From an uncultured Acidobacteriota bacterium (lineage in GTDB: Bacteria > Acidobacteriota > Vicinamibacteria > Vicinamibacterales > Fen-181): DNA of 64,000 bases. The notes under the pieces were generated by a model. It was not told where the DNA came from. It saw only the letters and a list, made by a program, of their open reading frames with translations, and did no database searches. A program made the position numbers and the translations under genes. This document shows, piece by piece, positions 1 to 64,000 of the stretch (positions are counted from its first letter, which is position 1; every line of letters begins with the position of its first letter). Location: contig CAVRWB010000019.1 in assembly GCA_963724775.1 (NCBI GenBank), forward strand, positions 431,051 to 495,050, written 5' to 3'.

Positions 1-1
1 C

Positions 2-1534
2 AGCCTGATGACGCTCTATCATCCCGAGCCGTTCGCCAGTTGGGGACACTACGGTCTCGACCCGAAGATGTTTCCCAGCGGCGACGAGGGGATGAAGCGG
101 GCCGTGGAGAAGGGGCAGGCCCTCGGGATCCGGATTGGCGTCCACACGCTGACCAACTTCATCAACACCAACGACGCCTACGTCTCGCCGGTCCCGGATC
201 CGCGCCTGGCACGATCCGGATCGAGTCCGCTCGTCGCCGGTCTCGACCCGGGCGCGACGGAGATTCACATCGTGGACCCCGCGTACTTTGCCAACGAGAA
301 GGCGAACTGGCTGCACACCGTCGTCATCGATCGGGAGCTGATTCGCTACCGGGCGGTGTCTGCCAGCCAGCCGTGGAGGCTCCTCGACTGCGAGCGCGGC
401 GCGTTCGGGACGAAGGCGGCCGTCCACCGCAAGGGCGCGAGTGTCGGGAAGCTGATCGATCACCCGTACAAGGTCTTCTTCCCAACGCTCGATCTCCAGG
501 ATGAGATCGCCTCGAATCTCGCGCTGTGGTTCAACCGGACAGGCGTCGGCCAGCTTGATTTCGACGGCCGCGAGGGCTGCCTCGCATCGGGGCAGGGCGA
601 CTACGCGCAGGACCGGTTCGCGCAGGTCTTCTACGACCACCTCGACCACCCGGTCGTCAACGGCACCAGCACTTCGTCGCCCTACTACTGGCACATCAAC
701 AGTTACTGCAACTGGGGCGAGCCGTGGTACGGAGGCTTCCGCGAGAGCATGCAGGAGTACCGGATCCAGAACCAGGCGCTGTTCGACCGGAACTACGTTC
801 CGAACATGCTCGGCTGGTACCGGCTGACGGCGACGACGAGCCTGGCGGAGATGGAGTGGATGCTGGCGCGCGCGGCGGGTTTCGGCGCCGGGTTCGCCAT
901 GTCGACCACGATCGAGGAACTGCGCAAGAACGCGGACACCGGGTTGCTGCTCGACACGATCCGGGAGTGGGAGGCAGCGCGGCGTTCGGGCGCCTTCTCG
1001 CCGGCGCAGCGCGAGCGCCTGAAGAACTCGAAGCTCGAGTTCCACCTGGAACGAGCAGCGCAGGCCTCCGTGCCTGCCACAACCCTGCCTGCCGGCGGGT
1101 GGATCCTCTTCCCGTTCCACCACGGCCCCGTGTTCCGCCACGAAAGGACGGTCGGCCAGCCGGGAGAACCATCGGGCGCCGCGTGGACCGTGGAGAACCC
1201 GGACGAAACGCAGCCGCTCCAGTTCAGGCTCCAGGCGGTTGGCGGTACGGGGCGCGCATCAGCCTTCCGCCTGGAAGTGGATCGGACGCAGGTGATCCAG
1301 ATCGACGCCCAGCTGAAAGCCGGCGAGTCGCTGGTCTTCGACGGCGGGACCGTCGCGCGGGTCTACGACGACAAGGGGCGGCAGACACAGGCGGTGGCGG
1401 TCACGAAGCCCGCGCCGCGCACGGCGCCGGGGCCGCATGCGATCGGGTTCGACTGCACGTTTGAGGGCGACACCCCGCCCGCCGTCGAGCTGACGTTCCG
1501 CACGCGCGGCGCCGCGGAACCGGTTGGCCGGTAG
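2..1534 (+). CDS. Glycoside hydrolase-like protein, 5' end outside window
   Basis: Frame open from position 2. Barrel-like motifs (IGVHTL, QLDFDGREG) and a beta-rich C-terminal domain. Family assignment is inference. Confidence 0.6.
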   Translation, partial: SLMTLYHPEPFASWGHYGLDPKMFPSGDEGMKRAVEKGQALGIRIGVHTLTNFINTNDAYVSPVPDPRLARSGSSPLVAGLDPGATEIHIVDPAYFANEKANWLHTVVIDRELIRYRAVSASQPWRLLDCERGAFGTKAAVHRKGASVGKLIDHPYKVFFPTLDLQDEIASNLALWFNRTGVGQLDFDGREGCLASGQGDYAQDRFAQVFYDHLDHPVVNGTSTSSPYYWHINSYCNWGEPWYGGFRESMQEYRIQNQALFDRNYVPNMLGWYRLTATTSLAEMEWMLARAAGFGAGFAMSTTIEELRKNADTGLLLDTIREWEAARRSGAFSPAQRERLKNSKLEFHLERAAQASVPATTLPAGGWILFPFHHGPVFRHERTVGQPGEPSGAAWTVENPDETQPLQFRLQAVGGTGRASAFRLEVDRTQVIQIDAQLKAGESLVFDGGTVARVYDDKGRQTQAVAVTKPAPRTAPGPHAIGFDCTFEGDTPPAVELTFRTRGAAEPVGR

Positions 1535-1540
1535 GACACT

Positions 1541-4267
1541 ATGAGATTCCATCGCTCCCTCCTGCTCACGATGGCGGTCCTCGCCCCGGCGCACAGCGCA
1601 GAGTCGGCGGCGCCCCCGCCCCCGGTCTTGAAGAACGACCGCCTCGCCGCGCACTTCGGGCCGCGCGGCCTCACCGCCATCGACGCGGGCACGAGCCGCT
1701 TCGTCTTTGCAGCAGAGGACTTCTCGATTTCGATCGGCGGGGACTCGTTCGACAGCCAGGTGCTCGCGGCACCGGCGCGCGCGGTGACCAAGGAGCGCGT
1801 CAGCTACGACTGGTCGGCGGGCGGTTTCCGAATCACCGTCTCGTATGAGCTCCAACCCGGGTGGGGCTTCGTCAGCAAGCAACTCTCTGTGACCTCCGAT
1901 CGCGGACGCCTTCAGCCGGCCCCCGGCGCGCGGTTCGACGAGGTGACCGTCATTCGCGCCACGCTCGCCGAAGCGTTCAGTGGCACGTACATTCCGAAGG
2001 GCGCGCGCCCGAACCTGGGAACCGCCGACTACGGCGTCTGCCTGCGCCTCGATGGGCAACGCGGGCTGCTGGCCGTCGTCCAGAATCCTTTCCTTCGCGC
2101 CGAGGTGGGCAAGCCTCAACCCCGCGGCAAGGCGGGGGAGAGCCAGTTGTTCGCGATTAGCTACAAGCCAGAGCTCGACTGGAGCTTCGCGAGCGGGCCG
2201 TTCGTGACGGACCGCGCGCTCCTCGGTCCCTACCGTCCGACCGGCCGCACGCTCCCGGCGAAGATGTTGCCCGAGTGGAACATGGGCCCGAATGACTCCG
2301 GGCCAGGCATGGACGAAGCGGAGATCGCCGCGTTTACCGAGATGGTGCGCGCCTTCGTTCTTGCCAGGCCGTCGCAGCCGGTCAACGTGCTCGTCCCGTG
2401 GTGCCTGAACGACTACCAGATCGACGTTGCCACTGCCGAGGGACGGACCGAGTACAAGCGCATCCTCGATAGCGGAGCCGAACTGGGCGCGGAGTATGTG
2501 ATCTTCGCGCCGACCAACTCGGACCTGGCCAAGCGCGAGGACAGCATGGATGACTGGAGCTGGGAAAACCTGCTCTGGCTCGGCTTCGGTCAGAAGATCC
2601 GGCGCAATGAGTGGGACGTCAAGACGGGTCCCGTGCCGGCATCCGTTCAGGAGATGCTCGACTACGCGAAGGTCAAGAACCTCAAGCTCCTGGCCTACGT
2701 GTACCCGGTGCTGCCGTTTTCGCAGAACCCCGCGTGGCTGGTCTCGCCAAAAGACAACCCGGGCCGCCACTACGCGAACCTCGGCATTCGCGCGTTCCAG
2801 GATTGGCTGATCGAGACGCTCGTTGCCTTTCACGATCGGTTCGGCCTGGGGGGCTACTCGTTCGACCACACCTTCCTTGGCTACCCCGGCGCCAGCCGGT
2901 ACGCGCAGTGGGCCGGCTGGCGACGCGTGATGGAGGAACTCAGGCACCGCGTGCCGGGCATCGTCCTCGACGGCCGCCAGGCGTATCACCAGTACGGGCC
3001 GTGGGGCTGGCTCGCCGGCAGCTACCCGCACCCGACATTCAACGACGAGCAGCCGGAGAGCTTCGTACCGTTTCCGGACCTGCATTTCGACCGGGTGTCG
3101 GCCGACCGTGAGCGCTACACCGCCTTCCGCTACAGGAACTACGAGTTCGCGCCGAGCGAGCTCGTGCCAGGGTTCATCACGCACCAGACGTCGAGGGCGG
3201 ACGACACGGGCGAAATGCCGGAGAAGAAGACGGACAAGGGCGTCATGTTGCAGCCTTTCCGGCAGCGCGACTGGGACTACCTGGGGTGGCGCTACTCGCT
3301 GTTGTCGTCGATAGCGATCGCGGGCTGGAACAACGTGCTCGACATGATTCCCGCGCGGGATCCGGCGGAGTACTCCGCCTTCTCTGCGGCAGACAGGAAG
3401 TGGTTCCGCGGCTGGATCGACTGGACGGCCGCGAACAAGGACGTGCTCCGTCACACGCGGACGATCCTCGGCGAGCCAGCGATCGGAAAGGTGGACGGCA
3501 CCGCGGCGATCGTCGGCAACCGCGGCTTCATCTTCCTCTTCAACCCGAACGGCCGGCGGCTGCCGGCGACGTTCCGTCTCGACGACTCGATAGGGCTGTC
3601 CGCGGCGGGCAGCTTCGTGCTCAAGGAGCTGTACCCGCGGGAGGGACGGTTGCGCGGGAAGGCCGCTGCGACGCCGTGGCAGCACGGCGACGAGGCTACC
3701 TTCACACTCGATGGCGGGTCCGCGATGGTGCTGGAACTTCAGCCGGCGCCGGCGGCCAGCACGGGGCCGCTCGTGTTCGACACGGGCAAGGCCTCGACGG
3801 CCGGTGGTGACGCGACGGCGGCGGACGGGCCCGGCGACGGCTTCAGGCAGTACCAACAGATCGGCGAGTACGATCCCGCCTTCGCTGGCGGGCCGTGGAA
3901 AGGCAGCTTCACGGTCCCCCAACGGGTGTTCGATCAGCTCGCCGCCCGGCAGAAGGCCTGGCCGATCCCCTGGACGGCGGAGGACTACCGGACAACCTGG
4001 CTGGCGCCGCAGCGCCTGCTGCTCTTCGTGCAGATCGCGGAACCGGACGACCGGTGGGAGGCGACGCTGCGGGTTGACGGAAAGGTCGTCGAGCTGAAGA
4101 AGGCCTACACGGCGGTCCGCGTGGCGCGGCGAACCTTCGTCGGCTTCTACGCGGACCTGTCGCTCATCGCACCAGGCGTCCCGCACACGATCGAACTCGA
4201 CCTGCCGAAGCTCAAGCCCGGTCAGCTGCAGGGCGTGTTCTTCGAGAACGTGGAGAGCTCGCTTTGA
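1541..4267 (+). CDS. Secreted glycoside hydrolase-like protein (TIM-barrel type)
   Basis: 908 aa with signal peptide; LNDYQID and GYSFDHT motifs; aromatic-rich; starts 6 nt after the previous gene. Confidence 0.6.
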   Translation: MRFHRSLLLTMAVLAPAHSAESAAPPPPVLKNDRLAAHFGPRGLTAIDAGTSRFVFAAEDFSISIGGDSFDSQVLAAPARAVTKERVSYDWSAGGFRITVSYELQPGWGFVSKQLSVTSDRGRLQPAPGARFDEVTVIRATLAEAFSGTYIPKGARPNLGTADYGVCLRLDGQRGLLAVVQNPFLRAEVGKPQPRGKAGESQLFAISYKPELDWSFASGPFVTDRALLGPYRPTGRTLPAKMLPEWNMGPNDSGPGMDEAEIAAFTEMVRAFVLARPSQPVNVLVPWCLNDYQIDVATAEGRTEYKRILDSGAELGAEYVIFAPTNSDLAKREDSMDDWSWENLLWLGFGQKIRRNEWDVKTGPVPASVQEMLDYAKVKNLKLLAYVYPVLPFSQNPAWLVSPKDNPGRHYANLGIRAFQDWLIETLVAFHDRFGLGGYSFDHTFLGYPGASRYAQWAGWRRVMEELRHRVPGIVLDGRQAYHQYGPWGWLAGSYPHPTFNDEQPESFVPFPDLHFDRVSADRERYTAFRYRNYEFAPSELVPGFITHQTSRADDTGEMPEKKTDKGVMLQPFRQRDWDYLGWRYSLLSSIAIAGWNNVLDMIPARDPAEYSAFSAADRKWFRGWIDWTAANKDVLRHTRTILGEPAIGKVDGTAAIVGNRGFIFLFNPNGRRLPATFRLDDSIGLSAAGSFVLKELYPREGRLRGKAAATPWQHGDEATFTLDGGSAMVLELQPAPAASTGPLVFDTGKASTAGGDATAADGPGDGFRQYQQIGEYDPAFAGGPWKGSFTVPQRVFDQLAARQKAWPIPWTAEDYRTTWLAPQRLLLFVQIAEPDDRWEATLRVDGKVVELKKAYTAVRVARRTFVGFYADLSLIAPGVPHTIELDLPKLKPGQLQGVFFENVESSL

Positions 4268-5013
4268 ACTTCGCCTTGCCGGAGGCAGTCATCTTCTCGG
4301 TTGCGTACTGGAAGATCAGCCGGGCAGCGGTGTCCTTGAACGGCAGGAGAAACGCCTCAACGTCCGCGGGATCCTTCTTCCACGCTTCACGGAGAAACCA
4401 TCCCAGCCCCTGGTGAACCACGCGCTCCTCGTCGGGCATCATCGGCCTCACGAACTCGAGGAGGGCCTTGACGGCGCGGCGGTCGGCCGCCGATGGCTGC
4501 TCCCCTTTCTTCAGCCGGGGGATGAGGGCGAGCATCGACACCGGAACCGCGCGGCGCTGGAAGCGCAGCGGCGACGTCCGCCACGGAGCCAGGCGGTCGA
4601 GGGGCAGGCGGCCGTCCTTGAGCATCGGCGCCAGCAGTTCGCCGCACATCACGTCGGTGTGGGCCCAGTTGCGGACGCCCGCCTCGAACCATCGGCCGAG
4701 GGAGAGAGCCGCGCTGGCATCCAGTTCGTCCCGGCGGCTCTTGAGAAACTGGATCGCGAGCGCGCCTTCTTCGTACTTGCCGCTGGCGAAGAGCTTCTCG
4801 CCCGCCTCGATCAGCCCCGGCACGCCGATGCCCGAGTACTTCGCGAGCCACTCGTCGCGGCGCTCGGTGAAGAACGGGTTGCCCTTGTCGAGCAGCCCCC
4901 ACGCGTCGTAGCCCTCCTTGAAGTACCGCTGATAGAGCGTGGCGACCTTCGCGTTGGCGTGCGCCGCGCAGTACCTCCTGGACCTCTCGCGCCAGCTGGT
5001 GGGATTTCTTCAT
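4212..5013 (-). CDS. DNA alkylation repair protein (AlkD-like HEAT repeat); frameshift near 4980
   Basis: NWAHTD and VHQGLGWFLREAWKK motifs. ATG 5013 with RBS joins the 4212..4823 frame after a 1-nt indel (EVRRYCAAHANAKVATLYQRYFKEGYDAWG). Confidence 0.75.
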
Positions 5014-5113
5014 GAATCCTCGCTGATGGAGCAGCGGGCCGATTGTACACCTCGGCCCACGACCGGGCGCGAGATAGAATGGAAACGGAAAACCGAGAAC
5101 GGAGACGGACAGG

Positions 5114-6424
5114 GTGATGGGCGTTCCTCTCTCCCGCGCGGTCGCGGACCTGGTCGCCGGGCCGCGGTTGCTGCGGCTGAAGCCGGCCGTGCAGCGCTAT
5201 GCGTGGGGCGGCTACGAGTTCATTCCGGGGCTGCTCGGTGAGCCGAACGAGGCCCGGGCGCCGCACGCCGAGCTGTGGATCGGCGCGCATCCCGTGGCTC
5301 CGTCGCAAGTGGCGCTGCCCGGCGGCGACGTGTCCCTCGCGGCGCTGTTCGAGGCGGGCGCGGCGGCGATCGTTGGCGCGGAGCTGGTCGCGCGCTTCGG
5401 CCCGGCGCTTCCCTACCTGCTCAAGGTCCTTGACGTTCGCTCGATGCTCTCGATCCAGGCGCACCCGGACCCCGTCCAGGCGCGCGAGGGCTTTGCGCGG
5501 GAGGAACGCGCGGGCATCGCGCGGTCGGCGCCAAACCGCAACTATCGCGATGCCGGTCACAAGCCCGAGGCGAGCCTCGCGCTCACTGACTTCTGGATGC
5601 TGTTCGGCTTCCGTCCCGTGGGCGCGATCGCCGACACCCTCCGCGAGGTGCCCGAGTTGGCCGCGCTGTTTCGCGCCGCCGGTTCCGCCGCCCCGGATCC
5701 CCGTGCCTGCGAGGGGGAGTCAGGGCACGAGTGGCTCCGGTCCTCCTACGCCGCGGTCATGCGGCTGCGCCAGGAGGCGGTCGACGAGGCGCTCGGCCCG
5801 CTGGCCGATCGCCTGGCGCGCGACGAGGCGGGCGGCGGGCTGCACCGCTCAACGCCAGACTTCTGGGCCGCGCGCGCCGTGCGCGAGTTCCGCCCGGTCG
5901 ATGGTGCCGTCGATCGCGGTCTCGTCTCCATCTATCTCCTCAACCTCGTGCGCCTGAACCCCGGTGAAGCGATCTTCATCCCGGCCGGCGTGCTCCACGC
6001 GCATCTCGAGGGGATCGCCGTCGAAGTGATGGCGGCATCCGACAACGTGCTTCGCGGCGGCCTGACAGGTAAGCACGTCGACGTGGACGAACTCCTGCGG
6101 GTGGTTCGGTTCGAGACGACCGTTCCCCGGCCGCTTTGCGCGCACCGGGAGACAACGGGCGAACGGCGCTACGCGACGCCGGCCTCGGAGTTCCGCCTCG
6201 GCCGCCTGGAACTTGGGCCGGGCGATCGGTTCGCGCCAGGCCCGGTGTGGGGCGCGGATGCGCTGTTGGTTCTCGACGGCGAGGCGACGGCGCACGCGGC
6301 GGGCGTCTCGCTTCAGCTGCCGCGAGGGGAGGCCGTCCTCGCAACGTCCGGCTTGGACTACACTGTTGAGGCGCGCGACCGCGCGGTCGTCATCCGTGCC
6401 TCCGTGCCCCGCCCCCCCCGGTAA
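5114..6424 (+). CDS. manA: Mannose-6-phosphate isomerase, class I
   Basis: YAWG, AELWIGAHP, LSIQAHP, HKPE, HAHLEG and EVMAASDNVLRGGLT motifs. Confidence 0.92.
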   Translation: MMGVPLSRAVADLVAGPRLLRLKPAVQRYAWGGYEFIPGLLGEPNEARAPHAELWIGAHPVAPSQVALPGGDVSLAALFEAGAAAIVGAELVARFGPALPYLLKVLDVRSMLSIQAHPDPVQAREGFAREERAGIARSAPNRNYRDAGHKPEASLALTDFWMLFGFRPVGAIADTLREVPELAALFRAAGSAAPDPRACEGESGHEWLRSSYAAVMRLRQEAVDEALGPLADRLARDEAGGGLHRSTPDFWAARAVREFRPVDGAVDRGLVSIYLLNLVRLNPGEAIFIPAGVLHAHLEGIAVEVMAASDNVLRGGLTGKHVDVDELLRVVRFETTVPRPLCAHRETTGERRYATPASEFRLGRLELGPGDRFAPGPVWGADALLVLDGEATAHAAGVSLQLPRGEAVLATSGLDYTVEARDRAVVIRASVPRPPR

Positions 6425-6574
6425 TCGTCAACCGGTATTCGCCAATCGCCAATCGCCAATCGCCAATCGCCAATCGCCAATCGTCAATCGCCAATCGCCA
6501 ATCGCCAATCGTCAATCGCCATCGCCAATCGCCAATCGTGCCATCGCCATCGTCAATCGCCATTCGTCAATCGC
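6423..6574. repeat. Tandem heptamer array (AATCGCC/AATCGTC, about 20 units)
   Basis: Directly visible; fills the whole gap from the manA stop to the next ATG. Confidence 0.95.
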
Positions 6575-8032
6575 ATGAACCGTGACATTCAGCGCGTGCT
6601 CGAGGATCTCGAGCGCGATGCGTCGGAAGAGGCGGCCGCGTCGTTTGCCACGCTGGTCGCACGGTACTTCTCGGAAACCGCCACGGGAGACGGCCGCGTG
6701 TCGACCCCCGCCACGCCAGCCGCGCTCGCCGCGCGCTTCAGCGGGCCGTTGCCGGTCCGCGGAAGGCCGCTCGCAGACGTGCTCGGGATGCTCGAGCGCG
6801 ACGTGCTGGCGGACAGCAACCGGCTCACGCATCCGCGATCGATGGGCCACCAGGTGTCGGCACCGCTGGCCGCCGCGGTGTGGACCGAATCGATCACCGC
6901 CGCGCTGAACCAGTCGGGCGCCGTCTGGGAGATGTCGCCGGTGGGGACGGTCATCGAGACGCAGGTGATCCGCTGGATGTGCGATCTCGCCGGCTTTCCG
7001 AATGGCGCGGGGGGCACCTTCACGTCCGGCGGAACCGAGGCGACGTTTGCGGGCCTGCTCGCGGCGCGCCAGGCAGCGCTGCCCGACGCCTGGTCGAAGG
7101 GCGTGGGTGCGACTCCCCCAGCCGTCGTCTGCGGCGAGCACGCGCACTACGGAGTGGCGCGCGCCATCGGCGAACTTGGCCTCGGGACGGACAACGCGGT
7201 CGTCATCCCCTCGCGCGACTGGCGAATGGATGTCGGCGCCCTGCAGACGAGCCTCGACCGGCTGCGGCGCGACGGCCGCCCGGTGATGGCCGTCGTCGCG
7301 ACCGCGGGCTCCACGGCGACCGGGTCGTTCGATGACCTCGAGGCGATTGGGCGCGCGTGCGAGGACCGAGGAATCTGGCTGCACGTGGACGGCGCCCACG
7401 GAGCTTCGGCGCTCCTGTCGTCAGCGCACCGTCATCGCCTGGCGGGAATCGAGCGGGCCCGTTCCATCGCGTGGGACCCGCACAAGATGATGCTCGTGCC
7501 CCTCACCGCGAGCGCGGTGCTCGTCAGGCGCGAGGCCGATCTCGAGGCGGCGTTCAGCCAGTCGGCGCCGTACCTCTTCCACGCCAGGGAAGGGCGCAAC
7601 TGGGACCAGGGACTTCGCAGCTTCACCTGCTCGCGGCGGATTGACGCCCTCAAGGTCTGGGTGGCGCTGCAACGGCACGGCGCCGAGGGCCTGGGCCTGC
7701 TGTACGAGCACCTCTGCGCCACGGCGAGAGTGCTTTACGAGTTGGTTCGCGCGCGCCCGGACTTCGAGGCGATCCACGAGCCCGAATCGAACATCCTGTG
7801 CTTCCGCTACGCGAGCGGCGCCACCAGAGACGACCATGCGCTCGACGCGCTGAACCTGCGGCTGCGCGAGGAGTACAACCGGGCCGGCGACGGGTGGATT
7901 ACGACGACGATGCTTCGCGGACGACGGGTGCTGCGGACGACGCTGATGAACCCGAGGACGAAGACCGCGGACCTCGAACGCGTGCTCGACGGGCTCGCGG
8001 CGCTGGGAAGAACGCTGCAGACGGAGAACTGA
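6575..8032 (+). CDS. PLP-dependent group II amino-acid decarboxylase
   Basis: FTSGGTEA, TAGSTATGSFD, HVDGAHG and DPHK (PLP lysine) motifs. Confidence 0.9.
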   Translation: MNRDIQRVLEDLERDASEEAAASFATLVARYFSETATGDGRVSTPATPAALAARFSGPLPVRGRPLADVLGMLERDVLADSNRLTHPRSMGHQVSAPLAAAVWTESITAALNQSGAVWEMSPVGTVIETQVIRWMCDLAGFPNGAGGTFTSGGTEATFAGLLAARQAALPDAWSKGVGATPPAVVCGEHAHYGVARAIGELGLGTDNAVVIPSRDWRMDVGALQTSLDRLRRDGRPVMAVVATAGSTATGSFDDLEAIGRACEDRGIWLHVDGAHGASALLSSAHRHRLAGIERARSIAWDPHKMMLVPLTASAVLVRREADLEAAFSQSAPYLFHAREGRNWDQGLRSFTCSRRIDALKVWVALQRHGAEGLGLLYEHLCATARVLYELVRARPDFEAIHEPESNILCFRYASGATRDDHALDALNLRLREEYNRAGDGWITTTMLRGRRVLRTTLMNPRTKTADLERVLDGLAALGRTLQTEN

Positions 8033-8055
8033 GGACGGAAACGGGGGACCATCCC

Positions 8056-9099
8056 ATGCGGTTGCTTCTAATGGCTAGCGCGGCTCTTCTCGTTGCCGGA
8101 ACGTTGTCGGCCCAGTCCGCGTGGACCCCGCAAGCGAGCCCGACGACCGAGCGGCTTCGGGGCGTCAGCGCCGCCGGGGACAAAGTTGCCTGGGCCAGCG
8201 GCAACAAGGGCACCGTGCTCCGGACGGTGGACGCCGGGGTCACCTGGTCGGTGGTTCCCGTGCCCGACGCGGAAGGCCTCGACTTCCGTGACATCGAGGC
8301 GTTCGACGCGAAGACCGCGTACGTGCTCAGCATCGGCGCCGGGGACAAGTCGCGCATTTACAAGACCGTCGATGCCGGGCGCACCTGGTCGCTTCAGTTC
8401 ACCAACCTCGATCCGAAAGCCTTCTACGACGCGATCGCCTTCTTCGACAAGGACCGCGGCCTTGCGGTCGGCGACCCGGTGGACGGTCGCGCAACGATCC
8501 TGCGCACCGCGGACGGCGGCAGGACGTGGGAACGGCTTCCGGCCGATCGGGTGCCAGCCGCGTTGGCGGGAGACGGCGCCTTTGCGGCGAGCGGCACGTG
8601 CCTGGTCACCGCGGAGAGGACGCACGCATGGTTCGGGACCGGCGGCGCGGCGAAGGCCAGGGTGTTCCACACGCCCGATGCCGGCGAGACGTGGACCGCG
8701 GCCACCACGCAGATCACCGCCGGGAACGCGTCGTCCGGCATCTTCTCGCTGGCCTTCACGGACAAGATGGACGGGATCGCGGTCGGCGGCGACTACCGGC
8801 AGGAGCAGGCGACGGGCGACAACATGCAGTTCACGACCGATGGCGGCGCCACCTGGTCCTTCGCCGGAGCGACGCGCCTCAGGAGTTTCCGGTCGGCGGT
8901 CGCGTACGTTCCAGGCTCGCACGGCAAGATCATCCTGGCGGTCGGCCCCGGCGGCACCGACCGGTCGGACGACCACGGACGCACCTGGGAGCCGATTGGG
9001 AACGAGGGGTATCACGCGCTCAGCATCGACCCGGGCGGGCACGTGGCGTGGGCGGTTGGCGAGGGCGGGCGGATCGGGCGGATGACGATCAAGAAATGA
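8056..9099 (+). CDS. Secreted Ycf48/BNR-repeat beta-propeller protein
   Basis: Signal peptide from ATG 8056; repeated TxDGGxTW Asp-box motifs. Confidence 0.85.
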   Translation: MRLLLMASAALLVAGTLSAQSAWTPQASPTTERLRGVSAAGDKVAWASGNKGTVLRTVDAGVTWSVVPVPDAEGLDFRDIEAFDAKTAYVLSIGAGDKSRIYKTVDAGRTWSLQFTNLDPKAFYDAIAFFDKDRGLAVGDPVDGRATILRTADGGRTWERLPADRVPAALAGDGAFAASGTCLVTAERTHAWFGTGGAAKARVFHTPDAGETWTAATTQITAGNASSGIFSLAFTDKMDGIAVGGDYRQEQATGDNMQFTTDGGATWSFAGATRLRSFRSAVAYVPGSHGKIILAVGPGGTDRSDDHGRTWEPIGNEGYHALSIDPGGHVAWAVGEGGRIGRMTIKK

Positions 9100-9132
9100 T
9101 CAGGGACCGATAGGATCATCGACCTGTACAAG

Positions 9133-9160
9133 GTAGGGGCGACGCATGCGTCGCCCCTAC
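9133..9160. repeat. Perfect 28-bp GTAG palindrome (REP-like; possible bidirectional terminator)
   Basis: GTAGGGGCGACGCATGCGTCGCCCCTAC between convergent genes. Confidence 0.8.
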
Positions 9161-9175
9161 GCTGTCCGCTGTCTA

Positions 9176-10552
9176 CTACCGGATCACCATCAACTCCGTC
9201 TGCCGCTGATCCAGGAATCGCGCGCCGGTCCTGGTGAACGCCGCATCCTGCTCGAGCGGGATGCGCACGTCCTGGTTGCCCCACTCCGGCACCGTCGCCG
9301 TCACGTTCAGCTCGATCGAGTGAACGGTGTCCTCGAACAGCGGGAAGTCGCCGAGGCCGGGCACGCCGCCCTGCTGGTCCCACAGCCCGATGATCGGCCC
9401 CGCCGCGTGGCCGTGCACGCCGAGGGGGTGGGTGTAGATGCTCGGGCGGAGTCCCTCGTCTTTCGCCTGCTTGAGCGCGGCGGCCAGGATCTCGTTGCCC
9501 GTTCGCCCCGCCTTCATCTCGGTCAGAAGGAGGTCCTGGAGCCGGTTCCCCTGCGCAAACGCGTCCTTCAGGCCCTGTGGCGCGCCCGCCTCGCCATCCC
9601 TGGCCACGTAGGCCATCTGCTGCGTGTCGGTGCACAGCCGCAGGTAGGTGATCCCGAAGTCGCAGTGCAGCAGGTCGCCCCGGTGGATCACGTTGTCGGT
9701 GTACGCGCTCGTCTTCGGGCGCTGGACGTCCACCGACGGCTGGAACCAGTTGCCCAGCCCCAGCTGCCTCGACCGCTCGCGCATCCACCACACCACGTCG
9801 TCGGTCGTGGTGATGCCCGGCTGGATGACCGCCCGCGAGAACGCCTCGGCGATGATGCCGTGGGCGATCGCGACGATCTGCGGGTACACTTCAAGCTCCT
9901 CCGCCGACCGGCGTTCCAGCCAGCGGACCGCCAGGCGCTCGGACGACTTCACGCGCGGCGCCAATTCCGGAGGGAGCGAGGTCATGAGCTTCGCCTTGAG
10001 CGAAGCGGTGATGCCGTCGCCGTAGTTGAAGACATCCGACTCGTTGATGCCGATCTTCTTCGGGTTCCGCTCCTTGACGATCTGTCCCAGGCGCACCCAC
10101 TGGTCGATCTTGTCGGGCTCCCAGACGCTCTTGTAGAACGTGCCGATGTTCGATCGGCTCACCGTCAGCCGCTCGACCCCCTCTGACCCGCGGTCGAAGA
10201 ACACGAGCATCGACGTGCGGCTCGCGTACAGGTTCGTGAACGGCACGAGCGAAGAGAACACGGGGTCCTCGTTGTTCTCGCGGCAGATCACGAGCCACAT
10301 GTCGAAGCCTTCCTGCCGCATCAACTCTGGCAGGATCCGTTCGAGCCGGTTCTTCAGCCAGTCGTTGTAGACCGCAGCCTGCTGCCTTAGGGTCAGGATG
10401 ACGGGGAGGGTGGCGGCCGCCGCCGGGGCGACAGCCGCCGCCGCGACGCGTTGCGGGCCGCCAGCCGCGGCGCGCACGGGCCCCGGCCGTTCCGCGGCAC
10501 CGAGTGAGAACACGAGTGCGAGAACCGCGAGAACCGGCAGCGTTCGAATCAT
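9176..10552 (-). CDS. Secreted M24 family (Xaa-Pro) metallopeptidase
   Basis: Start MIRTLPVLAV signal peptide; HCDFG, TDTQQ, THPLGVHGH and SIELN metal ligands. Confidence 0.85.
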   Translation of the reverse strand: MIRTLPVLAVLALVFSLGAAERPGPVRAAAGGPQRVAAAAVAPAAAATLPVILTLRQQAAVYNDWLKNRLERILPELMRQEGFDMWLVICRENNEDPVFSSLVPFTNLYASRTSMLVFFDRGSEGVERLTVSRSNIGTFYKSVWEPDKIDQWVRLGQIVKERNPKKIGINESDVFNYGDGITASLKAKLMTSLPPELAPRVKSSERLAVRWLERRSAEELEVYPQIVAIAHGIIAEAFSRAVIQPGITTTDDVVWWMRERSRQLGLGNWFQPSVDVQRPKTSAYTDNVIHRGDLLHCDFGITYLRLCTDTQQMAYVARDGEAGAPQGLKDAFAQGNRLQDLLLTEMKAGRTGNEILAAALKQAKDEGLRPSIYTHPLGVHGHAAGPIIGLWDQQGGVPGLGDFPLFEDTVHSIELNVTATVPEWGNQDVRIPLEQDAAFTRTGARFLDQRQTELMVIR

Positions 10553-10557
10553 CGGCG

Positions 10558-11058
10558 CTACTCCTCTGTCGGCATGCCGTAAGCGGCCCACTCTTCCCGC
10601 GCGGGGCCGTAGATCCCGGGAACCACGAGGCCTGCCTGGCGCATGAGCACCGTCATCTGCCCGCGATGATGAATCGCGTGGGCGATCAGGATCGACAGCG
10701 TCAGCCCGCGCGTCCACTTCTGGCCGTACATCTCGATCTCCTCCGGCAGCGCCGCGTCGGTCCAGGTGTCCCTGACGGCCGCGACCCCCGCGTCGGCCCA
10801 CTGCTCCCACGCGGCCACGAGTTCGCTCGCGCGGGCCGGCACCGGCGGTTCGGGTCGAGAGTAGACGAGCGGCAGTTTGGCGGTAGAGAGCATCTCGGGG
10901 ACGGACTGGATGATGTGCCAGGCGAGTTTCCCGAGCGTGCGCCCCTCGGGCGTCACGCGCTGCGCCAGCGACGGGTCGGTGAGCGCCCGCAGGATCTTCT
11001 GCGTCGCCTCGCGCTCCGTTGTCCACGACGCCTCGAAATCCGCGATCGTTCGGAACAT
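10558..11058 (-). CDS. DinB family protein
   Basis: TLGKLAWHI and HAIHHRGQMTVLMRQAG..PGIYGP motifs; RBS upstream of ATG 11058. Confidence 0.9.
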   Translation of the reverse strand: MFRTIADFEASWTTEREATQKILRALTDPSLAQRVTPEGRTLGKLAWHIIQSVPEMLSTAKLPLVYSRPEPPVPARASELVAAWEQWADAGVAAVRDTWTDAALPEEIEMYGQKWTRGLTLSILIAHAIHHRGQMTVLMRQAGLVVPGIYGPAREEWAAYGMPTEE

Positions 11059-11067
11059 GGGACCTCC

Positions 11068-11206
11068 TGGGCGGGCCTGAAGGCCCGGCCGCACGGCGCC
11101 CTTCGACGTTGCTCAGGGCGTGGTGAGCGTGTCGCCCCTCGACTGTGCTCGGGGCGACCCTGAGCCTGCCGAAGGGTCGAACCACGGACCTGAAGGTCCG
11201 CCCTAC
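11068..11206. repeat. Composite REP locus: GTAG hairpins plus nested TTCGAC..GCTCA / TGAGC..GTCGAA elements
   Basis: GTAGGGCGGACCTTCAGGTCCG on minus strand (11185-11206), a degenerate copy near 11072-11092, and a nested element at 11097-11185. Confidence 0.75.
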
Positions 11207-12825
11207 TTCGTGTATGCCGGGCCGTAGAGGATTCGGCCCGGCCGGGCCGCGGTCATCGCGCCCTTCTCGTAGATCACCTCGCCGTTGACCACCACCATCG
11301 CGAACCCCTCCGCGTACTGATGCGGCGTGTCGAAGGTCGCCTTGTCGCGGACGCGGCTCGGATCGAACACCGCCAGGTCGGCCTTCATCCCCTGGCGCAC
11401 CACGCCCCGGTCCTCCAGGCCCAGCCGCCATGCGGGCAGCGAGGTCATCTTCCTCACCGCCTCTTCCAGCGTCAGAAGGCCCCTGTCGTGCACGTAGACG
11501 GCCAGCACGCGCGCGAACGTGCCGTAGCTCCGCGGATGCGGGGCCGCCTGCCCGAAGATCGGCACCTCGCCGTCGGACGCGATCATCGTCAGCGGGCACG
11601 CGATGATCCGCTCGAGGTCCTTCTCGTCGATCGCGTGGAAGATGCCCTGGGCGCCGCCTTTCTCGATGATGTCCAAGACCGTCTCGGCCGCATTCTCCGG
11701 AGTCGGCGCGATCCCACGCTGCTGCGTGATCTCGGCGATGTTCTTGCCGGCCAGTGACGGATCCCAGGCGCAAGAGGAGACGCTGATGTTCTTCGGGTCG
11801 CCGCCACCCCGATCGAACTTGATGTTGTCGACGACGGCCGCCTTGATCTTCGCGCGCTGGGTAATGTCCTGCAGCCGTTTGACGATGTCGGCGCGGCCGC
11901 CCTCGAGCGCCCAGGGAGGAAAGAGCGCATTCATGGAAGTGGCGGACGCCGTGTAGGGGTATTGATCGATGGTCGCGTCGACGCCGCGCGCCCGCGCCTC
12001 GGACAGCAGCTTCAGCGTGTCGACGCTTCGTCCCCAGTTCTGGACGCCGATGATCTTGTGGTGCGTCACCTGCGTGGGCAGATGGCCCTGCTCGCCGATT
12101 GCGATCGTCTCGCGCACGCTGTCGATGACGCCGGTCGCCTCGTTCCGCATGTGCGAGACATGGATGCCGCCCATGCCGCCGGCCACCTTCGCCAGCTCGA
12201 TGACCTCCTCGGTCGGCGTGAAGATGCCTGGCACGTAGAAGAGGCCGGTGCTGAGGCCGACCGCGCCATCGAGCATGCCCTGGCGGACGAGGCCCCGCAT
12301 CTTCTCGATCTCGGCGGGCGTGGCCTTTCGGTCGACGGTGCCGATGATCGCCTCGCGGACGGAACCCTGACCGACGAAGGTGCCGAAGTTCGGCGAGATC
12401 TTCGTGGCCGCGACCTTCTGCAGGAACGCCCTGATCGGCAGCGGCGAGCTGCCGTCCGGCCCCTCGTAGATCGTCGTCACGCCCTGCCGCGTGTAGTTGT
12501 CGGCCGTTGGCACCGTGAAGATGCCGCGCCGGGCGTGCGTGTGGATGTCGATGAACCCCGGCGCGACGACAAGACCCGTGGCGTCCACCACGCGAACGGC
12601 CGGCGCGTCGATGCGCGGGGCGACGAGCGCGATGGCGTCGCCCTTCACCGCCACGTCGGCGCGGGCCCAGGGGGCGCCCGTGCCGTCCACGACGCGGCCG
12701 CCGCGGAAGACGAGGTCGTACTGCGGGGCAACTTGCGCCCGCGGTCCGATGCCGAACGCGGCCGCGAGCAGCGCCAGCGCGGCAACGACCTGGAAGAACA
12801 ACCGACGCTTACGCCTCGCAGTCAT
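11203..12825 (-). CDS. N-acyl-D-amino-acid deacylase (D-aminoacylase), exported
   Basis: PGFIDIHTH, GLSTGLFY, SHMRNE and HPRSYGTF motifs. Confidence 0.9.
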   Translation of the reverse strand: MTARRKRRLFFQVVAALALLAAAFGIGPRAQVAPQYDLVFRGGRVVDGTGAPWARADVAVKGDAIALVAPRIDAPAVRVVDATGLVVAPGFIDIHTHARRGIFTVPTADNYTRQGVTTIYEGPDGSSPLPIRAFLQKVAATKISPNFGTFVGQGSVREAIIGTVDRKATPAEIEKMRGLVRQGMLDGAVGLSTGLFYVPGIFTPTEEVIELAKVAGGMGGIHVSHMRNEATGVIDSVRETIAIGEQGHLPTQVTHHKIIGVQNWGRSVDTLKLLSEARARGVDATIDQYPYTASATSMNALFPPWALEGGRADIVKRLQDITQRAKIKAAVVDNIKFDRGGGDPKNISVSSCAWDPSLAGKNIAEITQQRGIAPTPENAAETVLDIIEKGGAQGIFHAIDEKDLERIIACPLTMIASDGEVPIFGQAAPHPRSYGTFARVLAVYVHDRGLLTLEEAVRKMTSLPAWRLGLEDRGVVRQGMKADLAVFDPSRVRDKATFDTPHQYAEGFAMVVVNGEVIYEKGAMTAARPGRILYGPAYTK

Positions 12826-13255
12826 CAACGGGCTCCGCCATCGCCGTGATGTCGGCGACGGCCATCAGGGCGTCCATTTCGCAAACGAGCGGGCCGGCCT
12901 CGCCTGCCTCCCGGATCTCGGCGCGGGCCCGCAGCGCCCGCCGCGATGAGGTGGTGATCCACCCGCTCACGATCAGCCGCTGGCCGACCCGGGCGGGGGC
13001 ACGAAACCGGGCCTCCGCCTTACCCGTCACAGCGTGCCGCCCGGCGTAGATGCTGGCCCAGGCGACGGCCTCGTCCATCAGCGTGAACAGCAGCCCGCCG
13101 TGTATGATCTCCGGCCATCCGACGTGCGTCGGTTTGGCCGTGTACTCCGCGCGGCAGCCGCCTTCCGGCCGGGGCTCGAAGGCAATCTTCAGCCCCTCGG
13201 GGTTCTCGGAACCGCAGACGAAACAATCGGGAAAGAACTGCGGGGCGTTCGGCAC
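12809..13255 (-). CDS. PaaI family thioesterase
   Basis: CFVCGSENPEGL and IHGGLLFTLMDE hotdog-fold motifs. Confidence 0.88.
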   Translation of the reverse strand: MPNAPQFFPDCFVCGSENPEGLKIAFEPRPEGGCRAEYTAKPTHVGWPEIIHGGLLFTLMDEAVAWASIYAGRHAVTGKAEARFRAPARVGQRLIVSGWITTSSRRALRARAEIREAGEAGPLVCEMDALMAVADITAMAEPVDDCEA

Positions 13256-13331
13256 GGGCAGATTCTAGCGCAATCACCAAGACCGTTCACCGACTGACTG
13301 CTCTCATTGACTTCTATCGTAAGATGCCGGC

Positions 13332-14123
13332 ATGCGAAGAGCCGCGCTCCTGGGTTCGTTCCTCGTCGCGTGGGGTTGCGGGCCCGTCCTGCTCGCGCAG
13401 CCGCCGGTCCGGCCGGTTGACGGCGCGACCCGGGTGGCGCCGCTGTACCGGCTGCAGATCATCCAGGCGGCACCGGGCCGGCTGGTGGAGTTGATTGACG
13501 CCGCGAAGAAGCGCGCCGCGCTGGCCGTCACGGCCGGCGACGAGGCGCCGGTCATCGTGCGGCACTCGCAGGGCGACCACTGGGACCTCGTCGTCCTCTG
13601 GCCGATGGGTGACTGGAGCGCGTTCTACGAGCCGGCCCGCGTGGCGCGACGCGAGGGAATCCTGAAGGACGCCGGCCTGACGCCCGAGGACTCGGAGCGA
13701 CAGTTCCTGACGCTCGTCGCGTGGCACGAGGATCTCTACGCGCGCGGGCCGGCCGTCGAGGCGCTTCGCGCGCACGTGAAGGACGCCAACCTGCTGCACT
13801 TCGAGATGATGCAGTCGCTGCCGGGCAAGCGTGACGCGCTCGTCGAGGAGCGCCGGATGGAGAACGCGTTCAACCGGAACCGCGGGCGCGGCGAAACGCT
13901 GATCTTCGTCCGCGACGCCGGCGCCGCCTGGGACGTGGTGACGCTCGGCGTCTACCGCAACTGGCGTCACTATGCCGAAAGCGAGTTGATCTCTCCCGAG
14001 GACAACGACGCCGCCGCGAAGAAGGCCGGCTTCCCGAGCGCCGACGGCGTCGGGCCTTACATGAGAACCCTCATCTCGACGCACCGCGACACGCTGGGGC
14101 CGCAGATCAGACTCGACAGGTGA
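13332..14123 (+). CDS. Secreted hypothetical protein (tandem dimeric alpha/beta-barrel, NIPSNAP-like)
   Basis: Signal peptide; two similar halves (AAPGRLVEL / SLPGKRDAL; HWDLVVL / AWDVVTL). Confidence 0.6.
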   Translation: MRRAALLGSFLVAWGCGPVLLAQPPVRPVDGATRVAPLYRLQIIQAAPGRLVELIDAAKKRAALAVTAGDEAPVIVRHSQGDHWDLVVLWPMGDWSAFYEPARVARREGILKDAGLTPEDSERQFLTLVAWHEDLYARGPAVEALRAHVKDANLLHFEMMQSLPGKRDALVEERRMENAFNRNRGRGETLIFVRDAGAAWDVVTLGVYRNWRHYAESELISPEDNDAAAKKAGFPSADGVGPYMRTLISTHRDTLGPQIRLDR

Positions 14124-14124
14124 G

Positions 14125-16302
14125 TCAACGGAAAACTGAAAACGGAAAAGAGGCTGCCTCGGTTCCCACGTGAACGCTGAAATCGGCCTCACGGGCATCC
14201 GGCGGCTGTCCGGCGGTTTCTGCCGTCACGCGGAGGCGATAGGCTCCGGGGCCGAGCGTATCGACAGGAATCCGCACTCCGTACTCGGCTTCGTTCCCGG
14301 CGCCAAACGCGTCGGCCGGCTTCGACTCGGACGCCCTCCACACGACTGCGCCATCGTCCACGCTGGACACCGTGGTGGTCACGAGAACGGCACCGCGTGC
14401 CGCTCCCTTCCCGCGATAGGCTCGCACCCGCGCCCACAGTTCGTCATCAGGCTCGAAGTCGCGATCGAGAGCGGCGTCGAATGGGACCAGGGACGAGAAG
14501 CCCTTCGTCGCGACGGTCGGCAGGCGCCTGAACGTGCCGCGGCGCTCGAGAAACAGTCCGCTCAGCGACAGCGGCTGGCGGAAGAAGTCTGGCACGCTGA
14601 CGTCGGCGTAGACACTGCCCGTCTTGCCGGCGAGCGTGCTGCGTACGCCAAGGCGGACCTGGTAATGGCCCGGCGCGACGCTCACGCGGGCACACAGACG
14701 GTAGCGGGGCGAGACGAGACCGGCCTGCGAGACCACCCCGAGAGGCAACCGAACCCTGGCGCGGTCCGTTGCCTGGACGCCCTGCCCCGGCGCCACCGCG
14801 GCGATCAGCAGTTCCACGTCATCCTGCAGCGGCAGGCCCGGTGTGGCCGGGGCGAACGCCGGCAGGTCGGCCTCGACAATTACCGCGACATCCTGGCGCG
14901 AGGCGGTCTTCCCCCTGAGTGACGCCGCAAAGGCGCGCAAGGAGAGCGCCGATTGAGGGAGAACGCCGGCGACGCTTCCGGCCGTCTCGTCGGCACTTTT
15001 CGAAGGGGCCTTCTTCTCGGCGGCTGCATCCGGACCGCCCGCCCAATAGCCTCTGCGCGCGCGAATCGAGACGCCGGGGCGCGTGGTCCGGACCTCAATG
15101 CTCCGGAAGCCGCTCCACGGATTGAACAGGCCCTTCAGCTTTTGGACCGTTCGGCCCGTTGGCGGGTCGGAATAGTAGCCGAGGAGGTAATAGGTGCCTG
15201 TTTCCGACACGACCCGATCCACCGCGCCGAGCACCGCCGGGCCTCTGATTTCGAGGCCACCCGTCGCCATGCTGAGCATCGACATGCCGTTGGTCCTGCC
15301 CGCCTTGACGAGATCCAGGAGCGAGCTTCCTTCGAGCCTGCCGGCGCCGGCCGCGTCCGCAACGCCGGTCAGCGGAATCCGATCGGGCCGAGGCGTGGCG
15401 TCGGGGCGAAGCACCGTGCTCGGGTCGAGCATGTACACGGCGACGTTGGCGCGGCGGGCCGACGTGACGGCCCGTGTGAAGTCGAGGATGTCGTGATCGT
15501 GGATGCCGCTCGCCGTTTCTCGCATCACGTAGCCCGTGGGACCCGTGCCCACGAACACCACCGACTTTCGCCGGTGGGGGAGCGACGCGAGATACGAGCA
15601 GACGTCGTTGACCATGAGGAACGGCCGGGAGCGGTCGAAGACGCCTTTGATGTTTTTCACCGCGAGCGCTGCCGCATCGGGTGTTGCCTGATCGTCGGGA
15701 TGCGAGAACGCTGGAAGCGAAGTGTCGTCGGCATTCCTTCGGGCCACACGCGTGTCCGCCGCCGAGAATTGATCGATGGCCGCGAGGACGGCGGCATGGT
15801 TGGTCGTGAACTCCCGGGCACCGGCGTTCCCCATGCTCACCCAGGCGACTGCAAGCTGGTCGCCTGGCGCCAGCCGTTCGACGAACCGTCGCGCGACCGC
15901 CTTCACCGAGTCACTGCGCTCGCGCAACGTATGGACATCGTCCAGAATCAGGAAGAACAGGCGGCTCTCCTCCGTCTGCGCGTTGGTGGCAACATCGCGC
16001 GCGAAGGGAAGATGCGGGAGCGTGACCGGGAGGTTGACGAGGGCCAGGGATGCGATCTCGCGCGGCTTCCCGTCCTCCAGGACCTGGAGCTCCTGCTTGT
16101 CGAGATTGAGCACGGGTCGGCCCACGGCGTCCGTTGCCACGAGATCGATCTCCACGAGATCTACGCGGGCCCGAAAGACAGGCGCCTGACCCTGCTGGCC
16201 GGACTGGTCATGGTCCAGGCGAGCGGAGAGCGTCACTCCGAGGACCAGCCCGCACGCGGCAGCGGCTCCCAGCGCCAGGAGCCGCCGAACTGTCCTTTTC
16301 AT
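14125..16302 (-). CDS. VWA domain protein, acidobacterial VWFA-related type
   Basis: PVFRARVDLVEIDLVATD, VLEDGKPREI, YYLLGYYS and IRARRGY motifs. Confidence 0.88.
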   Translation of the reverse strand: MKRTVRRLLALGAAAACGLVLGVTLSARLDHDQSGQQGQAPVFRARVDLVEIDLVATDAVGRPVLNLDKQELQVLEDGKPREIASLALVNLPVTLPHLPFARDVATNAQTEESRLFFLILDDVHTLRERSDSVKAVARRFVERLAPGDQLAVAWVSMGNAGAREFTTNHAAVLAAIDQFSAADTRVARRNADDTSLPAFSHPDDQATPDAAALAVKNIKGVFDRSRPFLMVNDVCSYLASLPHRRKSVVFVGTGPTGYVMRETASGIHDHDILDFTRAVTSARRANVAVYMLDPSTVLRPDATPRPDRIPLTGVADAAGAGRLEGSSLLDLVKAGRTNGMSMLSMATGGLEIRGPAVLGAVDRVVSETGTYYLLGYYSDPPTGRTVQKLKGLFNPWSGFRSIEVRTTRPGVSIRARRGYWAGGPDAAAEKKAPSKSADETAGSVAGVLPQSALSLRAFAASLRGKTASRQDVAVIVEADLPAFAPATPGLPLQDDVELLIAAVAPGQGVQATDRARVRLPLGVVSQAGLVSPRYRLCARVSVAPGHYQVRLGVRSTLAGKTGSVYADVSVPDFFRQPLSLSGLFLERRGTFRRLPTVATKGFSSLVPFDAALDRDFEPDDELWARVRAYRGKGAARGAVLVTTTVSSVDDGAVVWRASESKPADAFGAGNEAEYGVRIPVDTLGPGAYRLRVTAETAGQPPDAREADFSVHVGTEAASFPFSVFR

Positions 16303-19300
16303 CTTTCGGGTTCCGTTTTCCGTCTTCCGTCTGCCGCGGTCGGCGTCCCGTCCGTGCGCCTGATCTCCAGCACCGCCGCCCCAAACGGCTTCAGCTCCAC
16401 GGCGCCGTCGGAGATGATCCGGCTCGGGCCCGGCGCCAACAGGGTCACGACTCTCCCCTTCCAGAGCCGTGTAAGCCGGGCGGTCGTTGGCGTGGGAGTG
16501 GGGTTGTAGATTCTCGCGATCAGTCCCGCGCCATCGTCTATCGGCCGGATCGCCGACACCACCGCAGGACCGTTCTCCAGGCGGAACGGTGCGGGCGTCA
16601 GCGGTGCGGAGGCGGCGATGCGCGACAGCACGAGCGGCTGGTCAACGTCGCCTCCCAGCTGTCGCAATGCCGCCGAGTCGAACGCGCCGTGCGGCTGCAG
16701 CACGAAGCGGAAACGCAGCTCGCCCTCCTGGTCCGCCTTGTAGTTCGTGTGCCAGTAGTTGTTCAGGAGGTAGGCGAAGACCGCGCTCCCGGGCGCCGGC
16801 TTGTCGCGCCACGCACGCGGTTGTCCGTCCGTCCGGCGCTCGTCGGTGATGCGCGCCGACCTCGAGGAGCGGGGCGTCGAGCGTGGCCAGGCCGATGCCC
16901 GCCTTCTCGCCGGACACGTCGATCGCGCTGTGCGGGCCGATGAAGTCGAAGCACGACCCGGGCAGCTGGTCCTTGCCGAATGTGACCTGTGCTTCGCCCT
17001 CGTCCACGCGGACCAGTGCGCCGGGCAGGTTGAACGGGAACGCCACGTGCGCGCTCTCCTTCTCGCGCACCTTCACCTTGTCGACGAGCGTCTCCAGCCA
17101 GACCCTGTCGTCCGCGGCGACGAGTGTCACCCGTCGAACGAGGCGTCTTGCCCCGGGCGCGTCGCTTTCGACCCGCAGGGTGGCCACCAGCGGCCCCGGC
17201 TCCTCGACGACGACATGCGCGGGGCCCGGCCCGACGGCAGCAGCGGCGGCGAATCCCGGGACGTAGCGGTAAGCATGCAAACCCAATGGCGCCGATGCGA
17301 AGTCCACGCCGGGCGCCGCGGTCGCCTGCAGGCTCCGGATGTCGCCGGTCACCGGGTCGACCACGATCTTCACGCGGCCGTTGTCGAGGGACGTTCCCGC
17401 GGCACTCACCGGCGTGGACGGAGGTTCGGGCCGCCCGCCGACCGGCTTCACGCGCACGGCGCTGAAGCCTGGCACCGCTTTCAGCGAGACCGCGAGGCGG
17501 CCGTCCGCGATGCGCTGCGACGGAAGCGCGCGCCCCGCATCGTCGAGGACGCGGTCCTGCTTGAATGTGTCGCGGGCGTCGAGGAAGACGAGGCCGTCGC
17601 GCGTCCAGGAGGTCGTGTTGATCGCCTCGAAGGCAGGTACCTGGGTCCGCGACCCAGGGCGGCCGCGAACAGCTGGTTCGACCGCTTGTCCGCCTGCACC
17701 GCGAACTCGCGCTTGTAGAGCCACTGATCGACGACGTCCTTCCGATCCGGCTGGCTGACGCTGTCGGCCGCACCCCAGGTGTGCTCGTGCCACATGGTCA
17801 CCTCGCGCCATGCCTCGCCGAACGCGGCCGCGGGGTACTGCGAGGGGTTGCGCAGCGCGAACAGCGTTTCAGCCTGTTGCAGGCGGTGGGCGGCACGGCG
17901 CACCAGCGATTCTTCTCCGGCGCTCGATATCGCGCCGTCTTCCCAGTACGGCGTCATGTCGCCCGCGTACGTCGGCAGCCTGGCGCCATGCCGCCGTTCG
18001 AACTCCGTGAAGAGGCCGCGCGCCGTGTTGATGACGAGTCGAGGCGTGTCGAACGTCTCGTTCCAGGTCTTCACGAACTCGGGCAGCTTCGGATCCACTG
18101 GCCCGTTGTCGCCTCCAATCGTGTAGCGGACCTGCACCATGTCGTAGGCGTACCCGTCCGCGGCGAGCTGGCGGAGGTAGTCGAGCACCGCGGCACGGCC
18201 GCCGGCCGTCTCGAGCTGGCCCAGGTTCATGCCGTGGAACCAGGAGTACCCTCGCCCTGCCATCCAGAACAGGAGGCGCTCGTCGCCGGACGGCGACTGC
18301 CACCAGAACGGCCGGTCGCCGAGTGCCTTGAGCGTGCGGCCGATTCGGTCGCCGCCGTCCGGGTTGCCCGGCATGTAGTTCGGCCCGCTGCTGAAATAGC
18401 GGACGCCGCCGAGCGCGAGCGCGCGGACGACGGTCCAGCTGAGACCGGGAATGTCCGTGTGCATCGCCGTCGGCATCGCCCCGAAGCCGTACTCGGCGCG
18501 CAGCCGCCGGGCGCCGTCCGTCCATCGAACCAGCTCCTCGGGAGTGGAAATCCCCGTGAGGATGTTCGTGTAGTTGCGCCTGGAGATCGATCGAGCCGTC
18601 CTTCACCGCGGCGACCAACGCCTTCTTCTCGGCCTCGCCCGCCTGGCGCAGGTAGCTCTCAACCGACCACAGGCCCTCGACGTTCCACTTGAAGCGCGCG
18701 TCGAGTGGCAGGTCGCGCGTCTTCGCCGCCAACTCGACCGCGTCGCGGAGGTTCTTCCACTGCTTCCGCTCCACCTCTGGCTGCGGGTCCGAGTATCCGA
18801 CGTCCACGTGCGAGTGCGGCAGCAGGTGGATCTCCCACGCCCGGACCGGCGCGAGCACGACGCGCTGCGACAGCGCGACCCCTCCCTCGACCTCGACGAT
18901 GATGGGCAGGTCCGAGCCGGACGTGCGGACGGGCAGCATGACGCTGAAGTAGCCGGTCGGCGCGGTGCCCTGCCAGAGCGTTTCACCCGCCGCCCGCACG
19001 GTCATCGGCGCGGGGTTGCCCGCCCTTCCCACCTCGATGCTGACGACGCGGGCCCCGTCCTTGAAGCGCGCTTCCTCGGCGGTCGCCCGCGTCCAGGAGC
19101 GGATCGGCTCCTGGAAGGTCATGTAGTAATCGGCATTGCCGGCCGCCTCGCCGACAACGGAGAAGCGCGGCGCCCCGGCCGCCACCAGCGTGCGCGGCAC
19201 CGTCGCCATCATGAGGCCGAACAGCTCGTTGAAGGTGCCGACGCGGGTGGTCTTGAATGACAGCACGCAGCCGGTGCCCGCAATCGTCCACTCCCGGTCG

Positions 19301-19671
19301 TTGGTGTCGCGGCCCGAGGTGAACGTGGCGCACGGAACGCCGTTGATCGAGAGCGCGAAGCGGTGCGCGCCGTAGCCCGAGGCCAGGCCGCCGTGCCACA
19401 TGTAGGTCACGCGCTCGTCGGTGACGCCGGGCGGGACCACTTCACCTTCCCACTCGATATGCATCGTGCCGGTGGTCGTCCGTGACAGGAGCGCCTTCGC
19501 CTGGCCGGGATACGCCCACGGGTACACCAGCAGCTCGCCGGCGACGCTCTTCGTGAAGCCCTGCAGCCAGCGGTCGGGGACCGACACGGGGCCGCGCTGC
19601 TGGTCCTGCGCCGCGGCTGCACCGTGGACCCAAAGGAGGCATGCGAGCGCGAGGGAGGCGGTTCGGCGCAT
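16299..19671 (-). CDS. GH38-like glycoside hydrolase (alpha-mannosidase-like); frameshifts near 18580, 17660, 16855
   Basis: PHSHVDVGY, GDMTPYWEDGA, EHTWGA and NNYWHTNY motifs across consecutive ORF fragments; signal peptide. Confidence 0.8.
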
Positions 19672-19735
19672 GGGCGGATTGTAGAGCATCTGAGCAGGCC
19701 TGAAGCCCTGAGTGCCGTGCTACAGTTCCGCTGTC

Positions 19736-20670
19736 GTGGATGCCATCGTCATCGTGAACCCGGTTGCCGGCGGGCGGGCGAGCCTGGCGCCCGAGCGGCG
19801 CGTGGCGATCGCCCGGGAGGCGCTGGAGCGGGCGGGCGTGGAGGGCTCTGTCGTCCTGACCGAACGGGCGGGGCACGGGCGGGGGCTTGCGCGCGACGCG
19901 ATCGAAAAGGGGTGCCGCCTGGTCATCGCCTGGGGCGGTGACGGGACGGTCAACGAGGTCGCAGGCGAGGTGGTCGGCACCGAGGCATCGCTCGGCATCG
20001 TCCGGGCCGGTTCGGGCAACGGCCTGGCACGCGAGCTGGGCATCGCGAAGCGCCCGGACGTCGCCCTGGCGGCGGCGCTGACCGGGCGCGAGCACGCGAT
20101 CGACACCGGGGAGATGGACGGCCGCCTGTTCCTGAACATCGCAGGGATTGGCTTCGACGCGACGATGGCGCTGCAGTTCAACGAGCTCGGCACCGAGCGC
20201 CGGGGGCCGCTGCGATACTCGGTCACGGTCGTTCGCAATGTCTTCGCCTACCGTGCCGCGCGGTACCGCATCGAGCTGGACGGGGAGCAGGTGGAGATCC
20301 GCGCGATCCTGCTCGCCATCGCCAACCTCCCGCAGTACGGCTCGAACGCCGTCATCGCCCCTCAGGCCGTGCCTTTCGACGGCCTGCTCGACCTCGTCGT
20401 CATTGGCGACCGGGGCCCGCTCGCGCGGGTGGGGCTGGTTCCTCGCCTGTTCGACCAATCGATTGCGAAGGCCGCGGGCGTTGCCTTCCGGACGGCGCGC
20501 CACCTGGTCGTGTCGTCCGACGCGCCGATGGCGTACCACGTGGACGGCGAGGTGCACCGCGGCGGCCACCGGCTCGAGGCTGCAATCAGGCCGCAATCGC
20601 TTCGCGTCCGCGGTGTCGGCCGGACGCGCTGGCCCGCATTTTTCGGTTCACCAGCCGCTATACTCGATAC

Positions 20671-20674
<4 letters not shown>
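19736..20674 (+). CDS. Diacylglycerol/lipid kinase family protein (YegS/BmrU)
   Basis: [22 protein letters not shown] and VDGE motifs. Confidence 0.9.
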
Positions 20675-22392
<1,718 letters not shown>

Positions 22393-22401
<9 letters not shown>

Positions 22402-22495
22402 GACAGGCGTCCCGCCTGTCGGTGCGATAGGCCGTAGGACAGGCGTCTCGCCTGTCGGTGCGATAGGCCGTAGGACAGGCGTCTCGCCTGTCGGT
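22393..22495 (+). repeat. GTAG-family REP, 3 tandem copies (36-nt period)
   Basis: GTAGGACAGGCGTCYCGCCTGTC with identical linkers; the first copy contains the glnS TAG. Confidence 0.9.
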
Positions 22496-22562
22496 CTCCG
22501 TTCGACATCGGATCGCGTGGCTCTTTCGTCTCGCCGAAATCGTCGCAGAGAAGGAGGCCGTT

Positions 22563-23045
22563 ATGTCGATTCCGTCGTCGATAGTCAGGTTCCTCGAGGG
22601 CATGCCGTACCAGGTCGTCACGCATCGCACGGCGTTCACCGCCCAGGAAGAAGCGGCGGCGTCGCACGTGCCCGGACGCGAGTGGGCCAAGACCGTCGTG
22701 TGCTTTGCCGACGAATCTCCGATCATTGCCGTGCTTCCGGCGCACTACCAGGTGGACCTCGAGCGGCTGCGCAAGCTGGCCGGGGCCGCCACGATTAGGA
22801 TGGCGATGGAGCGTGAGCTGGCTGCGCTCTATCCCGCGTGCGAGACGGGCGCCGTCCCGCCGCTGGGGCCGCTCTTCGGCCAGCGGGTCTTCGTCGATCA
22901 CGTCATCGCCGAGGACGCGGAGGTGGTGTTCCACGCGGGGACGCACGTCGACGCGGTGCGGATGCGGTACACCGACCTCTCGGCGCTGTCTACGCCGGTT
23001 GTCGGCGAGTTCGGCCGCGCGCCTGGGAAGAGGCACGAACACTAA
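22563..23045 (+). CDS. YbaK/EbsC aminoacyl-tRNA deacylase family protein
   Basis: WAKTVV, CETGAVPPLG and FHAGTH motifs; AGGAGG RBS. Confidence 0.88.
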   Translation: MSIPSSIVRFLEGMPYQVVTHRTAFTAQEEAAASHVPGREWAKTVVCFADESPIIAVLPAHYQVDLERLRKLAGAATIRMAMERELAALYPACETGAVPPLGPLFGQRVFVDHVIAEDAEVVFHAGTHVDAVRMRYTDLSALSTPVVGEFGRAPGKRHEH

Positions 23046-23049
23046 GGGC

Positions 23050-23207
23050 GTCGACGCGTCGACCATTGACCGTCGACCGTCGAGCGTCGAGCGTCGAGCG
23101 TTGAGCGCCGACCGCCGAGCGCCGAGCGCCGCCAACGTCAACGCTTGACGGTCAACGCTTGACGGTCAACGGTTGACGGTCAACGGTGAACGGTGAACGG
23201 TCAACGA
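23050..23207. repeat. Mosaic heptamer arrays (CGTCGAG, CGCCGAG, TGACGGT/TCAACGG, TGAACGG)
   Basis: 7-nt periodicity with a drifting unit across the whole intergenic gap. Confidence 0.85.
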
Positions 23208-23212
23208 ACTCT

Positions 23213-25027
23213 ATGAACGAGAAGCTGCAGGACAAGCGGGACATCGTCGCGCAGTGGTCCTTCGACACGCGGCCGATCCTGGGCCGGTTCCACATCTGGC
23301 TCGACGAGGTCGACGTCGAGTGGGTGCGAGGGGAGCCGGTGAAGGAGTTCACCCGCGAGATCTCGTTCCTCGACGGTCGCATGGAGCGGTTGTTTGCCGT
23401 GACGGCCGCCGTCACGGCGATGGGCACGCAGGTGTTCGGCCGGTTCGGCGCCGGCGCGCATCTCGACAAGGCCGGCCTGAACCAGGTCAAGAAAGACGCC
23501 GACGCGATCTCGGCGTACGCCATGAGCGAGAGCCTCTGGTATCTCTCGCGGCAGTTGCCCGAGAACCACGCCATCATGGTGTGCCTGGGCGAGGGCCTCA
23601 TGCCCAAGGCGGGCGAGACGCCCGAGATGGGGTCGAACCCGCAAATCGGGTTCGGCCGCGTCTATGCGCGGCCGGAAGTGGCGCGCTGGCTCGACCGGCG
23701 GGTGGTCCGCCTGCTGAACGACCCTGAATACGGCTGGGACGGGTTCTACGGCGAGATCAAGGGCTCCGGGATCACCGTCTGGGGCGCGGCCATCGACACG
23801 CTGGAGAACACGTCGCGATTCGCGAAGGGCGACCCGACCGGGCCGATGACGGTCCTGCACCTGTTCAATCAGCCGCTCCGCATCTCCCGGCCCTACGAGG
23901 GGTATGTCGGGATGATCATCCTGCCGCGCGAAGTCGTGGAGCGGGCGGCTGAACAGGCGGTGCTGATCAACTTCCGGACGCCGCGCGCGCTGGTCGTGCA
24001 GGCCATCGAGCGGACGTATCCCGGGATCCGGCGCGAGCACATCCACGTGTGGACGCTGGGCGGCAAGAGCCGCGCGGCTCGCATCGGCAACCTGTGGCAG
24101 GTGTGGCGGGACCACGGCGTTCATCTGGTCGAGGACGGCTGGACGTTGCCGACGGGGCTCGGCGCATTCAACGAGTCCGGGACCTATGCGCCCACCTTCA
24201 GCGTGGGCGCGTGGCGAGGCGGGAACGGCGAGCCGCACGTCTTCATCTGCGACGGGTACGCGGCCTCGGCGGAGGCCGTGCAGTCGGCCAGCCTCGCGCC
24301 GATGCTGGGCCTCGATGTGTCGATGGCGGCCTTCACGTCGCGCTTCGACCTGCCGTACGACCGCGAACAGGACGTCCTGCGGCTCGACCCGCGGTCGCCC
24401 GAGTTCAAGGCACGCCTCGAGCAATTGGCCGGCATGCCACTGGACCTGCAGACGCTCGACAACTACCGGCGGATGATTCGTGAAGCAGACGAAGCGGGCT
24501 TGCTCCCAGGGCGCCTCACCCTCTGCGCGGACGACTTCTTCCCCGAGAAGCGCTGGGAGGTGCTGGCGATCTCCGGGTACATGCGACCCGATCCGTATTC
24601 GGGCGCGCCAGGCGTCGACGAGATTGCCCCGGGGATCTACCGCGTGACCGTCCGCCTCGCCTCGGCCCGGGGCGACAAGCGGATCACGCTGACCCTTCGC
24701 CTGGCCGAGACGATGGAACAGAGCCGACTGGTGTTCAGCCCGCTCCTGAACCGGTTCCTGGCCGGCGAGCCGTTCGACACGCGGCCGGTGAAGATCTCCG
24801 ACTCGGGGCGCATCAGGAACGAGCTGCAGACGCTCTGCGCCGAGGCGCTCGAGTTCGTCAACTCCCACGATATCCGCCTGCACTTCGATCGCATCCCGCC
24901 CGAGGTCATCTCGTGCGAGAAGCAGAAGACGCTGCTGGAGGTGCTCCGCTGGTACAAGAAACGTCACCCGCTGTGGTTCTCGTGGATGGAGCTGGTGGAG
25001 AGCCGGGAGCCCGCGACGCCGGTATGA
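23213..25027 (+). CDS. Divergent GlpX-like (class II fructose-1,6-bisphosphatase fold) protein, 604 aa
   Basis: KKDADAISAYAM, VCLGEG and AIDTLENT..AKG match GlpX motifs in order, with large insertions. Confidence 0.6.
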   Translation: MNEKLQDKRDIVAQWSFDTRPILGRFHIWLDEVDVEWVRGEPVKEFTREISFLDGRMERLFAVTAAVTAMGTQVFGRFGAGAHLDKAGLNQVKKDADAISAYAMSESLWYLSRQLPENHAIMVCLGEGLMPKAGETPEMGSNPQIGFGRVYARPEVARWLDRRVVRLLNDPEYGWDGFYGEIKGSGITVWGAAIDTLENTSRFAKGDPTGPMTVLHLFNQPLRISRPYEGYVGMIILPREVVERAAEQAVLINFRTPRALVVQAIERTYPGIRREHIHVWTLGGKSRAARIGNLWQVWRDHGVHLVEDGWTLPTGLGAFNESGTYAPTFSVGAWRGGNGEPHVFICDGYAASAEAVQSASLAPMLGLDVSMAAFTSRFDLPYDREQDVLRLDPRSPEFKARLEQLAGMPLDLQTLDNYRRMIREADEAGLLPGRLTLCADDFFPEKRWEVLAISGYMRPDPYSGAPGVDEIAPGIYRVTVRLASARGDKRITLTLRLAETMEQSRLVFSPLLNRFLAGEPFDTRPVKISDSGRIRNELQTLCAEALEFVNSHDIRLHFDRIPPEVISCEKQKTLLEVLRWYKKRHPLWFSWMELVESREPATPV

Positions 25028-26058
25028 CGATGACGGCGCGCGCGGTGGCGGACCTCGTCGGCGGGCAGCTGCACGGCGACCCGGGTGTCGAGGTGACGGG
25101 GATCGCCGCGCCTGCCAGCGCGACGGCCGGCAGCGTCGTCTTCGTTGACGACCCGAAGCGGCTCCCGGAGGCGCTCGCGTCCGAGGCGGGAGTCATCATC
25201 GCCGGCCGCTTCGCCGAAGCGGTCAGTGCAGGACAGTCGTCCCGCCTGTCGGAACCCGCATCCCGCCGGCCGGGGAGGGCCCTGGTCACCTGCGACCACC
25301 CGCGCCTCGCGTTCGCGCGCGTGGGCCGCCAGCTCACGGCGCCCCTGCCACCCGCGGCCGGAGTGGACGCGACCGCGGTGGTGCACCCCTCCGCGCGGCT
25401 CGGCGCCGCCACGTCGATTGGGCCGCGGGCGGTCCTCGAGGCGGATGTCGTCCTCGGCGACCGCGTGGTCATCGGGCCCGGCACTCACGTGGGCCACGGC
25501 GTGCGCATCGGCCCGGACTCGGTCCTCCGCTCCAACGTGGTGGTCTATCCCGGCACCCGGATTGGCTCGCGGGTGATTGTCCATGCCGGCACGGTCCTCG
25601 GCAGCGACGGGTTCGGCTACGTCCGCGACGAGTCGACGGGCACGTACGAGGCGTTCCCGCAGGTCGGGCAGCTGGTGATCGAGGACGACGTCGAGCTGGG
25701 AGCGTTGTGCACGGTGGACCGCGGCGCGCTGGGCGAGACGCGGATTGGCGCGGGCACCAAGCTGGACAACCAGGTGCACCTCGCGCACAACGTCCGCGTC
25801 GGCCGCAACGTTGTCATCGCGGCGCAGACGGGCGTTGCCGGCAGCTCGGTGATCGAGGACAACGTCGTCGTCGCCGGCCAGGTGGGCATCGCGGACCACG
25901 TCCGCATCGAGAGCGGCGCGATCCTCGGCGCGCAGTGCGGGGTGCCGACGGGCAAGGTGATTCGCGGGCCGGGGATGCTCTTCTGGGGCACGCCGGCGCG
26001 GCCAATCCGGCAGTACCTCAAGGAACTGGCCGCGCTGGCGAGGCTCGTCAAGAAGTAG
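25024..26058 (+). CDS. lpxD: UDP-3-O-acylglucosamine N-acyltransferase
   Basis: Hexapeptide repeats; GSDGFGY, DRGALGET and KLDNQVHLAHN motifs; ATGA overlap with the upstream gene. Confidence 0.93.
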   Translation: MTMTARAVADLVGGQLHGDPGVEVTGIAAPASATAGSVVFVDDPKRLPEALASEAGVIIAGRFAEAVSAGQSSRLSEPASRRPGRALVTCDHPRLAFARVGRQLTAPLPPAAGVDATAVVHPSARLGAATSIGPRAVLEADVVLGDRVVIGPGTHVGHGVRIGPDSVLRSNVVVYPGTRIGSRVIVHAGTVLGSDGFGYVRDESTGTYEAFPQVGQLVIEDDVELGALCTVDRGALGETRIGAGTKLDNQVHLAHNVRVGRNVVIAAQTGVAGSSVIEDNVVVAGQVGIADHVRIESGAILGAQCGVPTGKVIRGPGMLFWGTPARPIRQYLKELAALARLVKK

Positions 26059-26138
26059 GCAGTAGGCAGTAGGCAGTAACAAGACCGTCGCTAGAGCCAG
26101 GCACTTTAACTGCCTACAGCCTACTGCCTACTGCCTAC
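26055..26138. repeat. Inverted heptamer arrays (GTAGGCA)n ... (TGCCTAC)n
   Basis: Directly visible; the first unit supplies the lpxD TAG. Confidence 0.9.
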
Positions 26139-26152
26139 GTTCGGGTTGCCTG

Positions 26153-26902
26153 ATGCCTTCCTTCGACCTCATCGCCTTCGACGGCGACGACACCCTCTGG
26201 CACAACGAGCGGAGCTACCGTTCCGGGCGCGAGCGCTTTCGCCAGGTCCTCGCCTCCGCCGGCGTCGTCTGCGCCGAGGACGAGATCGAGGAGCGTGTCA
26301 ACGCGACCGAGATCCGGAACATCCACTATTACGGCTACGGCGTCAGCAGCTTCGTCCTGTCGCTCATCGAGACGGCGATCGACCTGACCGACGGCCGAAT
26401 CTCCGGGGCCGACGTGCGCGAGCTGATTGCGCTCGCCAAGGACATGCTCACCGAGGAGGTAGAGCTGTTTCCGGGCGCGCGAAGGGCCGTGACGTCCCTC
26501 TCCGCGTCCTACGCCCTCGCGCTCATCACCAAGGGCGATCTCCTCCACCAGACGTCAAAGGTCGATCGGTCGGGGCTGCGGCCGTCGTTTCGCGCCATCG
26601 AGGTGGTGAGCCACAAGACGCGCGAGGCGTACGAGGAGATCCTCGGGCGCCATGGCGTCGCGGCGTCCCGTTTCCTGATGATCGGCAACTCGCCGCGATC
26701 CGATATCCTGCCGGTTCTCGAAGCCGGCGGGTGGGCGGTCTACGTCCCCGCCGAGCTCAGCTGGGCGCACGAGCACGCCGACGTGCCGGAGAGCGCGCAG
26801 GGGCGTTTCTTCGAGATCGCGAGCCTGGAGGAATTGCCACAACTGGTGGAGACGATCGCGAAGGAACCGGGAGTCGGGATTCAGGATCCAGGGCAGCCCT
26901 GA
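26153..26902 (+). CDS. HAD family hydrolase
   Basis: FDGDDTLW, ITKGD and MIGNSPRSDI motifs. Confidence 0.9.
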   Translation: MPSFDLIAFDGDDTLWHNERSYRSGRERFRQVLASAGVVCAEDEIEERVNATEIRNIHYYGYGVSSFVLSLIETAIDLTDGRISGADVRELIALAKDMLTEEVELFPGARRAVTSLSASYALALITKGDLLHQTSKVDRSGLRPSFRAIEVVSHKTREAYEEILGRHGVAASRFLMIGNSPRSDILPVLEAGGWAVYVPAELSWAHEHADVPESAQGRFFEIASLEELPQLVETIAKEPGVGIQDPGQP

Positions 26903-26930
26903 TTCCCGAATCCTGACTCCTGAAACCCTG
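26863..26930. repeat. Inverted heptamer arrays (GGGAGTC/GGGATTC ... GAATCCT/GACTCCT)
   Basis: Hairpin-capable; overlaps the HAD gene 3' end between convergent genes. Confidence 0.7.
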
Positions 26931-26935
26931 GCAGT

Positions 26936-30013
<3,078 letters not shown>

Positions 30014-30171
30014 CCCTCGACCTCCTGGAAACCGCCCGAGCGGCAGCAGAGACGTCCGAATGGACCCGCGCGAAATCGCTTGGTACGGAGACTTATAGGC
30101 TACGACGGGCCGGGCGTCGGCCGCAACGAGATGCGGCGCGGCCACGAATGCTGTTTGCGGACCAGTTGGAT

Positions 30172-30462
30172 CTAGAACCAAGCCCAGCCGCGCGTCGCGT
30201 AATCGCTCAACAACAGCACGAACATGATCCCGAGCCAGAAGATCGCCGAGGCGCCGATGATCATCGTCAGGCGCGAGTTCCACCGCATGTGCATGAAGAA
30301 GAGGACCACGAGCGACGCCTTCAGCACCGCGATGCTGAGCGCGACGATCGGGTTGGCGAGCCCCAGGTCGAAGAAGGCGACGGTGGTCGTGAGCCCCGTG
30401 AGGACCATCAAGGCCACGAAGATCGTCGCATAGGTGGTGCGGGAGACGATCACTTCAGACAT
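30172..30462 (-). CDS. ctaF: Cytochrome c oxidase subunit IV
   Basis: KASLVVLFFMH motif; three TM helices; last gene of the operon. Confidence 0.85.
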   Translation of the reverse strand: MSEVIVSRTTYATIFVALMVLTGLTTTVAFFDLGLANPIVALSIAVLKASLVVLFFMHMRWNSRLTMIIGASAIFWLGIMFVLLLSDYATRGWAWF

Positions 30463-30469
30463 AGCAGTC

Positions 30470-30605
30470 AAATTTGTCCGATTTGTCGATTTCACGATTG
30501 ATCGATTTCGCTGCCCGGTTGCGCGGCGGCTCGACGTCGGGCGGAAAGCGTCACCCGATCGTCAAATCGCCAAATCATCAAATCGCCAAATCGTCAATTC
30601 GTCAA
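30470..30605. repeat. Inverted 8-mer arrays (CGATTTGT..)n ... (AAATCGCC)n
   Basis: Two arms around a GC-rich spacer between subunit III and IV genes. Confidence 0.8.
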
Positions 30606-30615
30606 GTCCTCCGTC

Positions 30616-31305
30616 CTACTTGTGCCTGTCCACCAGGTACAGCAGCGGGAACAGGAAGATCCAGATGATGTCCACGAAGTGCCAGTACAGCCCGGTGATC
30701 TCGACCGGCGTGTGCCAGCGCGACGAGAAGGCGCCGCGCCAGGTCATGTAGAGGATGACGCTCAGGATGCCGAAGCCGATGATCATGTGCAGCGCGTGCA
30801 GGCCGGTCATCGCGAAGTAGAGCGAGAAGAACAGCTGCGCGCGCTCGGGGGCCTGGCCCTCGAAGTGGAAGCCCGGGCCCGGGACGTGGTGCTCCACGAA
30901 CTTCGAGTAATACTCGACGCCCTTGATCCCCAGGAACACCGCGCCGAGCACCATCGTCAGCACGAGGAAGATCATCGTGCCGCGCCGCTCGTCGGTGGCG
31001 GCCGCGTGCACGGCCAGCGCCATGGTGAGACTGCTGGTGATCAGCACCATCGTGTTGACCGTGCCGAGGGTGATGTCCAGCGTGCGGCTGGCCTCGCCGA
31101 ACGTGCCCGGGTACCAGACCCGGTACAGCATGTAGGCGGCGAAGAGCCCGCCGAAGAACAGCACCTCCGTCGCCAGGAACAGCCACATCCCCAGCGTCGC
31201 CGCCTCGTGCTGCTGCCCCATGTCGTCGAAGTGGTGCTTCAGCTCGGGCTCGTGCACGGTTGCCGTCTTGGTGTCCTCCACGGAATCTCCAGTCGAGTCC
31301 TTCAT
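30616..31305 (-). CDS. ctaE: Cytochrome c oxidase subunit III
   Basis: GMWLFLATE, TGLHALHM and GLYWHFVDIIW motifs. Confidence 0.93.
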   Translation of the reverse strand: MKDSTGDSVEDTKTATVHEPELKHHFDDMGQQHEAATLGMWLFLATEVLFFGGLFAAYMLYRVWYPGTFGEASRTLDITLGTVNTMVLITSSLTMALAVHAAATDERRGTMIFLVLTMVLGAVFLGIKGVEYYSKFVEHHVPGPGFHFEGQAPERAQLFFSLYFAMTGLHALHMIIGFGILSVILYMTWRGAFSSRWHTPVEITGLYWHFVDIIWIFLFPLLYLVDRHK

Positions 31306-31337
31306 CGGCTCTCGTCGATCTCAACAGGCGCAGGCGT

Positions 31338-32972
<1,635 letters not shown>

Positions 32973-32976
32973 GTTT

Positions 32977-34020
32977 CTACTTCTTCGGTGTCGGTTGCTG
33001 CGGTGGCTGCCTCGGCGGGACCGGCGCGCCCGTGGAGGAGGTGGCCTCGCCGGCTGCCGGGCCCGAGTGCGGCGTGGCCGGCTGCTGAATGGGCCGGCCC
33101 TTCAGCGACTTGATGTACTCGACGAGCGCCATCAGCTGTTCCTCGCTCACCAGGCCCTGGAACGTCGGCATGATCGGCTGGAATCCGACCGTCACCTTCG
33201 CGGACGGCGAGAGAATCGACTCGCGGATGTACGCTTCGTCAGCCGTCGCGACCTGGCCGCCATTCAGCTCGACGTTGCTGCCGAACAGCCCCTCGAGGTT
33301 CGGCCCCCGGCCCTGCACGTCCGACCGGTGGCAGGTGATGCACGCGAAGTCCTGGAACAGCTTCTGTCCCTGGGACGCGAGCGAGCCTTCCGACGCGCCG
33401 CCCGAGAGCCACGCCTGGTACTCGGTCGGCTCCATCACGACGATCGTGCCGATCATCCCCGAGTGCTGCGTGCCGCAGTACTCCGCGCAGAACAGGTGGT
33501 AACGGCCCGGCGTGGTCGCATTGAACCACAGCGTCGTGTAGCGGCCGGGCATGACGTCGGCTTTCAGGCGGAATGCCGGGACGAAGAGCGAATGGATGAC
33601 GTCCTCGGACGTGCCCGTCAGGCGCACCGCCCGGTCGGCCGGCACGTGCAGCTCGTTGATTTCCCGCTGGCCGTCGAGGTGCTGGAACTTCCACATCCAC
33701 TGCTTGCCGGTCACGTAGATGTCGAGGGTTTCGGCCGGCGGCTGCGCCTGCGCGAAGTACACGTTCGCGCCCCACGCGAACATCACCAGGCCGAGGCCGA
33801 GCGGGATGATGGTCCAGGCGATCTCCAGCGACAGCGCGGGGATGACCTTGGCGCCGACGTCACCGTGCGCCCGCCGGCGGTAGCGGACGCCGAACACCAC
33901 GATGAGCGTGGCGATCAGGATCACGAAGAAGGCGCTCACCGCCAGCAGGAAGAAATAGAGCGCGTCCACCTTGGCGGCCATGGTGGATGCCTGGGTCGGG
34001 AACAGCGGTAACCACGACAT
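32977..34020 (-). CDS. ctaC: Cytochrome c oxidase subunit II with fused cytochrome c (caa3)
   Basis: [17 protein letters not shown] CuA site and CITCH heme motif. Confidence 0.95.
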
Positions 34021-34023
34021 AGA

Positions 34024-34921
34024 TCAGTTCTTCGCCTGCTTGTCGAAGTGGGCCGGCCCGCCCGGGACGGTCCGCGCGGCACGCTTCTCGCGCCGCCGCA
34101 GGATGAGGATGAATCCGCCGATGCAGACCACCGTGACGACGCCGGCGAGACGCAGCACCCGCATCAGCACCAGCCCGTACTTCCCGGTCGCCGGGTCGTA
34201 GTGGTAGCAGTAGAGCAGGAGACGATCGACGGGGGTGCCCACTCTTGTGATCCGACGCCTCGACCAGGGCCAGGCGCAGGTCGCGCGGCCCATAGTCGAT
34301 CCCGTAGACGTACTTCGACGTCTTGCCCTCGGGCGTCAGCACGATCATCCCCGTTGGGTGCGCGTACTGCTTGGTCACTTCGTCGTACACGTAGTGGAAC
34401 CCGACGGTCTCGGTCAGCAGCCGGATGGACGCCTCCTCGCCCGTCAGGAAGTGCCAGCCGTCCGCCGCGCCAGGCTTCTTGAGCAGCTGCAGGTAGTGGT
34501 CCTTCTTTTCGGCCGCCTGCGCGGGCGTCTCCTTCGGGTTGAAGCTCACCGTGACGATGTTGTAGTCGCGGCCGGGCTCGAGCGCGAGGACCTTCAGCGC
34601 CCTCACGAGGCCGTTGAGCGCCTGCGTGCACAGCATCGGGCACTCGTAGTAGACGAGCGCCAGCACCACCGGGCGCCCGTTGAAGTACTGGGACAGCTGC
34701 ACGGCGCGGCCGGTCTCGTCACGGAACGGCAGGTCCAGCGGAACCTGGACGCCGAGGTTCTGCTCGAACTGCACCTTCTTCAGTTCCGCCGGCGTGATGC
34801 CGCCCGGCATCCCGCCCTTGGTCATCATCCCGGACTTCGGCACGCCGTTGTACTGCGCGCCAAGCGGCGCGACGAGCACCCCGCACACAATCGCGATGAG
34901 AGCGTAGTTCCGGTATTTCAT
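34024..34921 (-). CDS. SCO family copper chaperone; frameshift near 34245
   Basis: YYECPMLC and YAHP motifs; C-terminus LLYCYHYDP in an alternate frame. Confidence 0.88.
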
Positions 34922-34940
34922 GACCCTTTACCAAACGGTA

Positions 34941-35082
34941 TTGACGACTGGCGAGTGACGACTGGCGAATGACGATTGGAACACAATCGCCACTCGCCAA
35001 TCAGCAGTCGTCAATCGTCAATTCCTTGCCCCTAGCCCGAGCCCCTAGAGCCCCTAGCCCCCAGCCCCCTAGCCCCTAGCAC
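34941..35082. repeat. Inverted heptamer arrays (GACGACT/GGCGART ... AATCGYC) followed by a (CCCTAGC)-type array
   Basis: Directly visible between actG and the SCO gene; the second array overlaps the actG 3' end. Confidence 0.8.
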
Positions 35083-35559
35083 CTCTCTCTCGTACACGAC
35101 TCCCGTCCGCCCCGAGCTCGACCTCTCCGGCATACCGGGGGACGTGCCCGCAGGCGTCCCCTGCCTGGCCGGGAGCCCCTGCTGCAGCAGCAGTTCCATC
35201 GCGCGATCGATCGGGATGTGGACATCGCCGCGCGCGGCGTCCACCCACCCGTACGAGTCCAGGCGGCGCTGCTCCTCCGCGCGGAGGTTCTTGAGGTCCT
35301 CGCGCGGCTGCGTCTGCAGCCGCGGCATGGGCGGCAGCGGCGGCGCACCCACCTTCGCCATGGGGTACTCCCTGGGGTACGCCTTGTCCTGGAGGCTCCC
35401 GTAGAAGACGTACAGCACCCAGATGACGAAATGGACCAGGATCGCCCCGACGACGAGCGACACCCCGAAGACGACCACCACGCGGGTGGAGATGTCTCGC
35501 GTCTCGTGCGCGGCCCCCGGCGCCGGCGGATCGTCGTGCGTCTCAGCGTGCTCTCTCAT
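35032..35559 (-). CDS. actG: Alternative complex III subunit G-like membrane protein
   Basis: Single TM; PRLQ..P and YGWVD..G.VHIPIDRAM motifs; lies between actF and SCO. Confidence 0.7.
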   Translation of the reverse strand: MREHAETHDDPPAPGAAHETRDISTRVVVVFGVSLVVGAILVHFVIWVLYVFYGSLQDKAYPREYPMAKVGAPPLPPMPRLQTQPREDLKNLRAEEQRRLDSYGWVDAARGDVHIPIDRAMELLLQQGLPARQGTPAGTSPGMPERSSSGRTGVVYEREVLGARGLGARGSRGSG

Positions 35560-36733
35560 CTAGTGCTCCCGCGCCAGCGCCGGCTCGAGCTCGGGGTCGT
35601 TCGGCGCGAGCAGCGGCCGCCGCTCCAGCCGCCAGGCGAACAGCGTCAGCCAGATGCCGCCCAGCGCCGCAACCGCGGCGATGTCCAACCAGTGCAGCTG
35701 CAGCCGGTCCTTGTAGAAGACCGGCGCGATCATGAAGAAGACGTCGATGAGACGCGCCACCAGCAGGCCGACGGCGATGAGCGCGAGGCGCTGGAGCTGC
35801 CGCTTGTTCTGACGTCCGAGGAGAACGAGGAACGGGACGGAAGAAGTAGAAGGCCGCGAGCGCCATGGCGATCACGCTCCACCCCCCGCTGATCCGGTGC
35901 AGGTACCAGGTAATCTCCTCCGGCAGGTTGCCCGACCAGATGATCAGCAACTGGGAGAAGGCCAGGTACGCCCAGATCATGACGAACGCGAGCAGGAGGT
36001 TGCCCACGTCGTTCAGGATGGTCGGCGCCAGCACCGGCCCGAAGTCCTCGCGGACCGACAGCCGCGAAGCGAACACCACCACGATCGCGAGCGCGCCCAG
36101 TCCCTGCCCGGCGATGAACAGCATGCCGAAGATCGTCGAGAACCAGTGAGGCTGCAGCGACATCACCCAGTCGAACGCGGCGAAGGTCATCGTGAAGGCG
36201 TACAGGACGATCCCGGCGCCGCTCAACTTGCGGAGCTTGACGACGAGCGCCGGGTCGCCGGTACGGTCCTGCTCTCCCGACCAGCGATCGAGGAAGTGGC
36301 CGAGCGCGAGCCAGGCGGCGAAGTAGACGACCGCCCGCACGAGGAAGAAGGGGATGTTGAGGTACGCGACCTTCTTGCTCAACACCGGGTCGGCCATGAC
36401 CGCCTCGGTGTGCGTCCACTCGTAGAGGTCGTGAAGGCCGAAGACGAGCGGGAGGAAGAGCACGGCCATGTAGGGCAGCGTGCCGGCGCCCGCCTCCAGC
36501 AGGCGCCGGATCGCAATCCCCCACCCGCCGCCGGTGAGGTGATAGACCATCACGACGCCCAGGCACCCGAGCCCGAGGCCGAGCCAGTACACGTAGGCGA
36601 CCAGGTAGGCGTGGAAGAACCGGCCGGGATCGAGGAACGCTCCCAGCAGGGTCAGCAACGAGCCGACAACGCCCACCACCAGCGCCCCGCGGCGCAACGA
36701 CCCGAGTTCCGGAAGCGAGAGAGCAGGATTCAT
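35560..36733 (-). CDS. actF: Alternative complex III subunit F; frameshift near 35840
   Basis: LTGGGWG, DWVMSLQPHWFSTIFG and WAYLAFSQLLIIWSGNLPEE motifs. Confidence 0.9.
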
Positions 36734-36778
36734 GAGAGCCGATCGCTCATCGAAAAGCTCAGTTCAACGCGGTTTCGT

Positions 36779-37366
36779 CTACTTTCTGCCACCCGTTCCA
36801 GGCGCCAGCTTCTCGCGCTCCTCCGGCGGCACCTCCATGAGCGTCGCGTGCTCGCTCAACTGCAGCGCGCGGATGTACGCGGTGATCGCCCAGCGGTCGC
36901 GAACCGGTACCTGCGCGCGGTAGTCCGGCATCGCCCCGAACCCGTTCGTGATCACGTCGACGTAGTGGCCCACGGGCGCCTGCCGCAAGCGGTCGATGTG
37001 GAACGACGGCGGCTGCCGGTACCCGCGCCGGACGATCATCCCGTTCCCCCGCCCCGTGCGGTCGTGGCAGGGCGCGCAGAAGATGTCATAGCGCTCGCGT
37101 CCCCGTGCCAGCACGCCGGCGGTCACCTGGAACGGGAACTCGGTGGCGTCCTGGCCGTTCGCCTTGCCCGTTTCGAGCAGGTCGTCGTCTCGCAGGAGGC
37201 CCCGCGCCACCGTCCCGTCGACGATCGGCCGCGCCGATCGCTCGTCCGTGTAGAAGTCGCTGCCGCGCAGCGGGATGAACTTCGGCTGATCGTGCATGTC
37301 CTGGCGGCAGCCCCCCAGGATGATGCTGCACACGCCCGCCGCGAGCACAAGTTGACTACGCCTCAA
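36779..37366 (-). CDS. actE: Alternative complex III subunit E (monoheme cytochrome c lipoprotein)
   Basis: Lipobox GGC-RQDMHDQPK; CAPCH; DRWAITAYIRALQ. Confidence 0.9.
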   Translation of the reverse strand: MRRSQLVLAAGVCSIILGGCRQDMHDQPKFIPLRGSDFYTDERSARPIVDGTVARGLLRDDDLLETGKANGQDATEFPFQVTAGVLARGRERYDIFCAPCHDRTGRGNGMIVRRGYRQPPSFHIDRLRQAPVGHYVDVITNGFGAMPDYRAQVPVRDRWAITAYIRALQLSEHATLMEVPPEEREKLAPGTGGRK

Positions 37367-37910
37367 CTTCGGTCACCTCGCGAGGATTGAAGCTTTCCAG
37401 GAAGCGCCGCGTCGCCTCCAGGTCGAACTTCGGGTCGTCCGCCTCGATGCAGAGGAAGAAACGGTCGCGCGATGCCAGGGCGAAACGCGGCGTGTTGAAG
37501 ATCGGGTGGTACGGCATCGGCAGCCGGTTGAGGACGAGCATGCCGAAGACCGCGCCGAACGCCGCGAACAGGACCGTCGTCTCGAAGGTGACCGGGATGA
37601 ACGCCGGCCAGCTGTTGAACGGCCGGCCCCCGATGTTCAGCGGGTAGGCGACCGCCGACACCCAGTACGCAAGGCCGAAGCCGCTCATCGCCCCGATCAA
37701 GCCGCAGATGAGCACGATCAGCGGCACGCTGGTGTGGTGGATGCCGAGCGCCTCGTGCAGTTCCTCGATCGGGAACGGCGTGTAGGCGTCCAGGCGGCGA
37801 TAGCCCTCCAGCACGGCGCGGCGGCTGGCCGCGACCAGCGTGTTCGGGTCCTCGAACTCGGCGACCAGGCCGTGCAGCCCAATCGCGTTCACGTCGTCAG
37901 CGTGCGACAT
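37356..37910 (-). CDS. actD: Alternative complex III subunit D (DUF3341)
   Basis: DAYTPFP, GGRP, PAFIPVTFE and DRFFL motifs. Confidence 0.9.
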   Translation of the reverse strand: MSHADDVNAIGLHGLVAEFEDPNTLVAASRRAVLEGYRRLDAYTPFPIEELHEALGIHHTSVPLIVLICGLIGAMSGFGLAYWVSAVAYPLNIGGRPFNSWPAFIPVTFETTVLFAAFGAVFGMLVLNRLPMPYHPIFNTPRFALASRDRFFLCIEADDPKFDLEATRRFLESFNPREVTEVEA

Positions 37911-37920
37911 GCGCGGCTCC

Positions 37921-37970
37921 GACAGGCGAGACGCCTGTCCTACGACCGACAGGCGGGACGCCTGTCCTAC
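37921..37970 (-). repeat. GTAG-family REP, 2 tandem copies
   Basis: Reverse complement of GTAGGACAGGCGTCYCGCCTGTC between actC and actD. Confidence 0.9.
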
Positions 37971-37979
37971 GACGGGATG

Positions 37980-39359
<1,380 letters not shown>

Positions 39360-39371
39360 TCGGTACCTCGA

Positions 39372-39497
39372 ACCTGGTTATTCTGGCAATCTGACGATCT
39401 GGCGATTTGCCGATTTCTGAATCACGCCCCACTCCAGGGAACCACGACTCGAAAATCGCCAAATCGTGAAATCGCGAAATTGAACAAATGACGAATC
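39372..39497. repeat. Inverted 8-mer arrays (GGCGATTT-like ... AAATCGCC-like)
   Basis: Two degenerate arms around a ~35-nt spacer between actB and actC. Confidence 0.75.
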
Positions 39498-42400
39498 AGC
39501 CCTTCTCTCCACCCGGCATTTCCGGGTTGGGGTTCCTCACCGACGCCAGGTACGTCGTGCGCGGACGGGTGTTCAGGTCCTCGAGCATCCCGTAGTTCAG
39601 CGGCTCGGCCTTCAGCTTCACCACGCGGCTCTCGGGGTTGTTCAGGTCGCCGAACACGATCGCCCTGGTCGGGCAGGCGGCCTCGCACGCGGTGACGATC
39701 TCGCCGTCGCGCACGCCGCGGTTCTCCTTTTCCGCCTCGATCTTCGCCGCGTTGATCCGCTGCACGCAGTACGTGCACTTCTCCATCACGCCGCGGCTGC
39801 GCACGCTGACGTCCGGGTTGCGCAGCATCTTGAGCGAGGGCGTGTTCCAGTCCTGGTAGAGGAAGAAGTTGAACCGGCGCACCTTGTAGGGGCAGTTGTT
39901 CGAGCAGTACCGGGTGCCCACGCAACGGTTGTAGACCATGTCGTTCAGGCCCTCGCTGCTGTGGGACGTGGCCGCCACGGGGCAGACCACCTCGCACGGC
40001 GCGTTCTCGCACTGCATGCACGGCACGGGCGCGTTGAACGCCGCCGGCTGCTCCGCGTCCCCCTTGTGATACCGGTCCACGCGGAGCCAGTGCATCTTGT
40101 GGCCCCGGCTGACCTCGGTCTTCCCGACGACCGGGATGTTGTTCTCGGAGTTGCAGGCGACGACGCACGCGTTGCAGCCGATGCAGGTGCTGAGGTCGAT
40201 CGCCATCGCCCAGGCGTGCCCCGTGTACTTGTACTCGGGGTACAGGGTCATGTCCCGGGCCGGCGCTTCCGCGCGCTCGTGCGCGAAGTCGGGCTTCCTC
40301 TTGAACTCCTCGAGCGTGGCCGCCCGCACGATCTCGCGCCCTTCCATCGTCTGCTGGTTCTGCGTGGTCGCCAGCGGGTATCTCTGGCCGGTCTTGCCGA
40401 CCTCGAGGCCGTGCGACGCCCAGATGGCATGGCTGGTGCGGAGCGTGTAGGCGTTGAAGCCGGTGCCGTTGCCCACGGTGCCGGCGTTCGTGCGGCCGTA
40501 GCCCAGGTAGACGGTGATCGAGTCGGCGGCCTGGCCGGGCAGAATCCAGACCGGAGCGGTGACGCGACGGCCGCGGTAGCGCAGCTCGATCACGTCCTCC
40601 TTGCTGACGCCCAGGCGCTCCGCCGTCTTCGGGCTCACCAGCGCGGCGTTGTCCCACGTGAGCTTCGAGTTCGGCTTGGGGAGTTCCTGCAGCCAGCCGT
40701 TGTTGGCGAAGCGGCCGTCGAAGACCGACGGGTCGGCGCGGAAGACGATCTCGAGCCCCTTGGCCGGAGGCGGCGTGCCGAGGGTGACTGGACCCGCGGT
40801 GACCGTCCGGGCAGCCGCGGCGGTGCCGGCAATCATCCCGTCGTGCAGCGCCTTCCGCCAGAACTTCTCGAAATTCGCCCCTCCCAGCTGCGCGGCCCGG
40901 CCCTGCCAGTACGCCCGGACGATCTCGTAGGGCGTCTGGCCCGCCTGCTTGGTCATCGTCGCGATCAGTTCGTGAGCCGTCCGGCCGTTGTAGAGCGGCG
41001 CGATGAGGGGCTGGATGATCGTCACGGTGCCATCGGCCGCCCGGGCGTCGCTCCACGATTCGAGGTAGTGCGCCATCGGGATCTGCCAGTGGCAGAGCGA
41101 CGCGGTCTCGTCCTGGTGGAGGCCGAGGTGAATGCGCATCCGCACCTTGCTCATGCGGTCCGCGAACTTCATGTCCACGGGAGCGGTGTAAACCGGGTTG
41201 GCGTCGATGACGAGCAGCGTGTCGACGCGGCCGGCGTCCATGTCGTTCACGAGGTCCCAGAGCGTGCCGAGCTCGTCCACGGGTCGCGCCTCGATGGGCT
41301 CGGTGAAGGTCACCGTCTGGCCGGCGTTCCCGAGCGCCTGGTTGATGGCGTGGCCGAGCGCGTGCACCTCCGCCGGCTGCTCGTCGCCGACAATCACCAG
41401 GCTCTTGCCGCGGTGCGCCTGCAAATCGCGGACGAGCGGGTCGAGCCACGCCTTGAACGGCGAGGTGTCCCCCGCCGCGGCGGCGCCAGTCACACCAAGC
41501 GCGGCCGCAAGGGCCCTGGCGAAGGCGCCAACGCCGGCCGCCTGGAGCGGCAGACGGTGATCGGCAATCGACCCGGTCGGTGAGGGCGTCGCCTCCACCA
41601 CGTAGAGGCGGTTCATCTCGCGCTTGCCGCCCGTGACGCGCCGGCGGTTCGCGAACTCCCGCGCAGTAGCGGAGGCTGCCCGCGCCGCACGCCAGGAAAT
41701 CGGCGTCCAGCGCGAGGACGACGTCCGCCCTCTCGACCTGGTAGTGCGCATCGACGTACTCGCCGAAGGCCAGCTTCGCCCCGGCGTACGCCTGGGAGCG
41801 GCCCGCCGGCTCCCACTGGTGCCACTTCAGGTTCGGGAACTCCGCCTGGAGCTGCTGGAGCTGCGCGGCGAGCGTCGGCGAGGTGATGCTGCCGGTGAGC
41901 AGGTGCAGGCCCGCCCCGCCCTGGGCGCGGTTTGCCTCCACGGCGCTCTTGATCTGCGTCAGGAACGCGCCCCACGACTCGATGTTGCCGCGCAGGGTGA
42001 TGGTGCGCGAACGGTCCGGGTCGTACAGCCCGAGGACCGACGCCTGGGCGAATGCATCAGTCGCACCGAGATTCTCGGGATGGTCGGGGTTTCCCTCGAC
42101 CTTCGTCGGCCGCCCCTCGTGGCTCTCGACGAGCAGCGGCATGGCGTGACCGGGCATCGGCATCGCCGTCGCGAAGTAGAGCGGCTTGCCGGGGACGATC
42201 TCCTCGGGCTGCCGGACGTACGGGACGATCGTCTCCGTCGGCTGACGGGTGCACGCGGTCACCCCGGCGAGCGCGAGGGACGCTCCCATGAGCTTCACGA
42301 AGTTCCGCCGGCTGACGCCGTCGATCGGGTCGACGCCCCCGGGAAATTCGTCGTGCAGGAGCCGGCGGAACTCGTCGTTATCCGCCAGCTCGTCCAGGCT

Positions 42401-42518
42401 CCGCCAGTACCTCGGGCCCGGTCGCGTTCCGCAGCCGTTCCCGGAGCGCGTCGAGGTCGAGTGCGCGAGTGCCGCCCGGTGCGGGGTGATCGTCGTGCGT
42501 CGATTCGTTGAGGGGCAT
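39496..42518 (-). CDS. actB: Alternative complex III subunit B (Tat-exported molybdopterin-oxidoreductase-like plus Fe-S domain); frameshifts near 42410 and 41665
   Basis: YWRSLDELA, SRRNF Tat motif, GRPTKVEGNPDHP, CIGCNACVVAC, CMQCENAPC, CVGTRYCSNNCP and EKCTYC motifs. Confidence 0.92.
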
Positions 42519-42587
42519 CTGGAACGGTCAAGCGTTGAGCGTTTGGCGTTCAGCGTTCAGCTGTCCGGCTACCATCGACCTTCCCCG

Positions 42588-43239
42588 TCACCGATGGCAC
42601 GTCGAGCAGCTGGTCAGCTTCTGAATCTGGTACTCGGCGACCAGCTTTCGGCCCAGCGCGAGCTGATCGGCCGGCGGCTCGTAGTCCATCCGGTAGACGG
42701 CTTCACGCGGGCGGACGTACCGCTCGGGGTTCCGGTGGCAGTCCAGGCACCACTGCATCTGCAGCGGAGGCGACCTGGAACATCAACGGCATCCGGTCCA
42801 CGCGTCCGTGGCACGTCGAGCAGCCGACGCCCTTGGCCACGTGAATGCTGTGGTTGAAGTACACGAAATCCGGGAGGTCGTGCACGCGCGTCCACTTGAT
42901 CGACTCGCCCGTGCGGAAGCTGGCGCGCACGGGCTCCAGGTATGGGCTGGTGGAGAAGATCTGCGAGTGGCAGTTCATGCACGTCTTGGTCGGAGGAATG
43001 CCGGCGAACGCCGAGGTCTCGACCGACGTGTGGCAGTAGCGGCAGTCGATGCCGTTGCTCGCCACGTGGCGCTCGTGGCTGAACTGGATCGGCTGCTGAC
43101 GCGCCTCGTAGGCGCGGGTGACGTACATCGAATCCTGCAGCGCGTAGCCGAGGCCGACGAGGCCTCCCACCACGAGCACCAGAGCAATCAGGCTGACGAG
43201 AAAGACCGTGTTGGCTCGGCGATGGAAGGTTTGCGCCAT
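42588..43239 (-). CDS. actA: Alternative complex III subunit A (pentaheme cytochrome c); frameshift near 42768
   Basis: QPIQFSH; five CxxCH (CRYCH, CMNCH, CSTCH, CLDCH, CSTCH); N-terminal TM. Confidence 0.92.
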
Positions 43240-43509
43240 CGTTCGGTGTCGTCGAGGCAAGCGGCGTACCGCCGCGCGGGCACGGGGACGCCTCCGGCAG
43301 ATGCCGAATCGCGTTGCGAGACTCTTGGAAACCCAATACCAAGATTAGCCGGTTTTCCCACGAAACGCGAGATCCTGGCCAGTCACTCGGATGGATCGGC
43401 CTAGCAGGATTTCCAGGGAGTGTCAAGGATGAGCTCGAGACCTTGTGGAGCCGTTTCACAAGGTGCTGTGTACAATGACGTCAGCGACGCCCCTTCTCAA
43501 GGTTCCACC

Positions 43510-43935
43510 ATGAGTGACCGCAAGTACCGCCAGCGCGGATACCAGGATGACGACCGCGACAGGAAGCCGGAGCGCCCCAAGACACCGGGTGGCGCGCCGG
43601 GGCCACGCCCTGAGCGCCCGGAAGGACCACGGACACCCAACCTGATGGCCGCTCGCGAGGTGGTGCGCTGTTCGCGCTGCGGCGCCGAGATCCCAGGGCC
43701 CTTCGGCGCCGTGACGTGCGGCAAGTGCGGAACCGATGTGCACGCGTGCGCGCAGTGCGTCTACTTCGATCCGGGCGCCCGCTTCCAGTGCATGCAGGCG
43801 ATCCCCGAGCGCATTGCGAAAAAGGACGAGCGCAACGCCTGCACGCTTTGGGAGCCGCGCAAGACCATCGAGCGCGCCACGCACTCGGTTCCGACGAGCT
43901 CGGCGCGGCAGGCCTTCGACGACCTGTTCAAATAG
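43510..43935 (+). CDS. Cys-rich metal-binding hypothetical protein
   Basis: CSRC, CGKC, HACAQC and two further Cys; basic N-terminus; TACAAT upstream. Confidence 0.7.
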   Translation: MSDRKYRQRGYQDDDRDRKPERPKTPGGAPGPRPERPEGPRTPNLMAAREVVRCSRCGAEIPGPFGAVTCGKCGTDVHACAQCVYFDPGARFQCMQAIPERIAKKDERNACTLWEPRKTIERATHSVPTSSARQAFDDLFK

Positions 43936-44001
43936 CTGGCAGCTGGCAGCGTGCGGCAGGCAGCCGGCCGTTCACTCAACTGCCTACTGCCTACTGCCTA
44001 C
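43933..44001. repeat. Inverted heptamer arrays (GCTGGCA)n ... (TGCCTAC)n
   Basis: Contains both convergent stop codons (43933-43935 and 43984-43986). Confidence 0.85.
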
Positions 44002-45342
44002 TCTTCCACGCAACCCCCACAGCGTCAGCCCGAGCCCCGTCCACAGCGCCAGCGCCGTCCATTCGGTCCCGGTGAAGCTGCCGGGGATGAAGGGCAGGAC
44101 CTTCATCGCTATCAGCAGCAGCGCCACCCCGGCGCCGCTGATCGCGGCGGCGCGCCGCTCCCGCTCGCCGCGCGCCAGGTAGGCGGCGCAGGTCGCGAGC
44201 CACCCCACGCCGGCCGCAAGCGAGCCGACTTCCGTAATGGGGACGAGGATGGCGTCGCCGAGGAGGGAGGCGCCAGCCGTGAGGCCGGCCACCAGCCAGA
44301 TGGCGCCCGCCGGGGTGCCGAACCGCGGCTGGACGCGGCCCAGTCCCCTGTGAACGAGGCCGCGGCGTCCCATGGCGAAGACCAGCCGGGTTGCCGCGAC
44401 GAAATTGCCGTTGAACACTTTCAGCAGCGACAGGAACGCGCCAGCCAGGATCAGGCGTGCCAGCGCGCGCGAGCCGAACGCGCGCTCGAACGCCGCCTCC
44501 GTCCCGACGTGGCCGGCGACGATCGCCTTCCACGGATAGACGAACGCGACCGCGCCGATGATCGCGACGTAGAACACCACGCCCGCCGCAACCGCCAAGT
44601 ACATCGCGCGCCCGAACCCTCGCGGGTCGAAGCCGGCACGCGCCTCTTCGGCGCCCTTCACCACGGACTCGAAGCCCGTCATGAAATACGGGACGATCTG
44701 CGCGGCCAGGAGCACCGACAGGAGACCGCCGGCGAGACCGGGCCGTGAGAAGAGCGGCTCGAGGTTCGCTGGATCGCCCTTCGCGTAGCCGAGCGTGGCG
44801 AAGACGGCAAACGCCGCCAGCAGGCCGAACGTCGTGAAGTTCTGGAATACGCCGCTCGGCCGGATCCCGCGCACGTTGACGCCGGCGATCAGGAAGGTCA
44901 GGCCCAGCCCCGCGACGAGCCGAGGCAGGTAGATCGTCTTGCCGCCCAGGGTGTAGAGCGGCCAGGTGTTGACGGCGGGCACGATCCGCCCAAGCAGGTT
45001 CCCGATTGCCACGGCCTCCCAGGGGCACACGATGGCGTAAGCGAGGACCATCGTCCACCCGGCGGCGAACGACAGGATGGGCGGGAAGACGCCCTCGGTG
45101 TAGGCGATCTCACCCGCGGCGTCCGGGATTCGGCGGACCAGGGCGCCGTAGGTGACGGCAATGGGCAGGAGCAGCAGCCCGCCGGCGAGGAAGCCGATCA
45201 TCGCCGCGCCCGGCCCGCCGCGCCCGAGCCAGTCGTCGATCAGCACCAGCCAGCCGACACCCACCATGCTGCCGAAGCCGAAGGTGAAGTACTCGACGAA
45301 CGTCAGGCGCCGGAGCAACGTCGGGGCGGCGGGATGCGTCAT
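43984..45342 (-). CDS. APC family amino-acid permease
   Basis: FGSMVGVG, GFES..EE, RLVFAMGRRG and RFGTP motifs; about 12 TM. Confidence 0.9.
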   Translation of the reverse strand: MTHPAAPTLLRRLTFVEYFTFGFGSMVGVGWLVLIDDWLGRGGPGAAMIGFLAGGLLLLPIAVTYGALVRRIPDAAGEIAYTEGVFPPILSFAAGWTMVLAYAIVCPWEAVAIGNLLGRIVPAVNTWPLYTLGGKTIYLPRLVAGLGLTFLIAGVNVRGIRPSGVFQNFTTFGLLAAFAVFATLGYAKGDPANLEPLFSRPGLAGGLLSVLLAAQIVPYFMTGFESVVKGAEEARAGFDPRGFGRAMYLAVAAGVVFYVAIIGAVAFVYPWKAIVAGHVGTEAAFERAFGSRALARLILAGAFLSLLKVFNGNFVAATRLVFAMGRRGLVHRGLGRVQPRFGTPAGAIWLVAGLTAGASLLGDAILVPITEVGSLAAGVGWLATCAAYLARGERERRAAAISGAGVALLLIAMKVLPFIPGSFTGTEWTALALWTGLGLTLWGLRGRVGSRQ

Positions 45343-45407
45343 CTCGGGATAGCAGAACTATACCTGAGGCGCGCGCACAGGTAGAATCGCGCGACAGGAG
45401 AATCCCG

Positions 45408-45764
45408 ATGAACGATCAGCCGACGGTCTGGTACTTCTACAAGGTGAGATGGGGCGCGCAGGAGGAATTCCTCGACCTGTTCCACCGGAACCACTACCCG
45501 GTGCTCAAGGCGCAGCTCGGCGGACGAATCACGTCCATCCGGACGATGGTGCCGACCTACCATGGCGATGGCCGCGCCGACTGGACGTTCGTCGTCGAAT
45601 TGACGTTCCGGGATGCGGCAGCGCTCACCGGGCCGTCAGGCGAGGGCGAGATTGCCCGCAAGCTGTTCCCGGACCAGGAGCGCTTCAAGCAGGAGGAGCG
45701 CCGGCGCTTCGAGCTGATTGACGCGCACTGGGACACGCCGTTGACGGACGTGGCGATGGAGTGA
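45408..45764 (+). CDS. Hypothetical protein (dimeric alpha/beta-barrel-like)
   Basis: TAGAAT and AGGAG upstream; YKVRWG..EEFLDLFHRNHYP and AHWD motifs. Confidence 0.75.
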   Translation: MNDQPTVWYFYKVRWGAQEEFLDLFHRNHYPVLKAQLGGRITSIRTMVPTYHGDGRADWTFVVELTFRDAAALTGPSGEGEIARKLFPDQERFKQEERRRFELIDAHWDTPLTDVAME

Positions 45765-45802
45765 ACGGACAAGTAGGCAGTATGCGGTAGGCTCTCCCCG
45801 CG

Positions 45803-46321
45803 CTACTTCTCGTCGTTCGGCGCGGTTACCTTCTCCAAGTCCTCCGGCGTCGCCTTTGGCAGCTTGCGGATGAACGAGACCATCTTCCAGATCTCCTCGG
45901 GTGTGTGCTCGTCCGCCCACGCCGGCATCGCGGTGTACCGCACCCCGTTCGAGATGACGAAGTAGAGCGCGCCGTCGCTCAGTTCCTGCGTGTCCTCGAG
46001 GCGCAGGTCCGGCACCTTGGGGTAGACGTTCCTGCCGATCTCGGTTTTTCCCGACCCGTTTTCCTCGTGGCAGATGGCGCAGTGATCCTGGAACTGCTTG
46101 CCGCCGTCGACCCAGGCGTTGGCGTTGCCGGCGAACGGGTTTGCCTTCTTCTTGGCGCCGGACGGGATTGAGAGCCACCGCACGCGTTCCGCCACGGCTT
46201 TCTCGATGGCCGGCGGATCCGTCCGGGCCGACAGGCCGTTTCGCGTGAAGAGGAAACCAATCAGGGCGGCGCCGACAGCCAGCGCCCCGAGCGTGAGGAG
46301 CGCATCACGGAGGAATCGCAT
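45803..46321 (-). CDS. Membrane-anchored monoheme c-type cytochrome
   Basis: N-terminal TM; CAICH; GVRYTAMPAW axial Met. Confidence 0.88.
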   Translation of the reverse strand: MRFLRDALLTLGALAVGAALIGFLFTRNGLSARTDPPAIEKAVAERVRWLSIPSGAKKKANPFAGNANAWVDGGKQFQDHCAICHEENGSGKTEIGRNVYPKVPDLRLEDTQELSDGALYFVISNGVRYTAMPAWADEHTPEEIWKMVSFIRKLPKATPEDLEKVTAPNDEK

Positions 46322-46379
46322 GGCACGGGCAGGAACAAGACGCGTGCCGGCGGCCCAGCCCCCGAACAGATGCAAAAAC

Positions 46380-46482
46380 GTGGGAATCCCGGGTAGGACC
46401 CGATAGCGGCTTCCGACAGGCTGGAGGGCTTACGGAAAGCGAAACTGGTCGAAGGGACCAACACTTCACCTGGAATTCCTAC
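46380..46482 (+). ncRNA. Candidate structured RNA of unknown family
   Basis: 15-bp closing stem GTGGGAATCCCGGGT/ACCTGGAATTCCTAC plus two internal hairpins; intergenic. Strand inferred from G-U pairs. Confidence 0.5.
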
Positions 46483-46483
46483 T

Positions 46484-48094
46484 TCACCTGGGGAACAGCA
46501 CCCCCGGCGAGAGCTTCCACCCAGGGTCCAGCGCCGCCTTGACCGCGCGCATCTCCGCGACACCCGCGTCGCCGTACAACTCCCGCAGCAGCGCCTGCTT
46601 GGTCGCGCTGCGGCCGACGCCGTGTTCGGAGAGGGGCGATCCGCCCCGCGCGATCACCTCGCGGCCGAACTCGAGGATCGCGTCCTGCCCCGCCTCCACG
46701 TCGGCCACCGTCCGGGGAATGACGTTCGGGTGAACGTTCCCGTCCGAGACGTGGCCCCAGATGGCGTATTCCAGGCCGCGACGCTCGAACCCCTCGCGGT
46801 ACACGCGAAGCATCTCGCCGAAGCGCGCGAACGGCACGATCATGTCCGCCGCCGTCTTCTGCACGCCCGGCGCGGCCTGCTTGGCGACGCCCACCCGGTG
46901 CTTCACGGCCTCGGGCGCCGCCTCGCGGAAGGCGAAGAACTGTTCCGCCCGCGCGCGGTCGCCGGGGACCGCCACCTCCACGTGCTCGAGCACCCCCGCT
47001 TCGTCGAGCAGGCGGCAGAAGCGCCCGAGCGGCGTTGGCGGCGCGGCTGGTTCCAGCGCGGACGCAATCTCCTCGAAGGCGGCCTCGCCCGTCGTCCCGG
47101 GCGGCAGTTCCAGCTGGAGGAGCAGCGCGACCTCGGTCTCCGGCGGGAGGTGAATGCCATACCTGGCATCGCTTCCGTCGTCGTGGAGCATGGCCAGGCA
47201 GCGGCGGTCGAGCATCTCGATCGCGGAAACGTCGATGCCGTTCGGGTCGTTCGACGACCACGTCCGCTTCGACCGCTCGCGCAGGGTTGCCACGAGCCGG
47301 AGCGCGGCATCTTCATCCATCACGGGGACGAGCGCCACGCACAGCGCCGGGGCTGGTTGCACGATCCCGAGGCGCGCTTCGACGATGACGCCCAGCGTGC
47401 CTTCGGCGCCAATGAACAGGTCGATCAGGTCCATGACCGGCGCGGCGAAATAGCCGGCCGAGCGCTTCGGCACGTCGGGCATCCGGTAGGTCGGCAGCGG
47501 AACCCGCGTGGCGCGGCCGCCCGCCTCGACCTCGAAGTACCCGTCGGGATGGGCGAACACGAGGCCGCGCTCGATGTCGAGCACGTCGCCGGACGCGAGA
47601 ACCACCGTCAGGCCCCTCACCCAGATCCGCGTGCTGCCGTACTTGAACGTCGCCGCGCCGGAGGCGTTGGTCGAGATCGTCCCGCCGACGAAGGCGCCGT
47701 CGTAGGTGGGCGCGGGCGGGTAGTAGCGGCCCTGCTCCGCAAGCGCCTGCTTCAGCGTGACGAGCGGGAGCCCGGGCTGGACGCGCACCTCGTGGCCGGT
47801 CGCATCGAGGATGGCGCCCATGCGGGCGGTGCTCAGGACGATGTCGCCGCGCGGCGTCGCTCCGCCGGTGACCGACGACTGGGCGCCTATCGGCAGCACC
47901 GCCGGGTACGCGCGCACCACCGCGGCCACTTCGGCCTCGTCGCGCGGGAAGACCACGCCGGCCGCCTCGCCGCCCGGGTAGTGGGCGGCGTCCTCGAGAT
48001 ACGACCGAACGGTGTCCGGATCGGTGATCACCTGGGGAAGACGAGGCGTGCCGCGTGGCGCCCGGGCGACGATACGATGCGGTGGCGAGATCAC
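46484..48094 (-). CDS. FAD-binding oxidoreductase (GlcD / D-lactate dehydrogenase family)
   Basis: GGTISTNASG, GAEGTLGVI, WGHVSDGNVH, SEHGVG and DPGWKLSPG motifs. Confidence 0.9.
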   Translation of the reverse strand: MISPPHRIVARAPRGTPRLPQVITDPDTVRSYLEDAAHYPGGEAAGVVFPRDEAEVAAVVRAYPAVLPIGAQSSVTGGATPRGDIVLSTARMGAILDATGHEVRVQPGLPLVTLKQALAEQGRYYPPAPTYDGAFVGGTISTNASGAATFKYGSTRIWVRGLTVVLASGDVLDIERGLVFAHPDGYFEVEAGGRATRVPLPTYRMPDVPKRSAGYFAAPVMDLIDLFIGAEGTLGVIVEARLGIVQPAPALCVALVPVMDEDAALRLVATLRERSKRTWSSNDPNGIDVSAIEMLDRRCLAMLHDDGSDARYGIHLPPETEVALLLQLELPPGTTGEAAFEEIASALEPAAPPTPLGRFCRLLDEAGVLEHVEVAVPGDRARAEQFFAFREAAPEAVKHRVGVAKQAAPGVQKTAADMIVPFARFGEMLRVYREGFERRGLEYAIWGHVSDGNVHPNVIPRTVADVEAGQDAILEFGREVIARGGSPLSEHGVGRSATKQALLRELYGDAGVAEMRAVKAALDPGWKLSPGVLFPR

Positions 48095-48246
48095 GACTCA
48101 ATTATGGCCGATCGAGGCACCGGCCGCCGCCACGGTTTGAACCAGGAAGACGGAAGGCACAATCCACCAAGGACGTGTGAATGCCGCGCTGCTCGAGGTG
48201 GGGGCGGTATGATGGTATCCGTCTTCATGAAGGAGGGACGCAGCCT

Positions 48247-48669
48247 GTGCGCACTCGAATCGTACGGACCGTTGCGCTCGCGGTGATCGCGCTCGGTGTC
48301 TTCGCCCTGCGCGCGGCCGCGCAGGAGATGGATCTGTCCGCCGCGCCGCGGATCACCCTTGCGGAGTTCAAGAAACTCCACGACGCTCACGACGTCGTCG
48401 TCGTGGACGTGCGCGACGCCGCCGCCTTCAAGGCGGGCCACATCCCCGGCGCGCTGTCGATTCCGCTCGACCAGGTGACCGCGCGGGTGGAGCAACTGAA
48501 GGCCGAGAACAAGCCCATCGTCACCTACTGCGCTTGACCGGCCGAACACACGGGCGCCCGTGCGGCGCTCGAGCTGGCGGCCAAGGGTGTGAAGAACGTG
48601 CGCGTGCTGAAGGGCGGCTGGGCGGAGTGGCGGCTTGGCAAGAACCCAATCGAAACGGGCGAGAAATAG
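48247..48669 (+). CDS. Exported rhodanese-like selenoprotein (in-frame TGA 48535-48537 read as Sec)
   Basis: VDVR..GHIPGA..IVTYCA-TGA-PAEHTGARAA..VRVLKGGWAEW. The domain is complete only if TGA is read through. RBS and signal peptide present. Confidence 0.85.
48538..48566 (+). promoter_or_regulatory. Bacterial SECIS-like hairpin
   Basis: GCCG-AACA-CACGG-GCGC-CCGTG-CGGC; the loop starts with a G 17 nt after the TGA. Confidence 0.7.
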
Positions 48670-48718
48670 CGCCAGCCAACTTTCACCTCCCTCTTTCCGT
48701 CTACTCACCCAGGTGTTC

Positions 48719-51300
48719 ATGCGCTGTCCGGCCTGGGTGATTGCTGTCCTCCTGTGCGTGTTCGCTCCGGCCGCCGTGTTGTGCGGCGCGGAGCGGAGCG
48801 GCGTCGTCCTCCCGCCCGGGGCGCGAAGCGTTGCCGCGGTAGCGGCCACCGGCGCGACGGCTGTTCGGTTCGACGGCGAGCTGAACGACGGCGCCTGGGC
48901 CAGCGCGCCCGTCATCGCCGATTTCGTGCAGCGCGAGCCGAACGAGGGCAAACCGCCGAGCTTTCGGACCGAGGCCCGGGTCATCTACGACCACTCGGCG
49001 CTCTTCGTGGCCGTCCGCGCATACGACCCGGAGCCGTCCAAGATCGTCGGCCTCCTCACGCGCCGCGATACCGATTCACCTTCCGACTGGGTCGGCATCG
49101 TGGTCGACTCCTACCACGACCGCCGGACGGCCTACGAATTCGACGTCAACGCCGCCGGCGTCAAGGCCGACAAGTACCGCTTCAGCGACACCAACCAGGA
49201 TGTGAGCTGGGACGCCGTCTGGGACGTACGCGTCGCGCGCGACGAGCAGGGCTGGACCGCGCAGTTCAGAATCCCGTTCTCGCAGCTGCGCTTCGACCCC
49301 AAGCGCGGCCAGCACGTTCGGGTTCGCCCTCGTGCGCCGCGTCGGGCGGCTCAACGAGACGTCGACGTGGCCGCTGCTGCCGAGGAGCGCGCCCGGGTAC
49401 GTGTCGTCGTTGGGCGAGTTGACCGGCCTGAACCTCCAGGGAAGCCGGAAGCGCCTCGAAGTCGTGCCGTACATGGTCGGCCAGGTGCGAGACGCAGCAG
49501 GCGCAGGCGGGCAACCCCTTCATCCGGAGCTCCGACGCGACGCGCGTCCTTCGGCGCCGACGCGAAGTTCGCGGTCACGCCGGGGCTCACGGTGACCGCC
49601 ACGTTGAACCCGGACTTCGGCCAGGTGGAAGCCGACCCGGCGGTGGTGAACCTGAGCGCGTTCGAGACGTATTTCGACGAGCGGCGGCCGTTCTTCGTCG
49701 AAGGGTCGGGCATCTTCCACTTCGACATCGACTGCAACGACGGGCAGTGCCGGGGGCTGTTCTATTCGCGGCGGATCGGCAGGACGCCGCGCGGGACGCC
49801 GACCGTTCCCGACGGGGGCTACTCGTCGATCCCGGCGCAGACGACGATCCTCGGCGCGGCGAAGCTGACCGGCCGCGTGGGGAAGTTCTCGGTCGGCGGG
49901 CTGACCGCCGTGACCAACGACGAGCGCGCCAGCATGTACGACGGCACGAACACCTCGCGGACCCTGGTGGAGCCGCTCACCGGCTACTCGGTCGGGCGCG
50001 CCACGCGCGAGTTCGCCAACCAGTCATCGCTCGGGTTCATGGCGACCGCGACCAACCGCCGCCTGACCGCCGACGTGTCGTTCCTGCCGAGCGAGGCGTA
50101 CACCGGCGGCGCGGACTGGGACTGGCGCATGGGCAAGAAGGGTGCGTACTCGCTGGCCGGCTACTGGGCCGCGAGCACCGTGCGCGGCAGCGCGGAGGCC
50201 ATCGACGGGCATCCAGACGAGCATGGTCCACGCTTACCAGCGCCCGGACGCGGGGCACGTCTGACCTCGACCCGACACGCACGGCGCTGAGCGGCATGAG
50301 CGCATCGCTGGGTCTCGCGAGGCTCGCCGGCGATCGCGTGCGGTTCAAAGCAACGGCTGGCTCAAGACGCCCGGGTTCGACATCAACGACCTGGGGTTCC
50401 TGCAGCGCGCGGACGAGCAGGGCTTCTCCAACTGGTTCCAGGTCCGGAACGACAAGCCGTCGAAGCACTTCCGGAACACGCGGCTCAACTTCAACCAGTG
50501 GGCGGTCTTCAACTTCGACGGCGACCGCCTCGCCCTCGGCGCGCAACGTGAACGGCAACGTGCGGACCGAGGGCAACCACTCGACTCGGCGCCGGCGTCA
50601 ACGTCGAAGGCGAGGCGTTCGATGACCGGCTGACACGCGGCGGGCCGGGCGGCCGGACGACCCGATGGCTCTTCCTCTGGCACAACTTCGAGAGCGACGA
50701 CCGCAAGCCGGTCCAATACATCCTACAGCCTGCAAGGCGGCCGCGACTGGTACGACAGCTCGCGGCTGTCGTTCAGCCCGGCCGTCCGCGTGCGGCCCTC
50801 CTCGGCGCTGTCGCTGACCGTCGGCCTCAGCCTGTCGCACAACATGGACGACTCGCAGTGGGTCGAGAACCTCACCGACACGCCGCGAGCATTACGTCTT
50901 CGGCCATCTCGACCAGACGACCGTGGCAGCGACGCTTCGCGTGAACTACACGCTGACGCCGCGCCTGTCCATCCAGTTGTACGGCGCGCCGTTCGTCTCG
51001 GCCGGCGGCTACGGGCCGTTCAAGGAGCTTGTCGACGGGCGCGCGCCCGCCTACGCAGACCGATACGCGCCATTTGCCTACGCGGGCAACCCGGACTTCA
51101 ACTACAAGTCGTTCCGCACGACCAACGTCCTGCGCTGGGAGTACCGGCCAGGCTCCACCTTGTTCGTGGTCTGGCAGCAGGGCCGCGAGGAAGTCACCGA
51201 TGCCGGCCGCTTCCGCTTCGGGCGCGACTTCACCGACGTGTTCCGCGCGGCCGGCCACAACGTCTTCCTGGTCAAGATGGCGCACTGGCTCAACTTCTAG
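48719..51300 (+). CDS. DUF5916 / CBM9-like domain outer-membrane protein; several frameshifts
   Basis: FVQREP, RIPFSQLRF, NPDFGQVEAD, ERRPFFVEG and VLRWEYRPGSTLFVVW motifs; terminal Phe. Confidence 0.8.
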
Positions 51301-51522
51301 CCCGAGCGCACAGAGCGAGACGGTGATTGGCTGAGAGATCCAGAGACGCATTCATGAAGCGCGACCTCGCCTTCAGCTAGAGCGCCGGCGGAGCCGACGG
51401 AGCCAGGCCGGTGTTTGACCCCTTTGCTACAATGCCATGCTCTCTGCGGCTGGCGTGCGGGAGCCTGAGCGGCGGCCGACGGCCTGCCACCTGTCATACC
51501 GGGCCCCTCACGGTGAGTCTCT

Positions 51523-53770
51523 GTGCGCGTTCTTCGTTCCGTCATCCCTGTTTCAGCGCTGGTCGCGACAGTCTGCGCGCTCCTTTTCGCCGTCCCGGCG
51601 ATCGGCGCGCCGGACACTCCTCGCCTCCGCATCCCGCGCGTGTCCTCGCCGCCGCGGCTCGACGACATCGCGGCGGGGCGGATCCCGACGGACATGGCGC
51701 GGGTGGAGGGTTTCGTCCAGCGCGAGCCGCGTGACGGGGAGGCGGTCAGCCGCGAAACGACGGTCTTCGCCGGGTACGACGACGCGTCGCTCTACGTCGT
51801 GTTCCTCTGCAAGGAGGACAAGGGCGTCGTGCGCGCGCGGATGGCCAAGCGCGAGTCGATCATGGGCGACGACAACGTCGGGGTGTTCATCGACACGTTC
51901 AACGACCACCGGCACGCCTACGGCTTCACGGCGAACGCGCTGGGCATCCAGATGGACAGCCTCGTCACCGACGGGCAGGACGACGACTACAGCTTCGACA
52001 CGCTGTGGTACAGCGAGGGCCGCCTGACGGCGGACGGGTACGCGGTCCGCCTGGCCATCCCGTTCCGCAGCCTCCGCTTCAGCAACACCTCGGTGCAATC
52101 GTGGGGCATCGTCTTCGTTCGCTTCCTGCCGACGCGCAACGAGATTTCCTTCTGGCCCCGCATCACCAAGAACATCAGCAATCAGATCGCGCAGGGGGCC
52201 GACCTCGAGGGGATCGAGGGCATTTCACCCGGCCGCAACATGCAGTTCATCCCGTACGGCGCGTTCACGGGATCGCGGTTCCTCCAGGAGGAGTCCGGGA
52301 CGTACGGCGACAAGAACGAGGGCCGCGCCGGGCTGGACGCGAAGGTGGTGATCAAGGACGCGCTCACGCTCGACGTGGCCGCGAACCCGGATTTCAGCCA
52401 GGTGGAGTCCGACGAGCCGCAAGTGACGATCAACCAGCGCTTCGAGGTGCAGTTCCCGGAGAAGCGCCCGTTCTTCATCGAGAACTCCAGCTACTTCAAG
52501 ACGTCCGAGGAGCTGTTCTTCTCGCGGCGCATCGTGGACCCGAGTTTCGGTACGCGGCTGACGGGGAGAGTCGGCTCCTGGACGGTGGCCGGCCTGATCA
52601 TGGACGACCGCGCGCCCGGCGAGCAGGCGGCGCCCGCCTCCGGGGTGCAGGGGAAACGGGCGGTCGCCGCCGTCGGCCGGGTCGTCCGGGAGTTCGGCCG
52701 CCAGTCCACGATTGGCGCGATGGTGACCAGCCGTGACTTTGGCGCCAGCTCCAACCGGGTCGCGGCCGCGGACCTGCGCTTGCGGCTCGGGGACAACTGG
52801 GTGGTCGGCGGACAGGCGATCGCCAGCCAGACGACCCACCAGGACGGCAGCACGCAGTCCGGGCCGGCCTTCGTGACCGGGATGGACTATTCGAGCCGCA
52901 ACCTCGAGTTCAGCAGCTCCTACACGGACCGGAGCGAAGGCTTCCGGTCGGAGCTTGGCTTCTTCCGCCGGACCGACATCCGGCAGTGGGAGAGCGACAT
53001 CCAGTACAAGTGGTTCCCCAAGGACAGCCCGCTCCTCAGCTGGGGGCCCGCCTTCGAGGCCTCGACGGTGTGGAACCAGCGCGGCGAGCTGCAGGACTGG
53101 GAGGCCGGGCCCGAGGTGGAGTTCGAGCTTCCGGCCGGCACGCAGATCCACCTGGGGGCTGGCCGGGCGTACGAAGTGTACGAGGGGATTGGGTTCGAGA
53201 AGCACTCGTTCCGGGCCTTCACCGAAACCGAGTGGCTGAACTGGCTGTCGGGAATGTTCGCCTACAATCAAGGCCCGCAGATCAACTACTACCCGGCCCA
53301 GGGGCTGCCCTTCCTCGCCGCCGGCCGCGAGGTGGAGGCGGGCGTCACGCTTCGGCCAACCCCTCGGGTGCGCATCGAGGGAACGTATATCTACAACGAC
53401 CTGACGACCGGCACCGACCGTCCCGCCGGTGTCGAAGAGGGCGAATCGATCTTCCGCCTGCACCTGTTCCGCACGAAGGCGAACTACCAGTTCACTCGGG
53501 AACTCTCGCTGCGGGCCATCATCGACTACAACGTCGTCACGCCGAATACCGGGCTCGTGGATCTCGAGCACGACAAGCGCCTCACGGGCGACATCCTCGT
53601 CACCTACCTCCTGAACCCTGGCACCGCGGTTTATGTCGGGTATACGGGCGCGTACGCCAACCTGGCGCTCGACCCGCGGCTGCCCGCATCGCAGCAGCGC
53701 ACCGATTCGGCCCGGACGCTCACCGGCCGCCAGTTCTTCGTGAAGTTGAGCTATTTGCTGCGGGTACTGA
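51523..53770 (+). CDS. DUF5916 / CBM9-like domain protein (second paralog)
   Basis: FVQREP, IPFRSLRF, NPDFSQVESD and PEKRPFF motifs. Probable true end FFVKLSYLLRY-TGA, with one extra G near 53763. Confidence 0.8.
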
Positions 53771-53788
53771 GGGGGCACCGGCGATCGT

Positions 53789-54895
53789 CTACGCGATCTT
53801 CTTCTGCTGCGCGATCTCCCGCGCCAGGCGCTCCTGCAGGAACGCGAGCACTGCGCCTTCTTCCGGGCGCAGGCCCTCGAGCCGCTCGGCGAGCGCGCGC
53901 TGGGTTCGCTGCTGAAACGTGCGAAGCGTGAGGCCGTCCGCGTAGGCGTCCAGCACCGCTGGGTGGACGTAGCACTTGCGGCAGATCGCGGGGGTGTTGC
54001 CCAACTGCTTCGCCACGTCCTCGATCGCGCGGACGATGTTCTTCTTGCACTGAGCCTGGGAGTCGAACGACTCGTACTCCTGGAGGGCGAGCGCGGCGAG
54101 GAGCGTTCCCGCCCAGGTGCGGAAATCCTTCGCGGTGAAGTCCTGCCCGCTGATCTCTCGCAGGTACTCGTTCACGTCGGCCGAGTCCACGACCTGCGGT
54201 TCGCCGTCGTCGTCGATATACTGGAACAACTCGTAGCCCGGGAGATCGCGGCAGCGTCGCACGATCGACGCGAGGCGGCGGTCCGAGATGTCCACCGTGT
54301 GCCGCTTGCCGGCCTTGCCCTTGAACGAGAAGCGAACGGTGGCGCCGTCGATCGCGACATGCCGGTCGCGCATGGTGGTCAGCCCGAAGGAGCCGTTCGC
54401 GCGCGCGTACTCCTCGTTTCCGACGCGGATGAACGTGGTCTCCAGCAGCCGGACGACGGCCGCCAGGACCTTCCGGCGCGGGAGGCCGCGCAGGCCGAGG
54501 TCCTCGTTCAGCTTCTGCCGGATCGTGGACAGCGCTTCGGCGAACGCGATCATTCGGGCGTACTTCGTCTCGTCGCGCACCGCGCGCCACCGCGGGTGAT
54601 ACCGGTACTGTTTTCGGCCCTTGGCGTCTCGGCCCGTCGCCAGCAGGTGGCCGTTGGGGTAAGGCGAGATCCAGACGTCCGTCCAGGCCGGGGGGATGGC
54701 GAGCCTGCGGATGCGCTGCAGTTCCTTCTCGTCGGCGATCTCCTCGCCCGACCGGTCGAGATACACGAAGCCGTCGCCGCGCCGGCGCCTGGTGATGCCG
54801 GGCCCGGCGTCGCTGACGTACCGCAAGCCCGCGGACCGCGCGGATTGAACGGACTCGTGGAGCGCCTCGGCCGCCTGCTGGGCAGCGTTCGCCAT
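53789..54895 (-). CDS. DNA topoisomerase IB (bacterial, poxvirus-like)
   Basis: IPPAWTDVWI, GRKQYRYH, RVGNEEY, AKDFRTW and LGNTPAICRKCYVHP motifs. Confidence 0.95.
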   Translation of the reverse strand: MANAAQQAAEALHESVQSARSAGLRYVSDAGPGITRRRRGDGFVYLDRSGEEIADEKELQRIRRLAIPPAWTDVWISPYPNGHLLATGRDAKGRKQYRYHPRWRAVRDETKYARMIAFAEALSTIRQKLNEDLGLRGLPRRKVLAAVVRLLETTFIRVGNEEYARANGSFGLTTMRDRHVAIDGATVRFSFKGKAGKRHTVDISDRRLASIVRRCRDLPGYELFQYIDDDGEPQVVDSADVNEYLREISGQDFTAKDFRTWAGTLLAALALQEYESFDSQAQCKKNIVRAIEDVAKQLGNTPAICRKCYVHPAVLDAYADGLTLRTFQQRTQRALAERLEGLRPEEGAVLAFLQERLAREIAQQKKIA

Positions 54896-54944
54896 GCACG
54901 GGGTAGCAGCAAGACACGTTCCGTGCCGCTGCTATACTCCTTTG

Positions 54945-56399
54945 ATGGGATTTGCCCCCGAGTATGTCGCGTCGGTTCTCGCGGAGAACTTCGAGGACGC
55001 GAAGCGGCTCTTCCTTCCGCCGTTGATGGCGATCCACTACGCGCATCTCGTGATGCTCGCGGAGCGCGGGATCATCGGGGCTGGCGACGCGCGACTCCTG
55101 CGGGACGCCCTCGACGGTATCGACGCCGGCCGTGTGTCGGCGGTTCGCTACGACGGCACCTACGAAGATCTCTTCTGCTACCTGAACCAGCTGATCGAGT
55201 CCGCCGCCGGGACGGATGCCGGGGGGCGCCTGCACACCGCGCGCAGCCGCAACGACATCGACATGACGATGTACCGGATGCAGCAGCGCGCGTACATGCT
55301 CTCGCTGGCCGGCATGGCGATCGCGCTGCGCGAGAGCCTGGCCGCCGTTGCCGATCGCAACCGCGACACAATCCTCGCGCTTCACACGCACACGCAGCCT
55401 GCGCAGCCGTCGACGGTCGCCCATTACCTGCTCGCCGCGCTCGAGCAGCTCGAGCGCGACAGCGTGCGCCTGGCTGCGGCGTACGAAACGACCAACCGCT
55501 GTCCGCTCGGCGCGTGCGCGATCACGGGGACCGGGTTCCCGATCGACCGGCAGCTGACCAGCGACCTCCTCGGGTTCGACGGCCCGACGGGCAACACCTA
55601 CGGCAGCATCGCGACCGTGGACTACCTGCTGCAGAACGTCGCCGCCGCGAGCGTCCTGCTGACCGGCCTTGGGCGCCTCGTGCAGGACCTGCTGGCGTGG
55701 TGCACCGTGGAGTTCGGCTACATGCGGCTGGGCGATGGCTTCGTGCAGGGCAGCAGCATCATGCCCCAGAAGCGCAACCCGGTGGCATTGGAGCACGCCC
55801 GCGCCATCTGCAGCAAGGCGCTCGGCGAAGCGACCGCCATCACGCTGGCGGTGCACAACACGCCGTTCGGCGACATCGTGGACACGGAGGACGACCTCCA
55901 GCCGCTCGTGGACCAGTTGTTCCACGACGCCACCCGCGCCCTCTCCCTCGTCGCGGCAGCCATGGCGACGGCCTCGTTCGACGGCGCGCGGCTCGAGGCC
56001 CGGGCCGGTGAGGGCGGAACGACGCTGACGGAACTGGCCGACACGCTGGTGCGCGAGCGGGGCGTCTGCTTCCAGACGGCGCACGCCGTCGCGGGGCGCG
56101 TCGCGCAGGCTCTCCAGGACGACCCCGCCTGCGACCTCGCGGAGGTTGTCCGTGCGGCGTCGCGCGAGTTGGCCGGGGAGGCCTTCGATTACCCGGCCGG
56201 CCGGCTGCGCCAGATCCTCAGCCCGCGCCACTTCGTCGAGGTGCGGACAACGCTGGGCGGCCCGGCGCCGGCAACGGCGGCACAAGCGCTGGTCGGCGTG
56301 CGGCTGCGCCTCGACGCGGACCGCCGCTGGCTGGATGGCCGGCGCGCGGCGCTCGCCGCAGCGGGTGAGCGCCTGAAGGAACGGAGCCGCCAGCTATGA
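54945..56399 (+). CDS. argH: Argininosuccinate lyase
   Basis: LHTARSRND, THTQPAQP and GSSIMPQKRNP motifs. Confidence 0.9.
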   Translation: MGFAPEYVASVLAENFEDAKRLFLPPLMAIHYAHLVMLAERGIIGAGDARLLRDALDGIDAGRVSAVRYDGTYEDLFCYLNQLIESAAGTDAGGRLHTARSRNDIDMTMYRMQQRAYMLSLAGMAIALRESLAAVADRNRDTILALHTHTQPAQPSTVAHYLLAALEQLERDSVRLAAAYETTNRCPLGACAITGTGFPIDRQLTSDLLGFDGPTGNTYGSIATVDYLLQNVAAASVLLTGLGRLVQDLLAWCTVEFGYMRLGDGFVQGSSIMPQKRNPVALEHARAICSKALGEATAITLAVHNTPFGDIVDTEDDLQPLVDQLFHDATRALSLVAAAMATASFDGARLEARAGEGGTTLTELADTLVRERGVCFQTAHAVAGRVAQALQDDPACDLAEVVRAASRELAGEAFDYPAGRLRQILSPRHFVEVRTTLGGPAPATAAQALVGVRLRLDADRRWLDGRRAALAAAGERLKERSRQL

Positions 56400-56527
56400 G
56401 CGAACCGCAGATCGTCCCGGCCGACGCGCCGCTCCGCGACAGGCGCCGAACCTTCATCGCGGTCATCGCCCTCGAGGCGGTCGTGATCGTCGCCCTCTGG
56501 TTGTTCGGTCGCTACTTCGGCACCTAG
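56396..56527 (+). CDS. 43-aa single-pass membrane protein (not in ORF track)
   Basis: [43 protein letters not shown]; ATGA overlap with the argH stop. Confidence 0.75.
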
Positions 56528-56545
56528 GACGCCGACTCCGGGCGA

Positions 56546-56585
56546 GAAATCGCCAAATCGCCAAATCGCAAAATCGCCCAAATCT
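56546..56585. repeat. 8-mer tandem array (AAATCGCC)
   Basis: About five units directly before the symporter ATG. Confidence 0.85.
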
Positions 56586-56588
56586 CCG

Positions 56589-58280
56589 ATGCACCTCGTC
56601 GACTGGCTCGTCATCCTCGTGTACCTGCTCTGGATCGTCTATGACGGTTTGAAGCGGACCCGTTCGGCCAACGAGATCGAGGGCTACCTGCTCGCCAAGC
56701 GCAGCCTGCCGTGGTGGGCGGCCGGGCTGTCGGTCATGGCCACGCAGCTGTCCGCCATCACGCTGGTGGGGACGACGGGCCAGGGGTACTCGGACGGGAT
56801 GCGGTTCGTCCAGTTCTACTTCGGCCTGCCGATCGCGATGGTCATCCTGTCGTTGACGGTGGTGCCGTTCTTCTACCGGGCCCGCGTCTACACCGCCTAC
56901 GAGTACCTCGAGCGGCGCTTCGACGCGAAGGTGCGCGGCCTGGCGACCGTGTTGTTTCTCGCCGGCCGCAGCCTGTCGTGCGGCGTCATCATCGCCGCGC
57001 CCGCCGTCATCCTGTCGATCGTCCTCGGGTGGAACCTGACGCTCACCGTGCTCGCCATCGGGGTGCCGACCGCCCTCTACACGATGTTCGGCGGCGTGCA
57101 GGCAGTGGCGTGGACCGACGTCAAGCAGATGGGGGTGGTGGTCGCCGCGGTCTTCGCGGCCGTGATCGTGCTCGTCTTCGGCCTGCCGCGCGAGGTTAGC
57201 CTCGGCGAAGCGCTGCACGTCGCGGGCGCCGCCGGCCGCCTCAAGACGCTCGACTTCACCTTCAACTTCACCGAGAAGTACACCTTCTGGTCGGGCACGA
57301 TTGCGTCGCTCTTCCTGATGCTGTCGTACTTCGGGTGCGACCAGAGCCAGGTGCAGCGCTACCTCACGGCCAAGTCGATCGACGAGAGCCGCAGCTCGCT
57401 GATGGTCAGCGCGTTCGTCAAGATCCCGCTCCAGGCGCTGATCCTCCTGACCGGCGTCCTCGTCTTCGCGTATTACCTCTTCACCGCGCCTCCCATGCTC
57501 TTCAACCCTGTCCACCAGGCCAAGGTGGCGGCGAGCGCGAGAGCCGTCGAGTACCGCCAGCTGGAAACACGGTTCAACGAAGGGTTCGAGCGCCGGCGGC
57601 AGGCGGCCGTCTCGCTTGCCGAAGCCCACCGGGCCGGCGACGCCGCCACGATCGCCGCGGCAACGACCGCATTCGCCGACGCGAACGCCGGGGTGAAGGC
57701 GACTCGCACGCAGGCGGCAACGCTGGTGAGGGAGGTGACCGGCGATCGCCTCTACGACGACGTGAACTACGTGTTCCCGACGTTCGTCACGACGCAGCTG
57801 CCAATCGGGCTGGTGGGCCTCATCATCGCGGCCATCTTCGCGGCGGCGATGTCCGCGAGCGCGGGCGAGATGAACTCCCTCGCGACAGCGACCGTCATCG
57901 ACGTCTACCGCCGGCACGTGCGGAAGCAGGCGACCGACGGACACTACCTGCGCGTCTCCAAGCTGGCCACCGGCTTCTGGGGATTGATGGCGTGCGGGTT
58001 CGCGATCTACGCGGCCAACGCCGGTTCGCTGATCGAGGTGGTCAACAAGGTCGGGTCGCTGTTCTACGGCACGCTGCTCGGCGCCTTCGCGCTGGCGATC
58101 GGCACCAGGCGCGCGAACGGGACGGGCACATTCGTGGGGATGCTGGCCGGCTTCGCCACCGTGCTGTGGGCGGCGGCGTTCAGCGGCGTGTCGTACCTCT
58201 GGTTCAACGTCCTCGGCGCGCTGGTCGTCGTCGGAGTCGGCCTGGCCGTGAGCCTCGCCTGGCCTACGCGGGAGGTGTAG
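56589..58280 (+). CDS. Sodium:solute symporter
   Basis: [25 protein letters not shown] and AAAMS motifs. Confidence 0.93.
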
Positions 58281-58299
58281 CGCGACGCTTCTCGTGAAC

Positions 58300-58378
58300 G
58301 GCGTAGGACAGGCGTCTCGCCTGTCGTGGGGCGTAGGACAGGCGTCCGGCGTGTCGCCGCGGCGTAGGACAGGCGTCC
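58300..58378 (+). repeat. GTAG-family REP array (3 copies, ~30-nt period, innermost truncated)
   Basis: GTAG feet at 58303, 58333 and 58364. Confidence 0.9.
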
Positions 58379-58482
58379 AGTTGTAAGCTCTGCGGCCATA
58401 GCTTCGGCTTGGCCCATTCCGCCGAGCTTGCTGGCCGTCGAGAAATGGATATCATCGAGCCTGCCCCTGCTGAGAGGTTCCT

Positions 58483-59241
58483 ATGCCCGCGACGTCTGCC
58501 GAAACCGCGCGCCCGACGCCCGCTGCCGTCGAGCGCCTGATGAAGAAGCTGCGCCTCACGACGCCGCTGCTTGCCGTCTACGACGCCGCGCCCTCCGACG
58601 CGTTCTCCCCGGTCTTCGACGCCGAGGGGGACGACTGCTGCTTTTCCTACTACGACCGCTGGATGGCTGGTGAGACGCTCGCGTTGAAGAAGGGCGGCGG
58701 CGGCTGCAAGGGGGCGCACCGCGCGCTGGGCATCGAGCAGGCGGCGGCGCCGCCGTTCATGGCACACATGCTGACCGATGGCGTCGGCGCGCCGAAGGGC
58801 GAGGGACTGCGCGCCACGCCGGAGATCGCGCAGGCAATCCTCGACCGCGGCAAGCCGCCGGTGCCCCGGGCGGGCAGCATTCTCGTCGGGCCCTTGCGCC
58901 TCGACCAGTGGGACAGCGTGCGCAGCGTGACCTTCCTGGTGGACCCGGACCGGCTGGCGGCCCTCACCACGCTGGCAGGCTACTGGTCGGCCGAGAACGT
59001 GGTGGCGGCGCCATTCGGGTCCGCGTGCAGCTTCTTCTGGAAGTCGTTCAACGAGATCGAAGGCGCGCAGGCGGTGATCGGCGGGACCGACGTGGCGATG
59101 CGGCAATACCTGCCGACCGCGATCATGACGCTGACCGTGGCACCCGGCCACTTCGCGAAGATGCTGACGGTGGGCGACGACTCCTTCCTCGACCGCGAGT
59201 GGTGGACCGACCTCATGGACGTCCGCGACCGCTGGGCCTGA
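58483..59241 (+). CDS. DUF169 family protein
   Basis: CC, GCKGAHRALG, LVGPL, VTFLVDPDRL, FGSACS and IGGTD..MR motifs. Confidence 0.75.
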   Translation: MPATSAETARPTPAAVERLMKKLRLTTPLLAVYDAAPSDAFSPVFDAEGDDCCFSYYDRWMAGETLALKKGGGGCKGAHRALGIEQAAAPPFMAHMLTDGVGAPKGEGLRATPEIAQAILDRGKPPVPRAGSILVGPLRLDQWDSVRSVTFLVDPDRLAALTTLAGYWSAENVVAAPFGSACSFFWKSFNEIEGAQAVIGGTDVAMRQYLPTAIMTLTVAPGHFAKMLTVGDDSFLDREWWTDLMDVRDRWA

Positions 59242-59242
59242 C

Positions 59243-59318
59243 GCCTACGCCCCGCGACAGGCGAGACGCCTGTCCTACGCCGCGCGACAGGCGAGACGCC
59301 TGTCCTACGCCCCGCGAC
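59243..59318 (-). repeat. GTAG-family REP array (30-nt period, innermost truncated)
   Basis: CTAC ends at 59248, 59278 and 59308; inverted relative to the 58300 array. Confidence 0.9.
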
Positions 59319-59664
59319 CCAGCCAGGCGCCGGACCGCGTGTGAACCGCGGGGACGCCCGCGCCGGTGATGCGGCTGACGGCTGCGACGAGCGCCGGCAC
59401 GAGCGGCGGATACCAGGTCGCCTCGCCGCGGTAGAAGGGGTCCGCGAACGGCTGCCCGTCGGCCGCTGTCTGCGCCTGGGCGATGTCGCGCACGAGGTCG
59501 GGCTCCCTCGGCCAGTTGAGGCCTTGCACCGTCTGCCATCCCACCCACAGCGCCGCCAGGCAGAAGAGGGCCGCCAAAAGGTCGCAGGCAAGCCGGGTCT
59601 GCGCGGGCAGCGACCACGCGGCTCGTCGCTGGCGGGCCGGAAGGGCAGAAGAGGCGGGTGTCAC
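59305..59664 (-). pseudogene. Probably truncated membrane protein (GT-C glycosyltransferase-like N-terminus)
   Basis: TM helix, then PDLVRDIAQA..ADPFY..WYPPL; the frame runs into the REP and stops at its TAG after 119 aa. TATAAT upstream. Confidence 0.5.
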
Positions 59665-59717
59665 AGGCGGTGGATTATACGACGCGCCCAGCGCCGGGTT
59701 TGTGCGAGGATCGAGGG

Positions 59718-60089
59718 ATGAACCCTCTGTGGATTGCCGCGCTCCTGACCGTCGCGGCGCCGCTTGCCTGCGCAGCGCAGGTTCGCCTCGGCGATCCGGC
59801 GCCCAACCCCGAGAAGGCGCGCGCGGAGGCGGTCGAGCGGGCGACGACCGTGCTTCGTGATGCCCTGGAGTTGCCGAAGACGGAGGCGATCGCCGTCGAG
59901 TCGTCGAAAGCCGCGACCTGGCCGGACGCGAGCCTCGGCTGCCCGGAGAAGGACCACATGTACGCGCAAGTCGTCACGTCCGGCTGGACGGTGGTCCTCA
60001 AGGCCGCCGGTCGGACGCACGAGGTGCACGTGGCCGGTAAGCGGGCGGTCATCTGTGAGGGCCGGACCAAAGCGGCTGACGACCGCTGA
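59718..60089 (+). CDS. Secreted hypothetical protein
   Basis: Signal peptide; TWPDASLGCP..MYAQVVTSGW motif. Confidence 0.75.
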   Translation: MNPLWIAALLTVAAPLACAAQVRLGDPAPNPEKARAEAVERATTVLRDALELPKTEAIAVESSKAATWPDASLGCPEKDHMYAQVVTSGWTVVLKAAGRTHEVHVAGKRAVICEGRTKAADDR

Positions 60090-60133
60090 ACGCGGCCACC
60101 TGTCACTTTCCGGTGTGATTCGAATCCTTTTCA

Positions 60134-60161
60134 GAGGCGGGGAGGTTCCCCCGCCTTTTTT
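60134..60161 (+). terminator. Intrinsic terminator
   Basis: AGGCGGGG/CCCCGCCT stem followed by a T run, downstream of the 59718 gene. Confidence 0.7.
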
Positions 60162-60169
60162 AGGATTAG

Positions 60170-60226
60170 AAATACGACTCAAACAGTCCTGTTTGTGGTA
60201 TATTGGAGACCATATTGGTCGGAGTG
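60170..60226 (+). promoter_or_regulatory. suf promoter with two Rrf2/IscR-like boxes
   Basis: GACT-N5-AGTC (60176-60188) and GACC-N5-GGTC (60208-60220) flank an extended -10 TGgTATATT. Confidence 0.6.
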
Positions 60227-60388
60227 ACATGCTGACCGGAAGCCGGCCCCCAATTCCGGTCAGCTTTGCCACCACCCCGGCGTCGACGGTCGAGCGTCAA
60301 CCGTTGAGCGTCCAACGTGGAGCGTTCAGCGTTGAAGCGACGGTCGGCAGTTCCGAGGCCCGACCGATTCCAGCCTGAGGAGCCCCGG

Positions 60389-61830
60389 ATGAGCACTGCG
60401 GAACGGACGATCGAAGAACTTGCCACGCAGGATTACAGGTACGGCTTCGTCACCGAGATCGAGGCGGACACGATTCCGCGCGGTCTCAACGAGGACGTGG
60501 TCCGGTTGATTTCCGAGCGCAAGGGCGAGCCCGAGTGGCTGCTCGAATGGCGGTTGAAGGCGTACCGCACCTGGCTGACGCTCAAGGACCCCGACTGGGC
60601 CAACGTGAAGCACGACCCGATCGACTACCAGGACATCATCTATTTCTCGGCGCCCAAGAAGAAGCTGCAGAGCCTGGACGAGATGGACCCGGAGGTCCGC
60701 CGCACGTTCGAGAAGCTCGGCATCCCGATCGACGAGCAGAAGGCGCTGGCCGGCGTAGCCGTCGACGCGGTGTTCGACAGCGTGTCGGTGGCGACGACCT
60801 TCAAGGACGAAGCTTGCCGAGCTGGGGATCATCTTCTGTTCCTTCTCCGAAGCCGTGCGCGAGCACCCGGACCTCGTCCGGCAGTACCTCGGTTCGGTCG
60901 TGCCCTACTCGGACAACTTCTACGCGGCGCTGAACTCCGCGGTCTTTTCCGACGGCTCGTTCTGCTACATCCCGAAGGGCGTCCGCTGCCCGATGGAGCT
61001 CTCGACCTACTTCCGCATCAACGCGCAGAACACCGGCCAGTTCGAACGCACGCTGATCGTGGCCGACGAGGGGGCGACGGTGAGCTACCTCGAGGGCTGC
61101 ACGGCGCCGATGCGCGACGAGAACCAGCTGCACGCGGCCGTTGTCGAGCTGGTCGCGCTCGACGACGCCAGCATCAAGTATTCGACCGTCCAGAACTGGT
61201 ATCCGGGCGACAAGAACGGCAAGGGCGGGATCTACAACTTCGTGACCAAGCGCGGCCACTGCCGCGGCGCGAACTCGAAGATCACCTGGACGCAGGTCGA
61301 GACCGGCTCCGCGATCACCTGGAAGTACCCGAGCTGCATCCTGCAGGGCGACAACTCGGTCGGCGAGTTCTACTCGGTGGCGGTGACCAACAACTACCAG
61401 CAGGCGGACACCGGCACCAAGATGATCCACCTCGGGAAGAACACGCGCAGCACGATCGTGTCGAAGGGGATCTCGGCGGGCCACGGGCAGAACACGTACC
61501 GCGGCATGGTGAAGATCGGGAAGAACGCGGCCAACGCGCGCAACTACTCGCAGTGCGACTCGCTGCTGATCGGCGATCAGTGCGGCGCCCACACCTTCCC
61601 GTACATCGAGATCAAGAACACCTCCGCGCAGATGGAGCACGAGGCCTCGACGTCGAAGATCGGCGAGGACCAGATCTTCTACTGCCGCCAGCGCGGCCTC
61701 TCCAGCGAGGACGCGGTGAACATGATCGTCAGCGGGTTCTGCAAGGAAGTCTTCCGGGAGCTGCCGATGGAGTTCGCCGTCGAGGCGCAGAAGCTCCTCG
61801 GGCGTCAGCCTCGAAGGCTCCGTCGGGTAG
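60389..61830 (+). CDS. sufB: Fe-S cluster assembly protein SufB; frameshifts near 60812 and 61800
   Basis: [43 protein letters not shown] and C-terminal LEGSVG motifs. Confidence 0.95.
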
Positions 61831-61840
61831 CGGTTTGAAG

Positions 61841-61930
61841 CAGGCAGCTGGCGGCTGGCAGCTGGCGGCCTGTCCATCACGCGCGGGCGAGGCGGCGTCA
61901 ATGCCGGCTGCCCGCTGCAAGCTGCCAGCT
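61841..61930. repeat. Inverted heptamer arrays (GCTGGCR)n ... (GCTGCCN)n
   Basis: Two arms around a spacer between sufB and sufC. Confidence 0.8.
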
Positions 61931-61945
61931 TTCAGAGACGCGACC

Positions 61946-62702
<757 letters not shown>

Positions 62703-62703
<1 letters not shown>

Positions 62704-64000
62704 TGGGGACCACCACCCAGCCGCGCGGGACGGTGGAACGCTACGTCGCCGCGTTCGAGTTCCTCGAAGCGCGCCGGCGGCACGAGCCGGCCTGGCTGCG
62801 CGCGGCGCGGAGCCGGGCGATGGACCTGTTCGCCGGCCGCGGCTTTCCCGACCACGCAGGAAGAGGACTGGCGATTCACGAACCTGTCGCCCCTGGCGGC
62901 GCAGCCGTTCGCGTTGGCCAGCGGCGACGGGGCGGGTGAGAGGATGCCGGCCGCGGTGCCGCGCGTCCGGGGTCTCGAAGGCGCGGTGCTGGTCTTCGTG
63001 GACGGCCGATATGCGCCGGGCCTGTCGCGTCGCCGGCACGCGCGTCCGCGTCGCTGACGGTCGGCGACCTGGCGACCGTGCTCCGCGAGCGCGCCGCAGG
63101 CGATCGAGCCGCACCTCGGGCGCTACGTCGCCCTTGCCGATCGGCCGCTCGTCGCGCTGAACACCGCGCTCTTCGAGGACGGCGCGGTCGTCATGATCAG
63201 GCCGGGCGCGGTCGTCGAGGAGGCCGTTCAGCTCGTGTTCCTCTCCCGGCAGCCAGCCGGGCACCGCGTCGCACCCGCGCGTCCTCGTTGTCGCGGGCGA
63301 GAACAGCCAGGTGCGCCTCGTCGAGACGTTTGCCCCCGCAGGAAACGAGGCGGGCCGCTGCTTCACCAACGCGGTGACGGAGATCGTCGCGCTGGAAGGC
63401 GCCGTGGTCGATCACTACCGGTTGCAGCGCGAGAGCGAGTCGGCGTTCCACCTCGGGCTGACCCACCTGCAGGTCGGCCGGTCCAGCCAGCGCCTCGTCG
63501 CACGTGGTTTCGGTCGGCGGCGAGATCGCGCGCCACGACGCGGTGGCCGTGCTCGCGGGTCGAGGGCGCGGACTGCACGCTGAACGGGCTGTACCTCGGG
63601 CGACGGCCGGCAACTGCTCGACAACCACACCGAGATCGATCACGCCATGCCGAACGGCACGAGCCACGAGTTGTACAAGGGAATCCTGGACGGGCGGGCG
63701 AAGGGCGTCTTCAACGGGCGGATCAAGGTTCGCCCCGACGCGCAGAAGACGGACGCCAAGCAGACGAACAAGACGCTGCTGCTCTCCGACGAGGCGCAGG
63801 TCAACACCAAGCCGCAGCTGGAGATCTTCGCGAACGACGTGAAGTGCACCCACGGGGCGACGGTCGGGCAGCTGAACCCCGACGCGCTCTTCTACCTGCG
63901 GGCGCGCGGGATCGGCGAGGCGGACGCCCGCAGCCTGCTCGTTCGTGCGTTCGCCATGGACGTCCTGTCGCGGATGCGGCTCGAGCCGGTCCGCGAAGAG
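62703..64000 (+). CDS. sufD: Fe-S cluster assembly protein SufD (several frameshifts, runs off the window)
   Basis: EDWRFTNL, ALNTA, FNGRIKVRPDAQKTDA, KPQLEIFANDVKCTHGATVG and FYLRARGI motifs. Confidence 0.92.

Follow-up and report, generated by a model that had tools for sequence, protein, structure and literature searches.

A rhodanese reading frame that continues beyond a TGA codon

The locus described here raises the question of whether an in-frame TGA ends a short rhodanese-like gene or is decoded as selenocysteine (Sec) within a longer one. All coordinates refer to the window, which is the whole 64,000-nucleotide stretch of DNA analysed. On the + strand, the reading frame opened by the GTG at 48247 reaches a TGA at 48535-48537, continues through 43 sense codons and closes with a TAG at 48667-48669. 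The corresponding read-through protein comprises 140 residues and includes the segment KPIVTYCAUPAEHTGARAALELAAKGVKNVRVLKGGWAEW. Gene callers end the gene at 48537, which gives 96-residue entries such as P0002. The evidence presented below argues that 48247-48669 (+) constitutes one gene encoding a Sec-decoded rhodanese, in which the UGA at 48535-48537 would specify selenocysteine, and we assign this reading a probability of about 0.86. The features of the locus are:

48247..48669, + strand: coding sequence of the predicted rhodanese selenoprotein, 140 codons including UGA as Sec97, then TAG
48231..48236, + strand: Shine-Dalgarno-like AGGAGG, from reading of the sequence
48247..48321, + strand: putative signal peptide, residues 1-25, from inspection of the sequence by eye
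48529..48531, + strand: TGC for Cys95, the predicted catalytic residue, which opens the loop C95-A-U97-P-A-E100 (alignment, PDB 3nhv and structural model)
48535..48537, + strand: in-frame TGA, predicted Sec97, at +2 from the catalytic Cys (Sec/Cys alternation among homologues)
48551..48571, + strand: predicted SECIS hairpin internal to the coding sequence, over codons T-G/S-A-R-A-A-L (comparative analysis)
48667..48669, + strand: true stop codon TAG (frame reading)

The Shine-Dalgarno-like AGGAGG, as read from the sequence, lies 10 nt ahead of the GTG at 48247. An alternative start at ATG 48181 was considered and rejected, as it would add 22 non-conserved residues and leave the hydrophobic N-terminal segment buried, and the AGGAGG belongs to the GTG. 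A scan of 47900-48900 for promoters and terminators revealed no promoter-like site and a single terminator-like site, which is located on the minus strand within the gene and is at chance level.

The Pfam Rhodanese domain (PF00581) extends over residues 38-129 of the read-through protein (profile positions 2-100 of 102; E-value of 3.6e-21 and score of 75.9 bits), which thus passes the gathering score of 22.2 bits with a full-length domain. Because the match reaches residue 129, a complete rhodanese domain requires the part encoded after the TGA, and the product of 96 residues would, as judged from the sequence, be devoid of the last third of the rhodanese fold. The preliminary description of this DNA had proposed an in-frame TGA beyond which the rhodanese is completed, and the 140-residue frame with its domain match bears this out. 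The AlphaFold2 model, built with 40 aligned relatives, displays a mean pLDDT of 91.3; its block means are 96-98 within residues 31-130, a span that includes the TGA position. It comprises a β-strand at residues 91-94, the active-site loop at residues 95-100 (C-A-U-P-A-E) and an α-helix at residues 101-112. A structural similarity search of the model with Foldseek revealed rhodanese domains as the first-ranking matches (PDB codes 3tp9, 6mxv and 3nhv). Cys95 is invariant in the 40 aligned sequences (40/40) and aligns with the loop Cys of YCWGPAC in 3nhv; Tyr94 shares this invariance, and the Sec/Cys column is kept in at least 90% of the same 40 sequences. In the model, Cys95 is the catalytic Cys of the rhodanese, occupying the first position of the six-residue loop between strand and helix.

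Residues 1-25, inspected by eye, consist of a basic n-region (RTRIVR), a hydrophobic core (TVALAVIALGVFAL) and an A-A-A sequence ahead of Gln26. All 40 aligned relatives start with a stretch that is basic and then hydrophobic, and in the AlphaFold2 model the N-terminus forms a separate, low-confidence helix extending from residue 5 to residue 22. The twin-arginine motif is absent from the window protein, and some relatives start with M-x-R-R. These features suggest that the protein is most likely exported, by the Sec export pathway.

Selenocysteine and cysteine alternate at the TGA position

In a set of 120 database homologues, 72 terminate exactly at YCA (64 proteins), YCT (5) or YCS (3), and 31 are full-length proteins carrying Cys at the Sec column, within the motif YC[A/S]C. 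Two further close, full-length homologues present Ser (P0010) and Trp (P0073) at this column, one each of the 120, while the remaining 15 fall into other rhodanese subfamilies, whose loops differ. Among the truncated entries, P0003 and P0004, which derive from independent assemblies and display 96% and 91% identity, respectively, likewise end at YCA.

At the DNA level, the best 30 loci across 201 same-order genomes, the window's own locus among them, present TGA at the Sec column in 26 cases and TGC or TGT in 4. Neither TAA nor TAG occurs at this column in the 30 loci or in six further loci, which lie outside the 30-locus set and contain seven additional TGA copies. The labels attached to these six metagenome-assembled loci are Vicinamibacteraceae, Acidobacteriota, Thermoanaerobaculia, deltaproteobacteria and Syntrophorhabdaceae. 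Among the matches listed, at least 46 of the 200 other same-order genomes have one with an E-value of 5.2e-23 or lower and a single in-frame TGA, a count in which the Sec column itself is confirmed for the 30 fetched loci only. In every relative the 43 codons following the TGA are conserved as protein (..GGW..W..). In a tree of 40 rows, the Sec and Cys forms are interleaved and the well-supported branches require at least two to three switches between them, which is the usual pattern in families where Sec and Cys alternate. The alignment of homologues at this column, proposed earlier as a check for Cys or TGA, thus returned 26 TGA and 4 TGC/TGT codons in 30 loci, along with the 31 Cys homologues.

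These data bear on an alternative, namely that the TGA is an ordinary stop, that the protein has 96 residues and that the open frame beyond it arose by chance or is a decaying remnant. The gene is annotated in this manner here and in the 72 truncated database entries; yet the 43 subsequent codons are conserved in every relative and required for the Pfam domain, and the stop-type codon at the column is always TGA, alternating with Cys codons.

A conserved hairpin follows the TGA

Immediately 3' of the TGA, within codons 102-108, the window sequence can form a hairpin spanning 17-36 nt past the U of the UGA. The stem pairs 48552-48558 with 48564-48570, an extra pair joins C48551 to G48571, and the apical loop is CGUGC (48559-48563), in which G48560 is invariant and U48561 is found in at least 90% of relatives. 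The bacterial SECIS spacing rule, which Zhang & Gladyshev reportedly set out in 2005, is 16-37 nt. A search of 48200-48750 against Rfam returned no SECIS-type match and two matches at chance level (E 4-10).

When folded as a single sequence of 66 nt, the region reaches -27.8 kcal/mol with a z-score of -0.69, and 47 of 200 shuffled sequences fold equally well. The significance of the hairpin therefore derives from its conservation across relatives, since the single sequence is indistinguishable from shuffles. The stem occurs in the same register in all 33 Sec forms (33/33), pairing columns 18-25 with 29-36 as numbered from the U of the UGA, and the apical loop of these forms has an invariant G26 and U27 in at least 90%. 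Over 32 distinct sequences, 85.5% of the cells are paired, and sliding the 3' partner lowers this to 35-50%. Compensatory changes affect 4 of the 8 pairs, for example from GCGCC/GGCGC to GUGUC/GACAC, and none of 500 shuffles matched the covariation score. In a subset of sequences, a lower stem CCGGCC...GGCCGG was also observed.

Codon usage displays the same constraint. Within the hairpin, synonymous sites are fixed, with GCC for Ala in 31/31, CGT for Arg in 25/26, GCG for Ala in 25/25 and 30/30, and AGC for Ser in 29/31 sequences. Codons beyond the hairpin vary, as illustrated by Gly (GGT 8, GGC 10, GGA 8, GGG 5) and Glu (GAA 18, GAG 13). Among the Cys forms, 6 of 8 have no hairpin in that register, while two, L048 and L066, keep one. 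The stem alone is thus not diagnostic, as the latter two reveal that GC-rich Ala codons can form such stems in the absence of Sec. The earlier proposal of a SECIS element just 3' of the UGA, with a G in the apical loop, is supported by the shared register in the Sec forms, the covariation and the fixed synonymous codons.

For the ordinary-stop explanation, the single-sequence fold, which is not significant, is the second point in its favour. Against it stand the fixed synonymous sites of the hairpin and the affiliation of the protein with a recognised selenoprotein family, described below, such that termination at the TGA appears very improbable.

Accuracy of the assembly around the TGA

A plain Cys-x-Cys rhodanese would result if sequencing or assembly had mistakenly turned a TGC or TGG into the TGA, and both the presence of assembly errors elsewhere and the occurrence of Cys forms within the same order speak for such an error. 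Between 49309 and 50883, at least eight 1-nt indels separate the window from the short-read contigs of four runs. Among the differences listed, however, the errors are single-base indels and not substitutions. A Logan contig of run X1, which may be the source sample, spans 48518-48808 with one difference (48773) and gives the identical TGA, located 17 nt from the contig end. Over 48217-48497 and 48570-48720, other Logan contigs match the window exactly. This comparison is weakly consistent with the TGA. In addition, P0003 and P0004 from the independent assemblies (96% and 91% identity) stop after YCA, and the window retains the hairpin of the Sec forms with its fixed codons. An error at this codon is, overall, the least probable of the explanations considered and carries only a minimal likelihood.

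Selenocysteine machinery of the source genome

The source genome (G000) consists of 20 contigs totalling 7.08 Mb and is 83.7% complete. It contains selA (534 bits, above the cut-off), selD (342 bits) and a tRNA-Sec (66 bits; anticodon tca by ARAGORN). The selD gene itself has one in-frame TGA, at SCSG*ASKL, which we take to be the usual Sec/Cys site of SelD. The selB gene was recovered in two pieces of 195 and 130 bits that lie in different frames and are collinear with the SelB of a related genome (G092) over residues 1-648. The sequence is stop-free and displays 85% identity to that SelB over residues 1-163 and 65% over residues 170-648, with one frame change, placed in a GC-rich run between nt 1989 and 2009 of locus L001 (G000:C9, about 96920-96945). 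Of 21 genomes searched, the source genome included, 17 have a selB above the cut-off. The frame break is probably an assembly indel, considering the 1-nt indel differences within the window and the recovery of selB in those 17 genomes. The preliminary description held that the organism uses Sec; the expected genes are present (selA, selD, tRNA-Sec, and selB over its full length), with the qualification that selB is broken in frame in this assembly.

If real, the break would mean that the strain could not insert Sec. The gene would then be a relic, expressed as a 96-residue fragment in which the final helices and strand of the rhodanese are missing. In line with this view, selB does occupy two frames in the assembly, and in the relative G007 it is likewise in two pieces. 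Several observations weigh on the other side. The selB sequence extends over the full length without stops, interrupted by a single change of frame in a GC-rich run, and is 85% and 65% identical to its G092 counterpart in the two segments given above; selB exceeds the cut-off in most of the genomes searched, a set to which this one belongs. The contigs from short reads display many 1-nt indel differences at 49309-50883, and the genome, although in 20 contigs, is no more than 83.7% complete. Downstream of the TGA the rhodanese frame is intact, and so are the SECIS and the TGA of selD. A relic is therefore considered unlikely, although somewhat less so than an ordinary stop, and functional decoding of the UGA as Sec remains the preferred reading.

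Genomic neighbourhood

The neighbouring genes, derived from the open reading frames of the window, are:

43984-45342, - strand: amino-acid permease, upstream
45803-46375, - strand: cytochrome c, upstream
46484-48094, - strand: FAD-linked oxidase, upstream
48635-50290 (open reading frame; likely start ATG 48719), + strand: CBM9 and DUF5916 gene, downstream
51523-53931, + strand: second DUF5916 gene, downstream

Searches with tblastn of both DUF5916 frames, the cytochrome c and the amino-acid permease against 39 related loci found none of them. The divergently oriented FAD-linked oxidase recurs in L040, L044, L046 and L053, and partly in L052, which are close relatives among the same 39 loci. 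A Pfam scan of the flanks covered 121 of 207 stop-to-stop frames of at least 200 codons from 22 loci (L048, L054, L058, L060, L063, L066, L067 and some shorter frames fell outside the scan). The counts across the 22 loci were five for P-type ATPase, four for esterase, three for FAD oxidase and two each for GCS2, GGDEF and M20 peptidase; DUF5916 was found in none (0/22), and no recurrent sulfur or selenium gene was detected in the 121 frames. Co-orientation with two DUF5916 genes, which had been pointed out earlier, is thus a true property of the window that is not conserved (0/39 by tblastn and 0/22 by Pfam), and since DUF5916 is absent from the related loci it carries no functional weight. 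The neighbours look lineage-specific, and the rhodanese gene looks like a stand-alone unit whose context offers no clue to the substrate.

Placement within the CxU rhodanese family

The best NCBIfam match of the window protein is NF041203, "rhodanese_LYCAU, rhodanese-related (seleno)protein", at a score of 88.1 bits, which is below the curated cut-off of 115 and thus misses the formal threshold. Ten other acidobacterial Sec forms score 54-88 bits, three Cys forms 61-67 bits and the deltaproteobacterial loci 150-173 bits. In the 40-row family tree, rooted at the midpoint, the four NF041203 members above the cut-off form a clade of their own (support 100/98), and the window protein is placed among acidobacterial forms with Sec or Cys. 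On these sequence grounds, and given 88 bits against a cut-off of 115, the window gene is assigned to a divergent, mostly acidobacterial sister branch of the CxU rhodanese selenoproteins, a family already catalogued. Two reviews list a CxU rhodanese selenoprotein ("rhodanese form 3, CxU") under NF041203, each with Zhang & Gladyshev 2005 (Bioinformatics) as the source. The description of the gene as a hidden selenoprotein is accordingly apt in that gene callers miss it, but the CxU type had already been catalogued. A rhodanese with a Cys-x-Sec loop, as originally proposed, is upheld by the alternation of Sec and Cys at the exact column, the SECIS and the machinery.

Proposed mechanism and significance

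During translation, SelB-GTP carrying Sec-tRNA(Sec) would bind the apical loop of the SECIS through its conserved G-U and, competing with release factor 2, deliver Sec to the ribosome. In the mature protein, a sulfane sulfur (or selenium) atom would be transferred to Cys95, in the manner of other rhodaneses, and the adjacent selenolate of Sec97 could resolve or relay it via a Cys-S-Se-Sec selenenylsulfide. The protein would then act as a fast, redox-active handler of sulfur or selenium in the periplasm and not as a simple persulfide carrier. Perhaps Cys95 and Sec97 do engage in selenenylsulfide chemistry, a suggestion that we rate at somewhat less than an even chance.

A broader and more speculative proposal joins these elements. 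It envisages a distinct, exported sister subfamily of acidobacterial (Vicinamibacteria-like) proteins, common in the order (at least 46 of 200 genomes), lying below the NCBIfam threshold and mostly truncated in annotation, which would use a Cys-Sec selenenylsulfide switch as a periplasmic reductase or relay of sulfane sulfur or selenium, as opposed to a plain transferase, and whose SECIS would be ancient and common to Deltaproteobacteria. Taken as a whole, this combination is tentative and rather doubtful.

CxU rhodanese selenoproteins have been catalogued since 2005, such that the window gene represents a new member and leaves the understanding of Sec decoding unchanged. Its value lies mainly in annotation, as most relatives are stored as fragments of 90-100 residues (72 of the 120 homologues). 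As a result of these fragment entries, and of NF041203 missing the acidobacterial branch, soil Acidobacteriota of this order would seem poorer in selenoproteins than they are. The gene also provides one more case in which Sec would stand beside the catalytic Cys without replacing it. To our knowledge, substrates have not been reported for any CxU rhodanese, and a tractable, exported member is a candidate for finding the substrate or function of the family.

Comparison with known systems

The predicted SECIS resembles that of E. coli fdhF in lying inside the coding sequence directly 3' of the UGA and in displaying a small apical loop with a conserved G-U, at about 23-24 nt past the UGA in the window family; the corresponding loop positions of the fdhF SECIS are G23 and U24. 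In contrast with the fdhF-type SECIS, the conserved upper stem of the window family has no bulged U. The deltaproteobacterial NF041203 members L029, L030 and L032 (150-173 bits) present the SECIS in the same register, with an AGCGCC/GGCGCU stem and a loop G-U, as in the window. Like the NF041203 family in general, the window protein comprises a single rhodanese domain of ~125 residues behind an N-terminal hydrophobic segment, and Y-C-x-U opens its active-site loop. The motifs of the two differ further along, with TYCAU-P-x-E in the window protein vs LYC[A/K]U-V-x-E in the NF041203 members.

Among rhodaneses of known activity, the E. coli thiosulfate sulfurtransferases PspE, which is exported, and GlpE share the fold and have their catalytic Cys in the same place, as the first loop residue (NCBIfam GlpE, E-value of 2.7e-9; PspE, 1.6e-4; Foldseek match 1gmx). 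Unlike the window protein, PspE and GlpE lack Sec and a second redox-active residue in the loop, and levels of sequence similarity are low. The closest solved single-domain structure by sequence is the BH2092-type rhodanese (PDB codes 3nhv and 3o3w; E-value of 2.7e-12). This type and the ArsR-rhodanese fusions, which carry the motif YCxGPxC, display a second chalcogen residue in the loop, as does the window protein. They differ in that this residue is a Cys located at +5, compared with +2 in the window protein, and they contain neither Sec nor a signal peptide.

Other Sec-containing rhodaneses include the rhodanese selenoprotein forms 1, 2 and 4 (UxxS, UxxG), TsoB (NF045694) and a UxU rhodanese variant in Olavius symbionts (PMC1976440), all of which, like the window protein, place Sec in or at the active-site loop. 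The window protein scores 25.9 bits with the TsoB model, vs a cut-off of 805. In these other proteins, Sec replaces the catalytic Cys or belongs to other motifs, whereas the window protein keeps the Cys and would add Sec at +2.

Selenium genes of the source genome and assembly of the downstream gene

The selenocysteine-related genes selB and selD of the genome that holds the window (G000) lie on two contigs:

selB, G000:C9:96434-98402 (locus L001, nt 1501-3472), with a frame break at L001 1989-2009
selD, G000:C15:153142-154071 (locus L010), with a single in-frame TGA at SCSG*ASKL

The selB gene spans its whole length without stops and displays one change of reading frame, located in the GC-rich run at the break. 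Either the assembly carries an indel here, or the gene was inactivated very recently. In the relative G007, selB is likewise split, into two pieces. The in-frame TGA of selD makes the selenophosphate synthetase itself a candidate selenoprotein.

Downstream of the rhodanese gene, the first DUF5916/CBM9 gene (window 48635-51326) is distributed over three frames:

48635-50290, first segment
49747-50625, second segment
50790-51326, third segment

Comparison of the window with short-read contigs from four runs revealed single-base indels at 49309, 49487, 49541, 50206, 50263/4, 50345 and 50882/3, so that the differences span 49309-50883 of this gene; together with the three frames, these suggest that its assembly carries indel errors. 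Separately, in three wetland metagenome runs the summed contig depth jumps to 95-180 within a 110-nt bin of the DUF5916 gene (window 49543-49653), suggesting that this segment is common to many organisms.

Rhodanese homologues in other genomes

The Sec column is occupied by other residues in two full-length database homologues, Ser in P0010 (YCAS), which the tree places as sister of the window's rhodanese, and Trp in P0073 (YCTW, encoded by TGG). Where Sec forms have their SECIS, the Cys-form genes of loci L048 and L066 retain a strong hairpin (local energies of -14.6 and -17.8 kcal/mol, respectively). This hairpin could be the remnant of a SECIS, or it could result from the GC-rich codons used for Ala.

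Paired rhodanese genes were observed at two related loci:

L029:2962-3405 (+) and L029:1496-1912 (-), both Sec rhodanese genes of the NF041203 class, one deltaproteobacterial MAG
L027:2188-2856 and L027:2863-3330, tandem of Sec form (YCAU) and Cys form (YCAC), Thermoanaerobaculia MAG

The L029 genes lie on opposite strands, separated by ~1 kb. At L027 only 6 nt separate the Sec-form and Cys-form copies of the same rhodanese, and this tandem could be a pair of selenium-dependent and selenium-independent genes.
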